From: Actinomycetota bacterium | Lineage (GTDB): Bacteria; Actinomycetota; UBA4738; HRBIN12 | NCBI GenBank assembly: GCA_026003015.1 | Contig: BPGL01000001.1 | Coordinates: 902,913 to 966,912 of the forward strand | DNA: 64,000 bases | Reading direction: 5' to 3' | Shown here: piece after piece, positions 1 to 64,000 of the stretch | Layout of the letters: each line of letters begins with the position of its first letter | Numbering within the stretch: the stretch's first letter is position 1 | The notes under the pieces: model-generated | The model's input: only the letters and a program-made list of their open reading frames with translations | Database searches by the model: none | Told to the model about the DNA's origin: nothing | Position numbers and translations under genes: made by a program

Positions 1-1513
1 CCGACAGCGCCCACAGCGCGATCGCCGACGCTCCGTAGGCGAGGGCGGCGACGATCGAGGCGCCGGGTCGCGCGGTGCGCCGAACCGCCGCCCGGTACAG
101 GAGGACGCCCGAGAGCACCGGCGCCGCCGCCAGCACGACCTTCTGGGCGACGGCCGCCCCCCCGGGAACGATGGCCGAGACCGCGGCGACCACCGCGAGG
201 GCCGGACTCGCGGCCAGCGGGCCGCCCAGGCCCGTGCTGCGGGTCGCGGACACGAGCTCAGCCAAGAGCGGTCCGGCCCCCTCGGGGAAGGCGGGCAAGA
301 TGCCGCCCGCCAGGGGCTCGGGTCCGACGAGGTCTCGCAACGCCAGGCCGAGCACGAGCCCGGCGAGCGTCGAGCCGACGACGACCGGGTGGGCGCGGGC
401 GAGCGACACGGTCCGGCGTCGGAACCCGCCGGCCCCCGGCTCGTCGGCCTCGTCGAGCTGCCGTTGCTCCTCCCAGATCCGCTCCGCCGTCTGGAACCAG
501 CGGGGCAGGCGGATCCCCGCCGAGGCCGTGAAGCGACGGAGCGCTCGATCCGAGACGCGGCGCGAGCGCTGCACCCGCCGACGGCGGGCGAGCGTCCCCG
601 GGAGGTGCACGACGTTCCACCACCACGCTCGACCGAGGTCGACGGCCTCCTCGAACCGCCGGGTGAGGGCCAGGAACACGAGGCGCACCGCGGCCAGCAG
701 CGCGGCCAGCGGGAGCACGGCGAGCAGCGACCACGGCGAGTAGTTCTTCAGGATCGTGGCGAGCGCCGCTCGATCCTCCTCGTAGCGCCGGTGCTCGGGC
801 GATGGGCGGCCGCCGGCGTGGCGGACCCGAGCGAGCGGCGTCATGAGGACCCGCCACCCGCCGACGCGCGCCCGCCAGCAGAGGTCGAGAACGCCGTCGC
901 CGTCGAGGCGCTCATCGAGCAGCCCGAGCAAGCGCCATACATCTCGGGCCACGAGCATCGCGCAGCCGTCCACCGCGAGCACGTCGAGGACGCGGTCGAA
1001 CTGCCCCTGGTCGAGCTCGTCGGGCAGCAGGCTCGAGAACGGGTGCCCGAAGCGGTCGGCGCTGCGCCCGACGTCGCGAAGCACCCTCGGTCGATCCCAG
1101 TCGACGACCTTCGCTCCGACGATCCCCACGCGCTCGACGCCGGGGATCGCCGTCGCCTCGACCAGCCGGGCGACCGCGTCGGGGTCAGGTGCGGCGTCGC
1201 CGTGCAGCACCAGCAGGTGGTCCGCCTTCTCGGCCACCGGAGCCGCCGCCGCTCGTGCGAGGCACCGCGCGATGCCCTCCGGTCGCTCGTTGCGGAGCAC
1301 GCGCTCGGCGCCGAGGGCGCGGACCAGCAGCTCGTGGGAGCCGTCATCGGTCCCGTCATCGATGGCGAGGACCCCGAGCCGCGGGTAGGTCTGGGCCGCG
1401 AGGGCGGCCAGGCAGGCGCGCAGACGCGCGGGATCGCCACGGGCCACGAGGATCACGAGCACCGTGGGGAAGGACTGCTGCACGGCGGCGTCGGGCTCGG
1501 GTGCGGACGTCAT
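1..1513 (-). CDS. Family 2 glycosyltransferase, partial (runs off the left edge), with a C-terminal membrane region
   Basis: My own translation of the minus strand from the ATG at 1513-1511 gives MTSAPEPDAAVQQSFPTVLVILVARGDPARLRACLAALAAQTYPRLGVLAIDDGTDDGSHELL... This is a typical GT2 (GT-A) N-terminus with DxD-like motifs, followed by hydrophobic segments. The frame stays open to position 1. It is absent from the ORF track because no stop lies within the window. Confidence 0.7.
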   Translation of the reverse strand, partial: MTSAPEPDAAVQQSFPTVLVILVARGDPARLRACLAALAAQTYPRLGVLAIDDGTDDGSHELLVRALGAERVLRNERPEGIARCLARAAAAPVAEKADHLLVLHGDAAPDPDAVARLVEATAIPGVERVGIVGAKVVDWDRPRVLRDVGRSADRFGHPFSSLLPDELDQGQFDRVLDVLAVDGCAMLVARDVWRLLGLLDERLDGDGVLDLCWRARVGGWRVLMTPLARVRHAGGRPSPEHRRYEEDRAALATILKNYSPWSLLAVLPLAALLAAVRLVFLALTRRFEEAVDLGRAWWWNVVHLPGTLARRRRVQRSRRVSDRALRRFTASAGIRLPRWFQTAERIWEEQRQLDEADEPGAGGFRRRTVSLARAHPVVVGSTLAGLVLGLALRDLVGPEPLAGGILPAFPEGAGPLLAELVSATRSTGLGGPLAASPALAVVAAVSAIVPGGAAVAQKVVLAAAPVLSGVLLYRAAVRRTARPGASIVAALAYGASAIALWALS

Positions 1514-1566
1514 GGGGTTCGCGCGCGAGGCGGGCGGGAGCCTAGCAGCACCGCCCGGACGCGCAG

Positions 1567-1592
1567 GAGGGGGCCCGCAGGGGCCCCCTCCG
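1567..1592 (-). terminator. Possible GC-rich stem-loop (GGGGGCCC-gcag-GGGCCCCC) downstream of the KA-rich protein gene
   Basis: Inverted repeat seen directly in the sequence, between the stop at 1610 and the next gene start at 1513. There is no U-tract, which is common in high-GC actinobacteria. Confidence 0.25.
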
Positions 1593-1609
1593 GACGACGC
1601 CGACCGACG

Positions 1610-1981
1610 TCAGCGCTTGGCTGCGGGACGACGCGCCCCGGAACGCCGGGCCGTCGTCTTGCGACGGGCCGTCGACTTCCTGGCGGCCGTCTTCTTCCGC
1701 GAGGTGGACGCGCGCGCGGTCGTCTTCTTGGCCGTGGACTTCCTCCGCGCGGGCTTGCGCGCCGTGGTCTTCTTGGCCGTCGACTTGCGCGCGGTCGTCT
1801 TCTTGGCCGTGGACTTCCTCCGCGCGGGCTTGCGCGCCGTGGTCTTCTTGGCCGTCGACTTGCGCGCGGTCGTCTTCTTGGCCGTCGACTTGCGCGCCGC
1901 GGTCTTGCGCGCGGTCGTCTTCTTGGCCGCGGGCTTCCTCCGCGCGGGCTTGCGCGCCGCGGTCTTCTTGGCTGCCGCCAT
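1610..1981 (-). CDS. Lys/Ala-rich histone H1-like / HU-tail-like nucleoid-associated protein, 123 aa, built almost entirely of AKKTTARK-type repeats
   Basis: ORF translation is MAAAKKTAARKPARRKPAAKKTTARK(STAKKTTARK / STAKKTTARKPARRK)n. It has no globular domain. Its composition resembles bacterial histone-like Hc1/AlgP/HupB C-terminal tails. Confidence 0.6.
   Translation of the reverse strand: MAAAKKTAARKPARRKPAAKKTTARKTAARKSTAKKTTARKSTAKKTTARKPARRKSTAKKTTARKSTAKKTTARKPARRKSTAKKTTARASTSRKKTAARKSTARRKTTARRSGARRPAAKR
1726..1950. repeat. 75-bp tandem repeat (about 3 copies with a 30-bp sub-repeat) inside the KA-rich protein gene
   Basis: The unit cttggccgtggacttcctccgcgcgggcttgcgcgccgtggtcttcttggccgtcgacttgcgcgcggtcgtctt recurs at about 1726 and 1801 and partially after that. 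It encodes the 25-aa protein repeat. Confidence 0.6.
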
Positions 1982-2015
1982 GCTGCCCCCTTTCGTCTCC
2001 CGACTCCGACGGACG

Positions 2016-2243
2016 TCAGGACGCCATGCGCTTGAGGCGCCGGCGCTCCCGCTCGCTCATGCCTCCCCACACCCCGTAGCGCTCATCGCGCCGAAGCGCG
2101 TAGTTGAGGCACTCGATGCGCACGGGACACTCGCTGCAGATCCTCTTGGCCTCCCTCGATGAGCCTCCCTTCTCGGGGAAGAAGATCTCCGGGTCGTAGT
2201 CCCGACACCGCGCTCGCTCCTGCCACGGGATGTAGTGATGCAC
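2016..2243 (-). CDS. whiB: WhiB-family (Wbl) [4Fe-4S] transcriptional regulator
   Basis: 75 aa. Four Cys in the C..C-x(n)-CxxC..C arrangement (CRDYDP...ICSECPVRIEC) plus the GVWGG turn and a basic tail, the canonical Wbl signature. Confidence 0.9.
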   Translation of the reverse strand: MHHYIPWQERARCRDYDPEIFFPEKGGSSREAKRICSECPVRIECLNYALRRDERYGVWGGMSERERRRLKRMAS

Positions 2244-2262
2244 GCTCGTCTCCCCCCGAAAT

Positions 2263-2278
2263 CACACCTGTGTGATTC
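2263..2278. promoter_or_regulatory. Inverted repeat ATCACA-cctg-TGTGAT in a locally AT-richer island 20-35 bp upstream of the whiB start
   Basis: Seen directly in the sequence. The TGTGA/TCACA half-sites resemble CRP/FNR-family operator half-sites. Mycobacterial whiB1 is known to be CRP-regulated. Confidence 0.3.
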
Positions 2279-2426
2279 TGAGGGAAGAACCACCCCGGTG
2301 GCAAGAGGCGCACCGAAGAAGTTCTCTGCCTCATCCCTCATGTCCCGTCAATCGTGTCGTGCCTGCTGGCGCGTTGCAAGCCATCCCGACGGATTTGTCG
2401 CTCGTCAACCAGATTGACGGATCTGG

Positions 2427-4943
2427 TCAAGCGGATTGACTTCCGAGCCCCTTCGGGTCCTCGACCGAGTCTCGGACGTCGAGCAGCTCGTAGGTCGTCG
2501 AGCGCACCGCCGGCACACGACCGATCTCGCGGATCGCCGCGTCGAACCGCTCGGGCTCCATCGCGATGCCCCACTCGGCGCCGGCCATCCGGCTGATCGT
2601 CTCCTCCATGAGCGTGCCGCCGAAATCGTTCGCGCCCGCCTGGAGGATCCGCTGGGACGCCGCGACGCCGAGCTTCACCCACGACACCTGGACGTTGGGG
2701 ATCGCGCCGTCGAGCAGGATCCGCGCGACCGCGTGCATCCGCAGGCTCTCCTCGGGGGCAGGGCCGGGCCGGGCGCGTCCCGCGAGGTAGATCGGCGCGT
2801 TGCGGTGCACGAACGGGAGGGGGACGAACTCGGTGAAGCCTCCCGTATCTCGTTGCAGCGCAGCGATCCTACGGAGGTGCGCGACCCAGTGCGGGGGCGC
2901 GTCGACGTGGCCGAACATGATCGTGGACGACGATCGGATCCCGAGCCGGTGCGCCGTGCGCACGATCGCCTCCCACGTGTCGGCCGGGAGCTTGCCCTTC
3001 GTCAGCAGCCAGCGCACGCCGTCGTCGAGGATCTCCGCGGCGGTTCCGGGGATCGTGCCGAGCCCGCGCCGCTTCGCCTCCTGGAGGAACTCCTCGAAGG
3101 ACACGCCGAGCTTCGTCGAGCCGGCGAGGATCTCCATCGGGCTGAAGGCATGCACGTGGATCTCGGGCACGCGCGCCTTCACCGCGTCGAGGAGCTCGAA
3201 GTAGAAGGTGCCCGGCAGGTCCGGATGGATCCCTCCTTGCATGCAGACCTCGGTGGCGCCCGCACGCCACGCCTCCTCGGCGCGATCGGCGACCTCCTCG
3301 AGCGTGAGGGTGTACGCCTCGGGGTCGACCTCCCGTTGCGCGAACGCGCAGAAGCGGCACCCCACGTAGCAGACGTTCGTGAAGTTGATGTTGCGGTTCA
3401 CGACGTAGGTGACGATCGGCCCGACCGCCTCGGCCCGCAGCCCGTCGGCGACCCGGCACAGGGCCTGGAGCTGCGGACCCTCGGCCTGGAACAGCGCGAG
3501 GGCGTCCGCGTCGGTGAGGGGTCGGTGGCGCTCGGCCTTGCGCAGCGCCGAGCGGATCTCCCCCGTGAGCCGCTCCGGCTCCCGCCTGCGCGCCGCCCAG
3601 GCGCGGGTGATCGGGTCCTCCTGCGCCGCGGTGAGCTCGCCCCCGTAGACCGGCTCGGCGTCGGCCCGAAGCGTCTGGCCCTTGGCGAACCTCAGCGGGA
3701 GCGCACGCGGTCGGAACGTGAGCTCCGGGTCCTGCCAGACCGTCGGCTCGGGCGATCGGCCTTCCGCCGCAAGGCCTTCTGCGTCCGTGAGCGCTGCGAT
3801 GGGAGCCCGCATCCGAGCGGCGATCCAGGGGTCGGGCGCCGTCGCGTACCGCGGGTAGATCGCGAGTCGCTCCCGCAGCTCTTTGCCGCGGGCGGCCGTC
3901 GTGGCCGCCAGCGCCTCGATCGCCGGCCAGGGCCGCTCGGGGTTCACGTGGTCGGGGGTGACCGGCGACACGCCGCCCCAGTCGTCGATGCCCGCGTCGA
4001 GCAGCCGCAGGCGCCCCCGCTCGTCGGACAGGTTCGGCGGCGCCTGGACGCTCGCGAAGGGTCCGAGGACGACCCGCGCGGTCGCCACGGCGGCGAGGAA
4101 GGTCTCCTCGTCGGGCTCCGGCGCGTCGCGCATCGGGGTCCCGGGCTTGGCCCGGAAGTTCTGCACGATGACCTCCTGCACGTGGTGGAAGCGCCGATCG
4201 AGGTCCCGGATCGCGAGCAGGGACTCGGCCCGCTCGCGGGCCGTCTCCCCGATCCCAACGAGGATGCCCGTCGTGAACGGGATCGCGAGGCGGCCGGCGT
4301 CGGCGATCGTCCGCAGGCGCACCGACGGCACCTTGTCGGGCGAGCGGGCGTGCGGACCGTCCGGCTCGCAGAGGCGATCGCTCGCGCTCTCGAGCATCAG
4401 CCCCATCGAGGCGCTCACGTGCTTGAGGCGCGCGAGCTCCTCGTAGGAGAGGACGCCGGGGTTGAGGTGTGGCAGCAGGCCCGTCTCCTCGATCACGCGC
4501 ACGGACACGGCCCTCAGGTAGTCCACGGTCGAGCCGTAGCCTCGCTCGGCGAGCCACGCGCGCGCCTCGGGATAGCGGTCCTCGGGTCGGTCCCCGAGCG
4601 TGAACAGGGCCTCCTTGCAGCCGGCGCGCCGCCCTCGCTCGGCAATCGCGACGGCCTCCTCCGGCGTAAGGAAGGGGCGGTCCAGGCGGGCCGGCGGCTT
4701 GGCGAAGGTGCAGTAGCGGCATCGGTCGCGGCACAGCATCGTGAGCGGGATGAACACCTTCCGGGAGTACGTGACCCTGCCGCCGTGGCCGAGATCGCGC
4801 AGCCGACCGGCGATCGCGATCAGGCGCTCGAGGCCCTCCCCCCGCGCTTCGAGCAGCGCGGTGATGTCGTCGACGGACAGGGACCGTCCGTCGTCGGCTC
4901 GCGCCAGCGCCCGCCGCAGCATCGGCGCGATCGCCTCGGCCAT
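2427..4943 (-). CDS. fbiC: FO synthase (7,8-didemethyl-8-hydroxy-5-deazariboflavin synthase), bifunctional CofG/CofH fusion
   Basis: 838 aa with two radical-SAM CxxxCxxC motifs (CRDRCRYC and CYVGCRFC) and the CofG/CofH domain order typical of actinobacterial FbiC. Confidence 0.9.
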   Translation of the reverse strand: MAEAIAPMLRRALARADDGRSLSVDDITALLEARGEGLERLIAIAGRLRDLGHGGRVTYSRKVFIPLTMLCRDRCRYCTFAKPPARLDRPFLTPEEAVAIAERGRRAGCKEALFTLGDRPEDRYPEARAWLAERGYGSTVDYLRAVSVRVIEETGLLPHLNPGVLSYEELARLKHVSASMGLMLESASDRLCEPDGPHARSPDKVPSVRLRTIADAGRLAIPFTTGILVGIGETARERAESLLAIRDLDRRFHHVQEVIVQNFRAKPGTPMRDAPEPDEETFLAAVATARVVLGPFASVQAPPNLSDERGRLRLLDAGIDDWGGVSPVTPDHVNPERPWPAIEALAATTAARGKELRERLAIYPRYATAPDPWIAARMRAPIAALTDAEGLAAEGRSPEPTVWQDPELTFRPRALPLRFAKGQTLRADAEPVYGGELTAAQEDPITRAWAARRREPERLTGEIRSALRKAERHRPLTDADALALFQAEGPQLQALCRVADGLRAEAVGPIVTYVVNRNINFTNVCYVGCRFCAFAQREVDPEAYTLTLEEVADRAEEAWRAGATEVCMQGGIHPDLPGTFYFELLDAVKARVPEIHVHAFSPMEILAGSTKLGVSFEEFLQEAKRRGLGTIPGTAAEILDDGVRWLLTKGKLPADTWEAIVRTAHRLGIRSSSTIMFGHVDAPPHWVAHLRRIAALQRDTGGFTEFVPLPFVHRNAPIYLAGRARPGPAPEESLRMHAVARILLDGAIPNVQVSWVKLGVAASQRILQAGANDFGGTLMEETISRMAGAEWGIAMEPERFDAAIREIGRVPAVRSTTYELLDVRDSVEDPKGLGSQSA

Positions 4944-4972
4944 GGCGGCGAGCCTACTACGCTGTCCGCCCG

Positions 4973-5920
4973 ATGAAGGTGGCGGCGCTCGGCGGAGGGG
5001 TGGGCGCGGGCCGGTTCCTGCGCGGGCTCGCCCGGCTGGTGCCCGGAGACGACCTCACCGTGATCGTCAACGTCGGCGACGACGTGCGCGTGCACGGCCT
5101 GCACGTCTCGCCCGACCCCGACTCCGTCGTCTACTGGCTCGGCGACGCGTTCGACCGAGAGCGGGGCTGGGGACGTCGGGGCGACACGTTCCGCGCGACC
5201 GAGGAGCTCCGCGCCTTCGGAGCGCCGGACGCCTGGTTCTCGCTCGGCGACCTCGACCTCGCGACGCACCTGTTCCGCACGACCGGGCTCGCGGACGGGG
5301 TGCCGCTGTCGGAGGTGACCCGCCGGATCGCGGCCCGCTTCGGCGTCGGCGCTCGGATCCTGCCGGTCACCGACGACCCGCTCACGACCCGGATCGCGTG
5401 CCGGGACCGAGCGACCGGGGACCGGCTCGACCTGCACTTCCAGGAGTACTGGGTGCGCCGGGGCGGAGTCGATCCGGTGCTGTCGATCCGCTACGAGCAC
5501 GCGGAGCGGTCCCGCCCGGCGCCCGGGGTGCTCGAGGCGCTCGCGGCGGCCGACGCGATCGTCGTGTGCCCCTCGAACCCGGCCGTGTCGATCGGCCCGA
5601 TCCTGGCCGTGCCCGGCGTACGGGAGGCACTGGTCGCTCGGCGGGAGCGCGTGGTCGGGATCAGCGGCATCGTCGGCGGCGCCCCCGTCGCGGGGATGGC
5701 CGATCGCCTCTTGCCCGCGCTCGGGGTCGAGGTGAGCGCGGTGGGTGTCGCGGCCCACTACCGGGAGTTCCTCGCCGCCTGGGTGATCGACGAGCGCGAC
5801 CGCGACCTCGCGCCGGCGATCGAGCGGATGGGCGTCCGCGTCGGGGTCCTCGACACGATCATGCGCGACGACGAGCGTGCCGAGGCGGTCGCCCGCGCCG
5901 CGCTCGCGCTCCTCGGATGA
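4973..5920 (+). CDS. fbiA: 2-phospho-L-lactate transferase (CofD/FbiA)
   Basis: 315 aa. N-terminal MKVAALGGGVGAGRFLRGL and overall CofD/UPF0052 fold signature. Lies immediately upstream of fbiB. Confidence 0.9.
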   Translation: MKVAALGGGVGAGRFLRGLARLVPGDDLTVIVNVGDDVRVHGLHVSPDPDSVVYWLGDAFDRERGWGRRGDTFRATEELRAFGAPDAWFSLGDLDLATHLFRTTGLADGVPLSEVTRRIAARFGVGARILPVTDDPLTTRIACRDRATGDRLDLHFQEYWVRRGGVDPVLSIRYEHAERSRPAPGVLEALAAADAIVVCPSNPAVSIGPILAVPGVREALVARRERVVGISGIVGGAPVAGMADRLLPALGVEVSAVGVAAHYREFLAAWVIDERDRDLAPAIERMGVRVGVLDTIMRDDERAEAVARAALALLG

Positions 5921-5927
5921 GGCGCGG

Positions 5928-7241
5928 ATGAGGGTCGAGCTCGTCCCCGTCCGAGGCGTGCCCGAGGTCCGCCCCGGCGACGACCTCGCGCGCCTGCTCG
6001 CCGAGGCACTCGGGCCGCTCGGCCCGACCGGCGGCGACGTGCTCGTCGTGACCCAGAAGGTCGTGTCGAAGGCCGAGGGACGGCTCGTGCCCGACCGCGA
6101 CCGGGCCTCGGTGGTGGCCGCGGAGACCCGACGCGTCGTCGCCCGTCGCGGGGAGCTCGTCATCGCCGAGACGCGCCACGGCTTCGTCTGCGCCAACGCG
6201 GGGGTCGACGCCTCCAACGTCGAACCGGGATGGCTGTCGCTCCTGCCCGAGGACCCCGACCGCTCGGCCGCCCTGCTGCGCGAGGCCCTCGCGGAGGCGC
6301 TGGGCGTCGAGCTCGGGGTGGTCGTGACCGACACGTTCGGCAGGCCCTGGCGTCGGGGCGTGGTCGAGGTGGCGATCGGCGTGGCCGGCCTCGCACCGCT
6401 CGTGGATCTGCGCGGCACGCACGACGCCTTCGGACGCGAACTCGAGGCGACCGTCGTGGCCCTCGCCGACGAGATCGCCGCGGCGAGCGGGCTCGTCGCG
6501 GGCAAGGCCGCGGGGATCCCCGCGGTGCTGGTGCGCGGCGCGCGCGAGCTCCCCGGGACCGGCGGCGCGCGCGAGCTCCCCGGGACCGGCGGCGCGCGCG
6601 AGCTCCTCCGTCCCGCGGCCGAAGACCTGTTCCGATCCTCTCCCCTCGAGGCGATCCACGCCCGCCGGACGATCCGCTCGTTCGGTCCCGGCGCGGTCGA
6701 TCCGGGGGCGATCGAAGAGGCGATCCGCGCGGCCGTCACCGCGCCCGCGCCCCACCACAGCCGCCCGTGGCGGTTCAGCGTCCTGACGAGCGCGCCGGCG
6801 AGGCGAACCCTGCTCGCCGCGATGGCCGAGGCGTGGCGAGAGGACCTACGGGCCGACGGGGTCGACGAGGCCACGATCGCCCGCCGGATCGCGCGCAGCG
6901 ACGCGGTGCTCGGCGCCGCGCCCGTCCTCATCGTGCCCTGGGTGAGCGCCGAGGCGGCGCACGCCTACCCCGACGAGGCTCGGCGTTGGGCCGAGCACGC
7001 GATGTTCCTGCTGTCGGGCGGGGCCTCGATCCAGAACCTGCTGCTCGCGCTCACCGCTCAGGGTCTCGCGTCGTGCTGGATCTCCTCGACGCTGTTCTGC
7101 CAGGAGGAGACGCGCGCCGCGCTCGGGGTCGACGAGCGGTTCATCGCGCTGGGGACGGTCGCGTGCGGACCGATGCCCCAGGAGCCGGCGACACGCCCCC
7201 GACCGCCCACGGACGTCGACGCGTTCGTCGACCGCCGGTAG
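5928..7241 (+). CDS. fbiB: F420-0:gamma-glutamyl ligase (CofE) fused to a C-terminal nitroreductase-like domain (FbiB)
   Basis: An N-terminal CofE domain (MRVELVPVRGVPEVRPGDDL...VVTQKVVSKAEGR) and a C-terminal NADH-oxidase/nitroreductase-like domain. The start is moved to the ATG at 5928, just after the fbiA stop; the track ORF starts upstream at 5877. Confidence 0.85.
   Translation: MRVELVPVRGVPEVRPGDDLARLLAEALGPLGPTGGDVLVVTQKVVSKAEGRLVPDRDRASVVAAETRRVVARRGELVIAETRHGFVCANAGVDASNVEPGWLSLLPEDPDRSAALLREALAEALGVELGVVVTDTFGRPWRRGVVEVAIGVAGLAPLVDLRGTHDAFGRELEATVVALADEIAAASGLVAGKAAGIPAVLVRGARELPGTGGARELPGTGGARELLRPAAEDLFRSSPLEAIHARRTIRSFGPGAVDPGAIEEAIRAAVTAPAPHHSRPWRFSVLTSAPARRTLLAAMAEAWREDLRADGVDEATIARRIARSDAVLGAAPVLIVPWVSAEAAHAYPDEARRWAEHAMFLLSGGASIQNLLLALTAQGLASCWISSTLFCQEETRAALGVDERFIALGTVACGPMPQEPATRPRPPTDVDAFVDRR
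6537..6610. repeat. 27-bp in-frame tandem repeat (about 2.6 copies) in the fbiB inter-domain linker, encoding GARELPGTG x2.6
   Basis: ggcgcgcgcgagctccccgggaccggc is repeated exactly at 6537 and 6564, with a partial third copy. Confidence 0.7.
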
Positions 7242-7301
7242 TGCGCCAGGCGTCCGGGTAAGCTCCGGGCTCGACAGCGCCGGAGCGAAGGGATCCGAGC
7301 C

Positions 7302-8048
7302 GTGAGCGACCGCCCACGTCCCACGAAGGCCGAACGCAGGGAGCAGGCGCGCCTCGAGCGCGAGGCGATCCAGGCGCGCCTCGAGCGACGGGCCCGGGCC
7401 CGTCGCATCGGAACGGCCCTCGTCCTCGTCGGTGTGCTCGTCGCCGTGGCCGCGATCGTGCTCCTTGCCCGAGGCGGTGGCACCGCCGAGGTGCCCGCCC
7501 CTCAAGCGCTGCTTCAGCAGGCCGACGAGGCGGCTCGGGCGGCAGCGTGCGAGGAGGTCCGCACCACCCCGCCCTACGGGGCGCAGGACCGCGACCACGT
7601 CGCGACGCTGCCGGACCTCGCCACGTACCCATCGACGCCGCCCGCCTCGGGCCCCCACGGCGATTTCACGCTGCCCGCCGGCGTCTACGACGCCCCACCG
7701 CCCCTCGACCAGGTCCTCCACTCGCTCGAGCACGGCGCGGCCGTCGTCTGGTACGACCCGGCGCTCGCGAACGAGGAGATCGACCGGATCGAGGCGTTCT
7801 TCTCGCAGCCGGTCGACCGGGTTGCAGCGAGCCAGGACCGCGTGATCGTCGCGCCCTACGACTACCCCGGGCAGGCGGGGCGTCTGCCCGACGGGGTCGG
7901 GATGGCGCTCGTCGCGTGGCACCGGATCCGGCTGTGCGGTGAGCCGAGCCTGGCGGCCGCCTTCGACTTCACCTCGCGCTTCGCGTTCCCCACGGCCCTG
8001 GACCGTCCCTACGAAGGCGAGGCGCCCGAGGCTGGGGTCCCGATCTGA
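7302..8048 (+). CDS. DUF3105-domain membrane-anchored protein
   Basis: An N-terminal basic region, one TM segment (IGTALVLVGVLVAVAAIVLL) and a C-terminal domain with the LEHGAAVVWYDP motif typical of DUF3105. Confidence 0.7.
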   Translation: MSDRPRPTKAERREQARLEREAIQARLERRARARRIGTALVLVGVLVAVAAIVLLARGGGTAEVPAPQALLQQADEAARAAACEEVRTTPPYGAQDRDHVATLPDLATYPSTPPASGPHGDFTLPAGVYDAPPPLDQVLHSLEHGAAVVWYDPALANEEIDRIEAFFSQPVDRVAASQDRVIVAPYDYPGQAGRLPDGVGMALVAWHRIRLCGEPSLAAAFDFTSRFAFPTALDRPYEGEAPEAGVPI

Positions 8049-8055
8049 GGTCCCG

Positions 8056-8829
8056 GTGACGAGCCGCAAGCGACGACGGTCGCGAGAGCGCCCCGGCGAC
8101 GCACGCGGGCAGGCGGACGCCCCGACCGCGCCCCGGTCGCGCGGTCGCGAGGGGACCGGCGGGACCGCGAGCGACCGGCGGGCGCGCAAGGAGCGAGCAC
8201 GCGAGGAGCGCCGGCGGGCCCGCCGCGCCGAGCGGTGGCGCAAGGCCGTGCGTCGGCTCGCCGCGGTCGCCGCCGTCGGCGCCGTCGTGGCCGGGACGCT
8301 GTGGTATCTCGGCCGGGCGGCCGGCCGCGACCCGATCCCCGCCGCAGCGGTCCGCGCGGCCGCCGAAGCGGGCTGCACGACACCGACCCGCCAGTTCGAC
8401 GAGCCCGAGCGTGGGCACCTGCCGCCCTCGCAGATCGTCTACCGCGAGCGGCCCGCCACCGCCGGAGCGCACGAGGCCGTCGCCCTCCCGGTGCCGCCGC
8501 ACGTCTACGACGCCCCCGTCCCCGAGACGCGAGCGGTGCACGCGCTCGAGCACGGCGCCGTGATCCTGTACTACCGCCCCGACGGGCCGGGCGCCCTCGC
8601 CCCCGACGTCGTCGAGCGCCTGCGCGCGATCGCCGAGGGGAGCCGCGCCAGCGTCCTCGCCCCCTACCCCGACCTGCCCGAGGGCGTCTCGTTCGCGCTC
8701 GCCGCGTGGAACCTGCTGCAGACCTGCCCCGCCGGGCTGGCGCCCGAGCAGGCCACGACGATCGCCGAGGGCTTCATCGCCTCGGCGGAGTGCAAGGGCC
8801 AGCCCGAGCCCGGCATCCCTCCCTGCTGA
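8056..8829 (+). CDS. DUF3105-domain membrane-anchored protein (tandem paralog)
   Basis: Same architecture: TM segment LAAVAAVGAVVAGTLWYL and the HALEHGAVILYYRPDGPG motif. I place the start at the GTG at 8056, after the upstream stop; the track ORF is over-extended upstream. Confidence 0.65.
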   Translation: MTSRKRRRSRERPGDARGQADAPTAPRSRGREGTGGTASDRRARKERAREERRRARRAERWRKAVRRLAAVAAVGAVVAGTLWYLGRAAGRDPIPAAAVRAAAEAGCTTPTRQFDEPERGHLPPSQIVYRERPATAGAHEAVALPVPPHVYDAPVPETRAVHALEHGAVILYYRPDGPGALAPDVVERLRAIAEGSRASVLAPYPDLPEGVSFALAAWNLLQTCPAGLAPEQATTIAEGFIASAECKGQPEPGIPPC

Positions 8830-8842
8830 GCCCGATCGCTAG

Positions 8843-10625
8843 CTAGGCGCGCTCCACGACGCAGGCCTGCCCGGTCGGGCAGCGGATCACACCGTGCTCG
8901 AAGGTCGCCGTCCCTCCGCCGGACGGCAGCGCCCGAACGCGGCTCGTCGGGAACCCCAGGGGGCCGGCCGGACCTCCGGCGTCGAGGTAGGTCGTGAGCA
9001 CCCGGCCCCACAGCGCGTGCACGCCGGCCGTGGGCTTGAAGAAGATCACCCCTCGCTCGAAGCGCACCCGACCGCAGCGCGTACACGAGATCCCGCGCTC
9101 GGCCCCGGCCAGGCTCGCGACCTTGGAGACCGGCAGTCCGAGCCGACCTTCCCCCAGGCCGACCGCCTCGTACTCGTCGAAGACCCCACCCCGCAGCCAC
9201 ACGGTGAGGTCGACGCGGTCGTTGTGGAAGATCCCTCCCCGCGAGAACAGCTGCTCCGAGCCGCCCGTGAGCGCTCGCTGGCGCGAGGTCGGCAGACCGG
9301 GCCGGCACCCGAGCGCGTCGTAGCGCTCGCGGATCGCGCCCGGGACGACGTTGCGGTTCACGTTGATCCACACGCGGACGTCCCGCAGGCCGAGCGCGGC
9401 CCGCAGACGACTACCCGAGATCGTGGCGCGTCCATCGGTGCCGCGCACCACGACGCTCACGATCCGGCCCGAGACGCCACGGCGCACGGGGCCGAACCCG
9501 ACGACCCGTCCGATCGCCCCCGTCGACGGGCGCAGCCGCGACGTCACCTGGTCGGCGCTCATCGTGACCTGCCAGTTCAGCCACGGGTTCCCGGTGGTCG
9601 ACTCCCCCGGATCGCAGACCCCACGCAGCCACGGGATGCGGTAGGCGTCGTTGCCTCCGTGCCACACGTCCTCGACGTTCTCCGTGTGCCCACCGTCGGA
9701 CGCCGCGTAGAACGCCTGCACGATCGCACCGCCGTAGACGACGACGCGCCCGCGCGTGTCGCGGACCGCGCCGACCCACCGGTCGCCGTCGGTGGAGCGC
9801 TCCTTCGACGCGCCGACGTAGACCTGGTCGCCGGCCCCGTCGGTCAGGTGGCAGTCGCAGCCGGGCCGCAGGCCCCCCTGTCGGCGGATCGTCGCCGCGG
9901 CGTAGGAACGCGCCGCGACGGCCTGCGCCCGCAGCACCTCCACCGGCCAGGAGGAGGGGACCTCGCCCAGGCCGTAGAGGTACTCCTCGAAGCCGAGCTG
10001 CACGACGCCGCGGATCCGGCACGCCGCGGTGCACCCGTACAGATCGAGGTCGATCACCCCCCGCGCGTAGGAGAAGCCGTGGCCCCAGATCTGGTCGGCC
10101 TCGGGGATGAACACCCTCGCGCCGTCCTGCTCGTAGGTGAGGAAGAGCCGGCGCGTCGTCCCGCCCCAGGTCCGCCCACCGACCAGGTTCCCGTCGCCGT
10201 CGAGCACGGCGAAGCGTCCGTCCTGCGCCCGAACGGTCCACGTCGCCCCCGCCGGGGATCGTGCCGACCGGCGTCCCGGCGTGCGGCTCGCCGACCCACA
10301 CGCCCACCGGGCCGCCGCGGGCTCCGAGTTGGAGGCGGGCGACGCCTGCGACGAGCTCCACCCGGATCGTCGAGGGCAGGTCGCCGCGCCGCGCGACGTC
10401 GGTTCCGCTGAAGAAGTGGGTGAGGATCCGCGCGTGCCCCCAACCCATGCGCGCCAGGCCGAGCGCGCCCCACTGCGACATCCCGATCCCGTGGCCGTAG
10501 CCCGAGCCGTAGAAGGTGAACGAGGACGGAGCCGCCGACGCGCCGGGGGCAACGGCCAGGACCGCGGCGGTGAGCGCCGCGATGGCGAACGCGATCCTGC
10601 TGGGTGGCCGCACGCTCGTCGTCAT
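8843..10625 (-). CDS. SpoIID/LytB-domain protein with C-terminal LGFP repeats, with an apparent +1/-1 frameshift near 10240-10262 (possible pseudogene or sequencing indel)
   Basis: The frame starting at 10625 encodes a signal peptide plus FTFYGSGYGHGIGMSQWGALGLARMGW. The frame ending at 8843 continues with ATWTVRAQDGRF...LYGLGEVPSSWPVEVLRAQAVAARSYA...YAASDGGHTEN (SpoIID core) and then GRLGLPVS / GPLGFPTS (LGFP repeats). The two frames meet inside a C5/G4 run. Confidence 0.7.
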
Positions 10626-10720
10626 CCCCCGAGAGCTCAGGCCCCCGAGAGCTCAGGCCCCGAAGGCCGGGCACCCTAGCACATCGACCCAGAGCCACGG
10701 ACGCTTGAGCCCCGCGGTGC

Positions 10721-11755
10721 TCAGCGCTCGGCGACCGGCTCGGCCGCGGGACCGGGAACCCGCTCGCCCCGCAGGGTCTGCCCGGCCGCCACGCTCGCGC
10801 CGGCCCCGAGCACGCAGTCGACCACGGTCGCCCGCTCCCCCACCCGCGCCCCCGGGCCGAGCACCGAGCCCACGACGCGCGCGCCCGCTTCGACGCGGCT
10901 GCCCGCGTGCAGGACGGCGTCGTCGACCTGTGCCGCGGGCCCGACCCACGCCTCGGAGCCGACGGCCACACCGCGACCGAGGTGGGCGCGCAGATCGACC
11001 TCGGCGTCGGGATGCACCCAGGGCGCGGGGTAGCGGATCCCCGCGACGCGACCGAGCAACAGGTCCAGGTGTGCCTGCAGGTACTGCTCGGGGGTGCCGA
11101 GGTCCATCCAGTACGCCTCGGATGGGAACGCCATCACGCGCTCCCCTGCTTCGATCACCGCGGGGAAGATCTCACGCTCGATCGAGATCGGGCGGTCGGC
11201 CGTCCAGCGGCGCAGGCACGATGGGTCGATGAGGTACGTGCCGGCGTTGATCATGCCCGGGATCGCTTCGGCGGGCTTCTCGCGGAACGCGACGACGCGG
11301 CCGTCGGGCCCGTGTTCGACGAGCCCGAACGCCCGCGCGTCCTCCACCCGGTGCAGCGCGATCGTCACGGTCGCGCGCGCGCGCTCGTGCGCCGCGCGCA
11401 TAGCGGTGAGGTCGAGGTCGGTGACGATATCGCCGTTGAGGGCGAAGAACGGCGCGTCGCCGAGCCGGCTCAGCGCGTTCACGATCGCGCCGCCCGTGCC
11501 CAACGGTTCGGTCTCGGTCACCCACGTGACGCGCGGGTCACCACGGCGCGCCTCAAGGAACGGGCCGAACGCCGTCGGCAGGTACGGGGAGCTCAGGACG
11601 GCCTCGCGCACGCCGTGGCGGGCGAGGTGGTCGAGCACGTGATCCAGGATCGGCCGGTCGACGAGGGGCAGGAGGGGCTTGGGGGTCGTCTCGGTGAGGG
11701 GACGCAGACGCGTCCCCTCGCCGCCCACGAGCACGACCGCCCTCACGCCCACCAC
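10721..11755 (-). CDS. Mannose-1-phosphate guanylyltransferase-like NDP-sugar pyrophosphorylase
   Basis: N-terminal VVLVGGEGTRLRPLTETTPKPLLPL nucleotidyltransferase motif and a C-terminal left-handed beta-helix region. Confidence 0.8.
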   Translation of the reverse strand: MVGVRAVVLVGGEGTRLRPLTETTPKPLLPLVDRPILDHVLDHLARHGVREAVLSSPYLPTAFGPFLEARRGDPRVTWVTETEPLGTGGAIVNALSRLGDAPFFALNGDIVTDLDLTAMRAAHERARATVTIALHRVEDARAFGLVEHGPDGRVVAFREKPAEAIPGMINAGTYLIDPSCLRRWTADRPISIEREIFPAVIEAGERVMAFPSEAYWMDLGTPEQYLQAHLDLLLGRVAGIRYPAPWVHPDAEVDLRAHLGRGVAVGSEAWVGPAAQVDDAVLHAGSRVEAGARVVGSVLGPGARVGERATVVDCVLGAGASVAAGQTLRGERVPGPAAEPVAER

Positions 11756-12609
11756 CCCCGCGCGCGCTCGACGGCCCAGGCGAGCTCGGCGCGGGCGCGC
11801 AGCACGGCCCAGGCGAGCGGCAGGGTGGCCCGCCGTATACCCCGGGCGCGGTGCTTCCGGTAGTACCGGTAGATGCTCTGCGAGTGCATGAGCAGGAAAC
11901 GGCGGGTTCGGCCGGTGGAGACCCCGCCCTCGTGGATCACCTCCGCCGAGGGCGTGAACAGCACGCGCCGGCCGAGCTCGCGCATCCGGGTGGCGAGGTC
12001 GAGCTCCTCCCCGTAGAGCCGGAACCCCTCGTCGAAGCCACCCGCTTCCTCGAAGGCCTCACGGGGGATCAGCATGCAGGCGCCCGACACCCAGTCCACC
12101 TCGCGCTCGCTCCGCCGGTCCCAATCCGCGAGCTCGTAGCGACGGGTGAACGGGTTCCGGCGGCTGAGCGGAGACCACAGCGCGTGCCCGAGCGCGTCGA
12201 ACACCCCGGGGAACGTCCGGCCGCTCGGATAGACCGTCCCGTCGGGGTTGCGGATCATCGGGCCGACGATCCCGACGCGGTCGTGGCGACGCGCCGCCTC
12301 GACGAAGCCCGCCAGGGTTCCGGCGAACCACTCCGTGTCGGGGTTCAGGAACAGCAACCAGGGCGCGGTCGTCTCGCGGGCGCCCTGGTTCCAAGCCGGC
12401 GAGAGGTAGACGTTCGTCGGGTTCTCGATCAGACGCACCCACGGGTGGGCCTTCACGGCCGCGCGGTGGGAGCCGTCGCGCGAGGCGTTGTCGATCACGA
12501 GCGCCTCCACCTCGATCGGCCCTCGGTGCCTCTCGAGCGACGCGAGGCATCGGCGGAGGTAGGCGCCCGTCTCGTAGTTCACGATCACCACCGCCAGGTC
12601 GGCGCTCAT
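11743..12609 (-). CDS. Family 2 glycosyltransferase
   Basis: MSADLAVVIVNYETGAYLRRCLASLE...IDNASRDGS (GT-A fold with a DxD-like motif). The start ATG overlaps the upstream stop (ATGA). Confidence 0.8.
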   Translation of the reverse strand: MSADLAVVIVNYETGAYLRRCLASLERHRGPIEVEALVIDNASRDGSHRAAVKAHPWVRLIENPTNVYLSPAWNQGARETTAPWLLFLNPDTEWFAGTLAGFVEAARRHDRVGIVGPMIRNPDGTVYPSGRTFPGVFDALGHALWSPLSRRNPFTRRYELADWDRRSEREVDWVSGACMLIPREAFEEAGGFDEGFRLYGEELDLATRMRELGRRVLFTPSAEVIHEGGVSTGRTRRFLLMHSQSIYRYYRKHRARGIRRATLPLAWAVLRARAELAWAVERARGWWA

Positions 12610-13028
12610 GCGTGGGGCGTCTGGGCCACGAGGACGATCCCGATGCAGATGAAGGCCACTCCCACCCACCGCAGGGGCGGCACGGTCTCGTGGAGGACGA
12701 ACACCGAGAACGCGACGATCAAGACGTAGCCGAGCGCCGCGAACGGATAGGCGAACGAGAGCGACGCGCGCGACAGCGCGAAGATCCACAGGATCGCCGA
12801 GATCCCGAACAGCGCGAGGCCGGCCCAGACGAGCGGCGTGCTCGCGATCGCGCGCAGCGCCTCGGGATCGAACCGCAGTCCCCCCTCCTGCCCGCCCGTC
12901 ACGCGGTTCACCCCTTCCTTCAGGGTGATCTGCGCTGCGCCGGCGATCAGCACCGAGGAGACGATCAACGCGATCAACACCGTGCGTTCACCTCCACGCC
13001 CTCCTTCCCCGCTCGAGCTCACGGTCAC
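12606..13028 (-). CDS. Small 4-TM DMT/EamA (ArnE/ArnF-like) membrane protein, possibly a lipid-linked sugar flippase
   Basis: About 120-140 aa with four hydrophobic helices and the LSRASLSFAYPFAALGYVL motif typical of the SMR/ArnE family. Translationally coupled to the GT2 gene. Confidence 0.5.
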   Translation of the reverse strand: MTVSSSGEGGRGGERTVLIALIVSSVLIAGAAQITLKEGVNRVTGGQEGGLRFDPEALRAIASTPLVWAGLALFGISAILWIFALSRASLSFAYPFAALGYVLIVAFSVFVLHETVPPLRWVGVAFICIGIVLVAQTPHA

Positions 13029-14206
13029 GGGTCGCTGACCTCGGCTCGGACCGGGACGAACACCTGCTCCCGACCGCCCTCGGCCGACTCCACGGAGAAG
13101 GCGTAGCGCTGATCCTGCACGTGGTAGGCGTGGCGGTTGTCGCGGGAGTGGACGCCGATCGTGACCCAGTACCGGCCGGCGACGAACGGCAGGGGGCCGA
13201 CGTGGAACCGGACCCGGCGTTTGCCCTCCAGCCGGCCGAGGGGGACGCCCGAGGAGGCCGTGTCCCCCCCGACGACGAAGCGGTTCGCGGCGTCGTGCAG
13301 CGCGAAGGACACGACCGGGTCATCCACCGGCTCGTTCGCGCGCAGATCCACCTGGATCGTCAGGACGTCGCCCGGGGCGAGCGGCCCGCCGAGCGGATCG
13401 TCCCCCACGAGCAGCGCGGCCGAGTCGATCTCGACCTCCTTCGAGCCCTCCTCGTGCGCGAACGCCAGGTCCTGACGAAGGATGGCCATCCGCATGTCGC
13501 GCACGACGTCGTCGGGAGCGCCCGCGGCCCGTACCCGGCCGTGGTCGAGCATCACCGCGAGGTCGCAGAGCTGGCGCACCTGGTCCAGCGCGTGCGTGAC
13601 GAGCACGATCGTGCGTCCCTCTCGCTGGAAGCGCTGCACCCGCTCGATGCACCGAGCCTGGAACGCCTCGTCGCCGACCGCCAGCACCTCGTCGACGAGG
13701 AGCACGTCGGGGTCGACGTGAACGGCGACCGCGAAGCCCAAGCGCACGAGCATCCCCGAGGAGTAGAACTTCACGGCGGTTTCCATGAACCCCTCGAGTT
13801 CGGCGAACCCCACGATGTCGTCGTAGACGCGGTCGGTCTCGCGCCTGCTCATCCCGAGGAACGACGCGTTCAGGTAGACGTTCTCCCGTCCCGTCAGCTC
13901 CGGGTGGAAACCGGCGCCGAGCTCGAGGAGCGCTGCGAGGCGCCCGCGCTGTCGGACCGATCCCGTCGTCGGCCGCAGGATGCCCGCGATCACCTTGAGC
14001 AGGGTCGTCTTGCCCGACCCGTTGTGGCCGATCAGACCGAAGGAGCTGCCGCTCGGCACGTCGAAGGTGACGTCGCGCAGAGCCCAGAAGTCCTCCGCAC
14101 GGCTCCGGCCGGCGAGGAGCCGTTGCTTGAGCGAGGTCGGCTTCTCCCGCCAGATCCGGAAGCGCTTCGAGACGTCCCGGACCTCGATCGCCGCCGACGC
14201 GCTCAC
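13025..14206 (-). CDS. Polysaccharide-export ABC transporter ATP-binding protein (Wzt/TagH-like) with a C-terminal carbohydrate-binding domain
   Basis: Walker A GHNGSGKTTLLK, signature YSSGMLVRLGFAVA, Walker B LLVDEVLAVGD, and an extra ~150-aa C-terminal beta domain. The start GTG at 14206 overlaps the wzm stop. The track's 13025..14998 ORF is an over-extension. Confidence 0.85.
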   Translation of the reverse strand: MSASAAIEVRDVSKRFRIWREKPTSLKQRLLAGRSRAEDFWALRDVTFDVPSGSSFGLIGHNGSGKTTLLKVIAGILRPTTGSVRQRGRLAALLELGAGFHPELTGRENVYLNASFLGMSRRETDRVYDDIVGFAELEGFMETAVKFYSSGMLVRLGFAVAVHVDPDVLLVDEVLAVGDEAFQARCIERVQRFQREGRTIVLVTHALDQVRQLCDLAVMLDHGRVRAAGAPDDVVRDMRMAILRQDLAFAHEEGSKEVEIDSAALLVGDDPLGGPLAPGDVLTIQVDLRANEPVDDPVVSFALHDAANRFVVGGDTASSGVPLGRLEGKRRVRFHVGPLPFVAGRYWVTIGVHSRDNRHAYHVQDQRYAFSVESAEGGREQVFVPVRAEVSDP

Positions 14207-15042
14207 AGCTCCTCCGCGAAGTCGCCCGACATCGCGAAGTACAGCCGCCAGGTCCCCCACAGGGCCGCCAGCCCGATGACCGTCACGGCCGTGAGCAGGG
14301 CCCCGAGGGTGCCGGTCGTGAAGTCGGGCAACACCTCGCCCGCGTCCGCGGAGTGGTACAGAGCCCGCTGGAACCCCGACACGATGGTGGTCATCGGGTT
14401 CAACAGGTACAGGTGCCATGCCGAGGCGCCCCCGACCCGCACCGACGCGAGCGTCTCCTGCGCCAGTCGGCCCGGGTACACGATCGGGGTCAGCCAGAAC
14501 CACACGAGCAGTCCGAGCCCGAGCAGGTGCTGTACGTCGCGATACCGGACGTTCATCGCTGCGACGAGCAGGGTGACCGCGGTCGTGACGACGAGCAGCG
14601 CCGCGATCGCGAGAGGGTACAGCCAGATCGTTGCGAGCACGAACCCGTACCCCGACGCGAGCAGGAAGACGAGCAGCACGGACGACTGCAGCACGAAATC
14701 GACGAGCGCCACGCCCACGGTCGCGAGCGGAAGGATCTCGCGCGGGAAGTACACCTTCTTCACGAGGTTCGCGTTCGCGATCACCGACTGCGATCCGTTC
14801 GACAGCGAGGCGTTCAACAGGTTCCAGGGCAACAGCCCGGCGAGCAGGAACACCGGGTAGTGATCGATCCCGCTGCCCAGGACCACGACCACGAAGGAGA
14901 AGACCGCGAGGAACACGACCGGGTTCAGCAGCGACCAGACCGCGCCGAGGACCGAGGCCGTGTACTTGACCTTCAGTTCCTTGCGCACCAGGTTCCACAG
15001 GATCTCCCGGTAGGACGCGAGCTCGCGCACGCGCGTGCGCAC
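14203..15042 (-). CDS. ABC-2 type polysaccharide-export permease (Wzm/TagG-like)
   Basis: 279 aa with six predicted TM helices and an ABC-2 N-terminus (YREILWNLVRKELKVKY). Confidence 0.8.
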   Translation of the reverse strand: MRTRVRELASYREILWNLVRKELKVKYTASVLGAVWSLLNPVVFLAVFSFVVVVLGSGIDHYPVFLLAGLLPWNLLNASLSNGSQSVIANANLVKKVYFPREILPLATVGVALVDFVLQSSVLLVFLLASGYGFVLATIWLYPLAIAALLVVTTAVTLLVAAMNVRYRDVQHLLGLGLLVWFWLTPIVYPGRLAQETLASVRVGGASAWHLYLLNPMTTIVSGFQRALYHSADAGEVLPDFTTGTLGALLTAVTVIGLAALWGTWRLYFAMSGDFAEEL

Positions 15043-15198
15043 GCGCAGCCTCGGGGGCTCGGAGGTGCGTTCGGTGAGGTCGGCGGTGGCGATGGCGGTG
15101 ACTCCTGTCGAGGACGAACGCGCCGGTCGACGGGCCGGGGCGAGTCTAGCAACGGGTGCGCCGGAAACCGCGCAGGGGCGGTCGGGGACCGCGGAGCA

Positions 15199-16425
15199 TC
15201 AGCCCTGCCCGCGGAGCTCCCGAAGCGCGCGGACGTAGCTGAGCCCCCACCCCCGGGCGAGGGCCCCCTCGTCCACGCCGAGGTCCAGGAGCGCCGCAGC
15301 CCACCGCCGCATCGGGTGAGCGGTCGGGTCGTGCACGAGCGCGGCGGTGGCCGCGATCGCCCGCGCCCAAGCCCGCGCGGCGCGCTCCTGCCGACTCGAT
15401 CGCTCCGCCTCGGCCGCCGCCGCCCGACCCAGGGCGGCGGCCCGCCCGGGATCGGCGATCAGCCCGGCGAGGGCGGCGCCGAGCTCGCTCGACCGTTCCA
15501 CCAGCACGAGGGCCCCGCGGTCGACGTCCGCCGCGGCGCCGCGCGCTCGGGCGACGATCGGTCGCCCGAGCTGCATCGCCCCGACGAGCGACCGAGCCTC
15601 CCGGGGCTCGCCCAGGTGCACGACGATGTCGGCCGCCGCGAGCCACCCGAGCCGCTCGGCCGGATCTCGGGCCGCGACGCGCACCCCTGGACCCGTGGAC
15701 GCCGCGTCGTCGCCGAGCACGACGACCTCGGCGCCCGGCCCCAGACCCGCACGCGCGGCGACGAGCGCCCGCTCCCACCGAGGCTCCCCCGGGGTGGCCA
15801 CGATCAGGGTTCCGGCCCCGCGCGCCGTCGCCCGTGCCCGCAGCCGCGCCGCTCGCCGCCGCGCGGAGCGGATCGTCCGGGGGTCCTCGGCGGGCGGGGG
15901 AGCGACGACGATCGGGGTGCGGCACCCCAGTCCCTCGAGCGCCGCGCGGTCCTGCTCGCAGGCGACGACGATCCCTCGGGACCGTCGCGCGATCCCCGCC
16001 ACGGTCGCCGCCGCCCCGGTTCCCCGCCGGTCCTCGGCCCAGGCGGCCTCGCGCGCAGCCGCGATCGCAACCGCGTCGCCCTCGACCTGCAGCCGGCCGA
16101 TCACCCGGCCCAGGTCGAGCTCGTGGAGGGCGATGAGCCCCGGCACCGACCACGCGAGCCGGAGCGCGTCGGCGAACCGCTCGGGCTCGTTCGCCAGGTG
16201 CACGACCCCCAGTCGCCACGCACGCAGGTCGGCGAGATGCCGGGGCTCCACCGGCCACAGCAGGTCGATCGGCGTGGCGAACCCGATCCGATCGAGGCCG
16301 GCGACGACGGCCCGAGCGGAACGTCCGACCTCGCCGTCGGGCGGCGCGACGACGGCCACGCGCCCGGCTCGCGCGTCCGGGCGAGCGACGAGCCGAAGCA
16401 GCGTGCGCTCGAGGACGCCGGCCAT
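15199..16425 (-). CDS. Glycosyltransferase, GT-B fold (GT4-like), divergent
   Basis: C-terminal half has a GT1/GT4-like nucleotide-sugar-binding pattern (GEPREA..VGAMQLGRPIVA). Weak but positional support within the polysaccharide locus. Confidence 0.55.
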   Translation of the reverse strand: MAGVLERTLLRLVARPDARAGRVAVVAPPDGEVGRSARAVVAGLDRIGFATPIDLLWPVEPRHLADLRAWRLGVVHLANEPERFADALRLAWSVPGLIALHELDLGRVIGRLQVEGDAVAIAAAREAAWAEDRRGTGAAATVAGIARRSRGIVVACEQDRAALEGLGCRTPIVVAPPPAEDPRTIRSARRRAARLRARATARGAGTLIVATPGEPRWERALVAARAGLGPGAEVVVLGDDAASTGPGVRVAARDPAERLGWLAAADIVVHLGEPREARSLVGAMQLGRPIVARARGAAADVDRGALVLVERSSELGAALAGLIADPGRAAALGRAAAAEAERSSRQERAARAWARAIAATAALVHDPTAHPMRRWAAALLDLGVDEGALARGWGLSYVRALRELRGQG

Positions 16426-17474
16426 CAGTCGAGCAACCGCCTCACGACCTCCGGCCAGGCGGGCACCCGTTCGAGGACGAGCGCCCTGCCGGCGCGGCCG
16501 AGCCGACGGGCGGCACCCGCATCGCGTCGCAGGCGGTCGAAGGCATCGGCCAGAGCGCGCGGGTCTGGATCAACGATGAGACCCGTCTCCCGTTCGACGA
16601 CGAACTCCAGCGGGCCACCGGCGTCGGTCGTGGTGACGACGGGGCGCTCGGCCGCCATCGCCTCGATCGTCACGTAGCCGTAGTCCTCGTCGAACGGCGG
16701 GTAGCAGACGCCCAGGGCGCCACGGTACAGCTCGGCGAGCCGCTCGTCGGACGGGAAGATCTCGAGCCGGACACGGTCGGCGAGCCCGAGGCGCTCGATC
16801 TGCTCCCGCAGGGCCTGCTCGTCCGGACCCTTGCCCGCGAGCACGAGCCGCACGTCGGTTCGGACATGGCGCATCGCCTCGATCGCGAGCGACTGGCGCT
16901 TCAGCGCCTCGAGCCGGCTGGGCAACAGCACGTAGTCCCCGACCTCGCCGGGCTCGGACCCGAGGAGTCGCTCGGTCATCGGAGAGCGGTGGTACAGCGC
17001 CTCGGACGGGATGCGCAGCGAGCGGTACAGGCGGTCGCGGACGTTCTGGGAGTTCGTGCAGATGCGCTTGGCCTCCCCCAGGCCGACGCGGTCGGCGCGC
17101 CAGATCAGCTCCCGGATCTCCGGCGTCATGTCCTGACGGATCAGCGCGCCGTACTCGGGGTGGTCCCACAGCTCGTAGGCGGGGCGGTGCTGATGGATCA
17201 GCCACACGATCTTGCGCTCGTGCGTCGCCAGGTACGCGGGGAACCGAAGCGCGATCACGGCGTCGATCCGCTCCCCGTTCGACTCGCTCACGTCGAGGCT
17301 TCGCCACACGGCCATCTGGTGAACGATCTCGGTGGCCGGGTACCACTTGCCGGCCACGGTGATCATCTCGGCCTCGTGGCCGGCCTTGCGCAGCGCGCGC
17401 ACGAGCGCCTCGGTATGCACCTCGGCGCCCCCACGAACGAACGGCGTCTGGGGATGCAGGACGCCGATCCTCAC
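16425..17474 (-). CDS. Family 4 glycosyltransferase (GT-B fold)
   Basis: EX7E-type motif region (YGYVTIEAMAAERPVVTTTDAGGPLEFV) and a Rossmann-like N-terminal domain. Confidence 0.8.
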   Translation of the reverse strand: MRIGVLHPQTPFVRGGAEVHTEALVRALRKAGHEAEMITVAGKWYPATEIVHQMAVWRSLDVSESNGERIDAVIALRFPAYLATHERKIVWLIHQHRPAYELWDHPEYGALIRQDMTPEIRELIWRADRVGLGEAKRICTNSQNVRDRLYRSLRIPSEALYHRSPMTERLLGSEPGEVGDYVLLPSRLEALKRQSLAIEAMRHVRTDVRLVLAGKGPDEQALREQIERLGLADRVRLEIFPSDERLAELYRGALGVCYPPFDEDYGYVTIEAMAAERPVVTTTDAGGPLEFVVERETGLIVDPDPRALADAFDRLRRDAGAARRLGRAGRALVLERVPAWPEVVRRLLD

Positions 17475-17839
17475 CGCCCGGCCTCCTCGGGCCCCTCCCG
17501 AAGTCGCGCGACCTCGCGCTCGAGCTCGCCCACGCGCTCGGCGAGGCGCACGGTGAGGTCCGTCTGCTCGGCCAAGAGCCGGTCGTAGCGACGCGTCACC
17601 GGCCGGAGGAGCCGGAAGACCAGGTACTTCACGCGGCGCTTGAGGGGCGAGGGAGCGTCGAGGTAGGGCTCGCCCAGGGGGATGAGCAGCCGCTCGTCGG
17701 TCCGCAGCTTCGCCGCGAACTCGAGCAGATCCTCCCGCAGCGCGGCGGTGCCGGCGCGCCGGCGCCCGGGGTCGTCCGCCCAGTACAGATGGCGGGCCAG
17801 CTCGGTCCGCGCCGGGTCCTCGCCCCTCGGCTCGCTCAC
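17471..17839 (-). CDS. Hypothetical protein, 122 aa, with a coiled-coil C-terminus
   Basis: ORF with GC3-consistent codon usage, translationally coupled (4-nt overlap) to the downstream GT4 gene. No recognisable domain. Confidence 0.4.
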   Translation of the reverse strand: MSEPRGEDPARTELARHLYWADDPGRRRAGTAALREDLLEFAAKLRTDERLLIPLGEPYLDAPSPLKRRVKYLVFRLLRPVTRRYDRLLAEQTDLTVRLAERVGELEREVARLREGPEEAGR

Positions 17840-17870
17840 CCGCCGAAGCCTAACAGCGGCCGGCTGCGTC

Positions 17871-18704
17871 TCAGCCCGCGCGCAGCAGCGCGTCGAGACC
17901 CTCGTCCAGGGACGGCATGGGCGCGACGTCGAGGTGCTCCAGCAGCACGCTCGTGAGCGCGGAGTAGCGGGGCCTGGCCGCGGGCCGATCGAGCTCCTCG
18001 GCGCGCTGGGGGCGCACGGGCGCGGCGAACCCGCCGCGTTCCCGAAGCCGGCACAGCGCCTCGTACCAGGAGGCCGGCTCGGGGCCGGCGAGGTGGTAGG
18101 TCCCCCACCGACCCGACAGCAGCACGGGCAGCAGCCGCTCGGCGACGTGATCGACGTGGGTCGGCGAGCCCGTGCGATCGACGATCGCGGCGGCCGACTC
18201 GCCGGCGCGCAGCCGGGCCAGCTGGCGGGAGAGGTGGTCGGCGCCCGTGCCGTACAGGTAGGCCACGCGCACGATGACGTGCTCCGCGAGCACGGTACGC
18301 ACCCGCTCCTCCCCGAGGAGCTTCGCGCGACCGTACACGTTGATCGGGGCCGGCCGAGCGCTCTCGTCGTAGGGCTCGGTCGCGGCGCCGTCGAACACGT
18401 AGTCGGTCGAGACGTGGAGCAGGACGGCTCCCACGGCGCGGGCCGCCAACGCGACGTGGTGGGGGCCGAGGGCGTTGTCGCGGAACGCGCGCGCCGGGTC
18501 GCGCTCGTTGCCGTCGACGTCGGTGAACCCCGCGAGGTTCACGATCGCCTCGGGCTCGATCGCCGCGACCGCGTCCATCACCGCCGGCAGATCGCCGACG
18601 TCGAGCTCCGCGTGGGTCAGCGCCCGGACGTCGTGGTGCGGGGGCACGCGGGCCAGGAACGCCCGCGCGAGGCCGCCGCCGGCGCCCGTCACGAGGAGCC
18701 TCAC
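17871..18704 (-). CDS. rmlD: dTDP-4-dehydrorhamnose reductase
   Basis: VRLLVTGAGGGLARAFLA Rossmann motif, the STDYVFDG and YGRAKLLGEE catalytic YxxxK region. The GTG start overlaps the rmlB stop (GTGA). Confidence 0.85.
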   Translation of the reverse strand: MRLLVTGAGGGLARAFLARVPPHHDVRALTHAELDVGDLPAVMDAVAAIEPEAIVNLAGFTDVDGNERDPARAFRDNALGPHHVALAARAVGAVLLHVSTDYVFDGAATEPYDESARPAPINVYGRAKLLGEERVRTVLAEHVIVRVAYLYGTGADHLSRQLARLRAGESAAAIVDRTGSPTHVDHVAERLLPVLLSGRWGTYHLAGPEPASWYEALCRLRERGGFAAPVRPQRAEELDRPAARPRYSALTSVLLEHLDVAPMPSLDEGLDALLRAG

Positions 18705-19703
18705 GGCCCCTGCCCCCGAGGGGTCGTCACGACGTCGACCTCGTGGGCGGCGCGGAGCCACGCGAGGTGGTCGCGGTACCAGTCCACGGTGCGCGCCAGG
18801 CCCTCGTCGAACCCGACCTGGGGCCGCCAGCCGAGCGCCCGGAGCCGATCGGCGCGCACCCCGTAGCGGAAGTCGTGTCCCGGGCGATTCGCGACGGCGG
18901 TGATCAGCGACCGATCGGCGCCGGCGAGGTCGCAGATCCGCTCGGCGAGCTCCCGGTTCTCCAGCTCGTGGCCGTCGCCGATGTTGTAGACGACCCCCGG
19001 CCGACCACGCTCCAGCACGAGGATCGCGGCGCGCACCCAGTCCCGCACGTGGAGGAACTCTCGGCGTTCCCGGCCCCGGCCGTAGACCGGGATCGGCCGG
19101 CCCTCCAACGCGTTGATCGCATACGTCGGCACGACGCGCTCGATCTGGCGCGGCCCGTAGGCGTTCGTCCCGCGCACGATCGTCACGTCGACCCCGTAGG
19201 TCGCCGCGTACGCCTGGCAGGCGAGGTCCGCCGCCGCCTTGCTCGCGGCGTAGGGGCTACGGGGGCGGAGGGGGGCGTCCTCGTCGAACCGCCCTCCCTC
19301 GGCGGGGCCGGGCCCGTAGACCTCGTCGGTCGACACCATCAGGAGCCGCACGCCGGCGCGGCGGACGGCCTCGAGCACCGCCTGCGTGCCGAGGACGTTG
19401 CTCTCGAAGAACGGGCGCGGATCGTCGATCGAGCGATCGACGTGGGACTCCGCGGCGGCGTGCACCACCGCGTCGACGCCCTCGAGCAGCCCGCCGACGA
19501 ACCCGGGCTCGCCGACGTCGCCGTGAACGAACCGGAACCGCTGGTCGGCCTCGTGGTGCTCAAGGTTCGCCCGGCTCCCTCCGTGCGACAGGCGGTCGAC
19601 GACCGTGACCCGACGATCGGGTCGCTCGAGGAGCGCGTCGACCAGATGGGAGCCGATGAACCCGGCGCCGCCGGTCACGAGGACGTGTCGGAACCCCATG
19701 GGC
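18701..19703 (-). CDS. rmlB: dTDP-glucose 4,6-dehydratase
   Basis: MGFRHVLVTGGAGFIGSH..., and the YAASKAAAD (YxxxK) SDR-extended signature. The ORF upstream of the ATG at 19703 is an over-extension. Confidence 0.9.
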
Positions 19704-19746
19704 AGGACCCCCCGCCGCGGCCTGAACGGTCGGGGGCGGCGGGAGT

Positions 19747-20898
19747 CTACCCGCCGCCGGCTCGGTGTACGGCCCGATACAGGGCCGCGACCGTGGCGCG
19801 CGCGCAGCGCTCCCACGTGAAGGAGGCGACGCGCGCCGTGCCGGCCGCCCGCAGCACGTTCCGCAGGTCCTCGTCGGCAAGCAGCTCGGCGAGCCCCGCC
19901 GCGATCGCGCCCGGATCTTCCGGGTCGACGAGCACCGCCGCCTCCCCGGCCACCTCGGGCAGCGCGGAGACCTCGGAGGTGAGCACCGGGACGTTGGCCG
20001 CGAAGGCCTCGAGGATCGGCAGCCCGAACCCCTCGTAGCGCGAGGGGTACGCGAGCGCCTGGGCGCCCGACAGCAGGGCCCGTCGGTCCTGCTCGGATAG
20101 GTACCCGGTGCGCACGATCCGACGCCGCACGCCCTCGGGCAGGGCAGCGATCGCGCGTTCGACGCGGCGTTCGTACCCCGGAGCCCACGGCACCCTGCCG
20201 CCGGCGATCGCGAGCCAGACGTCGCCATCCTCGAGCATCGCGAAGGCGTGAACGAGCGCCTCGAGGTTCTTGCGCGGTTCCAGACCCCCGAGGAACAGGA
20301 CGTAGCGCTCACCCAGGCCGAGGCGCCGGCGCACCCGCTGGACCTCGACCTCGGGGGCGGGTCGGAACGCGTCGGCGTCGGTACCGTGCGGCACCACGTC
20401 GATCCGCGACGGCTCGACCCCGTGGATCCGCACGAGGTCCTCGGCCGTCGCGTTCGACGGCACGATCACGCCGGCCGCCCGATCGAGATGGCGGGCGAAC
20501 GCGCGACGCCATCGGTCGTCGTGGTGGGGGGCGGTCTCCGGCAGCACCTCGAACGCGAGGTCGTGGACGACGAGCACCGCGCCCGCGCCGGTCGGCGGCG
20601 GGAGGAAGTTCGTCGCCAGGACGAGATCGAACCCACCGACGAGCCACTCGAGCCTCGGTAGACCCGTCCGGGTCGTCAGGGGGCCGAACACCCGCGCCGG
20701 GATCCGCGTCGCTCGATCCTCGAGGTTCGAAGCCCAACCCCGGAAGCGGCGCCGACCCGACAGGGCCCCGCGGGCGTCGAGGTACCACGCCACGTAGCGC
20801 CCCTGCGGGTCGGCGGGCGGCACGTGGCGCAGGATCGCCGTGGTGTAGCGCCCCACGCCGGTGCGAACCGGATCGAGCGCTGGCCGAGCATCGATCAC
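19747..20898 (-). CDS. Family 4 glycosyltransferase (GT-B fold)
   Basis: RYEGFGLPILEAFAANVPVLTSEVSALPEV EX7E motif region and an N-terminal GT4_N-like domain. Confidence 0.8.
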   Translation of the reverse strand: MIDARPALDPVRTGVGRYTTAILRHVPPADPQGRYVAWYLDARGALSGRRRFRGWASNLEDRATRIPARVFGPLTTRTGLPRLEWLVGGFDLVLATNFLPPPTGAGAVLVVHDLAFEVLPETAPHHDDRWRRAFARHLDRAAGVIVPSNATAEDLVRIHGVEPSRIDVVPHGTDADAFRPAPEVEVQRVRRRLGLGERYVLFLGGLEPRKNLEALVHAFAMLEDGDVWLAIAGGRVPWAPGYERRVERAIAALPEGVRRRIVRTGYLSEQDRRALLSGAQALAYPSRYEGFGLPILEAFAANVPVLTSEVSALPEVAGEAAVLVDPEDPGAIAAGLAELLADEDLRNVLRAAGTARVASFTWERCARATVAALYRAVHRAGGG

Positions 20899-20943
20899 GA
20901 CGCGAACGGCGATCCCCCCTCGTACGCCCGGGCTGGCGGGACG

Positions 20944-22008
20944 CTACTCGACCTCGACGCGGCTGTGATCTCCGACGATCAGGCGCACGCCGGCGTTCGA
21001 ACCGCTGCGCACGACCTCCACCCCCCGACCGAGGATCGACGCCGTGAGCCCGTCGACGTCGACGACCCTGCAGCCGTGCAGCACGATCGCGTCGCGGATC
21101 GAGCTTCCGACGATCTGGCATCCCGGCTCGATCGAGACGTCGGGGCCGATCGTGCAGCGCTCGATGAGCGTGTCCGCACCGACGAACACCGGCCCGACGA
21201 GTCGGCTCGCGATCACCTTCGCCCCCGGCGCCACGACCACGTCCCCCTCGAGCACCGAGGCATCGTCCACCTCACCCTCGATCCGACGCCGTCGGGTCGC
21301 GAGGAGCACGCGGTTGGCCTCGAGCAGGTCTTCGGGCCGGCCCGTGTCCTTCCACCATCCCGACACCATCTCCGCCCGCACCGTGTACCCGCGGTCGATC
21401 AGCCACTGGATCGCCTCGGTGATCTCGTACTCGCCGCGCCACGACGGCGTGAGGGACCGGCAGGCCTCGAGGATCGACCCGTCGAACAGGTACACGCCGA
21501 CGAGGGCGATGTCGGACACGAACGTCGTCGGCTTCTCCACGAGCCGGACCACGCGCTCGCCCTCGACGACGGCCACGCCGAAGTGCTGCGGCTCGGGCAC
21601 GCGGGTGAGCAGGATCTGCGCGTCGGGCCGCGACCGCTCGAAGCCCTCGACGAAGCGCGTGACGCCTTCGACGAGCACGTTGTCGCCGAGGTACAGCAGG
21701 AACGGCCCTCCGCGGACGAACGGCTCCGCCGTGAGGACGGCGTGGGCGATCCCGAGCGGCTCGGGCTGCTCGATGTAGGTGACCTCGACGCCCCAGCGGG
21801 CTCCGTCCCCCACCGCTTCGCGAACCTCCTCGGCCGCGGGGCCCCGGCCCACGACGACCCCGACCTCGCGGATCCCCGCGTCGGCGACCGCCTGCAGGGC
21901 GTGGAACAGGATCGGGGTCCCGGCGATGGGGATCAGCTGCTTGGCCTGCGTATGGGTGATCGGGCGGAGCCTCGAGCCGGCTCCGCCCGACAGGACGAGC
22001 GCCCGCAT
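20944..22008 (-). CDS. rmlA: Glucose-1-phosphate thymidylyltransferase (long, ~355-aa form)
   Basis: MRALVLSGGAGSRLRPITHTQAKQLIPIAG nucleotidyltransferase motif and a C-terminal beta-helix region. Co-located with rmlB and rmlD. Confidence 0.85.
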   Translation of the reverse strand: MRALVLSGGAGSRLRPITHTQAKQLIPIAGTPILFHALQAVADAGIREVGVVVGRGPAAEEVREAVGDGARWGVEVTYIEQPEPLGIAHAVLTAEPFVRGGPFLLYLGDNVLVEGVTRFVEGFERSRPDAQILLTRVPEPQHFGVAVVEGERVVRLVEKPTTFVSDIALVGVYLFDGSILEACRSLTPSWRGEYEITEAIQWLIDRGYTVRAEMVSGWWKDTGRPEDLLEANRVLLATRRRRIEGEVDDASVLEGDVVVAPGAKVIASRLVGPVFVGADTLIERCTIGPDVSIEPGCQIVGSSIRDAIVLHGCRVVDVDGLTASILGRGVEVVRSGSNAGVRLIVGDHSRVEVE

Positions 22009-22017
22009 GGCGGCAGT

Positions 22018-23439
22018 CTAGGCGGACGGGCAGTCCATCGACGCGGGCTCGTCCGGCGCGGGCGGTCGGTAGTCGCCCCCCACGACGACGGCGGCGTCGA
22101 GCCCCTCGAGGCGCGGCGCCTCCCGCAGGGCCAGCTGGGGGAGGTACCGGCGAAGGACCTGGGCCTCGGCCTCGGCACCCGGACGGTACACGATCGCGCT
22201 GCGGCGCGGGAGCGCCACCCCGACGCCGGTCACCGGCCGGGGCTCGACCGCGAACCCCGCGGTCGCGAGGAGGTCGACGACCTCGCCAACGCGGTCCGCC
22301 GCGCCACGGTCGACGACGACGACGTCGACGTTGGCCTCCGAGGGCGGGGTGTTCACCAGCCGTTCCCCGACGCCGCCGATCGGCCGACCTTCGCGGATCG
22401 CGCTGAAGATCTCTCGCGCGGCCGGGTCCATCCGGACGATCGACAGCTGCTGCCCCTCGGGGCCGGTCGCCAGCGCCGCCGTCCCGGGCACGGCGCGGAA
22501 CTCCGCGTCGCCGGTCGAGATGCCCCGCAGCTCCCCCACGAGGTGGATGAGGTCCCCGGTCTGGAACCTCGCGTCGCGAGTCATGTTGCCCAGGATCGGC
22601 TCGATGAGGCTGGGCGCCCGCACGAGGTTCTCCGGCCGCAGCATCTGGTTGATCACCGCCCGAAGGAACTGCTGCTGCCGCCCGATCCTGGAGAAGTCGG
22701 GGATCAGGTCGCAGCGAAGGTGCCGCGTCCGGACGTACCCGAGGGCCTGAGCACCGTCGAGCCGCTGGCAGCCGGGGGCGACGTCGAGCCCGGTGAGGGG
22801 GTCTTGGATCCGCCCCGTGGCGGGATCGGCGAGGTAGCCGGGGAGGCACAGCTCGACGCCGCCCAACGTGTCGACGATCTGTTGGAACCCGGCGAGGTCG
22901 ACGTACAGAACGTGGTCGATCCGAAGCCCGGTGAGGTCGGCGACGGTCTCCGCCATGAGTCGGGGCCCGCCGCCGCCGATCCCGCCCTCGAAGGCCGCGT
23001 TGATCTTGTCCCAGTGCGCCGGTCGCCCGCGGTGGGCGGGGATCCGCACCCACAGATCGCGGGGGAACGACAGGATGATCGCCTTCTCGAGCTCCGGGTT
23101 CAGGTGGACGAGCATGATCGTGTCGGCGCGGGTCTCCCCTCCGATGTCGGCGTTCGTTCCGAACCGCTTCTGCTCCTCGGGCGACAGGCCTGCGCGGGAA
23201 TCCGAGCCCAGGATCAGGTAGTTGCAGGCCTCCACCGCGCACCGCCCCGCGGGCGCCGCCGGGCTCCCGCTCGGGACGACCGGGTCGTCGAGGATGCCCG
23301 GGCGCTGGCCGACGTCGCGGACCTCGAGGTACCGGGCGAACGCGAACCCCGAGGCCAGCGCCACGACCAGCGCGAGGCTCGCGCCGCCGGCCGTCAGCCG
23401 TCGCGCCCACCGCGTCGGGTCCTGGGAAGCGGGCCGCAC
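22018..23439 (-). CDS. LytR-CpsA-Psr (LCP) family cell-wall glycopolymer ligase with a C-terminal LytR_C domain
   Basis: An N-terminal TM segment, an LCP core (ADTIMLVHLNPELEKAIILSFPRD...YVDLAGFQQIVDTLGGVE) and a C-terminal LytR_C-like region. Confidence 0.85.
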   Translation of the reverse strand: MRPASQDPTRWARRLTAGGASLALVVALASGFAFARYLEVRDVGQRPGILDDPVVPSGSPAAPAGRCAVEACNYLILGSDSRAGLSPEEQKRFGTNADIGGETRADTIMLVHLNPELEKAIILSFPRDLWVRIPAHRGRPAHWDKINAAFEGGIGGGGPRLMAETVADLTGLRIDHVLYVDLAGFQQIVDTLGGVELCLPGYLADPATGRIQDPLTGLDVAPGCQRLDGAQALGYVRTRHLRCDLIPDFSRIGRQQQFLRAVINQMLRPENLVRAPSLIEPILGNMTRDARFQTGDLIHLVGELRGISTGDAEFRAVPGTAALATGPEGQQLSIVRMDPAAREIFSAIREGRPIGGVGERLVNTPPSEANVDVVVVDRGAADRVGEVVDLLATAGFAVEPRPVTGVGVALPRRSAIVYRPGAEAEAQVLRRYLPQLALREAPRLEGLDAAVVVGGDYRPPAPDEPASMDCPSA

Positions 23440-23676
23440 GTCGACAGCCTACCGGGGCGCGTCGGCGACCCTGTGCGCGGCCGCGGGCGTGTGGCATGAT
23501 GCGCCTTCCGACCACCCCATGACCGTCGACCGCTGCTCGCCACGCTCGTCGGCCTCGCCGAGGCCGGCGCCGGCGCACGTCCCCGCGCGCCGCGGACCGG
23601 GCCAGGCAGGTCATCCGCGGTGGGCTCGGCGACGAACACCTCCCGGCAGACGAGCGGGGTCGGCGGCACGGAACGC

Positions 23677-24282
23677 ATGGCGACGCGCGTCACGACGGGG
23701 GCGCCGGCGGTGATCCGGGCCACGGACGCCCACGACGCCGAGCTGATCCAGCGGGTGAGGCAGCGCGACGACCGGGCGTTCCGGGCCCTGTTCGACCGTC
23801 ACGCCCCGACGGCGCACGCGCTCGCGCTCCGCATCGTCCGCCAACGACAGCTCGCGGAGGACATCGTGCAGGAGACCTTCCTCGCCCTGTGGCGCTCGCC
23901 GGAGGCCTACGACGAGCGCCGCGGCTCGGTGCGCTCGTGGCTGCTCGGGACGCTGCACCACCGAGCGGTCGACGTCGTCCGCCGCGAGGAAGCCCAGCGT
24001 CGTCGACACGACCGGGCCCTCGCCGGGCTCGATCTGTCGGCACCGGACCACGCCGAGGAGGTCGTGCTCGAGCTCGCTCGGGACTCCGAGCGCCGTGCGG
24101 TTCGCGCGGCGCTCGAGACGCTGCCGCCTGAGCAGCGGGCGGTGTTGGAGTGGATGTACTTCGATGGGCTCACCCAGCGTGAGATCGCCGAGCGCGAGCG
24201 GCTCCCGCTCGGGACCGTCAAGTCCCGGACGCTGCTCGGCATGCGCCGACTGCGCGCCGCCCTCGCGGAGGACGAAGGATGA
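23677..24282 (+). CDS. ECF (sigma-70 family) RNA polymerase sigma factor, SigK-like
   Basis: Region 2 (DIVQETFLALWRS) and region 4 (LTQREIAERERLPLGTVKSR) motifs. I place the start at the ATG at 23677 (MATRVTT). Confidence 0.85.
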   Translation: MATRVTTGAPAVIRATDAHDAELIQRVRQRDDRAFRALFDRHAPTAHALALRIVRQRQLAEDIVQETFLALWRSPEAYDERRGSVRSWLLGTLHHRAVDVVRREEAQRRRHDRALAGLDLSAPDHAEEVVLELARDSERRAVRAALETLPPEQRAVLEWMYFDGLTQREIAERERLPLGTVKSRTLLGMRRLRAALAEDEG

Positions 24283-25001
24283 GGCCTGAGCACGAGACGA
24301 TCGAGGAGCTCCTTGCGGCACGCGCCCTCGGCGGGCTCGAGACGGACGAGGAGCGCGAGCTCGATCGCCTCCTGGCCGAGCACGGCGACTGCGAGGCGTG
24401 CCGCCGGCTCGCTCGGGAGGCCGCGGAGACCGCCGCGGCGCTCGCGCTCACGCTCGAGCCCGTTGCCCCGCCCGCCGGGATAATCGAGCGGATCCTCGCC
24501 GCGGAGCCGCCGACGACGGCCGCCGAGCCCGCGGACGAGCTCACGCGACGTCGGGCGGCGCGTTCGGCCCAACCTCCCCGCCGGTCGTCCCGACCCTGGT
24601 GGTCGGTCGGCGCCGTCGCCGCGGCGCTCGTGGCGCTCGTCGTCTCGCTGTCGGTCGCGATGCCGGGGACCCAGGAGATCCGCTCCGTCAACCTCGCCCA
24701 GCGGGTCGTCCGGTTCGAGGGCGACGCCGGCGTGCTGGCGATGGCCTACGCCCCCGGCCGGCCGGGCGCGATCTTCTGGGGACACGGCCTGCCCGACCTA
24801 CCGGCGGGCCAGGTGCTCGAGATCTGGATGATCGACGACGACCGGCCGACGAGCGGCGGGTGCGCGGTGCCGGTCGACGGGCGCCTCGCCCTGGCGGTCG
24901 ACGCGAGCATCGGCACGACCGACCAGATGGCGGTCACGGTCGAGGACGCGAGCTGCCCCGACGCCCCGACGTCCGAGCCGGTGCTCGTCGCCCCCCTGTA
25001 G
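24279..25001 (+). CDS. Anti-sigma factor (zinc-binding ZAS / RskA-like), membrane-spanning
   Basis: 4-nt overlap with the sigma gene. HGDCEACRRL zinc motif, a single TM segment (WWSVGAVAAALVALVVSL) and an RskA-like C-terminal domain. Confidence 0.75.
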   Translation: MRPEHETIEELLAARALGGLETDEERELDRLLAEHGDCEACRRLAREAAETAAALALTLEPVAPPAGIIERILAAEPPTTAAEPADELTRRRAARSAQPPRRSSRPWWSVGAVAAALVALVVSLSVAMPGTQEIRSVNLAQRVVRFEGDAGVLAMAYAPGRPGAIFWGHGLPDLPAGQVLEIWMIDDDRPTSGGCAVPVDGRLALAVDASIGTTDQMAVTVEDASCPDAPTSEPVLVAPL

Positions 25002-25052
25002 GGTCGTCGCTGCCCAGAGCCCGTCCCGGCCCGCGGCGATAGGCTGGTCCGC

Positions 25053-26246
25053 GTGCAGCCCACCGGCGATCCCCCGGCCGACCTGCGTCCGGACCGCAGC
25101 CGCGCCCTGATCGAAGCGGGTCTGGCCCTGGCCTCGGAGCTCGACCTCGATCAGGTGCTGCAGCGGATCGTGGAGCTCGCGGTGGACGTGACCGGGGCCC
25201 GGTACGGAGCCCTGGGGGTGCTCGGACCCGACCGGCGGATCGAGACGTTCCTCACGGTGGGGATCGACGAGGAGACCCGCCGAAGGATCGGCGACCCGCC
25301 GAGCGGCCGCGGGATCCTCGGCGTGCTCATCGAGGAAGCCCGACCGATCCGGATCGACGACCTCCGGACGGACCCGCGCGCCGTCGGGTTCCCCCCGAAC
25401 CACCCCCAGATGCGCTCGTTCCTCGGCGCTCCCGTCCGGGCGTCCGGCCGCGTCTTCGGCAATCTCTACCTCACCGACAAGCAGCACGCCGACGCGTTCG
25501 ACGAACAGGACGAGGCCGCGCTCGTCGTCCTCGCCGCCCAGGCGGGCGTCGCGATCGAGAACGCCCGCCTCGTTCGTGAGATGGGCCGAGCCCAGCGGGA
25601 GCTGCGACGCCTGGAGCTCCTGGAGGAGCGCGAGCGGATCGCCCGCGAGCTCCACGACGGCGTGATCCAGTCGCTGTTCGCCGTCGGGATGGGCCTGCAG
25701 GGGGTCGCGGCGGCGATCGACGACGAGGGGCTGGCGCACCGGGTCGAAAGCGCGGTCGAGGAGATCGACGTGGCGATCCGGGATCTGCGCAACTACATCT
25801 TCGGGCTGCGCCCCGGGATCCTCGCCGAGCGCGAGCTCGACAAGGCCCTCAGGGAGCTGGCGGAGGAGATCGAGGAGCGCTACGGAACCCTCGTGGCCGT
25901 CGACCTCGACGACGCGGCGGCCGCGGGGCTCTCGGCGCGCGCGGCCGACGTCGTCCAGGTCGCACGCGAGGCCTTGTCCAACGTCGGCCGTCACGCGCAA
26001 GCCTCGACGTGTCGGCTGAGCGTCCGCCGGACGGACGACGGCCTCGTGCTCGAGATCGACGACGACGGTCGGGGGTTCGACGCGACGCGGGCGCCGCAGG
26101 GGATGGGCCTGCGGAACCTCCGGGAACGGGTGGAGGGCTGCGGGGGGCGCGTCGAGATCGTGAGCAGCCCGAGCGAGGGAACGACGGTCAGGGCGTGGTT
26201 CCCGGGTGAGGGACGGGGCGACGGGATCCCCGCCCCCACCCGGTAG
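25053..26246 (+). CDS. GAF-domain sensor histidine kinase (HisKA_3/NarL-type partner, DosS/DevS-like)
   Basis: An N-terminal GAF domain, an H-box ERERIARELHDGVIQSLF and an HATPase_c domain with GMGLRNLRERV. Confidence 0.85.
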   Translation: MQPTGDPPADLRPDRSRALIEAGLALASELDLDQVLQRIVELAVDVTGARYGALGVLGPDRRIETFLTVGIDEETRRRIGDPPSGRGILGVLIEEARPIRIDDLRTDPRAVGFPPNHPQMRSFLGAPVRASGRVFGNLYLTDKQHADAFDEQDEAALVVLAAQAGVAIENARLVREMGRAQRELRRLELLEERERIARELHDGVIQSLFAVGMGLQGVAAAIDDEGLAHRVESAVEEIDVAIRDLRNYIFGLRPGILAERELDKALRELAEEIEERYGTLVAVDLDDAAAAGLSARAADVVQVAREALSNVGRHAQASTCRLSVRRTDDGLVLEIDDDGRGFDATRAPQGMGLRNLRERVEGCGGRVEIVSSPSEGTTVRAWFPGEGRGDGIPAPTR

Positions 26247-26249
26247 GGA

Positions 26250-27578
26250 TCACTCCACGACGAGCGCGGTCACCATGCCGAACATGCCGCTGGGTCCTTC
26301 GACGTGCGTGAGCACGTGGCAGTGGAACGCCCACGCACCCGGCAGATCGGCGCGCACGAGCAGGTCGTAGCGCTCACCCGGCGCGACGACGAGCGTGTCC
26401 GCCAGGTACCGGTCCTCGCGCGACAACGGGAACCCGTCCTTGCCGACGACGAGGAAGTGGAACCCGTGCAGGTGCATCGGGTGGAGTAGGTCGCCGTCGT
26501 TGGAGATGTGGATCAGGACGACGTCGCCGCGACCGGCGACGATCGGCTCGGTCGCCGGGAACGACTTGCCGTTCAGCGTGTAGCCCAGCGGCCCGTCGCC
26601 CAGGAACATCGTGAACTCGACGTCGGGCTCGACCCCGTAGACGCTGCGCCACTCGCCCCGAGGCGGCTCGACGATGAGCGCCCCGTACAGCCCCCGCGAG
26701 ACCTGTTCGGCCGCGTTGAAGTGCGAGTGGTAGACGTACAGCCCCGGCGGATCGACGATCTGGAACTCGTACGTCCAGTACTCCCCCGGCATGATCGGGG
26801 GTTGCGTGACGAACGGGACCCCATCTTGGTCGTTGGGGACCGTCACACCGTGGAAGTGGAGCGCGAACGGCTGGGACATCTGGTTGTGCACGAGGAAGCG
26901 CACCCGGTCGCCGCGACGCACGCGGATCTCCGGCCCCGGCACCTGACCGTTGAACGCCAGCGCCTGCTCGAACCGACCGGCTTCCACCTCCCAGCGGATC
27001 TCGGAGACCGTCAGCTCGAACACCTTGATCCCATCGACGATCGTGGGCGTGAGCGGACGACCGCCGCGCGTGTCGGTGACGCCACCGGCGAGGAAGTCCT
27101 GAACCCCCCGCTCGTGGCCCGCAGCCATCTCCTCGGCGGTCATCGAGGCGTGGTCGTGGGGCGTCGCGGTCGCCCCCGTCGAGGCGCCCCCACCGGCGGT
27201 CACGGTCCCGACCATGCCGAGCCGGTCGTGGCCGGGGACGGTGCACAGGGCCTCGTAGCTACCGGCCTCGAGGGCCGGCAGTACGAGCACCTCCGAGCCC
27301 CCGGGGTCGAGCAGCGAGGTCTCGTAGGTCTGGTCGCCGACGCGCACGCCGTACGTGTGCGGCGACTGCCCGGCGTTCGTGACGCGGACCGACACCGGCT
27401 CATCGGCTGGCACCGCGAGGTCGGCCGGCGAGATCGCGAAGTCGGTGAGCGTCACCTCGAGCGGCGTCGTAGCGGAGGCGGCCAGCGTCGCCTCGGCTAC
27501 CCCGTCGCTGGCCGCGCAGGCCGTCGAGAGGAGCGCGAGCGCCGCGATGGCCGCGGTCGCGATCCGGAGCTTGCCCAT
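26250..27578 (-). CDS. Multicopper oxidase (two-domain laccase-like) with an extra N-terminal type-1 cupredoxin domain; probable lipoprotein
   Basis: Signal peptide with a Cys (LALLSTACAAS). An N-terminal plastocyanin-like domain (H..CTVPGHDRLGM). All four MCO copper motifs: HFHG, HSHF, HPMHLHG and HCHVLTHVEGPSGMFGM. Confidence 0.8.
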   Translation of the reverse strand: MGKLRIATAAIAALALLSTACAASDGVAEATLAASATTPLEVTLTDFAISPADLAVPADEPVSVRVTNAGQSPHTYGVRVGDQTYETSLLDPGGSEVLVLPALEAGSYEALCTVPGHDRLGMVGTVTAGGGASTGATATPHDHASMTAEEMAAGHERGVQDFLAGGVTDTRGGRPLTPTIVDGIKVFELTVSEIRWEVEAGRFEQALAFNGQVPGPEIRVRRGDRVRFLVHNQMSQPFALHFHGVTVPNDQDGVPFVTQPPIMPGEYWTYEFQIVDPPGLYVYHSHFNAAEQVSRGLYGALIVEPPRGEWRSVYGVEPDVEFTMFLGDGPLGYTLNGKSFPATEPIVAGRGDVVLIHISNDGDLLHPMHLHGFHFLVVGKDGFPLSREDRYLADTLVVAPGERYDLLVRADLPGAWAFHCHVLTHVEGPSGMFGMVTALVVE

Positions 27579-27793
27579 CACGTCCTCCTCGAGGCTCGGG
27601 TTCGGTCTCGGCGTCCGGTCTTGCCCGTCACGGGCGGCCCGGCGTGGACCCGCCCGCGCCGAGCACGTCTCCGCGCCGACGACCTCGCCCATCGTGAGCA
27701 CGCGACGCAGCACCGAGGGGTGCCGATGGTCCCGACGCCCGTGGGACCATCGACCGTCGACGGGGCACATCGGTCGCCGGAGGCTGACGTGTC

Positions 27794-28288
27794 GTGTTCG
27801 CCCGGTACTTCGTCGAGCTCCCGCTGGCCGCCCCGGTCGTCGAGGAGCTGCTGCTTCGCGAGCCGGGCGCCTGGCTCCCGCTGATCGCGGAGGAGGCGAA
27901 CGGTCACGGCGACCGGCTGCTCGCCGAGATCGGCTTCGGCGAGGCGGTCCGCGTCCGTCGGAGGGTCGCCATCGAGCTCGGCGCGCCCGTCCGGATGCCG
28001 AGCAAGACGGTCGTGCCGCTGCGCTGGCGCCCGATCGGCGCCGGGGGGTTGTTCCCCGACCTGGACGCCGATCTCGAGATCGCGGCCCTCGGGCCCCAAC
28101 GCGCACAGGTCGCGATCAGCGCGCGCTACGTGCCCCCGTTCGGAGCGATCGGTCGGGCGATCGACCGGGTGGTGATGAACCGGGTCGCCGAGGCGACGAT
28201 CAAGGACTTCCTCGACCGGGTCGGCGACGCCCTCGCCGCCCAGGCCCGCTCGGACGGCGCGGCCGCTGGCGCGCCCGCACAGGGTTAG
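27794..28288 (+). CDS. Hypothetical protein (164 aa)
   Basis: ORF with coding-like composition immediately upstream of the response regulator, with only a 1-nt gap. No recognised domain. Confidence 0.4.
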   Translation: MFARYFVELPLAAPVVEELLLREPGAWLPLIAEEANGHGDRLLAEIGFGEAVRVRRRVAIELGAPVRMPSKTVVPLRWRPIGAGGLFPDLDADLEIAALGPQRAQVAISARYVPPFGAIGRAIDRVVMNRVAEATIKDFLDRVGDALAAQARSDGAAAGAPAQG

Positions 28289-28289
28289 G

Positions 28290-28970
28290 ATGCGGGTTGT
28301 GGCGAAGACGCCGCCGCTGCGCGTGATGATCGTCGACGACCACGAGGTCGTGCGCAACGGGATCCGCGCGATGCTCGCCGGCGAGGAGGACGTCGTCGTC
28401 GCCGGGGAGGCCGGTTCGGTGCGCGAGGCGATCGACGAGGCCGACCGCACGCGCCCCGACGTGATCGTGATGGACGTCCGGCTGTCCGACGGCAGCGGTA
28501 TCGAGGCGACGCGTGAGATCCGCGCGCGCCATCCGGAGGCGAGGGTGCTGATGCTCACCTCGTTCGCGGACGACGAGGCGCTGTTCTCCTCGATCATGGC
28601 CGGCGCCTCGGGCTACGTTCTCAAACAGGTGCGCTCGGGGGAGCTCCTCCGCGCGATCCGAACCGTTGCAGGCGGCGGCTCTCTGCTCGACCCGGACGTG
28701 ACGACCGCCGTCCTCGACCGCCTGCGGCGGGGCAAGCACCTCTTCAAGGACGAGCGGCTCGCGCGCCTGTCCCCCCAGGAGGAGCGGATCCTCGGCCTCG
28801 TGGCGCAGGGGCGGACGAACCGCCAGATCGGCGACGAGCTCGGGCTCGCGGAAAAGACCGTGAAGAACTACGTGTCCAGCATCCTGAGCAAGCTGGAGGT
28901 CGCCCGTCGGGCCGAGGCCGCCGCGTACCTCGCCCGTCACACGGCGACGCCCGGATCGGTCGACGGCTGA
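28290..28970 (+). CDS. NarL/LuxR-family two-component response regulator (DosR/DevR-like)
   Basis: A receiver domain (VMIVDDHEVVRNGIRAML ... DVIVMDVRLSDGSG) and a C-terminal LuxR-type HTH (LSPQEERILGLVAQGRTNRQIGDELGLAEKTVKNYVSSIL). Confidence 0.85.
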   Translation: MRVVAKTPPLRVMIVDDHEVVRNGIRAMLAGEEDVVVAGEAGSVREAIDEADRTRPDVIVMDVRLSDGSGIEATREIRARHPEARVLMLTSFADDEALFSSIMAGASGYVLKQVRSGELLRAIRTVAGGGSLLDPDVTTAVLDRLRRGKHLFKDERLARLSPQEERILGLVAQGRTNRQIGDELGLAEKTVKNYVSSILSKLEVARRAEAAAYLARHTATPGSVDG

Positions 28971-28974
28971 GCCG

Positions 28975-31695
28975 TCAGCGTCCGAGCATCTGGCGCAGCA
29001 CGAACGCGAGGACGCCGCCGTTCAGGTAGTACTCGACCTCGATCGGCTGGTCGATCCGGACGATCGCGCCGAACCGGCGGCTCTCGGTACCGTCGGTCGC
29101 CTCGACCTCGACCCGCATCCCCGGCATGATCCCGCCGGACAGGCCGCGGATCGTGAGCCGCTCCCGCCCCGTGAGGCCGAGCGTTGCCGCGTTCTCACCT
29201 GGCTCGAACTGCAGAGGCAAGATGCCCATCCCCACGAGGTTCGAGCGATGGATCCGCTCGTAGCTCTCCGCGAGCACGACGCGCACCCCCAGCAGCGCCG
29301 GCCCCTTCGCAGCCCAGTCCCGGCTCGACCCCGAGCCGTACTCCTTGCCGGCGAGCACGGCGAGCGCAACGCCCTCGGCCCGGTACCGCATCGCGGCGTC
29401 GAACACCGACACGACCTCTCCGGAGGTCAGGTGCGTGGTCCACGGGCCCTCCGTGCCGGGCGCGAGCTCGTTGCGCAGTCGAACGTTCGCGAAGGTGCCG
29501 CGCACCATGACCTCGTGGTTGCCACGCCGCGCCCCGTAGGAGTTGAAGTCCTTCGGCTCCACGCCGTGCTCGATCAGGTAGCGGCCCGCGGGCGAGTCGG
29601 GCCGGATCGCGCCGGCGGGGCTGATGTGGTCCGTCGTGATCGAGTCCCCCAGCTTCACCAGCACCCGCGCGTCCTCGATGTCGGCGGCGATCGCGACGTC
29701 GGCGAGGTCGGTGAAGAACGGGGGCTCCCGAACGTAGGTCGAGGCGGGGTCCCACGCGTAGACGGCCCCGCCGGGGGTGGGCAGCGATCGCCAGCGCTCG
29801 TCGCCCTCCCAGATCCGCGCGTACTCGCGGCGGAACTGCTCCTCGGTCACCGCCTCGGCGATCGCGTCGGCGATCTCCTGGGGGCTCGGCCACAGGTCGC
29901 GGAGGTACACGGGGCCCTCCGCCCCCTGGCCGATCGGCTCGCTCGTGAGGTCGATCCCGACGTGGCCGGCGAGCGCGTAGGCCACGACCAGCGGCGGGGA
30001 GGCCAGGTAGCTCGCGCGCACCTGGGGGTGGATCCGTCCCTCGAAGTTGCGGTTGCCCGACAAGACGGCCACCACGGTGAGGTCCCGCTCCTCGACCGCC
30101 CGCGCCACCTCGTCGGGGAGGGGCCCGCTGTTGCCGATGCAGGTCGTGCACCCGAAGCCGACGAGCGAGAAGCCGAGCTTCTCCAGGTACGGGAGGAGCC
30201 CGGCCTGCTGGAGGTAGTCCGTCACGACCCGCGAGCCGGGCGCGAGCGAGGTCTTCACCCAGGGCTTGGTCTCGAGCCCCGCCTCGACCGCGCGGCGGGC
30301 GAGGAGACCGGCCGCGAGCATCGCGCTCGGGTTCGACGTGTTCGTGCAGGAGGTGATCGCCGCGATCACGACCGAGCCGTGACGCAGCTCCCCGTCGACC
30401 CGAACGGGGACCTCGGTCCCGGGCACGACCCGCTCCTCGGGGTCGACGGCGACCTCGGCACTGCCGCCCTCGGCCTCGAATCGGCCGACCTCCGTCGGCG
30501 ACGGATCGGGCTCGATCCGGTCGCGGAAGGCATCGACGAACGACGTCCACACGCCGCTGAGGGGGACGCGGTCCTGGGGACGCCGAGGTCCGGCGACCGA
30601 CGGCTCGACCGCGTCGAGGTCGAGCACGAGCACCTCGTCGAACCACGGGTCCGGATCGCCGTCGCGGCGGAAGAGCCCCTGTTCCTTCGCGTAGCGCTCC
30701 ACGAGGTCCACCCGATCGCCCCGGCCGGTGAAGGCGAGGTACCGCAGGACCTCGTCGTCGATCGGGAACAGCGCGGCGGTCGCCCCGTACTCCGGGCACA
30801 TGTTGGCCAGCGTCGCGCGGTCGGCGACGGACAGGCTCGAAAGCCCCTCGCCGAAGAACTCGACGAACCGCCCCACGACCCCGTGGGCACGGAGCATCTG
30901 CGTGAGCGTGAGGACCAGGTCGGTCGCGGTCGTCCCGGGCGGCAACGCGCCGGTCGTCCGCACGCCGACGACCTGCGGGTGCGCCAGGAACAGCGGCTGC
31001 CCCAGCATCGCGGCCTCGGCCTCGATGCCGCCGACCCCCCAGCCGAGCACCCCGAGCCCGTTGACCATCGTGGTGTGGGAGTCGGTGCCCACGAGCGTAT
31101 CGGGACACGCGACGCCGTCCACGACGGTGACGACGCGGCTCAGGTGCTCGAGGTTCACCTGGTGGCAGATCCCCGCGCCGGGGGGCACGACGCGGAACCC
31201 CTCGAACGCCTGCTGCGCCCACCGCAGGAGCGTGTAGCGCTCGCCGTTGCGCCGGTACTCCCAGGCGAGGTTCGCGTCGTAGGCCTCCGGCGAGCGGAAC
31301 CGATCCACCTGGACGCTGTGGTCGATCACGAGGTCGACCGGCACCCGCGGTTCGACCCGCCGAGGATCGCCTCCCGCCCGGGCCACCGCGCTTCGCATCG
31401 CCGCCAGGTCGACCACGGCCGGAACCCCGGTGAAGTCCTGCATCAGGACGCGCCCCGGCATGAACGCGACGTTGCGGGCGGGACCGGGCCACGCGAGGAG
31501 CGCCAGCACGTCCTCGTCGGTCACGTCGCGGGTCCCGGCGCGCCGCAGGAGGTTCTCCAGGAGGATCCGCAGCGTGTGCGGCAGCCGGGTCGGGTCTCCC
31601 AGGCCCTGGTCGGCGAGCCATCCCAGGCGGTACAGCTCCACGGTCCCGTCGGCGGTCGCGAGACGCCCGCGGGACCCTTCGAGCGCGCTGGTCAT
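28975..31695 (-). CDS. acnA: Aconitate hydratase A
   Basis: About 906 aa from the ATG at 31695 (MTSALEGSRGRLATADGTVELYRL...). Contains the aconitase family signature and the swivel domain. The track ORF is N-terminally over-extended. Confidence 0.9.
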   Translation of the reverse strand: MTSALEGSRGRLATADGTVELYRLGWLADQGLGDPTRLPHTLRILLENLLRRAGTRDVTDEDVLALLAWPGPARNVAFMPGRVLMQDFTGVPAVVDLAAMRSAVARAGGDPRRVEPRVPVDLVIDHSVQVDRFRSPEAYDANLAWEYRRNGERYTLLRWAQQAFEGFRVVPPGAGICHQVNLEHLSRVVTVVDGVACPDTLVGTDSHTTMVNGLGVLGWGVGGIEAEAAMLGQPLFLAHPQVVGVRTTGALPPGTTATDLVLTLTQMLRAHGVVGRFVEFFGEGLSSLSVADRATLANMCPEYGATAALFPIDDEVLRYLAFTGRGDRVDLVERYAKEQGLFRRDGDPDPWFDEVLVLDLDAVEPSVAGPRRPQDRVPLSGVWTSFVDAFRDRIEPDPSPTEVGRFEAEGGSAEVAVDPEERVVPGTEVPVRVDGELRHGSVVIAAITSCTNTSNPSAMLAAGLLARRAVEAGLETKPWVKTSLAPGSRVVTDYLQQAGLLPYLEKLGFSLVGFGCTTCIGNSGPLPDEVARAVEERDLTVVAVLSGNRNFEGRIHPQVRASYLASPPLVVAYALAGHVGIDLTSEPIGQGAEGPVYLRDLWPSPQEIADAIAEAVTEEQFRREYARIWEGDERWRSLPTPGGAVYAWDPASTYVREPPFFTDLADVAIAADIEDARVLVKLGDSITTDHISPAGAIRPDSPAGRYLIEHGVEPKDFNSYGARRGNHEVMVRGTFANVRLRNELAPGTEGPWTTHLTSGEVVSVFDAAMRYRAEGVALAVLAGKEYGSGSSRDWAAKGPALLGVRVVLAESYERIHRSNLVGMGILPLQFEPGENAATLGLTGRERLTIRGLSGGIMPGMRVEVEATDGTESRRFGAIVRIDQPIEVEYYLNGGVLAFVLRQMLGR

Positions 31696-31702
31696 CGGCT
31701 CC

Positions 31703-32287
31703 TCACGGGTCCATGCTCCCACGCGCCGCGGGCTCCTCCCCCTGGGCCTCGGCGGCCGATCGGGCACGCTCGAGCTCTTCGCGGTGTCGGATCCTGTTCG
31801 CCCGGCGCATCTCCGCCTCCCGCTGACGGCGACGCTCCTCAGGGGTCTCGGCGACGAGCGGAGGCACCGGACGTGGACGGCCGGCGTCGTCGATCGCGAC
31901 GTAGACGAAGTACGCGGAGCTCGCGTGCACGACCTCGCCGGTGCGCAGCCGCTCCGCCTCGATCCGCACCCCGCACTCGAGCGAGGTCGTCCCAACGCCG
32001 TTCACGCTGGCCCGGAAGGTGACGAGGTCCCCGACGTGGACCGGTTCGCGGAAGACCATCTGGTCCACGGAGACGGTCACGCAGGGTCCGCCCGCGTGCT
32101 TGGCCGCCGCGAGCGCCGCCGCGGTGTCGGCCAGCCGCATCAGGACGCCCCCGTGGACGTTGCCGAGCACGTTGGCGTCGGTGACCTCCATCAACTGCGA
32201 CAGGACGACGTGCGAGGCGGAGGCCGGCCGCGGCGCGAGCGCCTCGGCGGCCGGCGTCGGTGCGTCCTCGGTGCCCATCGGGAGCAT
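31703..32287 (-). CDS. Acyl-CoA thioesterase (hotdog fold, YciA-like)
   Basis: HGGVLMRLADTAAALAAAKHAGGPCVTVSVDQMVFREPVHVGDLV hotdog signature. Confidence 0.75.
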   Translation of the reverse strand: MLPMGTEDAPTPAAEALAPRPASASHVVLSQLMEVTDANVLGNVHGGVLMRLADTAAALAAAKHAGGPCVTVSVDQMVFREPVHVGDLVTFRASVNGVGTTSLECGVRIEAERLRTGEVVHASSAYFVYVAIDDAGRPRPVPPLVAETPEERRRQREAEMRRANRIRHREELERARSAAEAQGEEPAARGSMDP

Positions 32288-32326
32288 CCTACGGGCCGGG
32301 GGGCGGGGCCGGGTACGATCGCGTCG

Positions 32327-33058
32327 ATGCGACGCCCCGCCGCGCTCGCCCTCGTCGCGGCCCTGCTCGCGGGATGCGGCAGCGCCCCCGTCGCGCCCGC
32401 GCCGTCGTCGAGCCCGCCGGGTCCGACGCCGAGCTCACCGGCGGCAAGCCCCGGGCCCACGGTCGAGCCCGCGCCGAGCCCGCCGCCGGGTACGGTGCTC
32501 TTCGCTCGCGACGTGCCCGGGCGTCGCCTTCCGATCGACCGGCTCGCGCCGACCGGGACCCACGTGACGGGCTCGTGGCTGGGGCGAGCCGACGGCGAGG
32601 TGGCGGTCCTCGCCGTCGCGTCGAGGGCCGGCGGGGCCTTCGATCGCGCCCGGGCCCTGTGGCTCTGGCGACGTCGACCCGACCTCGGCGGGTGGGTCGG
32701 CCGCGCCCTGCTCACCTACCCGCGACGCGACGGCGTGCTCGGGATCGACGTGTGGATCGCCGACGTCACCGACGACGGCGACGACGACGCCCTCGTCGTC
32801 GCGCTCACCGGGGGCTCGGGCAGCTGCGGCCGCTGGTCGGTCCTCGACCTCGCCGTCGAACGAACCGTGTTCACGCGGTCGCTGTGCGACGCGCGGATCG
32901 AGCCCAGCGTCGCCCCCAGGGGGCTGGCCCTTTCGGAGCTCGTCTTCCGGCCCGGCGACCCCCACTGCTGCCCGAGCGCCGAGCGTCGGACCCTGCTCAC
33001 CTACGACGGCCAGGGTCGCTGGGCGATCGTGACCCAGGAAGAGGTTCCGTTCGGCTGA
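32327..33058 (+). CDS. Putative lipoprotein (hypothetical)
   Basis: Signal peptide with the lipobox LLAGCGS, then a Pro/Ser-rich linker and a globular domain. No known family recognised. Confidence 0.5.
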   Translation: MRRPAALALVAALLAGCGSAPVAPAPSSSPPGPTPSSPAASPGPTVEPAPSPPPGTVLFARDVPGRRLPIDRLAPTGTHVTGSWLGRADGEVAVLAVASRAGGAFDRARALWLWRRRPDLGGWVGRALLTYPRRDGVLGIDVWIADVTDDGDDDALVVALTGGSGSCGRWSVLDLAVERTVFTRSLCDARIEPSVAPRGLALSELVFRPGDPHCCPSAERRTLLTYDGQGRWAIVTQEEVPFG

Positions 33059-33104
33059 GGGTCGGCTCAGGGCCGCGTCGGGGCCGGGGGCTACGATACG
33101 CGCC

Positions 33105-34040
33105 ATGGCGCGGGTCGTGGTCGAGGGGTGGGCCCCCGAATACGGTGCGCCCATCGAGCCCGACGACGCCCTGGCGCCCGCCGAGGGCTCGGTGGGCGAA
33201 GACGTCGAGACCGCCGACTGGCGGCCCCGCGACGGCGTGGACGACGGCGTCGAGACCGTGGCGTTCGTCGACGGGGTCCGCCGCGTCGACGCCCGGCTCG
33301 TGATCGACGACCCGGAGGCCGGGCCCATCCCGGGGATCTGCGGCACCTACGCCGTGGGGGCCGTCGCATGGGACCGTCGACGCCCGGCGAGCGAGGTCGT
33401 GTCGGACCAGGTCGCGCGCCTCGCGGTGCTGGGGGGCGGCCGCGCCGAGGCGCTCCCGGCCACCGACCTCGACCCTCCGTACACGAGCGCCTCGACGCCG
33501 GCGACCGACCCGGCGGACCTGCTCCGCGAGCTCCACACCGCGATGCGCCGCGCCGAGGGCGCGGTCGCCAGCGAGCTCGCCGTCGGCTCCTTCGTCATCG
33601 CCGACGGACCGCTGAACGAACTCGTGCGCCGGCCGTGCGTCGGGCTCGTCAAGACCCACCGCGTGACCTACCTGTCCCCCGAGCGCAACCGGGTCGTCAG
33701 GGAGCTTGCCCCCGGGACGCGCACGCCGCTGTTCACGATCGCCGACTACCGTCGCTACTCGTGGTACGTGCGGATCGCGCGCGTCGCCTTCGGCCACGGA
33801 TGGTCCGGGATCGTCCGCTGCGAGGCCTCGGGCCAGCTGCCCCTCGAGGAGGTCGCGCGCCTCGCCGATCGCACCGCGGCCCTGCTGCCGCTCGTGGCGT
33901 CCGCGCCCCACCTGGACCCCCGCGCCCCCCAGAACCTCGTGCCGATCGGAGCCCTCGAACGCCGCCTGCGCCACCGGATGGGCGATCAGGGGCTCGTCGT
34001 GCGCGCCCTGCGGGAGGCGGCGGCCCGGGAGGTCGCGTGA
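33105..34040 (+). CDS. NurA-like 5'-3' nuclease (RNase H-like fold), first gene of a nurA-herA-sbcD-sbcC operon
   Basis: 311 aa. Contains the AFVDG and VIADGPLNE motifs, which resemble the conserved catalytic Asp motifs of archaeal NurA. Translationally coupled (4-nt overlap) to a HerA-like ATPase. Assignment is by motif and gene context only. Confidence 0.5.
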   Translation: MARVVVEGWAPEYGAPIEPDDALAPAEGSVGEDVETADWRPRDGVDDGVETVAFVDGVRRVDARLVIDDPEAGPIPGICGTYAVGAVAWDRRRPASEVVSDQVARLAVLGGGRAEALPATDLDPPYTSASTPATDPADLLRELHTAMRRAEGAVASELAVGSFVIADGPLNELVRRPCVGLVKTHRVTYLSPERNRVVRELAPGTRTPLFTIADYRRYSWYVRIARVAFGHGWSGIVRCEASGQLPLEEVARLADRTAALLPLVASAPHLDPRAPQNLVPIGALERRLRHRMGDQGLVVRALREAAAREVA

Positions 34041-35773
34041 GCCCGTCGCGCGTCGGGCGGGTGCTCGGGTCGGAGCACACGAGCACCTCGGCGTTCCGGG
34101 TCGTGATCGAGAACGACGAGTACCTGCAGCTCGACGACCTGGTCGTGGTCCGCACCCACGTCCCCAAGGTCGGCGAGGTGCGCACCTACGGGATCGTGAC
34201 CGAGGCCGAGGCCATCTACGAGGGAGCGACGTACGAGTCCGACACCCACCGGGTCGCCGAGCTCGGCATCCTGCCCGCCGAACGCGTGCGCACGGCCCGG
34301 GTCGCCGTGACGCGCGTCCACCCCGAGGTCTGGGTGGCGCCGGACCCCGGCGAGGTCGTGGAGCGCGCCGTCGGCGACGAGCGCGCGATGGCCCTGTACG
34401 CCGACGAGATGCAGCGCGCCCTGCCGGTCGGGCTGGGCCGCGACGGCCTCCCGGTGCCCCTCGACCTCGACTTCTTCGACGGCCGCAAGGGCGGACACAT
34501 GTCGATCTCGGGCGTGAGCGGGGTGGCGACGAAGACCTCCTTCGCGCTGTTCTTCCTGCGGATGCTCACCGCCCGACCCGACGTCGTCGGCGAGGGGGCG
34601 GCGAGCCTGCGGATCCTCGTGTTCAACGTCAAGGGCGAGGACCTGCTGTGGCTCGACCGTCCGAACCGGTTCCTCGACGACGAGGCCCGCGCGGCCTGGA
34701 GGGCGCTCGGCGTCGAGCCGGAGCCGTTCCCATCCGTTCGGTTCTGGGCCCCGCCCCGACGCCGTTCGGGCGACGTCATCGTGCCCGACACCTCCGCGCG
34801 GATCGAGGGCGTCGAGGCCTTCGCGTGGACGCCCCGCGAGTTCGTCGACGAGGGGCTCCTGCGGTTCTGCTTCACCGACGCGACCGACCAGCGCAACCAG
34901 ATCCCCTTCGTGCTCGAGCGCGTGCAGGCGCAGCTCGCGCGCCTGGCCGCCGACGCCGCCGGCATCCCCGGCGCGATCGTGCTCCCCCGGGACGGACGCT
35001 GGGCCTCGGGGGCGAGGCCGCGCGAGCCCGTCGCGCACCGCGAGGACGAGACGCTCCTCGTTGTCGACCTCGCCTCCCTCGCCGACGCGATCGGGTGGTT
35101 CCTCGAGCCCGAGGACGGCGGCGAGCCCCCGTACGCGTGGAGCGGGCGCACCGGAGGCGGGACGATCGCGGCGTTCCTCCGCCGCCTCCACGCGGCCGTG
35201 GGCCGGCTCGGCCACCTCGTGCGTGCGGGCCCGAGCCGTCGGATCGACCGGACGGCCGCCAACGTCACGGTGGTCGCCATCCAGACGCTCCCCGAGCAAG
35301 CGCAGCGCTTCGTCGTCGGCGCCCTGCTCGAGGAGACGTTCCGAGACAAGGAGGAGACCGGTCAGCGTCTCCCCCTGTCGGTGATCGTCCTCGACGAGCT
35401 GAACAAGTACGCGCCGCGGGAGGGAACGAGCCCGCTCAAGGAGATGCTCGTCGACGTCGCGCAGCGAGGCCGCTCGCTCGGCGTGCTCCTCGTCGGCGCG
35501 CAGCAGACCGCCTCGCGCGTGGCGCCCGAGGTCCTCGAGAACGCTGCGATCCGGGTCGCCGGACGCCTCGACGCCGCGGAGGCCGAGCGTGCCGAGTACG
35601 GCTGGATGCTGCCCTCGACCCGCGCGCGCGCCCGTCTGCTCAAGCCCGGCACCCTCGTGCTCGCCCAACCGCCGATCCCCGTCCCGCTCGTCGTCACGTT
35701 CCCCTTCCCCGCATGGGCGACGCGCCGCGAGGAGGTCGACGACCCAGGCGCCGACCCCTTCGACGGGCTGTAG
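34037..35773 (+). CDS. HerA-like hexameric ATPase/helicase (DUF87 family) with an N-terminal HAS-barrel
   Basis: An N-terminal beta-barrel (FRVVIENDEYLQLDDLVVVRTHVPKVGEVRTYGIVTE). A P-loop region ISGVSGVATKTSFALFFL, deviant in having TKT instead of GKT. A Walker B VIVLDELNKY. Confidence 0.75.
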   Translation: MSPSRVGRVLGSEHTSTSAFRVVIENDEYLQLDDLVVVRTHVPKVGEVRTYGIVTEAEAIYEGATYESDTHRVAELGILPAERVRTARVAVTRVHPEVWVAPDPGEVVERAVGDERAMALYADEMQRALPVGLGRDGLPVPLDLDFFDGRKGGHMSISGVSGVATKTSFALFFLRMLTARPDVVGEGAASLRILVFNVKGEDLLWLDRPNRFLDDEARAAWRALGVEPEPFPSVRFWAPPRRRSGDVIVPDTSARIEGVEAFAWTPREFVDEGLLRFCFTDATDQRNQIPFVLERVQAQLARLAADAAGIPGAIVLPRDGRWASGARPREPVAHREDETLLVVDLASLADAIGWFLEPEDGGEPPYAWSGRTGGGTIAAFLRRLHAAVGRLGHLVRAGPSRRIDRTAANVTVVAIQTLPEQAQRFVVGALLEETFRDKEETGQRLPLSVIVLDELNKYAPREGTSPLKEMLVDVAQRGRSLGVLLVGAQQTASRVAPEVLENAAIRVAGRLDAAEAERAEYGWMLPSTRARARLLKPGTLVLAQPPIPVPLVVTFPFPAWATRREEVDDPGADPFDGL

Positions 35774-35783
35774 CGCGCCGGCC

Positions 35784-36948
35784 GATGCGCATCCTGCACA
35801 CGAGCGACTGGCACCTGGGGCGCCGCCTGGGTCGCTACGACCGCGCCGAGGAGTTCGCCGCCGTGTGCCGGGAGATCGAGGGGATCGCGCGGGAGCGCGC
35901 GGTGGACCTCGTCCTGGTGAGCGGCGATCTGTTCGACCGTCCCGTGCCGCCGCTCGACGTGCTCCGTATGGGGATCGAGGCGCTCCGGTCCCTCGCCGAG
36001 CAGGCGCCGGTCGTCGTCGTCGCGGGCAACCACGACGCTCCGGAGCTGTTCGACACGCTCACCCCCCTCCTGGCCCCTCAGCGCGTCCACCTCGTCGGCT
36101 CGATCCGTCGGCCCGAGGAGGGCGGGGTGCTCGGCCCCGACGAGCTCGGCGTGCCCGCCGTCGTGGGGTGCCTCCCGTTCCTGCGCGAGGGCCGGGTCGT
36201 CGACTTCATGCGGGACGCCGGAACGTGGTACGGCGCCTACGCGGACCGCGTCGCCGCGCTGTGCCGGACCATGAGCGACGCGCTCGTGCGTCGCGCGGGC
36301 ACCGAGCTCGTCGCGCTGCTCATGGCGCACTTCCTCGTGAGCGGCGTGCGGATCGACCGCGAGGCGCCGCGCGGCGAGCGGGAACTGCACCTCGGCGAGG
36401 CGTACGCCGCCACCGCGCAGGCGATCCCACCCGGACCCCAGTACGTGGCGATGGGCCACATCCACGCACCCCAGCCCGTCCCCGGCGCCCCCGTTCCGGC
36501 CGAGTACGCGGGCTCCCCGCTGCCCCTGGACTTCGGCGAGGCGGGCGAGCGCAAGCGCGTCGCCATCGTCGAGGTCGAGCCGGGGCGGCTGGCCACCGTG
36601 ACCTCCGTCGAGCTGGCCGCCGGGCGGCCGCTCGTGCGCGCCCAGGGGCGCTGGAGCGAGCTCGAGGCGAGGGCCGAGGAGCTCGCCGACGCCTACGTCG
36701 ACCTCACGGTCGACGCGCGCGATGCGGCGCCCGACCTGGCCGACCGCGCCCGCGAACGCTTCCCCTTCCTCGTCCGGGTTCGCGCCGCCCGGCCCGCCGG
36801 CGCACCAGGGGCCCCCGTCGTCGAGGGACATCGCTCCCTGCCGGAGCGCTACGCCGACTACCGGCGCGAGGTGCACGGTCGCGATCCCGAGCCGGAGCTG
36901 CTGGCGCTGTTCCGCGAGCTGCTGGACGAGCTCGATGCGCCCGTGTGA
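35784..36948 (+). CDS. sbcD: Mre11/SbcD-family nuclease (calcineurin-like phosphoesterase)
   Basis: MRILHTSDWHLGRRLG...DLVLVSGDLFDR...VVVVAGNHDAP...GHIH phosphoesterase motifs I-V. Confidence 0.85.
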
Positions 36949-39490
36949 GCTCGCGCTGCGCGGGTTCCGCTCCTACCGCGCCGAGGCGCGGTTCGACTGG
37001 CGCGGACGGCGCCTCGTCGGGATCGTCGGGCCGATCGGGGCCGGCAAGTCCTCGATCCTGGACGCGATCGCCTTCGCCCTGTACGGGAAGACCCCAGGGG
37101 TTGGGCGGGACACCCGGTCCTTGATCCACCAGCTGTGCGACGAGTGTCACGTCGAACTGGTCTTCGAGGTCGACGGACAGATCTGGCGAGCGGTGCGCGC
37201 CCTGCGCCGCCGGGGACAGGCTGGCCACCAGCTCGAGCACCTCGCGGCCGACGAAGCGGACGCGCCGGTGCTCGAGCGGGTCGCGGGCGACCGTCCGATG
37301 ACCGCCCGCGTCGAACAGCTCCTCGGGCTCGACTTCGACGCGTTCTGCCGTTCGGTGCTGCTCGCCCAGAACCGCTTCGCGCAGTTGCTGCGCGCCACTC
37401 CCGCGGAGCGCGACCGCGTGCTGCAGGGGGTGTTCGGCTACGAGCGGGTCGACGCGCTGCGCCAGGCGGCGCGGGAGCGGATCGCCGGGCTCGCGGGACA
37501 GCTCGATGGGCTCGTGCGAGACCGAGAGCGGATCGAGCGAGCCCGCGAGGCGCTCGAAGGAGCGAGGACGGCTGAGCAGCGCGCCGGGGCTCGGGCGCGC
37601 GAGCTGGAGGCGGCGACCCCGCGCCTCGAGCGGCTCGACCGGGAGCGCGCCGAGGCCGAGGCCCTCGGCCGTGAGCTCGAGGCCGCCCGGACCGAGCTCA
37701 GGGCGATCGCCGCGGCGCTGCCGTCCCACGAGGAGATCGCCGCAGCGGCCACCGCGGGGCGCGGGGCCGACGAGCGCCTGGCGGCGGCCGAGCGCGATCT
37801 CGCGGCGGCGCTCGCCGATCGCGACGCGCGGCGGGCCGAGCTCGCCCAGGTCGAGGGGCGGGTCGGCGATCCGGCGCTGCTCGCGTCCTTCGAGGAGCTG
37901 GTCCGTCGCCACGAAGAGGAAGCCGCGGCGCTCGAGCGGGCGGCGGCCGAGCTCCAGGACGCGGAGGCAAGCGAGCGCGCGGCTCGGGACGACGAGCGCC
38001 GCGCCGCCGAGGAGGTCGCGGGCGCCGACCGGGCGGTGCGGGGGGCCGAGGAGACCGACCGCGCCGCGCAGGCGAGGCTCGAGGAGGCCCGCGCGGCGCT
38101 GGAGCGGGCGCTGCACGCGGACATGGCCGCGACGCTTCGCACGAGCCTCGCGGTCGGGGAGCCCTGCCCGGTGTGCGACCGGCCCGTGCACGAGCTCCCG
38201 CCCACCAGACGGGCACCGAAGGTGGACGCCGCGCGGCGGGCCCTCGACCGAGCGCAGGCGCGGGCCCGGGAGGCGGCCGAGGGGCTCGACGGCGCCCGAT
38301 CGACTCATGCCGCCGCGATCGCGACGCTCGAGGCCGCTCGGCGCGCGCACGAGGAGATCCGAACGCGTCGCACGCAGCTCGCCGCAACCCTCGAGGCCCG
38401 GCGCGCCGACCACGCGGCCACCGCCGCGGCCCTCGCCGAACACCTCGGCGAGGGCGATCCTCGCGCCCTGCTCGGGGCCCGGATCGCCGAGCTCGACGCC
38501 GCACGGGCGAGGCTGGACGAGGCGACCGCCCGCCTGGAGTCCGCGCTCACCGCGCGCGACGAGGCTGCGCGCGACGCCGAGCGGGCGCGCGGGGCGGTCG
38601 TCGAGCTCGCCAGCCGACTCACGCACGCCTGGGGACGGCTCGGCGAGGACCGCCGGGTACCGCCCGAGGTCGACGGCCTCGAGGCCGCCTTCGCGGACGT
38701 GGGCGAGGCGATCGTCGTCAAAGCCGACGAGCTCGCGGGGCGCTCGGCCGAGGCCGCCGCCCTGGGGCGGGCACGGCGCGAGGAGCGGGCCGCGGCGCTG
38801 CGGGCCCTCGGCCTCGAACCCGACGCCGACCCGGCTGCCGAGCTCCTGGCCGCGAGCCGGGCGCACGCGGACGCGCTCGCCCGCCTGGGTGAGCTCGAGG
38901 CCGAGGTCGAGGCCGCCGGCCAGCTCACCGAAGCGCTGGAGCGGACCGAGCGGCAGCTCTTGGTCGCTCGCACCCTCGAGGAAGACCTCCGAGCGGGGGG
39001 GTTCCTCACCTACCTGCTCGCGACCGGGCGCGCGGAGCTCGCCGCCGTCGGGAGCCACCACCTCGAGACGCTCACCGACGGGGCCTTCCGGTTCACGCCC
39101 GAGTTCCGCATCGAGGACCTCAACGCCGCGGGGTCGGTGCGCGCCGCCGAAAGCCTCTCGGGAGGGGAGACGTTCCTCGCCTCGCTCGCGCTCGCGCTGG
39201 GCCTGGCCGAGATCGTCGCCCGCGGCGGCGGACGCCTCGACGCCTTCTTCCTGGACGAGGGCTTCGGCAGCCTGGACCCCGAACACATCGCCCGCGCGAT
39301 GGACGGGATCGGGCGGCTCGTGGCTGGGCGCGCCGACCGCCTCGTCGTCGTCGTCAGCCACGTCGAGCAGATGAAGCAGGAGATCGAGGACCTCATCGTG
39401 CTGGACAAGGACGACGTCACCGGCGACACGCGGGTGATCCGTGGAGCCCGCCTCCGCGACGGGACCGAACGGCCCAGGCCGAACGTCTGA
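36945..39490 (+). CDS. sbcC: Rad50/SbcC-family SMC-like ATPase with a zinc hook
   Basis: Walker A GPIGAGKSSILDAI, a long Ala/Arg/Glu coiled coil, a CPVC zinc hook, and a C-terminal signature SGGETFLASLALALGL plus a D-loop FLDEGFGSLD. 4-nt overlap with sbcD. Confidence 0.85.
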
Positions 39491-39658
39491 CCGTCGCCCC
39501 CGGCGCATATCCCCCGGATGCGGCTAACCCACCGGGTGCGCCCTGCCGATAACCAACCCAACGGGTCATCCGAGGCCCCACCGAGCGGACCGGTCCCGCT
39601 GGGTGGTCGGCGCGGTGGGCCGGGGTGGACGTCCGGGTCGGACCGAGGATCGGGAGCG

Positions 39659-42643
39659 ATGAGCACGTCGGTAGCGGGAGCCAGGGGGGGACAGGTCGCA
39701 CGAACGCTCCTCGTCGCGCTGGCCGGAGTGCTCGCGCTCGGGGTGGCCCTCTCGTTCATGATGAGCCTGCGCGCGCGCAACGACGCGCGCAACCAGATCG
39801 TCGAGCAGGCGCGAACGATCGTCGAGCGGAGCCTCACGCTCGCGTTCCAACCGAGCGACGTGGAAGGACCCGTCGCTGCCGACCGCGCGGTCGAGCTCTC
39901 GGAGCAGCTGCGCGCGATCGTCCTGGACCCGACGGACTTCACCTCGGTCACCCTCTACGGGACCGACGGGACGATCCTGTACACGACCGAGATCTCGCGC
40001 ATCGGGACGCGGCTGGCGGGCGAGGAAGGCCGGATCGAGGAAGCCCTCAAGGGGATCACGCAGACGCGCACCGACGACGGTCGCTTCTCGACGCTCGTCG
40101 CCTTCCGCTTCCCCTCCGGCGCCGGCCGGCCCGCCGCGGTCGAGCTCGTCCGCGACGACGGGCCGATCGTCGCCGCGATCACGCCCTGGCGCACGATCTC
40201 GGCCTTCCTCGCCGTCGTGCTCGCGCTCCTCGGTCTCGCGACGTGGGTGGTGGCTCGCGTCACGAGCTCCACGACCGCCGCGATGGCGAGCCGGGTCGAG
40301 GCGGCCGTGCGCCAGGCGACGAGCGCGCAGCCCGGGCCGCACCGGCCCGAGCCGCGCCACCCGGGTCTGCGGGAGGAAGCCGAGGCTCGCCGACGGGCCG
40401 AGGAACGCGCCGAGGTCGCGGAGCAGCGACTCGCGATGCTGCAGGACCAGTACCGCAAGGCGCTCGAGGACCTCCAGCACCTGCGGGCGGTCGCGGCCCA
40501 GCCCGCCTCGACCCTGCCCGATCCGGCGCTCGAGGCCAGGGCCCTTCGCGCCGAGGGGCAGGTCCACACGCTCCAGGCCCAGGTCCAGCGCCTGACCCAC
40601 GAGCGGGAGGAGCTCGCGAGGCGGCTGCGCGACGCCGAGGCGGCGACCCCGACGACCGGGGCCGACGAGGCGGCCTTGCTCGAGGCCCGGCGCGAGGCGA
40701 TCGGGCTGCGCGCCGAGCTCGAGGGCGCCCGCGCTCAGATCGATCTCCTCGAGGCGGAGCTCGCGCGGGCCCGCGCGGACTCGGCCCCCGACGAGCGCAC
40801 CGCCGCGGAGCTCGCCACCGCCCAGGAGGCGCTCGAGGCGGCGCGGGCGCAGCTGGGGTCGATGGAGCGGGAGCTCGACGACGCCCGCGCGGAGCTGCGG
40901 ACGCTGCGGGCCGAGGAGCAGCGCGCCGCGATGCTCGAAGAGGACGTGCGGGGACTCCGGGCGACCCTCGAGAGCCTCGAGGCGTCCCATCGGGCCGAGC
41001 TCGTCGAACGAGAGGCGGAGCTCGAGGAGAAGGTGCGCGCGGCTCGTGAGGACTTCCAGCGCCAGCTCGAGGAGATCGAGCGCTCCTACGCGGGCCAGCT
41101 CGGCAAGCGGGAGTCCGATCTGGCCGCCCGGATCGCCGAGGCCGAGGCGGAGGCGCGACGCACGCAGCGCGAGCTCGAGGCCGTGCGGGCCGAGCTCGAG
41201 GCGGCCAGGGCCGAGGCGGCCGGCCGTGAGCAGCGCGTGCTGCAGGCCGCCGACGAGCTCGTCGCGATGCGGGCGGAACGAGATGCCCTGCAGGCCGAGC
41301 TCGAGGAACAGCGCCGCGTGGCGGCCGCGGCGTCCGAGCAGGCGCAGGTGGCGCTGCAGACCGCCGAGGAGCTCCAGGCCGAGATCGGGCGGGCCCACGA
41401 AGCCGTCGCCCAGCTGCGCGAGGAGCTCGTCGCGGAGCGGCTGAGCGCGAGCGAGGCCGCCGAGCGGGCCGAGCGGGCCGAGCGCGAGCGCGACGCCCTC
41501 GCGGCGAGGGCCGCCGAGCTAGGGCATCAGCTCGACGCGGCCGCCTCAGAGAACGCCGAGCTGAACCGCCGGCTGCAGGAGGTCGAGGCGCGCCGGCAGC
41601 TCGAGCTCGCCGACGACCAGGGGCGCGCGGCGATCGACGAGCTCCTCGCGGTGACCCAGGAGCGTCTGGCCGGGCAGACGGAGAAGCTGATGGCGGCCGA
41701 GGACCGCGTGCGCGAGCTCGAGCACGAGCTCGCGCGGGCGCTCGAGCGGATCGAGGTGACCGAGACGGAGCTGCGCACCCACCGGATGGCCGAGGCGCTC
41801 AAGGGCATGCGGGAGGACGGCGCGGGCGCCGAGGACGGCGCGGGCGCCGCCGCGCCGGCCGGCGCGACGCCCTCGTCGGCCTCGCCGGCCTCGCCGGCCG
41901 ATCCCCTGGCGCGTGAGCTGTCGCTGGAGGCGAAGAAGACCCTGGCCCGGATCGTCGGGATCACGCAGATCCTCAAGCACAAGCCCGACACGAAGGAACA
42001 GGCGCAGCTCCTGCGACAGCTGACCAACCACGCGAGGCGCCTGGACCGCACGGTCGCCGACCTGGCCGAGGCCGAGGCGCTCGCGACCGGTCGCCTCGAG
42101 CTGCAGATCAAGCGGACCGACCTCGCCGCGCTCGTCGAGCGGGTCGCGGAGGAGTCGGGGGTCGGCGCCGACCACGAGCTTCGGGTCGTCGCCGAGCCCC
42201 TCGCCATCGGGGTCGACCCCCAGCGCGTGGAGCAGCTCCTCGCGCAGCTGCTCGAGGCCGCCGGTGAGCGCACGCCGAACGGTCGGGACATCGTCGTGCG
42301 GGTCGCCGGCCACGACGAAGGCGGCCTGCTCGTGATCGAGGAGCCGCAGGACCCCAAGGGGGTCGTGCCGTCGCCGGTCGCACGCTGCCTCGCCGAAGCA
42401 CACGGAGGGCGCATCGAGGTGCGACCCGCCCCGGCGGGCGGCACCGAGACGCGGGTGATCCTTCCCGACGGCGCTCCCCCGCCGAGCGAGGAGATCAAGG
42501 TCCTCGTGGACGGGGAGCCCGACGCCGACGGGTGGGAGCCCGGTGCCGAGATGGTCCTCGTCCAGGAGCTGCACCGCCTCGCCGAGATGCCCGAGCCGCA
42601 GCGCAAGGGCGGGCGCTTCCGCCGGGCCGGCCGGAAGGGATGA
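39659..42643 (+). CDS. Membrane-anchored coiled-coil protein with an extracytoplasmic sensor-like domain and a degenerate histidine-kinase-like C-terminus
   Basis: Two TM segments (LLVALAGVLALGVAL and ISAFLAVVLALLGLATWVV) flank a ~190-aa loop. A ~500-aa Ala/Glu/Arg/Leu coiled coil follows. The C-terminal DHp-like region LTNHARRLDRTV retains a His, but the N box (LLEAAGE) and G box are degenerate. I place the start at the ATG at 39659. Confidence 0.6.
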   Translation: MSTSVAGARGGQVARTLLVALAGVLALGVALSFMMSLRARNDARNQIVEQARTIVERSLTLAFQPSDVEGPVAADRAVELSEQLRAIVLDPTDFTSVTLYGTDGTILYTTEISRIGTRLAGEEGRIEEALKGITQTRTDDGRFSTLVAFRFPSGAGRPAAVELVRDDGPIVAAITPWRTISAFLAVVLALLGLATWVVARVTSSTTAAMASRVEAAVRQATSAQPGPHRPEPRHPGLREEAEARRRAEERAEVAEQRLAMLQDQYRKALEDLQHLRAVAAQPASTLPDPALEARALRAEGQVHTLQAQVQRLTHEREELARRLRDAEAATPTTGADEAALLEARREAIGLRAELEGARAQIDLLEAELARARADSAPDERTAAELATAQEALEAARAQLGSMERELDDARAELRTLRAEEQRAAMLEEDVRGLRATLESLEASHRAELVEREAELEEKVRAAREDFQRQLEEIERSYAGQLGKRESDLAARIAEAEAEARRTQRELEAVRAELEAARAEAAGREQRVLQAADELVAMRAERDALQAELEEQRRVAAAASEQAQVALQTAEELQAEIGRAHEAVAQLREELVAERLSASEAAERAERAERERDALAARAAELGHQLDAAASENAELNRRLQEVEARRQLELADDQGRAAIDELLAVTQERLAGQTEKLMAAEDRVRELEHELARALERIEVTETELRTHRMAEALKGMREDGAGAEDGAGAAAPAGATPSSASPASPADPLARELSLEAKKTLARIVGITQILKHKPDTKEQAQLLRQLTNHARRLDRTVADLAEAEALATGRLELQIKRTDLAALVERVAEESGVGADHELRVVAEPLAIGVDPQRVEQLLAQLLEAAGERTPNGRDIVVRVAGHDEGGLLVIEEPQDPKGVVPSPVARCLAEAHGGRIEVRPAPAGGTETRVILPDGAPPPSEEIKVLVDGEPDADGWEPGAEMVLVQELHRLAEMPEPQRKGGRFRRAGRKG

Positions 42644-42653
42644 GGTCCCCGCG

Positions 42654-43847
42654 CTACGTCGCGGGCTCCAGGCGGAGGAGCATGGCGTCCCCCTGACCGC
42701 CTCCTCCGCAGATCGCGGCGCCGCCAACGTCCACCCGGCGGCGCCGCATCTCGTAGGCCAGCGTGAGCACGAGCCTCGCACCGCTGGCTCCGATCGGATG
42801 CCCCAGGGCGACGGCGCCGCCGTTGACGTTCACGAGGTCGTCGTCGAGGTCGAGCATCCTCGTCGCGTGGTGGGCCACCGCCGCGAAGGCCTCGTTGATC
42901 TCGACGAGCCCCAGATCGTCCACGCTCAGGCCGGCCCGATCGAGGGCCGCTCGCAGCGCGAGCGCCGGCACCGTGTGCAGCGACGGGTACCGGTCGGCCG
43001 ACATGCCGTAGCCGGCGATCGTGGCCAGCGGGCGCAGGCCGAGCCGCTCCGCGGCCTCCGCGCTGGCCACGACGACCGCGGCGGCCCCGTCGGAGATCTG
43101 CGAGGCGTTGCCGGCGGTCACGGTGCCGCCCTCGCTGAACGCCGGCGCGAGTCGGCCGAGGGCCTCGACGGACGTGTCGGGGCGGATGCCCTCGTCGCGC
43201 TCGACGACGACCGGATCGCTGCGACGTTGCGGGACCTCGACCGGCACCACCTCCTCCGCCATCCGGCCCTCCTCCCAGGCGGCGTGGGCGCGCGCATGGG
43301 AGCGCGCCGCCCAGCGGTCCTGGTCCTCGCGGGCGATCGCCAGCTCCGCGTTCATCGCGTCGGTGCCCGCCCCCATGTGTCGATCGTCGAAGGCACACCA
43401 CAGGCCGTCGTGGATCATCGCGTCGAGCATCGGGGCGTTCCCGAGGCGCTTGCCGCTGCGGGCGTCCGGGAGGACGAAGGGCGCGTTCGTCATCGACTCC
43501 ATGCCGCCGGCCACCGCCACCTCGATCTCGCCGGCGCGGATCATCTGATCGGCCATCGCGATCGCCGACATGCCCGACAGGCAGACCTTGTTGACGGTGA
43601 TCGCCGGCACGCCGATCGGGATCCCGGCCGCGACCGCCGCCTGCCGAGCCGTGATCTGTCCCTGGCCCGCTTGGATCACGTGGCCCATGATCACGTAGTC
43701 GACGAGATGGGGGGCGAGGCCGGCTCGCTCGAGCGCGGCCCGGATCGCGATCGCCCCGAGGTCGACCGCGCGCAGCGGGGCCAGGCCGGCCCCGAACCGC
43801 CCGATGGGCGTTCGGGCGCCCGCCACGATCACGGACCGGGTCCTCAC
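42654..43847 (-). CDS. Acetyl-CoA C-acetyltransferase (thiolase II)
   Basis: Active-site region NKVCLSGMSAIAMA and a C-terminal GHPIGASGARLV...CGGGGQG thiolase signature. Confidence 0.9.
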   Translation of the reverse strand: MRTRSVIVAGARTPIGRFGAGLAPLRAVDLGAIAIRAALERAGLAPHLVDYVIMGHVIQAGQGQITARQAAVAAGIPIGVPAITVNKVCLSGMSAIAMADQMIRAGEIEVAVAGGMESMTNAPFVLPDARSGKRLGNAPMLDAMIHDGLWCAFDDRHMGAGTDAMNAELAIAREDQDRWAARSHARAHAAWEEGRMAEEVVPVEVPQRRSDPVVVERDEGIRPDTSVEALGRLAPAFSEGGTVTAGNASQISDGAAAVVVASAEAAERLGLRPLATIAGYGMSADRYPSLHTVPALALRAALDRAGLSVDDLGLVEINEAFAAVAHHATRMLDLDDDLVNVNGGAVALGHPIGASGARLVLTLAYEMRRRRVDVGGAAICGGGGQGDAMLLRLEPAT

Positions 43848-43857
43848 GCCCGGAAGT

Positions 43858-45627
43858 CTAGGTGCGAGCCGCGACGGCGCGCTCGATCACGTCGAGGATC
43901 TCCTCTCGGACCAGCTCGTCGCGCTCCAGGAGGGCATCGCGCAGCGCGGTGTGCACGTCGGTGTTCTCCGCGAGGACGGCCCGGGCCCGCTCGCGCTGCG
44001 CGTCGAGGATGCGCTCGACGTGACGGCGGGCGGACTCGTCCGCGAGGACCTTCGCGACCAGGTTCGAGCGCCCGAGCCTCCCGTCCTGCACGGCCTCGAA
44101 GCTCACGAGCGAACCCGCCATCCCGAACGCGCCGACCATCCGGCACGCGAGCTCCGTCGCCGTCGCGAGGTCGGCGCCGGGACCGGTGCCGGTCTCGCCG
44201 AACCGGAGCTCCTCGGCCACGAGACCGCCCAACGCGATCGCGATCGAGGCCTCGAGCTCCGAACGCGTACGCGTGAAGCGCTCCTCCTCGTCGCTGTGCG
44301 CGAGGAGCCCGAGCGAGCCCCGGCGCTTGATGATGGACAGCACCTCGAGCCGTCGACCCTTGCCGAGCACGTAGGCGACCGTCGCGTGCCCGGCCTCGTG
44401 CGTGGCGATCGCGAGGCGTTCGTCGTCGGTGTAGGTGACCGGCTGCTTCGTGCCGACCTCCTCGGTCATCTTCGCCTCGATGACGTCGTCGAGGTTCATC
44501 TGCTTGCGTCCATCACGCAGGGCAACGAGCAGCGCCTCGTCGAAGAGGTGCTCGATCATCACCGGCGTGTAGCCGAACGTGTCGGCGGCGATCCGATCGC
44601 GCACGGCGTCCTCGTCGAGCTGCTCGTGGTGCGCCTTGCGCGCGAGGAAGAAGTCGATGAGGTCGCGCCGCTCCTGCTTCGTCGGCACGTCGAAGTAGAG
44701 GCGCCGATCGAACCGACCCGGGCGTAGCAGCGCGGGATCGAGCGCGTCGCCGCGGTTCGTCGCGGCGATGAGCAGGATGTTGTGGTAGGCGGGGCGCATC
44801 GCGCACAGCTGGCGGTTCGGCGGCAGGAAGCCGTTGAGCCAGGTGATCGCGCGCGCGCGCAGCCGATCGGCCAGGGGCGGCTGGTCGAACGACTGCATCT
44901 GGATCAGCAGCTCGTTCACCATGCTGCTCCCGCCTAGGTCGATGAACGGAGCACGGGCACGCCCGAGGTCGTCGGCCGCTTGGGCCGCGGCGGCTGCGAC
45001 GCCGCCGCGCGAGGCCCCGATCGCGTCGATCTCCTCGATGAAGCCGATCGCGCCCCCTTCCTTGCGCGCGGCCTTCCGGAGCGCCTTGAAGAACGACCGG
45101 ATCCGGAACGCCGTCATCCCCGACCACATCGACTGGAAGGCCGGGGCCGAGATGAACAGGAAAGGCACGCCGGCCTGCTTGGCCATCGCCTTGGCCAGGT
45201 AGGTCTTTCCGGTACCGGGCGGACCCTCGAACAGCACGCCGCGCCGCGGGGTGCCGCCGAGCTCCTCGCGGAACGTCGCGTACCCGAGGAACACGTCGAG
45301 GGTGCGCACGACCTCGTCGACCTGGTGATCCAGCCCTCGGATGTCGGTGAGACCTACCTCGACCTGCTCGGGGTAGACGGTGATGTGCGGCGAGCGCCCG
45401 TTGATCAGCGGCAGAGCCGCCATCAGGACGATCGCGATGAAGATGCCGATGACCGGCAGGAAGTAGTACCAGTCGGGCGGAAGGGTCAGCCGAAGACCCG
45501 TCGGATGGCGCCGCCAGAGCAGGTACAGGCCGAGATCGAAGACGGCGACGACGACGATCGCCTTCACGATCCGCCGCAGGCGCGTGCGCTCGCGCTGGCG
45601 GAACACGTCGGCGGAGCCCTCCCGGAC
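43858..45627 (-). CDS. FtsH-like membrane AAA+ ATPase / zinc metalloprotease (short periplasmic loop)
   Basis: Two TM helices, Walker A GPPGTGKTYLAK, SRH region, and an HEAGH zinc-binding motif. The start is uncertain (candidate GTG near 45627). The track ORF extends to 45978 and overlaps the divergent regulator. Confidence 0.75.
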   Translation of the reverse strand, partial: VREGSADVFRQRERTRLRRIVKAIVVVAVFDLGLYLLWRRHPTGLRLTLPPDWYYFLPVIGIFIAIVLMAALPLINGRSPHITVYPEQVEVGLTDIRGLDHQVDEVVRTLDVFLGYATFREELGGTPRRGVLFEGPPGTGKTYLAKAMAKQAGVPFLFISAPAFQSMWSGMTAFRIRSFFKALRKAARKEGGAIGFIEEIDAIGASRGGVAAAAAQAADDLGRARAPFIDLGGSSMVNELLIQMQSFDQPPLADRLRARAITWLNGFLPPNRQLCAMRPAYHNILLIAATNRGDALDPALLRPGRFDRRLYFDVPTKQERRDLIDFFLARKAHHEQLDEDAVRDRIAADTFGYTPVMIEHLFDEALLVALRDGRKQMNLDDVIEAKMTEEVGTKQPVTYTDDERLAIATHEAGHATVAYVLGKGRRLEVLSIIKRRGSLGLLAHSDEEERFTRTRSELEASIAIALGGLVAEELRFGETGTGPGADLATATELACRMVGAFGMAGSLVSFEAVQDGRLGRSNLVAKVLADESARRHVERILDAQRERARAVLAENTDVHTALRDALLERDELVREEILDVIERAVAART

Positions 45628-45820
45628 GAGCCGAGAGCCGGCGAGCAGCGCCGCGGGTCCTGCGTGGCTGTCGTTGCGTTCGCGCACCTGGTGCCGTCCT
45701 CGGGCGCGCCCGCCGGACGGCGGGTCGCACGCCCAGCGTACGACGGAGGGCCCGATCGAACATCGGCCCTTCGGTCCGAAGGCACGGCCGGGGGGTCGGC
45801 TCGCGGTAGGGTGAGCGTCC

Positions 45821-46198
45821 ATGGCCGAACGTCCGACGAGCGGCCCGGGCCGGAGGTCTCCGGGCGACGACCGCGAGGTGGTCGGCGGTCTGCTGCGACG
45901 CCTGCGGCGCGCCGCGGGGTTCCGATCGGTGGAGGCCGCGGCGACGACGCCGGGGTGCCCGGTCTCCCGCCAGACCATCTACACCTACGAGCGCGGCGAG
46001 CTCCTGCCGCCGCTTTCCCAACTCCTGGAGCTCGTCGAGTTCTACGTGCTGCGCGACGATCGCCCCGGCCGAGGGACGGACGAGGAGCTGCGGATCCTCG
46101 GCGTCGCGACCGTCGTGCGGGCGCTGTACCTGCCCGCCTACCACGTCGTGCGCGCCTGGGAGCTCATCAACCGCCTCCAGGCAGGAGGACGCGGGTGA
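45821..46198 (+). CDS. XRE-family helix-turn-helix transcriptional regulator
   Basis: LRRLRRAAGFRSVEAAATTPGCPVSRQTIYTYERGELLPPLSQLLELVEFY matches the HTH_XRE pattern. Translationally coupled to the epimerase. Confidence 0.55.
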   Translation: MAERPTSGPGRRSPGDDREVVGGLLRRLRRAAGFRSVEAAATTPGCPVSRQTIYTYERGELLPPLSQLLELVEFYVLRDDRPGRGTDEELRILGVATVVRALYLPAYHVVRAWELINRLQAGGRG

Positions 46199-46632
46199 TC
46201 GGACCGAGCGCGCTCGACCACGTCGGCATCGCGGTCGAGGACCTCGAGGCCGCGGTCGCCCACTACCGGCGTGTCCTCGGGCTGGAGCCCGTGCACCGCG
46301 AGCGCGTGGAGGACCAGGGGGTCGAGGAGGTGCTCTTCGAGCTGGGCGGGTCCTACGTCCAGCTGCTCGGGGCGCTCGGGCCCGACACCCCGGTGGGTCG
46401 TTCGCTCGCCCGGCGCGGCCCCGGCGTGCACCACATCGCGATCCGCGTCGACGACATCGCGCAGGCGCTCCGGCGGCTGCGGACCGAGGGCGTGCGCCTC
46501 GTCGACGAGGCGCCCAGGCCGGGCTCACGCGACACCCTGATCGCGTTCGTCCACCCCTCCGCGATGGGCGGGGTCCTGCTCGAGCTCGTCCAGGAGCGCC
46601 CAGCGGGCGGCGCGGGCCCGTCCCGGGGCTAG
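46195..46632 (+). CDS. Methylmalonyl-CoA / ethylmalonyl-CoA epimerase (VOC / glyoxalase-fold)
   Basis: LDHVGIAVEDLEAAVAHYRRVLGL ... GVHHIAIRVDDI ... GVLLELVQ. The GTG start overlaps the upstream stop. Confidence 0.8.
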   Translation: MIGPSALDHVGIAVEDLEAAVAHYRRVLGLEPVHRERVEDQGVEEVLFELGGSYVQLLGALGPDTPVGRSLARRGPGVHHIAIRVDDIAQALRRLRTEGVRLVDEAPRPGSRDTLIAFVHPSAMGGVLLELVQERPAGGAGPSRG

Positions 46633-47870
46633 CTGAGGTCGCGCCGCCCGGGCTCCGACGCGTTCACCAGGCAGGCGACGTTGCCCTCGGGCAGCTTGCC
46701 GTCGCCCATGAGCTGGTGGGCGAGCGGGATCTCCTCGTAGCGGTAGGTGTGTCCGAGCGTCGTGCGGATGCGTCCCTCACGGACGAGGTCGTTGAAGGCG
46801 TAGGCCTGTTCGTCGTTCATGAGATGCGAGCCCTGGTAGCGCTTCTGCATGTACCAGAGGTACCGAACGTCGACCATCGTGTCGTACCCGCTCGTGCCCG
46901 CGCAGATCACGACCATGCCACCGCGGTCACACACGAAGATCGACGTGGGGATCGTGTCCTGACCGGGGTGCTCGAACACGATCCTGGGGCTCGTCTTCTC
47001 TCCGAGCGCATCCCAGACCGCCTTGCCGAACGCCTTCGCGCCGTCGAGCCACCCCTTCCAGTCGGGCGAGTCCCAGGCCGGGGGGACGCCCCAGTGGTCG
47101 AAGGCCCTGCGGTTCACGTACCCGACCGCGCCGAGCGACTTCGCGTACTCCCCCTTCTCGTCGCTCGACACCACGGCCACGGGCCGCCCGCCCGCGTCGG
47201 CCACGAGCTGTGTCGCCAGCGATCCGAGGCCACCGGCGCCTCCCCACACGAGGACGACGTCGCCCGGCTCCACGGTGTGCGGGGGCCAGCCGAACAGCAT
47301 CCGGTAGGCGGTCCCGCCGGTGAGGGTGGGGGCGGCCGCCTCCTCCCACGTGAGGTGCTCGGCCTTCGGCATGCACTGGTGGTCCTGGACCTTCGTGAAC
47401 TGCGCCATCGAGCCCCAACACGTGTCGTATCCCCACACGCGGAAGCTCGCGGCAAGCCCCGGGTCCTTGCCGGCCAACACCCAGGGATCGTCGGGGTTCC
47501 ACTGGCCCGGGTGCACGACGACGTGGTCCCCCACGGCGACGTTCGTGACCTCGGAGCCCACCGCCCACACGACGCCGGAGGCGTCCGAGCCGACGATGTG
47601 GAAGTCGGTCGGCTCACCCCAGCGGGCTTGGGTCTTCGTCACGTCCACCGGAACCCCGCGCGCGGCCCAGACGTTGTTGAAGTTCACCCCGGCCGCCATC
47701 ACGGCGACGAGGACGTCGCGGGGCCCAAGGTCGGGGACGTCGATCACCTCGTCGCGGATCGCGTCCTTCGGGTCGCCGTAGCGGTCCGGCCGCACGACCA
47801 TCGCGTGCATCCGAGCCGGCACCTCGCCGAGCGGCGGCAGCTCTCCGACCTCGTACAGGTCCTTGCCCAT
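46629..47870 (-). CDS. ccr: Crotonyl-CoA carboxylase/reductase
   Basis: MGKDLYEVGELPPLGEVPARMHAMVVRPDRYGDP ... WGYDTCWGSMAQFTKVQDHQCMPKAEHLTWEEAAAPTLTGGTAYRML matches Ccr (MDR superfamily) along its full length. My recollection of Streptomyces Ccr aligns position by position. Confidence 0.85.
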   Translation of the reverse strand: MGKDLYEVGELPPLGEVPARMHAMVVRPDRYGDPKDAIRDEVIDVPDLGPRDVLVAVMAAGVNFNNVWAARGVPVDVTKTQARWGEPTDFHIVGSDASGVVWAVGSEVTNVAVGDHVVVHPGQWNPDDPWVLAGKDPGLAASFRVWGYDTCWGSMAQFTKVQDHQCMPKAEHLTWEEAAAPTLTGGTAYRMLFGWPPHTVEPGDVVLVWGGAGGLGSLATQLVADAGGRPVAVVSSDEKGEYAKSLGAVGYVNRRAFDHWGVPPAWDSPDWKGWLDGAKAFGKAVWDALGEKTSPRIVFEHPGQDTIPTSIFVCDRGGMVVICAGTSGYDTMVDVRYLWYMQKRYQGSHLMNDEQAYAFNDLVREGRIRTTLGHTYRYEEIPLAHQLMGDGKLPEGNVACLVNASEPGRRDLS

Positions 47871-47918
47871 GGTCTCACCCTTCCGATGCGCGTCGATCCA
47901 CCTGAGCGTGGGCGAACC

Positions 47919-48608
47919 CTAGCGGGGCCGACGCGCGGGCGACAAAGGCCCTCGGCTCGCCGCCGCTCGATCGACCACGAGGATCTGGTTCGGGGTCGCG
48001 ACCCGCGCTGCCGGCAGGCGCGGGTCCCCTGCGAGCAGGCCGGCCACGGCCTCGGCCTTGTCGCCCCCCACTGCGAGCCACACGACGAGCCTCGCTCGAC
48101 CGAGAGCGGCAGCGGTGAGGGTCACCCTGCGATGCCCTCGGTAGACGCCGGTCGGGACGACCGCCCTATCCCTCACGTCCAACACCGGATCATCGGGGAA
48201 GAGCGAGGCCGTGTGCCCGTCACCTCCGATCCCCAGGTGGACCACGTCGAGGTGAAACGGGAGCTCGGCAGCGTACCGGGCGGCAGCAGCCTCCAGATCG
48301 GGGTCGTCGACCGGCATTGGGCGGAGACGGTCGGCGCCCGGACCCAGGTGGGTCCGCAGGACCGTCGCCGTTCGGGCCGGATGCCACGCGGGCACGACCC
48401 GCTCGTCCACCTGGAACACGTCGGTGCGCGCCCACGGGATCGGTGCGACGGCCAGCCGCTCGCAGAGCGCTGCGGCGAGGTGTCCGCCGGACAGGGCGAG
48501 CGAGGCCCTGCCTCGGCGAGCGGCTCGCTCGAGCGCGTCGGCCAGCCGCGCCGCCGCCTCGCTCACCGCGCCGACGACGTCGTCGGCGACGACGAGCCGG
48601 CGGTTCAT
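47919..48608 (-). CDS. pgl: 6-phosphogluconolactonase
   Basis: About 230 aa from the ATG at 48608 (MNRRLVVADD...). Contains the ALSGGH and HLGIGGDGHTASLFP motifs of the 6PGL/NagB family. Confidence 0.75.
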   Translation of the reverse strand: MNRRLVVADDVVGAVSEAAARLADALERAARRGRASLALSGGHLAAALCERLAVAPIPWARTDVFQVDERVVPAWHPARTATVLRTHLGPGADRLRPMPVDDPDLEAAAARYAAELPFHLDVVHLGIGGDGHTASLFPDDPVLDVRDRAVVPTGVYRGHRRVTLTAAALGRARLVVWLAVGGDKAEAVAGLLAGDPRLPAARVATPNQILVVDRAAASRGPLSPARRPR

Positions 48609-48613
48609 CCTCG

Positions 48614-49648
48614 TCAACCGGCAACCGAAGGGTGACCGCCGAAGCCGTGCCGCATCGCGCTCAGGATCCGCGCGGCGTACGCGCCCCGGCCGCGTGACGC
48701 GAAGCGGGCGAACAGCGCGGCGGCGATGACGTCGGCGGGCACGCCCTCCTCGATCGCGGCGATCACGGTCCATCGCCCCTCGCCGGAATCGACCACCCGT
48801 TCCGCGTAGCCGGCGAGCTCGGGATCGGCCAGCAGCGCGGCGGCGGTGAGATCCAGCAGCCAGCCCGACACGACGCTGCCGCGTCGCCACAGCTCCGCGA
48901 TCGCGGACAGGTCGAACCGGTAGCCGTAGCGCTCCGGGTACTCGGGGCCGACGGTGTCGTCGCGATCCACCCCGTCCTCACGGCCCAGCGCTGCATGGCG
49001 CAGGATCGACAGGCCTTCGGCGTAGGCGGCCATGAGCGCGTACTCGATGCCGTTGTGGACCATCTTCACGAAGTGGCCGGCCCCGACCGGGCCACAGTGG
49101 AGGAACCCGTGTTCCTCGGGCGCCGGGGCGCCGCTGCGCCCCGGCGTCCGCGGGGCGGCGTCGAGGCCGGGGGCGAGCGTGCGCAGGAGCGGCTCGATCC
49201 GCCGGACGTCCAGCTCGGAACCCCCAACCATCAGACAGAACCCTCGATCCCGCCCCCACACGCCTCCCGAGACGCCGACGTCGACGTACCCGATCCCCCG
49301 ACCGGCGAGGGCAGCCGCACGACGTTGGTCGTCGGCATGGAAGGTGTTGCCGCCGTCGACGACCAGGTCGCCCGCGACGAGCAACGGAGCGAGCCGGGCC
49401 AGAGCCTCCTCCGTGGCCGCACCGGCCGGAACCATCAGCCACACGACCCGCGGCGGGACGAGCTCCTCGACGAGCTCTTCGGTCGTCGCGACGCCGCGCG
49501 CGCCGACCTCGGCCGCACGTGCGACGGCCTCGGGGTCGAGGTCCGTCGCCACGACCTCGTGGCCGTCGCGCGTCAGTCGTGCCACCAGGCCCGACCCCAT
49601 CCGGCCGAGCCCCACCATCCCGATCCGCATCGGTCGTTCGGTCGCCAT
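48614..49648 (-). CDS. gnd: 6-phosphogluconate dehydrogenase, decarboxylating (short Gnd-like form)
   Basis: MRIGMVGLGRMGSGLVARL Rossmann motif and a C-terminal 6PGD domain (GAGHFVKMVHNGIEYALMAAYAEG). Confidence 0.85.
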   Translation of the reverse strand: MATERPMRIGMVGLGRMGSGLVARLTRDGHEVVATDLDPEAVARAAEVGARGVATTEELVEELVPPRVVWLMVPAGAATEEALARLAPLLVAGDLVVDGGNTFHADDQRRAAALAGRGIGYVDVGVSGGVWGRDRGFCLMVGGSELDVRRIEPLLRTLAPGLDAAPRTPGRSGAPAPEEHGFLHCGPVGAGHFVKMVHNGIEYALMAAYAEGLSILRHAALGREDGVDRDDTVGPEYPERYGYRFDLSAIAELWRRGSVVSGWLLDLTAAALLADPELAGYAERVVDSGEGRWTVIAAIEEGVPADVIAAALFARFASRGRGAYAARILSAMRHGFGGHPSVAG

Positions 49649-49744
49649 CCCGACCTCCGGCTCGGCGTCTTCTCACGCTACCAGGCGTCCGACGGCCGGT
49701 CCCGGCCGTCGCCACCCTTTGCCCCGACGTTCTAGGGTGGAACG

Positions 49745-51157
49745 GTGAGCCGTGCGCCGGAGGGGGTGGCCGACGCGCTCGTCGTGTTCGGCGCTACCGG
49801 AGACCTCGCCCGCAGGATGACGTTTCCCGCCCTGTACCGGCTCGCACATCGCGGCGAGCTGTACTGCCGGGTGGTCGGGGTCGGCCGGAGCGTGTGGAGC
49901 GACGAGCAGCTGCGACAGCACGCAGCCGCCGCGGTGGCCGACGCGGTCGCGGACGTCGATCGAGGGGCCTTGGACGACCTCGTGTCCCGGCTCAGCTACG
50001 TCGCCGGCGACGCCGACGAGCCCCGCGCGTACCAGGCCCTCCGCGCGGCGCTCACCGATGCACGGATCGTCGTCTACTACCTCGCACTTCCTCCCTCGCT
50101 GTTCGCCCCCACGGTGGCCCGGCTCGCCGAGCACGGCCTGACCGAGAGGGCACGGGTGGTGGTGGAGAAGCCCTTTGGGAGCGACCTCGCGTCGGCCCGT
50201 GCGCTCGAGGGCGCACTTCACGCGGTCCTGGACGAGGAGCAGATCTTCCGGATCGACCACTTCCTCGGAAAGGAGCCCGTCCAAGACATCCTCTACCTTC
50301 GGTTCGCGAACGAGATCTTCGAGCCGATCTGGAACCGCCACCACGTGGAGAGCGTCCAGATCAACCTCTTCGAGGCGTACGGCGTCGAAGGCCGTGGCGC
50401 GTTCTACGACCGAGTCGGCGCACTGCGCGACGTCGTGCAGAACCACCTGCTCCAGGTGCTCGCGCTCGTCGCGATGGAGCCACCCTCCTCCGGCCCCGGG
50501 GCCGTCGCCGATCGCCGATGCGACGTGTTCCGCGCGATGCCGGCCGCAGATCCTCGCCACTACGTCCGCGGCCAGTACCGCGGCTACCGGGAGGTCCCCG
50601 GCGTCACCCGCGGCTCGAGGACCGAGACGTTCGCGGCGCTCCGGCTCGCCGTCCACAACTGGCGCTGGAACGGCGTGCCGTTCCTGGTCCGCGCCGGCAA
50701 GGCCCTCGCCACGACGGCCACCGAGGTACGGGTGCGGTTCCGTACACCGCCGCCGCTGTGGTGGGTCGCGGATGGCCCCGCCGAGGTCCCGCGGCACAAC
50801 CACCTCACGATCCGGATCGGGCGCGACGCCGGGGCCAGCATGGGCGTGGTGGTGAAGCGCCCGGGCGCGACCGCGAGCGAGCGGGTCCACCTCGACCTGT
50901 CGTTCGAGCGGCAACTGGGTGAGCTTCCCCAGCCCTACGAGCGGCTGCTGCGCGACGCCATGTGGGGGCGCCACGACCTGTTCCCCCGCGCCGACGTCGT
51001 CGCCGAGACGTGGAGGATCGTGCAGCCGCTCCTTGACGATCCCCCGGCGACGATCGGCTACGAGCCCGGGTCGGACGGACCGCCGGAGGCCGATCGCCTC
51101 GCGGCGCCTCACGGCGGCTGGCGTCGCCCGGGGGCGGAGACGCCCGCCACCGCCTGA
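49745..51157 (+). CDS. zwf: Glucose-6-phosphate 1-dehydrogenase
   Basis: LVVFGATGDLARRMTFPALY, RIDHFLGKEPVQDILYLRFAN and EKPFGSDL G6PD signatures. Confidence 0.9.
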   Translation: MSRAPEGVADALVVFGATGDLARRMTFPALYRLAHRGELYCRVVGVGRSVWSDEQLRQHAAAAVADAVADVDRGALDDLVSRLSYVAGDADEPRAYQALRAALTDARIVVYYLALPPSLFAPTVARLAEHGLTERARVVVEKPFGSDLASARALEGALHAVLDEEQIFRIDHFLGKEPVQDILYLRFANEIFEPIWNRHHVESVQINLFEAYGVEGRGAFYDRVGALRDVVQNHLLQVLALVAMEPPSSGPGAVADRRCDVFRAMPAADPRHYVRGQYRGYREVPGVTRGSRTETFAALRLAVHNWRWNGVPFLVRAGKALATTATEVRVRFRTPPPLWWVADGPAEVPRHNHLTIRIGRDAGASMGVVVKRPGATASERVHLDLSFERQLGELPQPYERLLRDAMWGRHDLFPRADVVAETWRIVQPLLDDPPATIGYEPGSDGPPEADRLAAPHGGWRRPGAETPATA

Positions 51158-51161
51158 GCCG

Positions 51162-52112
51162 TCACGGAGCCCGCCCCAACACCGGCCCCGGCACAGCCTC
51201 CGGGTCGGCCGCGGGGCAGACCTCGACCCGCGGGCACCAGGCGCACCAAGGCCCCGGGGCCAGCACGGGGGTGCCACCCGCCGCGAGATGCGCCGCGTCG
51301 CGCGCCGCGGCGACCAGGCGTTCGGCCGCGTGCTGGAGCACGCGTTCGTCGACGTCTTCGGCCTGCCACGTCCCTGCCTCGAGGTAGAAGGTGGCCACCC
51401 GGTAGGGAGGCACGCCGAAGCGGAGCGCGAGGAGCAGGGCGTACACGCGGAGGTCCGCCGCGTGCTCGGGCCGGGCGGCGCCCGTCTTCAGATCGAGGGC
51501 GAGTCGGGTCGCGCGCAGCGGGGCATCCGCGTCGGGCAGCCCGAGCACGAGGTCGATCTGCCCGGAGAGCACGAGCCTTGCGTCGAGGAACTCCGCACGC
51601 AAACGCAGCTCGGGGATCGGCGCGAGCGCGCTCCGGAGCTCGCGCAGCGGCGGGAACGACGCTCGGAACAGCGTCAGGCGTCGCGCGGCCTCGGCGAGGG
51701 CTTCCTCCTGCCCCCGTTCGCCGAGCGCGGCCCAGTGCACCGCGAAGGGGTCCTCCCGATCGACGAGCCGCCGGGCGGCGATCGAGGCGACCTCGAAGGG
51801 ATCGAGGGGCGACCGAGCGGTCATGTCGACCTCGACGGCGCGGTGCGCGAGCACCCCGGCCGCCGTCGTCGGCGTGTGGGCGAAGCGAGCGTGCTCCCCC
51901 GCGAGCTGCGCTTGGAACAGGCCCCCGCATCGCCCGTGCGCCCGAAGCCGCTCCTTCGTGAGCCAGACCGCCTCGCGTAGCTCGAGGTCGGCCAGCGCGC
52001 GCTCGATCCGGTCGCGCAGACGCCGAACGAGGTCGGCGGCGACGACGGGGCGCTCCTGCGTCCCGATCAGCTGCTCGACGGTTCGTCGCTGAGGCTCGGT
52101 GAGCTCGGCCAC
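51162..52112 (-). CDS. PD-(D/E)XK nuclease family protein with a Cas4/AddB-type four-cysteine cluster (RecB-family exonuclease)
   Basis: N-terminal Cys (HGRCGG) and a C-terminal CAWCPRVEVC cluster typical of Fe-S-containing Cas4-like nucleases. The central region has D/E...K-like motifs. Confidence 0.65.
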   Translation of the reverse strand: MAELTEPQRRTVEQLIGTQERPVVAADLVRRLRDRIERALADLELREAVWLTKERLRAHGRCGGLFQAQLAGEHARFAHTPTTAAGVLAHRAVEVDMTARSPLDPFEVASIAARRLVDREDPFAVHWAALGERGQEEALAEAARRLTLFRASFPPLRELRSALAPIPELRLRAEFLDARLVLSGQIDLVLGLPDADAPLRATRLALDLKTGAARPEHAADLRVYALLLALRFGVPPYRVATFYLEAGTWQAEDVDERVLQHAAERLVAAARDAAHLAAGGTPVLAPGPWCAWCPRVEVCPAADPEAVPGPVLGRAP

Positions 52113-52165
52113 GCCGCGATCCTAGGCGCCTGCACCGACGCGGCGCCGCTGGTAGGGTTCGGCCG

Positions 52166-52615
52166 ATGCGCGTGCGGCGAGCCCTCGCCGCGGCCGCGAT
52201 CGCGGCGCTCGCCTTCCCGACCTTCCCCCCGTCGATCGCGCCCGCCACCGAGCTGCCGGGCCCCTGCCCGCTGGAGCCCCGGGCCGGCGAGACCGTGCAG
52301 CACTTCGCCCGCCGCCTGATCCGCTGCGCCGTGGAGCGCTGGCCGGTCCCCGGCGGCGCGGAGCGCGCGATCTGCATCGCCAGGCGCGAGAGCGGCCTCG
52401 ACCCGAGCGCCATCTCGCCGACCGGCGACTACCGGGGGCTCTTCCAGCACGCCCGGGAGTCCTGGCCCACCCGCTACGAAACGTTCACCCGAGAGGCCTG
52501 GGAGCTGCCCGAGCCCGCGCGCAACGGGCGGACGAACGCGATCGTGACGGTGCGCATGGTCCGCCGCTACGGGGGGTGGGGCCCGGCCGGCTGGCCCGCC
52601 AAGGACTGCCGGTAG
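52166..52615 (+). CDS. Secreted transglycosylase-like (SLT/Rpf-like) domain protein
   Basis: A signal peptide, and an ARRESGLDPSAISPTGDYRGLFQ motif resembling the catalytic Glu region of lytic transglycosylases. Confidence 0.55.
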   Translation: MRVRRALAAAAIAALAFPTFPPSIAPATELPGPCPLEPRAGETVQHFARRLIRCAVERWPVPGGAERAICIARRESGLDPSAISPTGDYRGLFQHARESWPTRYETFTREAWELPEPARNGRTNAIVTVRMVRRYGGWGPAGWPAKDCR

Positions 52616-52655
52616 GCGTCGCGAGACCCCGGGCACCCTGGGTAGACTCCGCCCC

Positions 52656-54236
52656 ATGCCCGAGGACGAGCCAGCCGAGCCGGACCGCAGCGTCGAGGAT
52701 CGCATCGAGGAGCTTCGGCGCCGCCGCGAGGAGGTCCTTGCGCCCGGCGGCCGAGAGGCGGCGGCCAAACAGCACGAGAAGGGCAAGCTCACCGCCCGCG
52801 AACGCCTCGAGATCCTGATGACAAGGGATCGTTCGTCGAGACCGACCCGTTCGCCGTCCACCGGGCGCACGACTTCGGGATGGACCGTCGCCGGCCGCCG
52901 GGCGACGGCGTCGTCACCGGGTTCGGCTCGATCGACGGGCGCAAGGTCTTCGTTCGCCAGTCAGGACTTCACCGTCTTCGGCGGCTCGCTGGGCGAGGTG
53001 ATCGCCCAGAAGGTCTGCAAGGTGATGGACCTGGCCATGCAGAGCCGGTGCCCCGTTCATCCGGCTCAACGACTCGGGCGGCGCGCGCATCCAGGAGGGC
53101 GCGGCCTCGCTCGCCGGTTACGGGCACATCTTCGAGCGCAACGTTCGTGCCAGCGGCGTCATCCCGCAGATCAGCGTGATCATGGGGCCGTGCGCGGGCG
53201 GGGCCGTCTACTCGCCCGCGATCACCGACTTCACGTTCATGGTCAAGGAGACCTCCCACATGTTCATCACGGGCCCGGACGTGATCCGGACCGTCACCGG
53301 GGAGGAGGTCACCTTCGAGGAGCTCGGCGGCGCGATGACCCACGCGGCACGGTCGGGGGTCGCGGCCTTCGTCGGCGAGGACGACGAGGACACCTTGCAG
53401 CGCGTGCGCTACCTGCTGTCGTTCCTGCCGTCGAACAACCTCGAGGACCCTCCGGCCTACGCGCCGACCGACGATCCCGATCGGATGGACGAACGGCTCA
53501 CCCACGTGGTCCCGGACCGACCGCAGGAGCCCTACGACATGCACGAGGTGATCCGCGCGGTCGTCGACGACGGCGAGTTCCTCGAGGTCTTCCCGTTCTG
53601 GGCGATGAACATCGTCGTGGGCTTCGCGCGCCTGGACGGCCGAACGGTCGGGGTCGTGGCGAACCAGCCGAAGGTCCTCGCCGGGACGCTCGACATCGAT
53701 GCGAGCGAGAAGGCGTCTCGGTTCATCCGGTTCTGCGACGCGTTCAACGTGCCCCTGCTCACCTTCGTCGACGTTCCCGGGTTCCTGCCGGGCACGCAGC
53801 AGGAGTACGGCGGGATCATCCGCCACGGCGCGAAGCTCCTGTACGCCTTCGCCGAGGCGACCGTTCCTCGGATGACCGTGATCACGCGCAAGGCGTACGG
53901 AGGAGCCTACGTGGTCATGAACTCCAAGCACCTGCGCGCCGACGTCGCCTACGCCTGGCCGACCGCCGAGATCGCGGTGATGGGCGCCGAGGGCGCCGTC
54001 AACATCGTGTTCCGCAAGGAGATCGAGCGTGCGGCCGATCCGGAAGCCAAGCGCCAGCAGCTCATCCGGCAGTACCGGGAGAAGTTCTCCACCCCCTACG
54101 CCGCCGCCGAACGCGGGTTCATCGACGACGTGATCGAGCCTGCGGAGACACGACCGCGGCTCGTGCAGGCCCTGCGGATGCTCTCGACCAAGCGCGAGGC
54201 GCTGCCGCGCGCAAGCACGGCAACATCCCCCTGTGA
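52656..54236 (+). CDS. pccB: Acyl-CoA (propionyl-CoA) carboxylase carboxyltransferase beta subunit, disrupted by four single-nucleotide frameshifts (pseudogene or sequencing indels)
   Basis: The protein is recoverable only by switching frames 0->2->0->1->0, at about 52816, about 52957, about 53052 (an extra C in a cccc run) and about 54208. The reconstruction reads ...[71 protein letters not shown]...[28 protein letters not shown]...[15 protein letters not shown]...[16 protein letters not shown]. The KHGNIPL ending, remembered from mycobacterial AccD5, is only in frame 0. Confidence 0.8.
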
Positions 54237-54505
54237 GGCGGGCCACGGTGGGTGACGATCGACGCTTCGAGCTCCCCGAAGGCCTGAGCGGGGCCGAGGA
54301 GCGCGCGATCGTGATGGCGCTCGAGCGCTACTTCGCGGAGGAGAGCCCCAAACCGAACCCCTGGGTGCTGCAGGGGCGCGTCGACGCCCTCGGCGCGGGG
54401 CGCCTCCAGGTCCGCCGCTACGCGCGGCAGCCCTGGCACCAGATCCGGGCACCGTTCGCGCGCCGCGGCGTTCCGCCGCTCGCCGGCCGCGGCGACGTGC
54501 GGTGA
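54233..54505 (+). CDS. Probable acyl-CoA carboxylase epsilon subunit (small accessory subunit)
   Basis: A 90-aa ORF with a GTGA overlap on the frame-0 pccB stop, at the typical position for AccE/PccE. Sequence similarity is weak. Confidence 0.45.
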
Positions 54506-54789
54506 GCGCGACCGAGCCCGAGGACGCCCGGCGGGCGGCGCTCGCGGCGTTCGAGGCCGAGGGGTGCGGCGCCCCGCGGACCTGGCGGAACGGGCCGGGC
54601 GACCGCTACGCCCGCCACGCCCATCCCTACCACAAGGTGCTCTTCTGCCTGGAGGGATCGATCGTGTTCCACACCGACGGCGGCGATATCGCGCTCGAGC
54701 CCGGAGGCCGACTCGACCTCCCCGCGGGTACGCCGCACGCAGCGACCGTCGGGCCCGACGGGTGCGTGTGCATCGAGGCGTCGCGGTGA
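54502..54789 (+). CDS. Cupin-domain protein (95 aa)
   Basis: HAHPYHKVLFCLEGSIVFHTDGGDIALEPGGRLDLPAGTPHAATVGPDGCVC contains the two-His cupin motifs. 4-nt overlaps with both neighbours. Confidence 0.6.
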   Translation: MSATEPEDARRAALAAFEAEGCGAPRTWRNGPGDRYARHAHPYHKVLFCLEGSIVFHTDGGDIALEPGGRLDLPAGTPHAATVGPDGCVCIEASR

Positions 54790-55901
54790 AGGTCGCGTTC
54801 CAGGTCGACCAGCTGTGGTTCGCCGCACCCGGCGGGATCGGCACCTACGTCGCCGAGCTCGCCCAGGCCCTCACGGCGCTCGCAGACGGGCCGAAGGTCG
54901 TGGGGTTCCGCGCACGGATCGACGGGACCCCCCATCGTCCGCCGGGCGTGCCGGTGGTGGAGCTTGCCGCGACGATCGGCCGCCTCTACCCCGCATGGGC
55001 CCTGCTCGGCCGTCCGCACCTGCCCGCCCCCCTCGACGCCTGCGACGTCGTGCACGCCACGAACCACGCGTCGATCCCTCCGGTCCGGCGCGGGCAGGCG
55101 CTCGTGGCCACGGTCCACGACCTCGCCTTCGACCGGTTCCCGACGCTGTTCCCCCCGAGCTGGCGGTGGCTGTACCGGGCGGGGGTACGGGCTGCGATCG
55201 CGCGCGCGCACCGACTGCTCGTCCCCAGCCGCTCGACCGCGCGCGACCTCGCCGACCGCGGCGCGGACCCCACGCGGATCGCGGTCACCCCCCTGGCACC
55301 CGCGTTGCCGACGGCCACGGGGGACCCGGGTCCCGTCCTGGAACGCCTCAAGATCCCCCGCCCCTACGTCGTGTGCCCCGCGACGATCGAACCCCGCAAG
55401 AACCAGGCGATCCTCGTTCGCGCCTTCCGCCAGGCGGCGGCGGAGCTCCCCCACGCCCTCGTGCTCGCCGGCCCGGTCGGATGGCGCACGGGCTCGCTGG
55501 AGGCCGAGCTCGCCCGCGGCGGTCCCGGCACGATCGTGCGCACCGGCGGGCTCAGCGCCGAGGACCTCGACGCCGTCTACCGGGGCGCGGACGCCGTGGC
55601 GTACCCCTCGCGCTACGAGGGCTTCGGTCTCGTGATCGTCGAGGCGATGGCCCGGGGGGTTCCGGTCGTGACCTCCACCACCCCGGCGTGCTCGGAGGTC
55701 GCGGGGGACGCGGCGCTCCTCGTCGACCCCGACGACGTCGGTGGGCTCGCCGACGCGCTCGTGCGCGCGTGCACCGACGCCGGGTTGCGCGCCGAGCTCG
55801 TGCGGCGGGGGCGGCGGCGCGTCGAAGGGCTCTCGTGGGCGGCGACGGCGCACGCTACCCTCCGCGCGTACCGGCAGGCCCTCGCGGAGGTGCGCGGATG
55901 A
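54786..55901 (+). CDS. Family 4 glycosyltransferase (GT-B fold)
   Basis: The GTG at 54786 overlaps the cupin stop. EX7E region RYEGFGLVIVEAMARGVPVVTSTTPACSEV. Confidence 0.8.
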   Translation: MKVAFQVDQLWFAAPGGIGTYVAELAQALTALADGPKVVGFRARIDGTPHRPPGVPVVELAATIGRLYPAWALLGRPHLPAPLDACDVVHATNHASIPPVRRGQALVATVHDLAFDRFPTLFPPSWRWLYRAGVRAAIARAHRLLVPSRSTARDLADRGADPTRIAVTPLAPALPTATGDPGPVLERLKIPRPYVVCPATIEPRKNQAILVRAFRQAAAELPHALVLAGPVGWRTGSLEAELARGGPGTIVRTGGLSAEDLDAVYRGADAVAYPSRYEGFGLVIVEAMARGVPVVTSTTPACSEVAGDAALLVDPDDVGGLADALVRACTDAGLRAELVRRGRRRVEGLSWAATAHATLRAYRQALAEVRG

Positions 55902-56911
55902 AGGTCTCCCTCGTCGCGACGGTGCTGGACGCCCGCGAACGCGTCGGGCCGTTCCTCACCTCGATCGCGGCCCAGACCCGGCCCCCCGACGAGATCGTGA
56001 TCGTCGACGGGGGCTCGACCGACGGCACGCTGGACGTCGTGCGCGCCGCCCGCGGCGTCGTCGTTCTCGAGGAGCCGGGGGCGTCGATCGCCCGAGGTCG
56101 CAACCTCGCGATCGCGCGCTCGACCCACGAGGTGATCGCCGTCGCCGACGCCGACTGCCTCTACGAGCCGGGGTGGCTCGCCGCCCTCATGCGGACGATC
56201 GAGGAGGGCGCCGACGTCGCGATGGGGTGGTACGAGCCCATCGTCGAGGGGCTCTGGGACGCCTGCCTCGCGTCGGTGAACCTGCCGCTCACCCCGGCGG
56301 AGATCGACCCCGACCGCTTCATGCCGAGCGCCCGGTCGGTGGCGTTCCGACGGGAGGCGATCGAGGCCGTCGGTGGCTACCCGGAGTGGCTCCCTATCGG
56401 GGAGGACATGTGGGTGAACCACCGGTGGCGCGAGCGCGGCCTCGACCTGCGCTTCGCGCCCGACGCCGTGGCGCGCTGGCCGCTGCGGCCGGATCCCGCG
56501 GCGGTGTGGCGCCAGTACCTGCGCTACGCGCGGGGGGACGCCCACGCGGGGATGTACCCCGAGCGTCACGCGCTCCGGGTGGCGGTCTACGGCGGGCTCG
56601 CGGCCGCGCTCGTGAGCCGACGCCGCTGGCCGCTCGCGCTCGCCGCCCTCGGCGGGTTCGCGTACGCCCGCACACCGATCCGACGGGCGTGGAGCCGTCT
56701 CGGCGCCCCCGCAGAGCGGGCAGCCGCCGCGGTCCTCGTGCCGACGCTCATGGCCTGGATCGACCTCGCGAAGCTCGCCGGCTACGGGATCGGGCTCGTG
56801 GACCGACTGCGCGGCCGCGCCGGCCCTCAGTACGCGAAGAAGCCCCGGCCGCTCTTGCGACCGAGGCGTCCGAGCTCGACCATGCGACGAAGGAGCGGCG
56901 GCGGCGCGTAG
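55898..56911 (+). CDS. Family 2 glycosyltransferase
   Basis: ATGA overlap with the upstream gene. IVIVDGGSTDGT ... AVADADCLYEPGWL GT-A motifs. The C-terminal tail overlaps convergent hbd by ~85 nt, so the true stop may be earlier. Confidence 0.7.
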   Translation: MKVSLVATVLDARERVGPFLTSIAAQTRPPDEIVIVDGGSTDGTLDVVRAARGVVVLEEPGASIARGRNLAIARSTHEVIAVADADCLYEPGWLAALMRTIEEGADVAMGWYEPIVEGLWDACLASVNLPLTPAEIDPDRFMPSARSVAFRREAIEAVGGYPEWLPIGEDMWVNHRWRERGLDLRFAPDAVARWPLRPDPAAVWRQYLRYARGDAHAGMYPERHALRVAVYGGLAAALVSRRRWPLALAALGGFAYARTPIRRAWSRLGAPAERAAAAVLVPTLMAWIDLAKLAGYGIGLVDRLRGRAGPQYAKKPRPLLRPRRPSSTMRRRSGGGA

Positions 56912-57684
56912 GCGGGGTCGCCGAACTCCGCGTGGAGCACCTCGGCGGTCTGCAGCACGACGTCGAGGCCGACCAGGTCGGCCAACGCGAGCGGCCCCAT
57001 CGGATGCCGGAGCCCGGCGGTGATCGCCAGGTCCAGGTCCTCCGCGGAGGCCACGCCCTCGTCGAGCAAGCGGATCGCGCCGCACAGGTACGGGATCAGG
57101 AGGCGGTTCACGATGAACCCGGCGCGATCGGCGGAGCGCACCGTCCGCTTGCCCAGTCGTCGGGCGAACCCCTCGACGAGCTCGACGGTGGCCGCCGAGG
57201 TCGCGAGCGACGGCGTCACCTCGACGAGCTCCATCCGCGGGACCGGGTTGAAGAAGTGCAGGCCGACGACCCGGTCGGGGCGCGTGGTCGCCGCGGCGAG
57301 CGAGGCGATCGGGATCGAGGAGGTGTTCGAGGCGAGCACGACCTCGTCGGCCACGATCCCGTCCAGGGCCCGGAGGATGTCGGCCTTGATCGACCGATCC
57401 TCGGTCGCGGCCTCGATCACGAGGTCGACCTCGGCGAGGGCCCCGAGCTCGGTCGCGCCCCGGGTCCGGGCCAGGGCCGCGTCGCGCTCATCCGGGTCGA
57501 GGCGGCCGGCGTCCACGGCTCGAACGAGCTCCCGCTCCAGTCGCTGGCGCCCGTGCTCCAACCGCTCCGCCGTCGGCTCCACGTAGACGACCTCGAGCCC
57601 GGCCTGCGCGGCGACCTGCACGATGCCGGCGCCCATCACGCCGACACCGACCACCCCGACGCGTCGGATGTCCTCGGCCCGCAC
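56827..57684 (-). CDS. hbd: 3-hydroxybutyryl-CoA dehydrogenase
   Basis: VGVVGVGVMGAGIVQVAAQAG Rossmann motif, SNTSSIPI, HFFNPVPRMELVEV, and the C-terminal GRKSGRGFFAY ending characteristic of Hbd. Confidence 0.9.
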   Translation of the reverse strand: MRAEDIRRVGVVGVGVMGAGIVQVAAQAGLEVVYVEPTAERLEHGRQRLERELVRAVDAGRLDPDERDAALARTRGATELGALAEVDLVIEAATEDRSIKADILRALDGIVADEVVLASNTSSIPIASLAAATTRPDRVVGLHFFNPVPRMELVEVTPSLATSAATVELVEGFARRLGKRTVRSADRAGFIVNRLLIPYLCGAIRLLDEGVASAEDLDLAITAGLRHPMGPLALADLVGLDVVLQTAEVLHAEFGDPAYAPPPLLRRMVELGRLGRKSGRGFFAY

Positions 57685-57705
57685 CCGTCCTCTCCTCGCC
57701 GGAGC

Positions 57706-58281
57706 CTACGACACGTCGGCCCGCGCGGGGGGCGTTCGCCCAGCGGCCGGCCCCAGGTGATCCTCGAGGGCCCGGAAGGGCTCCGGCCGGTGCCCGACGA
57801 GGAACGGGCGCCAGCCCTCCAACGCCCGGGCCGCGACGGGGTCCTGGTCGACGAGCCAGGCCAGGTGCCGGAGCGTGTGGCCGAGCACCTGGCCCGGATC
57901 GATCCGCTCGGGCGGCGAGGTCGCCTCGCCCACGGCCACGGGGGCGGCGTCGAGGGGCTCGAGCTCGACGGTCGGACTCGTCGGCGGGTCGACGACGGCC
58001 ACGTAGGTGAGCACCACCGACCCCTCGTCGAACCGCCAGGAGGTCGAGTGGACGAACCGCGGTCGAAGCCCGAGCGCCTCGACGAGGCCGACGACGCGCG
58101 CGTGGGGGTGCTCGTCGCCGCTGGGGACCCGGAGCTGCCCGTTCGGCCTCGGCGCCCGTGAAGCGCCGGGGGCCCCCCGCACCGGCTCGGCCCCCGGCGT
58201 CTCGGGCGGACGGATCCGGCGGATCCCCGCCTCGGTCGCGCACAGGAGCAGCACCTCGACGAGCACCTGCTGCAGGCTCAT
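57706..58281 (-). CDS. Hypothetical protein (191 aa)
   Basis: An ORF from the ATG at 58281 with consistent GC3 bias. No recognised domain. The track's 886-aa ORF on this strand is an over-extension. Confidence 0.35.
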   Translation of the reverse strand: MSLQQVLVEVLLLCATEAGIRRIRPPETPGAEPVRGAPGASRAPRPNGQLRVPSGDEHPHARVVGLVEALGLRPRFVHSTSWRFDEGSVVLTYVAVVDPPTSPTVELEPLDAAPVAVGEATSPPERIDPGQVLGHTLRHLAWLVDQDPVAARALEGWRPFLVGHRPEPFRALEDHLGPAAGRTPPARADVS

Positions 58282-58326
58282 GCAGATGCATGATACTGCA
58301 TCAGCTCCAAGCCGGCCCCGGGTACG

Positions 58327-58905
58327 ATGTGCTGCGTGGACGGTGCCGCCCCGCGCGCTCGGTGGCTCGCCCCGCTGATCGCCGCAGGGGTGCTGGCCGG
58401 CCACGCGCTCACCTACGCGATCGTCCGGCCCGACGCCCACGAGCGCGCCGCGGCCCTCGCGGCCAGCGGCCACGGGTACCTGGATCGGATCGCCCTGCCC
58501 CTGGCCGTCATCGCGATCGTCGCCCTGGCCGCGGCCGGCGTCCGCGGGCTGGCGGCGCCCTCGCGCGTCCCCACCCTGCTCGCGCGCTGCGTCGGCGCGC
58601 AGGTGGGGCTGTTCGGCGCGATGGAGGTCGTCGAGCGATGGCTCGCCGGCGCGCCACTCGCCGACCTCCTCCACGGCGACGTGCTCCTCGTCGGGCTCGT
58701 CGTCCAGATCGTCCTCGGCGCCGGGCTGGCCTGGCTGCTTCGCCGCCTGTTCGCACTCGGCGCCGAGCTCGCCGGGGCGCGACCGGTCACGCCGCCGCAG
58801 CCGGCGATCATCGCCCTGGGCGGGGCCCTCGCGCCGGCCCGTCGCACGGCCGCGGCGCTCGCCTGGCCGGGGCCGCGAGCCCCTCCACGGCGACCCGTCG
58901 CTTGA
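58327..58905 (+). CDS. Hypothetical integral membrane protein (about 4 TM)
   Basis: Hydrophobic helices (LAPLIAAGVLAGHALTYAIV, ALPLAVIAIVALAAAGV, VLLVGLVVQIVLGAGLAWLL). Divergent from the upstream gene across an AT-richer spacer. Confidence 0.35.
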   Translation: MCCVDGAAPRARWLAPLIAAGVLAGHALTYAIVRPDAHERAAALAASGHGYLDRIALPLAVIAIVALAAAGVRGLAAPSRVPTLLARCVGAQVGLFGAMEVVERWLAGAPLADLLHGDVLLVGLVVQIVLGAGLAWLLRRLFALGAELAGARPVTPPQPAIIALGGALAPARRTAAALAWPGPRAPPRRPVA

Positions 58906-58971
58906 TCCGGATCCCCGGCGGGAGCCCACGAGGGCTCTGCCGGTGCTCATGAGACGGAAGGAGTTCGTGCG

Positions 58972-59649
58972 ATGGGAACGATGCGACGCACCGTGTCCGC
59001 GCTCGCCGTCGCCGCGGGGCTCGTCGGGCTCCTCGGCGGCGCGCGTCCCGCGCTTGCCCACGAAGCCCACGCGATGGGCGACCTGGAGCTGGTGATCGGG
59101 TTCGGCACCGAGCCCGCCTACGCGGGGATGCCGAACAGTGTCCAGGTGCTCGTGCGTCACGACGGGGAGCCGGTCACGAACCTTCGGCCCGGCGACCTGC
59201 GGGTCGAGGTCACCTACGGCGACGCGACGAGCGAGTTCGAGCTCGAGCCGTTCTTCCGGGTCGGGGTCTTCGGTGAGCCCGGCGACTACCGCGCCTGGTT
59301 CGTCCCCTCTCAGCCCGGCGACTACACGTTCCACGTCATGGGGCGCGTCGAGGGCGAACGGGTCGACACGTCCGTCACCTCCGGGCCCGACACGTTCTCG
59401 CCGGTGATCGACCCCGTGGCCGAGGCGTTCCCACCCGTCCAGGCACCGACGAACGCCGAGCTCGCCGAGCGCCTCGAACGAGAGGCCTCGCGCAGCACAG
59501 AGGCGATCGCGCGGGCCAACGACGCCGCGGCCGCCGCGACGGACGCCGCGGCGAGCGCGCGCACCATCGGGGTCCTCGGCACGGCGCTCGGGGCCGCGGG
59601 CCTGGCGGTCGGCGGTGCGGCCCTGCTGCGACGCCGGACCGCCGGGTAG
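58972..59649 (+). CDS. YcnI-like (DUF1775-like) secreted copper-binding protein with a C-terminal membrane anchor
   Basis: Signal peptide ...GARPALA followed by a mature N-terminal His (HEAHAMGD), consistent with a His-brace. A C-terminal TM segment GVLGTALGAAGLAVGGAALL. Sits immediately upstream of copC-copD, as B. subtilis ycnI does with ycnJ. Confidence 0.5.
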   Translation: MGTMRRTVSALAVAAGLVGLLGGARPALAHEAHAMGDLELVIGFGTEPAYAGMPNSVQVLVRHDGEPVTNLRPGDLRVEVTYGDATSEFELEPFFRVGVFGEPGDYRAWFVPSQPGDYTFHVMGRVEGERVDTSVTSGPDTFSPVIDPVAEAFPPVQAPTNAELAERLEREASRSTEAIARANDAAAAATDAAASARTIGVLGTALGAAGLAVGGAALLRRRTAG

Positions 59650-59655
59650 TCGACC

Positions 59656-60231
59656 GTGCCGCGACCGCTCGCACTGCTCGCCCACGCGGGCGCGGCCGAC
59701 GAGTCGCTCGCGATGGCCATGGTCGTCGCGAGCCTGTGGATCGCCTGGGTGGGATGGTCGCGGCTGCGCGGGACCGGGTTCCCGCGTATTCCTCGGTGGA
59801 GCGCGGCCGCGCTGCTGGGCAGCGCGGCCGCGCTCCTCGTGGCGTCCGCGATCGTGCCGCGCGCCGTGCTCGGGCCCTCCACCCCCTCCCCCGCGGCCGG
59901 CCCCCGGCCGAGCTCGACCGCGACCCTGCGCGTCGTGGAGCCCGCGCCCGGTACGCTCGTTCGCGGCGATCGCCTCCGGGTCGTGCTCGCCCTCGAGGGC
60001 GGCCGGATCGTCGAGTCGGCCTCGACGGAGCTGCGGCCCGACACCGGGCACGTCCACGTCGTCGTCGACGGACGGATGGTCTCGATGACCTACGGAACCC
60101 TGCAGATCGTGGACCTCTCGGGCCTCACGCCGGGTCGCCACGAGCTCGAGGCCGAGTTCGTCGCCGCCGACCACGCACCCTTCGCCCCCCGCGTGCTCGC
60201 CCGGACCTGGTTCCGGTTGGAGGAAGGGTGA
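59656..60231 (+). CDS. Membrane/secreted protein with a conserved His-rich domain (GHVHVVVDG ... ADHAPF), tentatively DUF4399-like; paralog of 62168..62588
   Basis: N-terminal hydrophobic segments, then a domain sharing RVVEP-G-V-GD-L-V-L...RPD-GH-HV--D-----SM...G-H-L--EFVA-DHAPF-PRV with the downstream paralog. The GTG start follows the upstream TAG. Confidence 0.45.
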   Translation: MPRPLALLAHAGAADESLAMAMVVASLWIAWVGWSRLRGTGFPRIPRWSAAALLGSAAALLVASAIVPRAVLGPSTPSPAAGPRPSSTATLRVVEPAPGTLVRGDRLRVVLALEGGRIVESASTELRPDTGHVHVVVDGRMVSMTYGTLQIVDLSGLTPGRHELEAEFVAADHAPFAPRVLARTWFRLEEG

Positions 60232-62178
60232 ACGTGCGCCGCGCCCTTGGGGTCGTGCTCCCCGTGGCGGCGCTCGCCGTCCTCGTCCTCGCGCGGCCGG
60301 CCCTCGCCCACGCGGGGTTCCGCTCCTCCGATCCCGCCGACGGCGCGAGGCTCGAGCGGTCTCCAACGACGATCACCCTCACGTTCACCGAGGCCGTGGA
60401 CCCGAGCATCTCCACCGTCCGCCTCCTCGACGCCGCCGGCCGCGCCGTTGCGACGGGGTCGCCGGAGCAGCCGACGGCCGAGGTCCTCCGCCTGCCGCTG
60501 CCCGAGCCGCTGGCCCGCGGCAGCTACACCGTGACCTGGCTCGTCGTCTCTGCGGTCGATGGCCACGTGACCTCCGGGGCGATCGCGTTCGGCGTCGGTG
60601 TCGAGCCCGGTGAGGCCGCCGCGACCGCGACCCCCCCCGGCCCCGTCAACCGCGTCGCCCCTCGGGATCGGCGCGAGAACGCTCCTGCTCGTCGGCGTCG
60701 CCCTGTTGCTCGGGCTCGGCGCCGTCGGCGCACACGTCCTCGAGACGACGCCGGCCTCCCTTCGCCCCCTCGCCGTCGCCGCCGGGCTCGCGACGTTCGG
60801 CGGCGCGGCCCTCCTCGTCGCGGCCGAGGTCGCCCTGCTCGACCGGCCCGCCGTGGCCGTGTTGGCGTCGGAGCCCGGCGAGCGCCTCCTCCGCCTGCTG
60901 ATCGGCGCCGGCCTGGCCGCGGCGGTGGCCGTCGTCGCCGCGGCCAGGCCCCGGCGCGCCACGCTCACCGCGGCCGGCGCCGCCGGCGCGGTCGTCGCCG
61001 TCCTGCGCGCGGGCGCGGGCCACGCCGCCCCCGCGCCGGTGGACCAGGCGCTGCAGGCGGCGCACATCCTGGCGGTCGGCGGCTGGATCGGCGGGCTGGC
61101 CGTCCTGCTCGTGGCGTTGCGCGCCGGCGTGCCCGATCCGGTCCGAACGACCCGCCGGTTCTCGGCGACGGCCCTCGTCGCGGCGGCCGTCGTCGTGCTC
61201 ACCGGGACGCTGCGCGCCTGGTCGGAGACCGGCGGCCCCGCCGCGCTCGCCGAGACCGCGACCACGGCCTACGGACGCCTGCTCGGCCTGAAGGTCGTCG
61301 CCGCGCTGGCCCTGATCGCCCTGGGGGCGCGCAACCGTCGTCGGTCGCTCCCGGCCCTGGCCGCCGGCGACCCCGCGCCCCTCCGCCGCGTCGGGACGGC
61401 CGAGCTCTTGGTCGCCCTCGGCGTCTTCGCGCTCACCGGAGCCCTCACGTCGGTCCCCCCTCGTCCCACCGACGCGGTGCCCGTGCGGCCCCCCGCGATC
61501 CGCGCGGAGGGCCTGGACTTCGCCACCACGGTCCGAGCCTCGCTCAGCGTCACCCCGGGGCTGCCCGGCTCCAACGTCTTCGCGCTCGAGCTCATCGACC
61601 CCGACCGCGGGGACCCCGTGAACGCCGACGAGGTGTCGCTCACGCTCGAGCCGGTCGCCGGCGGGGTTCCGGCCCAGCGGGTCGAGCTGCGCCCGTCGGG
61701 GACGGCCTGGCGTGCCGAGAGCTCGGCCCTGGCGATCGCCGGCACGTGGCGGGCGACCGTTCGGGTCGTGCGGGGGTCCCAGGCGGTCGAGGTGCCGCTC
61801 GTCGTCACGACCCGCGTCGACGGCGCGCGCTCGAGCGTCGTCGAGGCCCCCGGGCAGCTGGCGATCACGACGATCGCCTACCGCGACGGCACATCCGCTC
61901 AGCTCTACCTGGACCCGGGCGATCCCGGCCCGAACCAGCTGCACGCCACCGTGTTCGACGCCGCCGGCGAGGAGCTCCAGATCCTCCACCCCACCCTCGT
62001 CGTCGTCGCCCCGGACGGCTCCGCAGCGCGGGCGGATCTCCTACGCTTCGGGCCGGGGCACGTCGTGGCGGAGCTCGACCTGGAGCCGGGGATGTGGGTG
62101 TTCGACCTCACCGGATCGACGCCGGGGGGCGGATCGGTGCAGGCGACCCTGCGCGCGCGAGTGGAGCCCGCGCCGTGA
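60228..62178 (+). CDS. CopC-CopD fusion copper transport protein with a C-terminal YtkA/Ig-like domain (YcnJ-like), with a frameshift in a C8 homopolymer (60631-60638)
   Basis: CopC domain in frame 0: signal peptide then AHAGFRSSDPADGARLERSPTTITLTFTEAVD...SYTVTWLVVSAVDGHVTSGAIAFGV. The CopD TM domain and C-terminal beta domains are in frame +1, starting at 60598. The junction is at cccccccc. Confidence 0.75.
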
Positions 62179-62588
62179 GGCGGCTGCTTCCGGTCGCGCT
62201 CTCGATCGCCCTGGCGGCCGTGGCGTGCGGAGGCGAGCCGTCCCCCCCGGGACCCGGCGCGCCGTCGCCGCGGCCCTCGACCCGGGCCCTCCTTCGGATC
62301 GAGGAGCCCCGCAACGGGGAGGTGATCCGCGGCGATCGCGTCCGGATCGTGCTGTCGCTGTCGGGGGCGCGGCTGGCCGAGACGGCGAGGACCGAGGTGC
62401 GGCCCGACGAGGGCCACCTCCACGTGATGCTCGACGACCGGCTGCTGTCGATGACCGGGCGGCTCGAGCAGGTGATCCGCGACGTCGAGCCCGGCGAGCA
62501 CCTGCTGCGGGTGGAGTTCGTCGCCAACGACCACGCGCCCTTCGACCCGCGCGTGATCCAGGCGGTGACCTTCGAGGTCCGACGGTGA
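62168..62588 (+). CDS. Putative lipoprotein with the same His-rich domain (GHLHVMLDD ... NDHAPFDPRV), tentatively DUF4399-like
   Basis: The GTG at 62168 overlaps the copD stop. Signal peptide with Cys (IALAAVACGG). The domain is clearly paralogous to 59656..60231. Confidence 0.5.
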
Positions 62589-63184
62589 GCCGACGGGCCC
62601 CAGCACCACCGACGTCGGCGCCGGAGGCGGCGGGCGGTCGTGGGTCGGCGGCGGCCCCGGGCGGGGCGTCCCTGTCCGTCGTCGCGCTCGGCGCCGCGCT
62701 CCTCGCGGTCCGACCCTGGATCCCGGGGAGCGTCGCGGGCGCCGCGCTCCCGATCGCGCTCGTGGTCGCCGGACTGCTCGCCCCGGCGCCGACGGCCTCG
62801 TCGAGGCCGGCCCCCCTCGGTCGCGCGCCGGTCCTCCTCGTCGGGCTCGCCGGCCTCGGCGCGGCGAGCCTGGTCGCCGGCGCCGCGCCGCCCCTGCACA
62901 CCTCGACCTGGACCCTGCCGCTCGCCCTGGTCGCCGCCGTCGGCGAGGAGGCGCTGTTCCGCCGGCACCTGTTCGGCGTGCTCGAGCGCGTCGGCGCGTT
63001 CGCGGCGATCGGCGGCGCGGCGGTCGCCTTCGCGATCGTGCACCTCCCCTCGTACGGACCGGCGGCGCTGCCGATCGACCTCGGCGCCGGGCTCGTGTTC
63101 GGCTGGCAGCGGTGGGCGAGCGGTGACTGGCGGGTCGCCGCCGCGACCCACGCGCTCGCGAACCTCGCCGCGCTCGTCCGATGA
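62585..63184 (+). CDS. CPBP-family (CAAX/Abi) intramembrane metalloprotease
   Basis: EEALFRRHLFG (EExxxR), FAIVHL (FxxxH) and HALANL (HxxxN) motifs in TM helices. The GTGA overlap with the upstream gene confirms the start. Confidence 0.7.
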   Translation: MSRRAPAPPTSAPEAAGGRGSAAAPGGASLSVVALGAALLAVRPWIPGSVAGAALPIALVVAGLLAPAPTASSRPAPLGRAPVLLVGLAGLGAASLVAGAAPPLHTSTWTLPLALVAAVGEEALFRRHLFGVLERVGAFAAIGGAAVAFAIVHLPSYGPAALPIDLGAGLVFGWQRWASGDWRVAAATHALANLAALVR

Positions 63185-64000
63185 CCCGTCGTACGGCCCT
63201 CGCGCTCGCGCTCCTGGTCGCGGCGACCGCCTGCACGCGGGTCGGCGAGCCGACACCCCTGCGCGTCGGCGCCCTGTACCCCCTGTCGGGGAGCCAGGGG
63301 CCGGGGGGGATCGACGAGCACCGGGGGGTGCTGCTCGCCGCGGAGCTTGCGGGTGGACAACCGAGGGGCGTCGGGCCGATCGAGGTCGTCTCGATCGACG
63401 TGCCGGCGGCCGACGCTGCGCCGGGCGCGGTCGCCGCTTTGGACGAGGCGGGCGTCGACCTCGTCGTCGGCTCCTACGGCAGCACGATCTCCGCGGTGAT
63501 CGCACGGGCCACGGCGGCGCGCGGGCTGCTGTTCTGGGAGACGGGGGCGGTGGGGATGCTCCCGCCCGGCGTGGCCCGAGGCGAGCTCACGTTCCGGATG
63601 GCACCGACCGGCGCGGTCCTCGGACGCAACGCGATCGCCTTCGTGGCCGAGCGGCTCGCGGGCGAGCTCGGCCGCTCCCCGTCGTCGCTGCGCTTCGGAG
63701 TCGCCTTCGTCCGCGACGCCTACGGACGAGCGGTCGCGCGCGGCGCCCTCGCGGAGATCCGGGAGCGCGGCCTCCACCTGGTGGGGCGCTTCGGGTACGA
63801 CGCCCTCAACACGCACTGGCGGGCCTTCGCCAGGCGGATCGAGCGCGCCGGCGTCGAGGTGCTGTTCGTGAGCGCCTACCTCGAGGACGGCATCGCGATG
63901 CGTCGCGCGATCGTGCGCGAGGACGTGCCCCTCGTCGCGAGCATCGGCACCTCCTCGAGCTACTGCATGCCCGAGTTCGGCGCGGCGCTCGGCCCCGACG
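63181..64000 (+). CDS. ABC transporter substrate-binding protein (type I periplasmic binding fold, Liv-like), partial at the right edge
   Basis: ATGA overlap at the start. Signal/lipoprotein-like N-terminus (LLVAATACT) and an LRVGALYPLSGSQGPGG...VVGSYGST PBP1 pattern. The ORF runs off the window. Confidence 0.7.
   Translation, partial: MTRRTALALALLVAATACTRVGEPTPLRVGALYPLSGSQGPGGIDEHRGVLLAAELAGGQPRGVGPIEVVSIDVPAADAAPGAVAALDEAGVDLVVGSYGSTISAVIARATAARGLLFWETGAVGMLPPGVARGELTFRMAPTGAVLGRNAIAFVAERLAGELGRSPSSLRFGVAFVRDAYGRAVARGALAEIRERGLHLVGRFGYDALNTHWRAFARRIERAGVEVLFVSAYLEDGIAMRRAIVREDVPLVASIGTSSSYCMPEFGAALGPD

Follow-up and report, generated by a model that had tools for sequence, protein, structure and literature searches.

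An operon conserved among uncultured soil actinobacteria, combining a YcnJ-like CopC-CopD fusion with an undescribed membrane-tethered partner family

Introduction

Copper capture and import are much less understood in bacteria than copper export. In Bacillus subtilis, the ycnKJI operon encodes the importer YcnJ, a CopC-CopD-YtkA fusion, and the DUF1775 protein YcnI, which binds Cu(II). The two proteins trade Cu(II) via N-terminal histidines on membrane-tethered domains (PMC12362106, PMC8424229), a hand-off that has been described only between 2021 and 2026, and residues H24 and H295 of YcnJ are required for growth under copper limitation (PMC13344008). In Escherichia coli, the AZY operon combines a CopC and CopD uptake unit (YobA and YebZ) with YebY, a small extracytoplasmic accessory protein of the DUF2511 family (PMC8689200).

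Here, a related locus is discussed, located in a window of 64,000 nt, i.e., the whole stretch of DNA that was analysed (GCA_026003015.1, contig BPGL01000001.1, positions 902,913–966,912, forward strand), from an Actinomycetota bacterium (UBA4738; HRBIN12). The operon is conserved in uncultured, high-GC soil actinobacteria and is built around a CopC-CopD importer of known type. It resembles the AZY operon in joining a CopC and CopD unit to small extracytoplasmic accessory proteins; however, the CopC and CopD genes are separate in E. coli and fused here, and the accessory protein families are unrelated.

Gene order and comparison with ycnKJI

The following features, all on the forward strand, are given in window coordinates:

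58323–58328, forward: candidate -10 promoter element TACGAT, read from the sequence
58327–58905, forward: G0, membrane protein of 192 aa, from its open reading frame
58972–59649, forward: G1, 225 aa, new family
59656–60231, forward: G2, 191 aa, with a DUF4399-like domain
60228–62178, forward: CopC-CopD-(FixH/YtkA-like) fusion, YcnJ-like by Pfam, frameshifted in the window, 649 aa once repaired
60631–60638, forward: C8 homopolymer at which the frame switches between the CopC and the CopD part; C7 in near-identical contigs
62175–62588, forward: G4, lipoprotein of 137 aa with a DUF4399-like domain, from its lipobox and its paralogy to G2
62585–63184, forward: G5, CPBP (Rce1-like) protein of 199 aa, from a Pfam match of 49 bits and its motifs
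63181–64000, forward: Peripla_BP_6 solute-binding lipoprotein, cut by the end of the window; 413 aa in contig L008

The first-pass annotation, made from the sequence alone, described a copper-handling operon of five consecutive genes at 58972–63184 that are linked by stop/start overlaps. All five genes are present and co-directional, and GTGA overlaps do link G2 to the fusion (60228), the fusion to G4 (62175) and G4 to the CPBP gene (62585), but G1 and G2 are separated by a gap of 6 nt. The 4-nt overlaps point to translational coupling. The proposed extent was, moreover, too short: G0, which lies 66 nt before G1, and the downstream Peripla_BP_6 lipoprotein gene, whose start overlaps the CPBP stop in an ATGA at 63181, also belong to the operon. 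Across related loci, G0, G1, G2 and the fusion constitute a core module, while G4, the CPBP protein, the binding protein and P259, a protein of 259 aa with a C-terminal helix and a basic tail, constitute an accessory module. In related genome loci, the synteny reaches neighbouring housekeeping genes (for a 3-hydroxyacyl-CoA dehydrogenase and an M23 peptidase); therefore, gene order alone is weak evidence within the lineage.

The locus shares with ycnKJI the fused CopC-CopD protein, which is extended C-terminally by one or more Ig-like domains and has a CopC site of the Cu(II)-only type and a conserved CopD histidine, as well as an adjacent signal-peptide protein with a mature N-terminal histidine and a C-terminal helix anchor. 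In contrast to ycnKJI, where the YcnI gene follows the importer, G1 precedes it, a YcnK-type repressor gene is missing from this operon, and G0, G2, G4, the CPBP protein, the binding protein and P259 are additional. The suggestion that the locus mirrors ycnI-ycnJ thus holds for the YcnJ-like fusion and for the architecture and gene context of G1, but not for its family, since G1 is not a DUF1775 protein.

The CopC-CopD fusion

That copper handling centres on a YcnJ-like fusion is borne out by its Pfam matches and ligand residues. The N-terminal domain belongs to CopC (PF04234; 82–84 bits, cutoff 23.3) and the membrane part to CopD (PF05425; 67 bits, cutoff 32.1). Among 53 homologues, the CopC site shows no variation at H28, E55, D111 and H113, which are H1, E28, D84 and H86 in the numbering of the mature domain; H265, H279 and W286 in the CopD part are invariant as well. 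One histidine each of the CopC site and of the CopD part would be the equivalents of YcnJ H24 and H295. With its H, D, H ligands and lacking a Met cluster, the CopC domain is of the Cu(II)-only type. The YtkA label given earlier to the C-terminal domains is not sustained, its sole basis being a FixH match below the Pfam cutoff (19.2–19.9 bits, cutoff 23); in a homologue, the precomputed YtkA and FixH matches are likewise faint.

Within the window, the fusion is not one gene, as had been assumed: the CopC domain lies in frame 0 and the CopD part in frame 1, and the switch coincides with the C8 tract. Contig L008, which equals the window over 7804 bp except for a C7 at this tract, encodes a single open reading frame of 649 aa; L010 likewise carries C7, and the fusion is intact in both contigs as well as in L002 and L003. 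Given C7 and an unbroken frame in two near-identical contigs, the C8 frame change is probably an assembly error.

G1, an undescribed CopC-CopD partner

G1 is composed of a signal peptide ending in ALA|H, a beta-sandwich ectodomain (residues 30–150), a long stalk helix and a C-terminal membrane helix, placed by hydropathy at residues 201–219 and followed by an RRR tail. Near the C-terminus, a conserved DDASSA(R/K)T motif precedes the helix and the RR tail of the family, and some members carry His/Glu-rich inserts. The pair A29-H30 is unchanged across 30 close homologues as well as more distant members (A-x-A|H), and H30 would be the first residue of the mature protein after the predicted signal-peptide cleavage. 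In the mono-histidine brace of YcnI, the further residues are a Glu and a Trp; in G1, E47 is invariant, but W109 varies among the members of the family. H30, E47, N55 and D132 may be regarded as candidate site residues.

The first-pass annotation had named this gene YcnI-like, a label that is not supported in the sense of homology. G1 finds no family in Pfam or NCBIfam and no DUF1775 (PF07987) match at E ≤ 1; in an hhalign comparison with a DUF1775 sequence, which scores 70 bits against PF07987, the membrane anchor alone was aligned, and YcnI is absent among the best 50–60 structural matches of the predicted fold. G1 is, hence, an analogue of YcnI in architecture and gene context and not its homologue.

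The closest predicted fold is that of the CopC-family protein CrdA. Compared to Helicobacter pylori CrdA (PDB 9ll2, 9ll4) and Methylosinus CopC (5icu), G1 is devoid of sequence or profile similarity, of the second-ligand D-x-H and of a Met-rich loop, and possesses a stalk and a membrane anchor; there is no Pfam match to CopC, and the hhalign probability against the operon's own CopC domains is 0.2%. On the predicted model, G1 would thus share with CopC only the fold and not the ligand set. Ig-like folds resemble many unrelated proteins, which weakens the fold match of G1.

The G1 family comprises about 1600 clusters at 50% identity. In 53 of 55 metagenome loci, which span 45–69% GC and are otherwise surrounded by unrelated neighbours, G1 is followed by a CopC-CopD gene, and so it is in all genome loci that extend far enough. 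G1 represents an undescribed, membrane-tethered family and a near-obligate partner of CopC-CopD.

The His-rich paralogues G2 and G4

The earlier reading had taken the two small His-rich proteins for paralogues, which is confirmed: their identity is 52% over 101 aa (E 5e-35), they have GH(V/L)H...DHAPF in common, and the residues of an H-x-H, a D, an H, an E and a D-H are invariant in both. G2 starts with a conserved N-terminal tail, LAHAGAxDES, followed by a pair of membrane helices with an Arg-rich loop between them and by an extracytoplasmic, DUF4399-like beta-sandwich containing GHxHxxxD, H162, E167 and DHxPF; tail and two-helix anchor are specific to the G2 group. G4 instead carries a lipobox (AAVAC), which is also found in 27 of 30 of its homologues.

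The tentative DUF4399 (PF14347) label is weakly held. At E ≤ 1e-3, the domain is matched by 27 of 31 G2 homologues, all near or below the Pfam cutoff, some of which carry it as a precomputed domain; G2 (24.1 bits) and G4 (23.0 bits) themselves score below the gathering cutoff of 28. DUF6130 (PF19625) is exceeded by G2 by 0.6 bits, but passes in only one of the 31 homologues. Structure matches of the G2 domain were generic FN3/Ig folds only. Neither a solved structure nor a paper on function was found for DUF4399, and DUF6130 is likewise uncharacterised.

G0 and the upstream region

The operon opens with G0, which is syntenic in L001, L002, L008 and most of 80 genome loci. It encodes a protein with about three to four hydrophobic helices by hydropathy and conserved H26, Y30, G48-H49-x-Y51, E100 and E103-R104 in the alignment, for which neither Pfam nor NCBIfam returned a match. 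A TACAAT/TACGAT/TAGCAT element precedes the start of the G0 homologue by 6–8 nt in many related loci; in the window, the candidate TACGAT would imply a leaderless start at GTG 58336, which is in frame with the ATG at 58327. A generic sigma-70 scan found no promoter, and searches of the locus for a copper-responsive regulator, operator or riboswitch were negative.

The CPBP protease and the accessory module

The CPBP label is confirmed by Pfam (PF02517; 49.2 bits, cutoff 22.4). The motifs EExxFR, FxxxH and HxxxN are intact, and 39 homologues preserve them as EExxxR, FxxxH and HxxxN; judged from these motifs, the protease is probably active. Compared to other CPBP (Rce1-like) proteases, it is small and is not assigned to a subfamily above an NCBIfam cutoff. 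A paper search found no CPBP protein linked to a CopCD system, in line with the earlier remark that such a protease is foreign to the described systems. The accessory module occurs in about 70% of related operons. About a quarter of the related loci are without it (about 12 of the 53 genome loci which keep the core module); it lies inverted upstream in two loci (L045, L051) and, in four others (L140, L144, L171, L174), is represented after CopCD by G4-like and P259-like genes lacking the CPBP gene.

Proposed function in copper acquisition

We consider it probable that the locus is an extracytoplasmic copper-acquisition operon, in which Cu(II) is captured outside the membrane and subsequently imported. 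The analysis itself establishes the gene structure and linkage, the domain identities, the conservation of the ligand residues and the fold prediction; copper binding by G1, G2 and G4 and any role of the protease are what we infer, as is the direction of transport, because CopCD genes also occur in copper-resistance operons. In the proposed mechanism, the outward-facing CopC domain, with its predicted high-affinity Cu(II) site of N-terminal His, Asp and His, would hand the metal to CopD, whose membrane domain with two invariant histidines would import it; the two C-terminal Ig-like domains of the fusion appear related to FixH/YtkA. The beta-sandwich of G1, of the CopC/CrdA/P19 fold type, would be held above the membrane by stalk helix and C-terminal anchor, bind Cu(II) via its N-terminal histidine, probably with the invariant Glu47 and/or Asp132 by analogy to YcnI and YcnJ of B. 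subtilis, and exchange it with the CopC domain. G2 and G4, tethered by a two-helix and a lipid anchor, respectively, would expose their DUF4399-like domains on the same membrane face, probably as further metal-binding stations, while G0 would act as a conserved membrane partner.

Alternative readings

The system could also handle copper excess; the surface proteins G1, G2 and G4 would then serve as an extracellular copper buffer, a task that CopC and CrdA have in resistance operons. CrdA, the best structural match of G1, is a copper-resistance determinant (PMC9182242), CopC and CopD were first described from the Pseudomonas cop resistance operon, and the 2025 model of YcnI also proposes sequestration that limits entry. 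Yet the operon is devoid of CopA/CopB, a P-type ATPase, a multicopper oxidase and a Met-rich Cu(I) site, its CopC domain is of the Cu(II)-only type, CopCD alone increases the uptake of copper and YcnJ sustains growth when copper is limiting, which makes this reading unlikely. It is very unlikely that the extra proteins serve another metal (iron via a P19/FtrA-like route, zinc or nickel) and leave copper to the CopC domain only, considering that an Ftr1-type permease is missing, that CopC-CopD is the near-obligate partner and that the Cu(II) sites of CopC, YcnI, LPMOs and PmoF are characterised by an N-terminal histidine.

Within copper acquisition, the part played by the accessory genes is a question of its own. 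It is conceivable, and we put it forward tentatively, that G4, the CPBP protein, the binding protein and P259 form a separate, co-transcribed envelope module, in which the CPBP protein would mature or modify membrane-tethered proteins or lipoproteins and have no specific role in copper handling. The uneven distribution of the module points in this direction, as do the flanking of the CPBP gene by two lipoprotein genes and the varied roles of CPBP proteins, including lipoprotein N-acylation by LnsB (PMC7387801). On the other hand, G4, as a paralogue of G2 directly after CopCD, ties the module to the core, 4-nt overlaps join CopCD, G4, the CPBP gene and the binding-protein gene, and the catalytic motifs are kept, unlike in LnsB. 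A dedicated sorting or release protease, cutting the C-terminal anchor of G1 or P259 in the manner of MrtJ, MrtS or myxosortase, would fit the tails of both proteins and weak NCBIfam matches to MrtJ and MrtS; however, these scores (31.9 and 26.2 bits) are far below the cutoffs of 75 and 130, the tail motif of G1 is equally conserved at loci lacking CPBP, P259 has no conserved motif before its helix, and in neither protein was a C-terminal sorting signal found that correlates with the presence of CPBP. This role is, consequently, distinctly improbable.

Significance

With G1, a large unannotated family holds the position of YcnI beside CopC-CopD importers, so that the partner role seems to have arisen more than once in evolution. 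The G1 family is a clear and testable candidate for a new variant of a copper-binding fold. The locus also offers the first functional context for DUF4399-type domains, and it adds a conserved membrane protein, G0, and a protease, both absent from described CopCD systems. A further-reaching and rather doubtful proposal is that, besides CopC and DUF1775/YcnI, there is a third class of Cu(II) proteins with an N-terminal histidine, founded by G1 and of independent evolutionary origin. In many uncultured soil bacteria, this class would be specialised in donating copper to fused CopC-CopD importers or in buffering it for them, and DUF4399 would be a new His-rich extracytoplasmic copper-binding module. 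If true, three or four different tethered copper stations would be present on one membrane face, and the CPBP protease encoded with them might govern how they are tethered.

Gene organisation and upstream flank

The operon region of the window has a GC content of about 75% and comprises the following genes, listed together with their immediate flanks.

Genes of the operon and its flanks (positions in the window unless contig L008 is named)
57706-58281, minus strand: gene of a 191-aa protein, no Pfam match
58327-58905, plus strand: ORF of G0, a membrane protein
58972-59649, plus strand: ORF of G1, a tethered beta-sandwich protein
59656-60231, plus strand: ORF of G2, a DUF4399-like protein
60228-62178, plus strand: CopC-CopD fusion (CopCD), the YcnJ-like importer
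62175-62588, plus strand: G4, paralogous to G2
62585-63184, plus strand: CPBP protease, an Rce1-like glutamic intramembrane protease
from 63181 past the window end (L008 6984-8225), plus strand: Peripla_BP_6 lipoprotein
L008 8222-9001, just past the window end: P259, a 259-aa protein, no Pfam match

The first-pass annotation described a copper operon of five overlapping genes, from G1 to the CPBP gene. These genes are real and three of their junctions (G2/CopCD, CopCD/G4 and G4/CPBP) are GTGA overlaps; at the remaining one of the four, between G1 and G2, a 6-nt gap takes the place of an overlap. The unit itself is larger than had been proposed, since both G0 upstream and the Peripla_BP_6 lipoprotein gene downstream, joined to the CPBP gene by an ATGA overlap, belong to it. 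G0 and G1 are 66 nt apart, with a ribosome-binding site (GGAAGGAG) in the gap.

G0 has three to four hydrophobic helices with conserved His, Tyr, Glu and Arg residues; its sequence conservation is poor and its synteny is kept. In many related loci, a TACAAT/TACGAT/TAGCAT element lies 6-8 nt 5' of the G0 start. The window carries TACGAT at 58323-58328, followed by a GTG at 58336 in frame with G0, and this spacing suggests that G0 may be expressed from a leaderless transcript. Scans of the window revealed neither a sigma-70 promoter nor a terminator, no Rfam match or riboswitch, and no recognisable copper operator. An AT-rich perfect inverted repeat (GATGCA-N6-TGCATC, 58284-58301) occupies the 45-nt gap between G0 and the divergent gene of the 191-aa protein. 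It was not adopted as a copper operator, as other loci do not show it ahead of G0; either of the two genes could have it as an operator. The gene of the 191-aa protein is an insertion between a 3-hydroxyacyl-CoA dehydrogenase gene and G0 that occurs only in contigs of this strain (L004, L005, L008), while in L002 and most loci of the genome survey the dehydrogenase gene is directly upstream of G0.

The CopC-CopD importer and its frame change

In the window, the importer gene changes from frame 0, which encodes the CopC domain, to frame 1, which encodes the CopD part, at a run of eight C residues (C8, 60631-60638). Contig L008, which stems from a different sequencing run, aligns with the window over 7804 bp with zero mismatches and one gap; its tract is C7, and CopC-CopD is a single ORF of 649 aa. 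C7 is also found in L010 (99.6% identity), and in more distant relatives one ORF of about 650 aa encodes the whole importer. The C7 tract and undisrupted ORF of the near-identical contigs led to the rejection of programmed frameshifting at this tract. Comparable breaks affect various genes in several loci from long-read MAGs of this lineage (L016, L017, L059, L076, L077), which suggests indel errors of such assemblies. The simplest reading of C8 is that the assembly of the window contains a homopolymer error; it may alternatively be a real strain variant. As read, the C8 tract predicts a product composed of CopC, junk sequence and G4. The corresponding 950-aa ORF (59736-62588, plus strand) is not a gene: in it, the CopC frame continues without a stop through the CopD region, which is out of frame, into the frame of G4, stop codons being absent by chance because of the 75% GC content.

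With the frame repaired, the importer matches CopC (82 bits), CopD (67 bits) and, below the cutoff, FixH (19 bits). Among 53 homologues, His28 at the mature N-terminus, Glu55, Asp111 and His113 are invariant, together constituting a predicted Cu(II)-only CopC site, and the same holds for His265, His279 and Trp286 of the membrane domain. In Bacillus subtilis YcnJ, the CopC histidine H24, counterpart of the importer's CopC histidine, and H295, a CopD histidine, are needed for growth under copper limitation (PMC13344008). The YtkA domain is akin to the CuA-assembly factor CtaK (PMC13344008). On contig L113 (5536-8346), a 937-aa CopC-CopD protein adjoining a distant G1 relative is fused at its C-terminus to a cytochrome c domain (Cytochrome_CBB3, 45 bits), which may mean that transport by CopD is coupled to a redox step.

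G1, a family separate from YcnI

G1 shares the architecture of YcnI (N-terminal His, ectodomain, C-terminal anchor), and the first-pass annotation had labelled it YcnI-like. This identification has to be withdrawn, given that searches of Pfam and NCBIfam returned neither DUF1775 nor CopC (top match, Filamin with 19 bits) and that YcnI is missing from both lists of structural matches (best 50-60); G1 is a family of its own. A profile comparison by hhalign with one DUF1775 sequence aligned the membrane anchor alone, and one with the operon's own CopC domains gave a probability of 0.2%, neither indicating a relationship. The alignment profiles of G1 and G2 retrieved chance matches alone, to coiled coils and PsaF helices, from all PDB sequences. 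In the confident AlphaFold model of G1 (pLDDT 87.5), residues 30-136 fold into a beta-sandwich and residues 161-224 into a long helix; a membrane segment forms the terminus. The best structural match of G1 is CrdA, a CopC-family protein (PMC9182242), a result that Foldseek reproduced (E 1e-4, TM-score 0.69).

Mature G1 should start with His30, because an Ala-x-Ala|His sequence is invariant at the end of the predicted signal peptide. His30, Glu47, Asn55, Asp132 and Ser137 are the polar residues that are invariant in distant members. Some distant relatives (P0394, P0370, P0380) have His/Glu-rich low-complexity inserts in an ectodomain loop, e.g., HAEGEEHQEEGEEHHEEGEEH; inserts of this kind are typical of metal-binding proteins.

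Searched against 1.84 billion representatives clustered at 50% identity, the ectodomain profile matched 1600 clusters at E<=1e-3 and 914 at E<=1e-10. Among the 150 matches listed, nearly all are about 200-250 aa long with a domain start near residue 26; distant members lack any Pfam domain. The genome survey covered 80 loci, without exception from MAGs of uncultured Actinomycetota, and CopCD follows G1 wherever sequence is available. Scanning metagenomes with distant members as the seed yielded 80 further loci (L098-L177; 45-69% GC), so that the family extends well past the 75% GC composition of the window. Considering the 55 of these with at least 800 nt after G1, a same-strand CopC-CopD gene is found within 1.5 kb downstream in 53, directly after G1 in 36 and after an intervening G2-like gene in 17. 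The other neighbours are unrelated (FtsX permease, Rex, a CDF transporter, RibD, ornithine cyclodeaminase). On these contigs the family usually occurs as a unit of just two genes, G1 and CopCD, with the G2-like gene sometimes in the middle. For the closest YcnI relatives, a linkage of roughly 40% has been reported (PMC8424229); that of G1 to CopCD is tighter and is the strongest evidence from which we infer that G1 works with the importer.

The DUF4399-like proteins G2 and G4

The domains of G2 and G4 share 52% identity over 101 aa (E 5e-35) and have in common G-H-x-H-x-x-x-D, S-M, H, E and D-H-x-P-F. Their conserved His, Asp and Glu residues, together with the gene context, make them candidate metal-binding domains. 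G2 (model pLDDT 90) has a conserved N-terminal tail, LAHAGAxDES, and two membrane helices with an Arg-rich loop between them; hence, tail and domain are both predicted to face outward. A reading of its N-terminus as an ATCUN or His-brace site was discarded, unless the tail is processed, since the distance between the start codon and the His varies (4-10 or more residues). G4 is a lipoprotein with a lipobox in 27 of 30 homologues. Matches to DUF4399 are marginal yet consistent (27 of 31 G2 homologues), and the DUF6130 cutoff is exceeded by G2 of the window alone, with a margin of 0.6 bits; for both families, neither a solved structure nor a functional study was found.

The protease, P259 and the modularity of the operon

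Gene order was compared in the 53 genome loci whose flanks are long enough: about 37 have the order G0-G1-G2-CopCD-G4-CPBP-(binding protein)-P259, about 12 end after CopCD, a few distant ones consist of G1-CopCD alone, and in two the G4-CPBP-binding protein-P259 block is inverted and located upstream. In four metagenome loci, CopCD is followed by G4-like and P259-like genes without CPBP. Conservation therefore decreases from G1-CopCD over G0, G2, G4 and P259 to CPBP and the binding protein. This binding protein, the Peripla_BP_6 solute-binding lipoprotein translationally coupled to the CPBP gene, is encoded without nearby ABC permease or ATPase genes.

The CPBP motifs EExxFR, FxxxH and HxxxN are kept and, thus, the protein is probably an active protease, in which it would differ from LnsB (PMC7387801). 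Comparisons of the G1 tail and of P259 provided no correlate identifying its substrate: cleavage of the C-terminal anchor of G1 finds no support, the tail motif being equally conserved with and without CPBP, and an action on P259 was discarded, as no conserved motif precedes the P259 helix. P259 has membrane helices at both ends, a Pro/Ser/Thr linker and a conserved LSPLARRPLLDGL..PYRWV.PPP motif. It co-occurs with G4 and in some lineages comes directly after it, with neither CPBP nor the binding protein.

Relation to known copper systems

The closest described systems are YcnJ/YcnI of B. subtilis, with Cu(II) exchange between tethered N-terminal-His domains (PMC12362106), and the AZY operon of Escherichia coli (PMC8689200). 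Most plausibly, the operon works like these systems; what sets it apart is a partner family not homologous to theirs, along with the pair of DUF4399-like proteins, the conserved membrane protein and the protease. The main new element of the operon is the G1 family.
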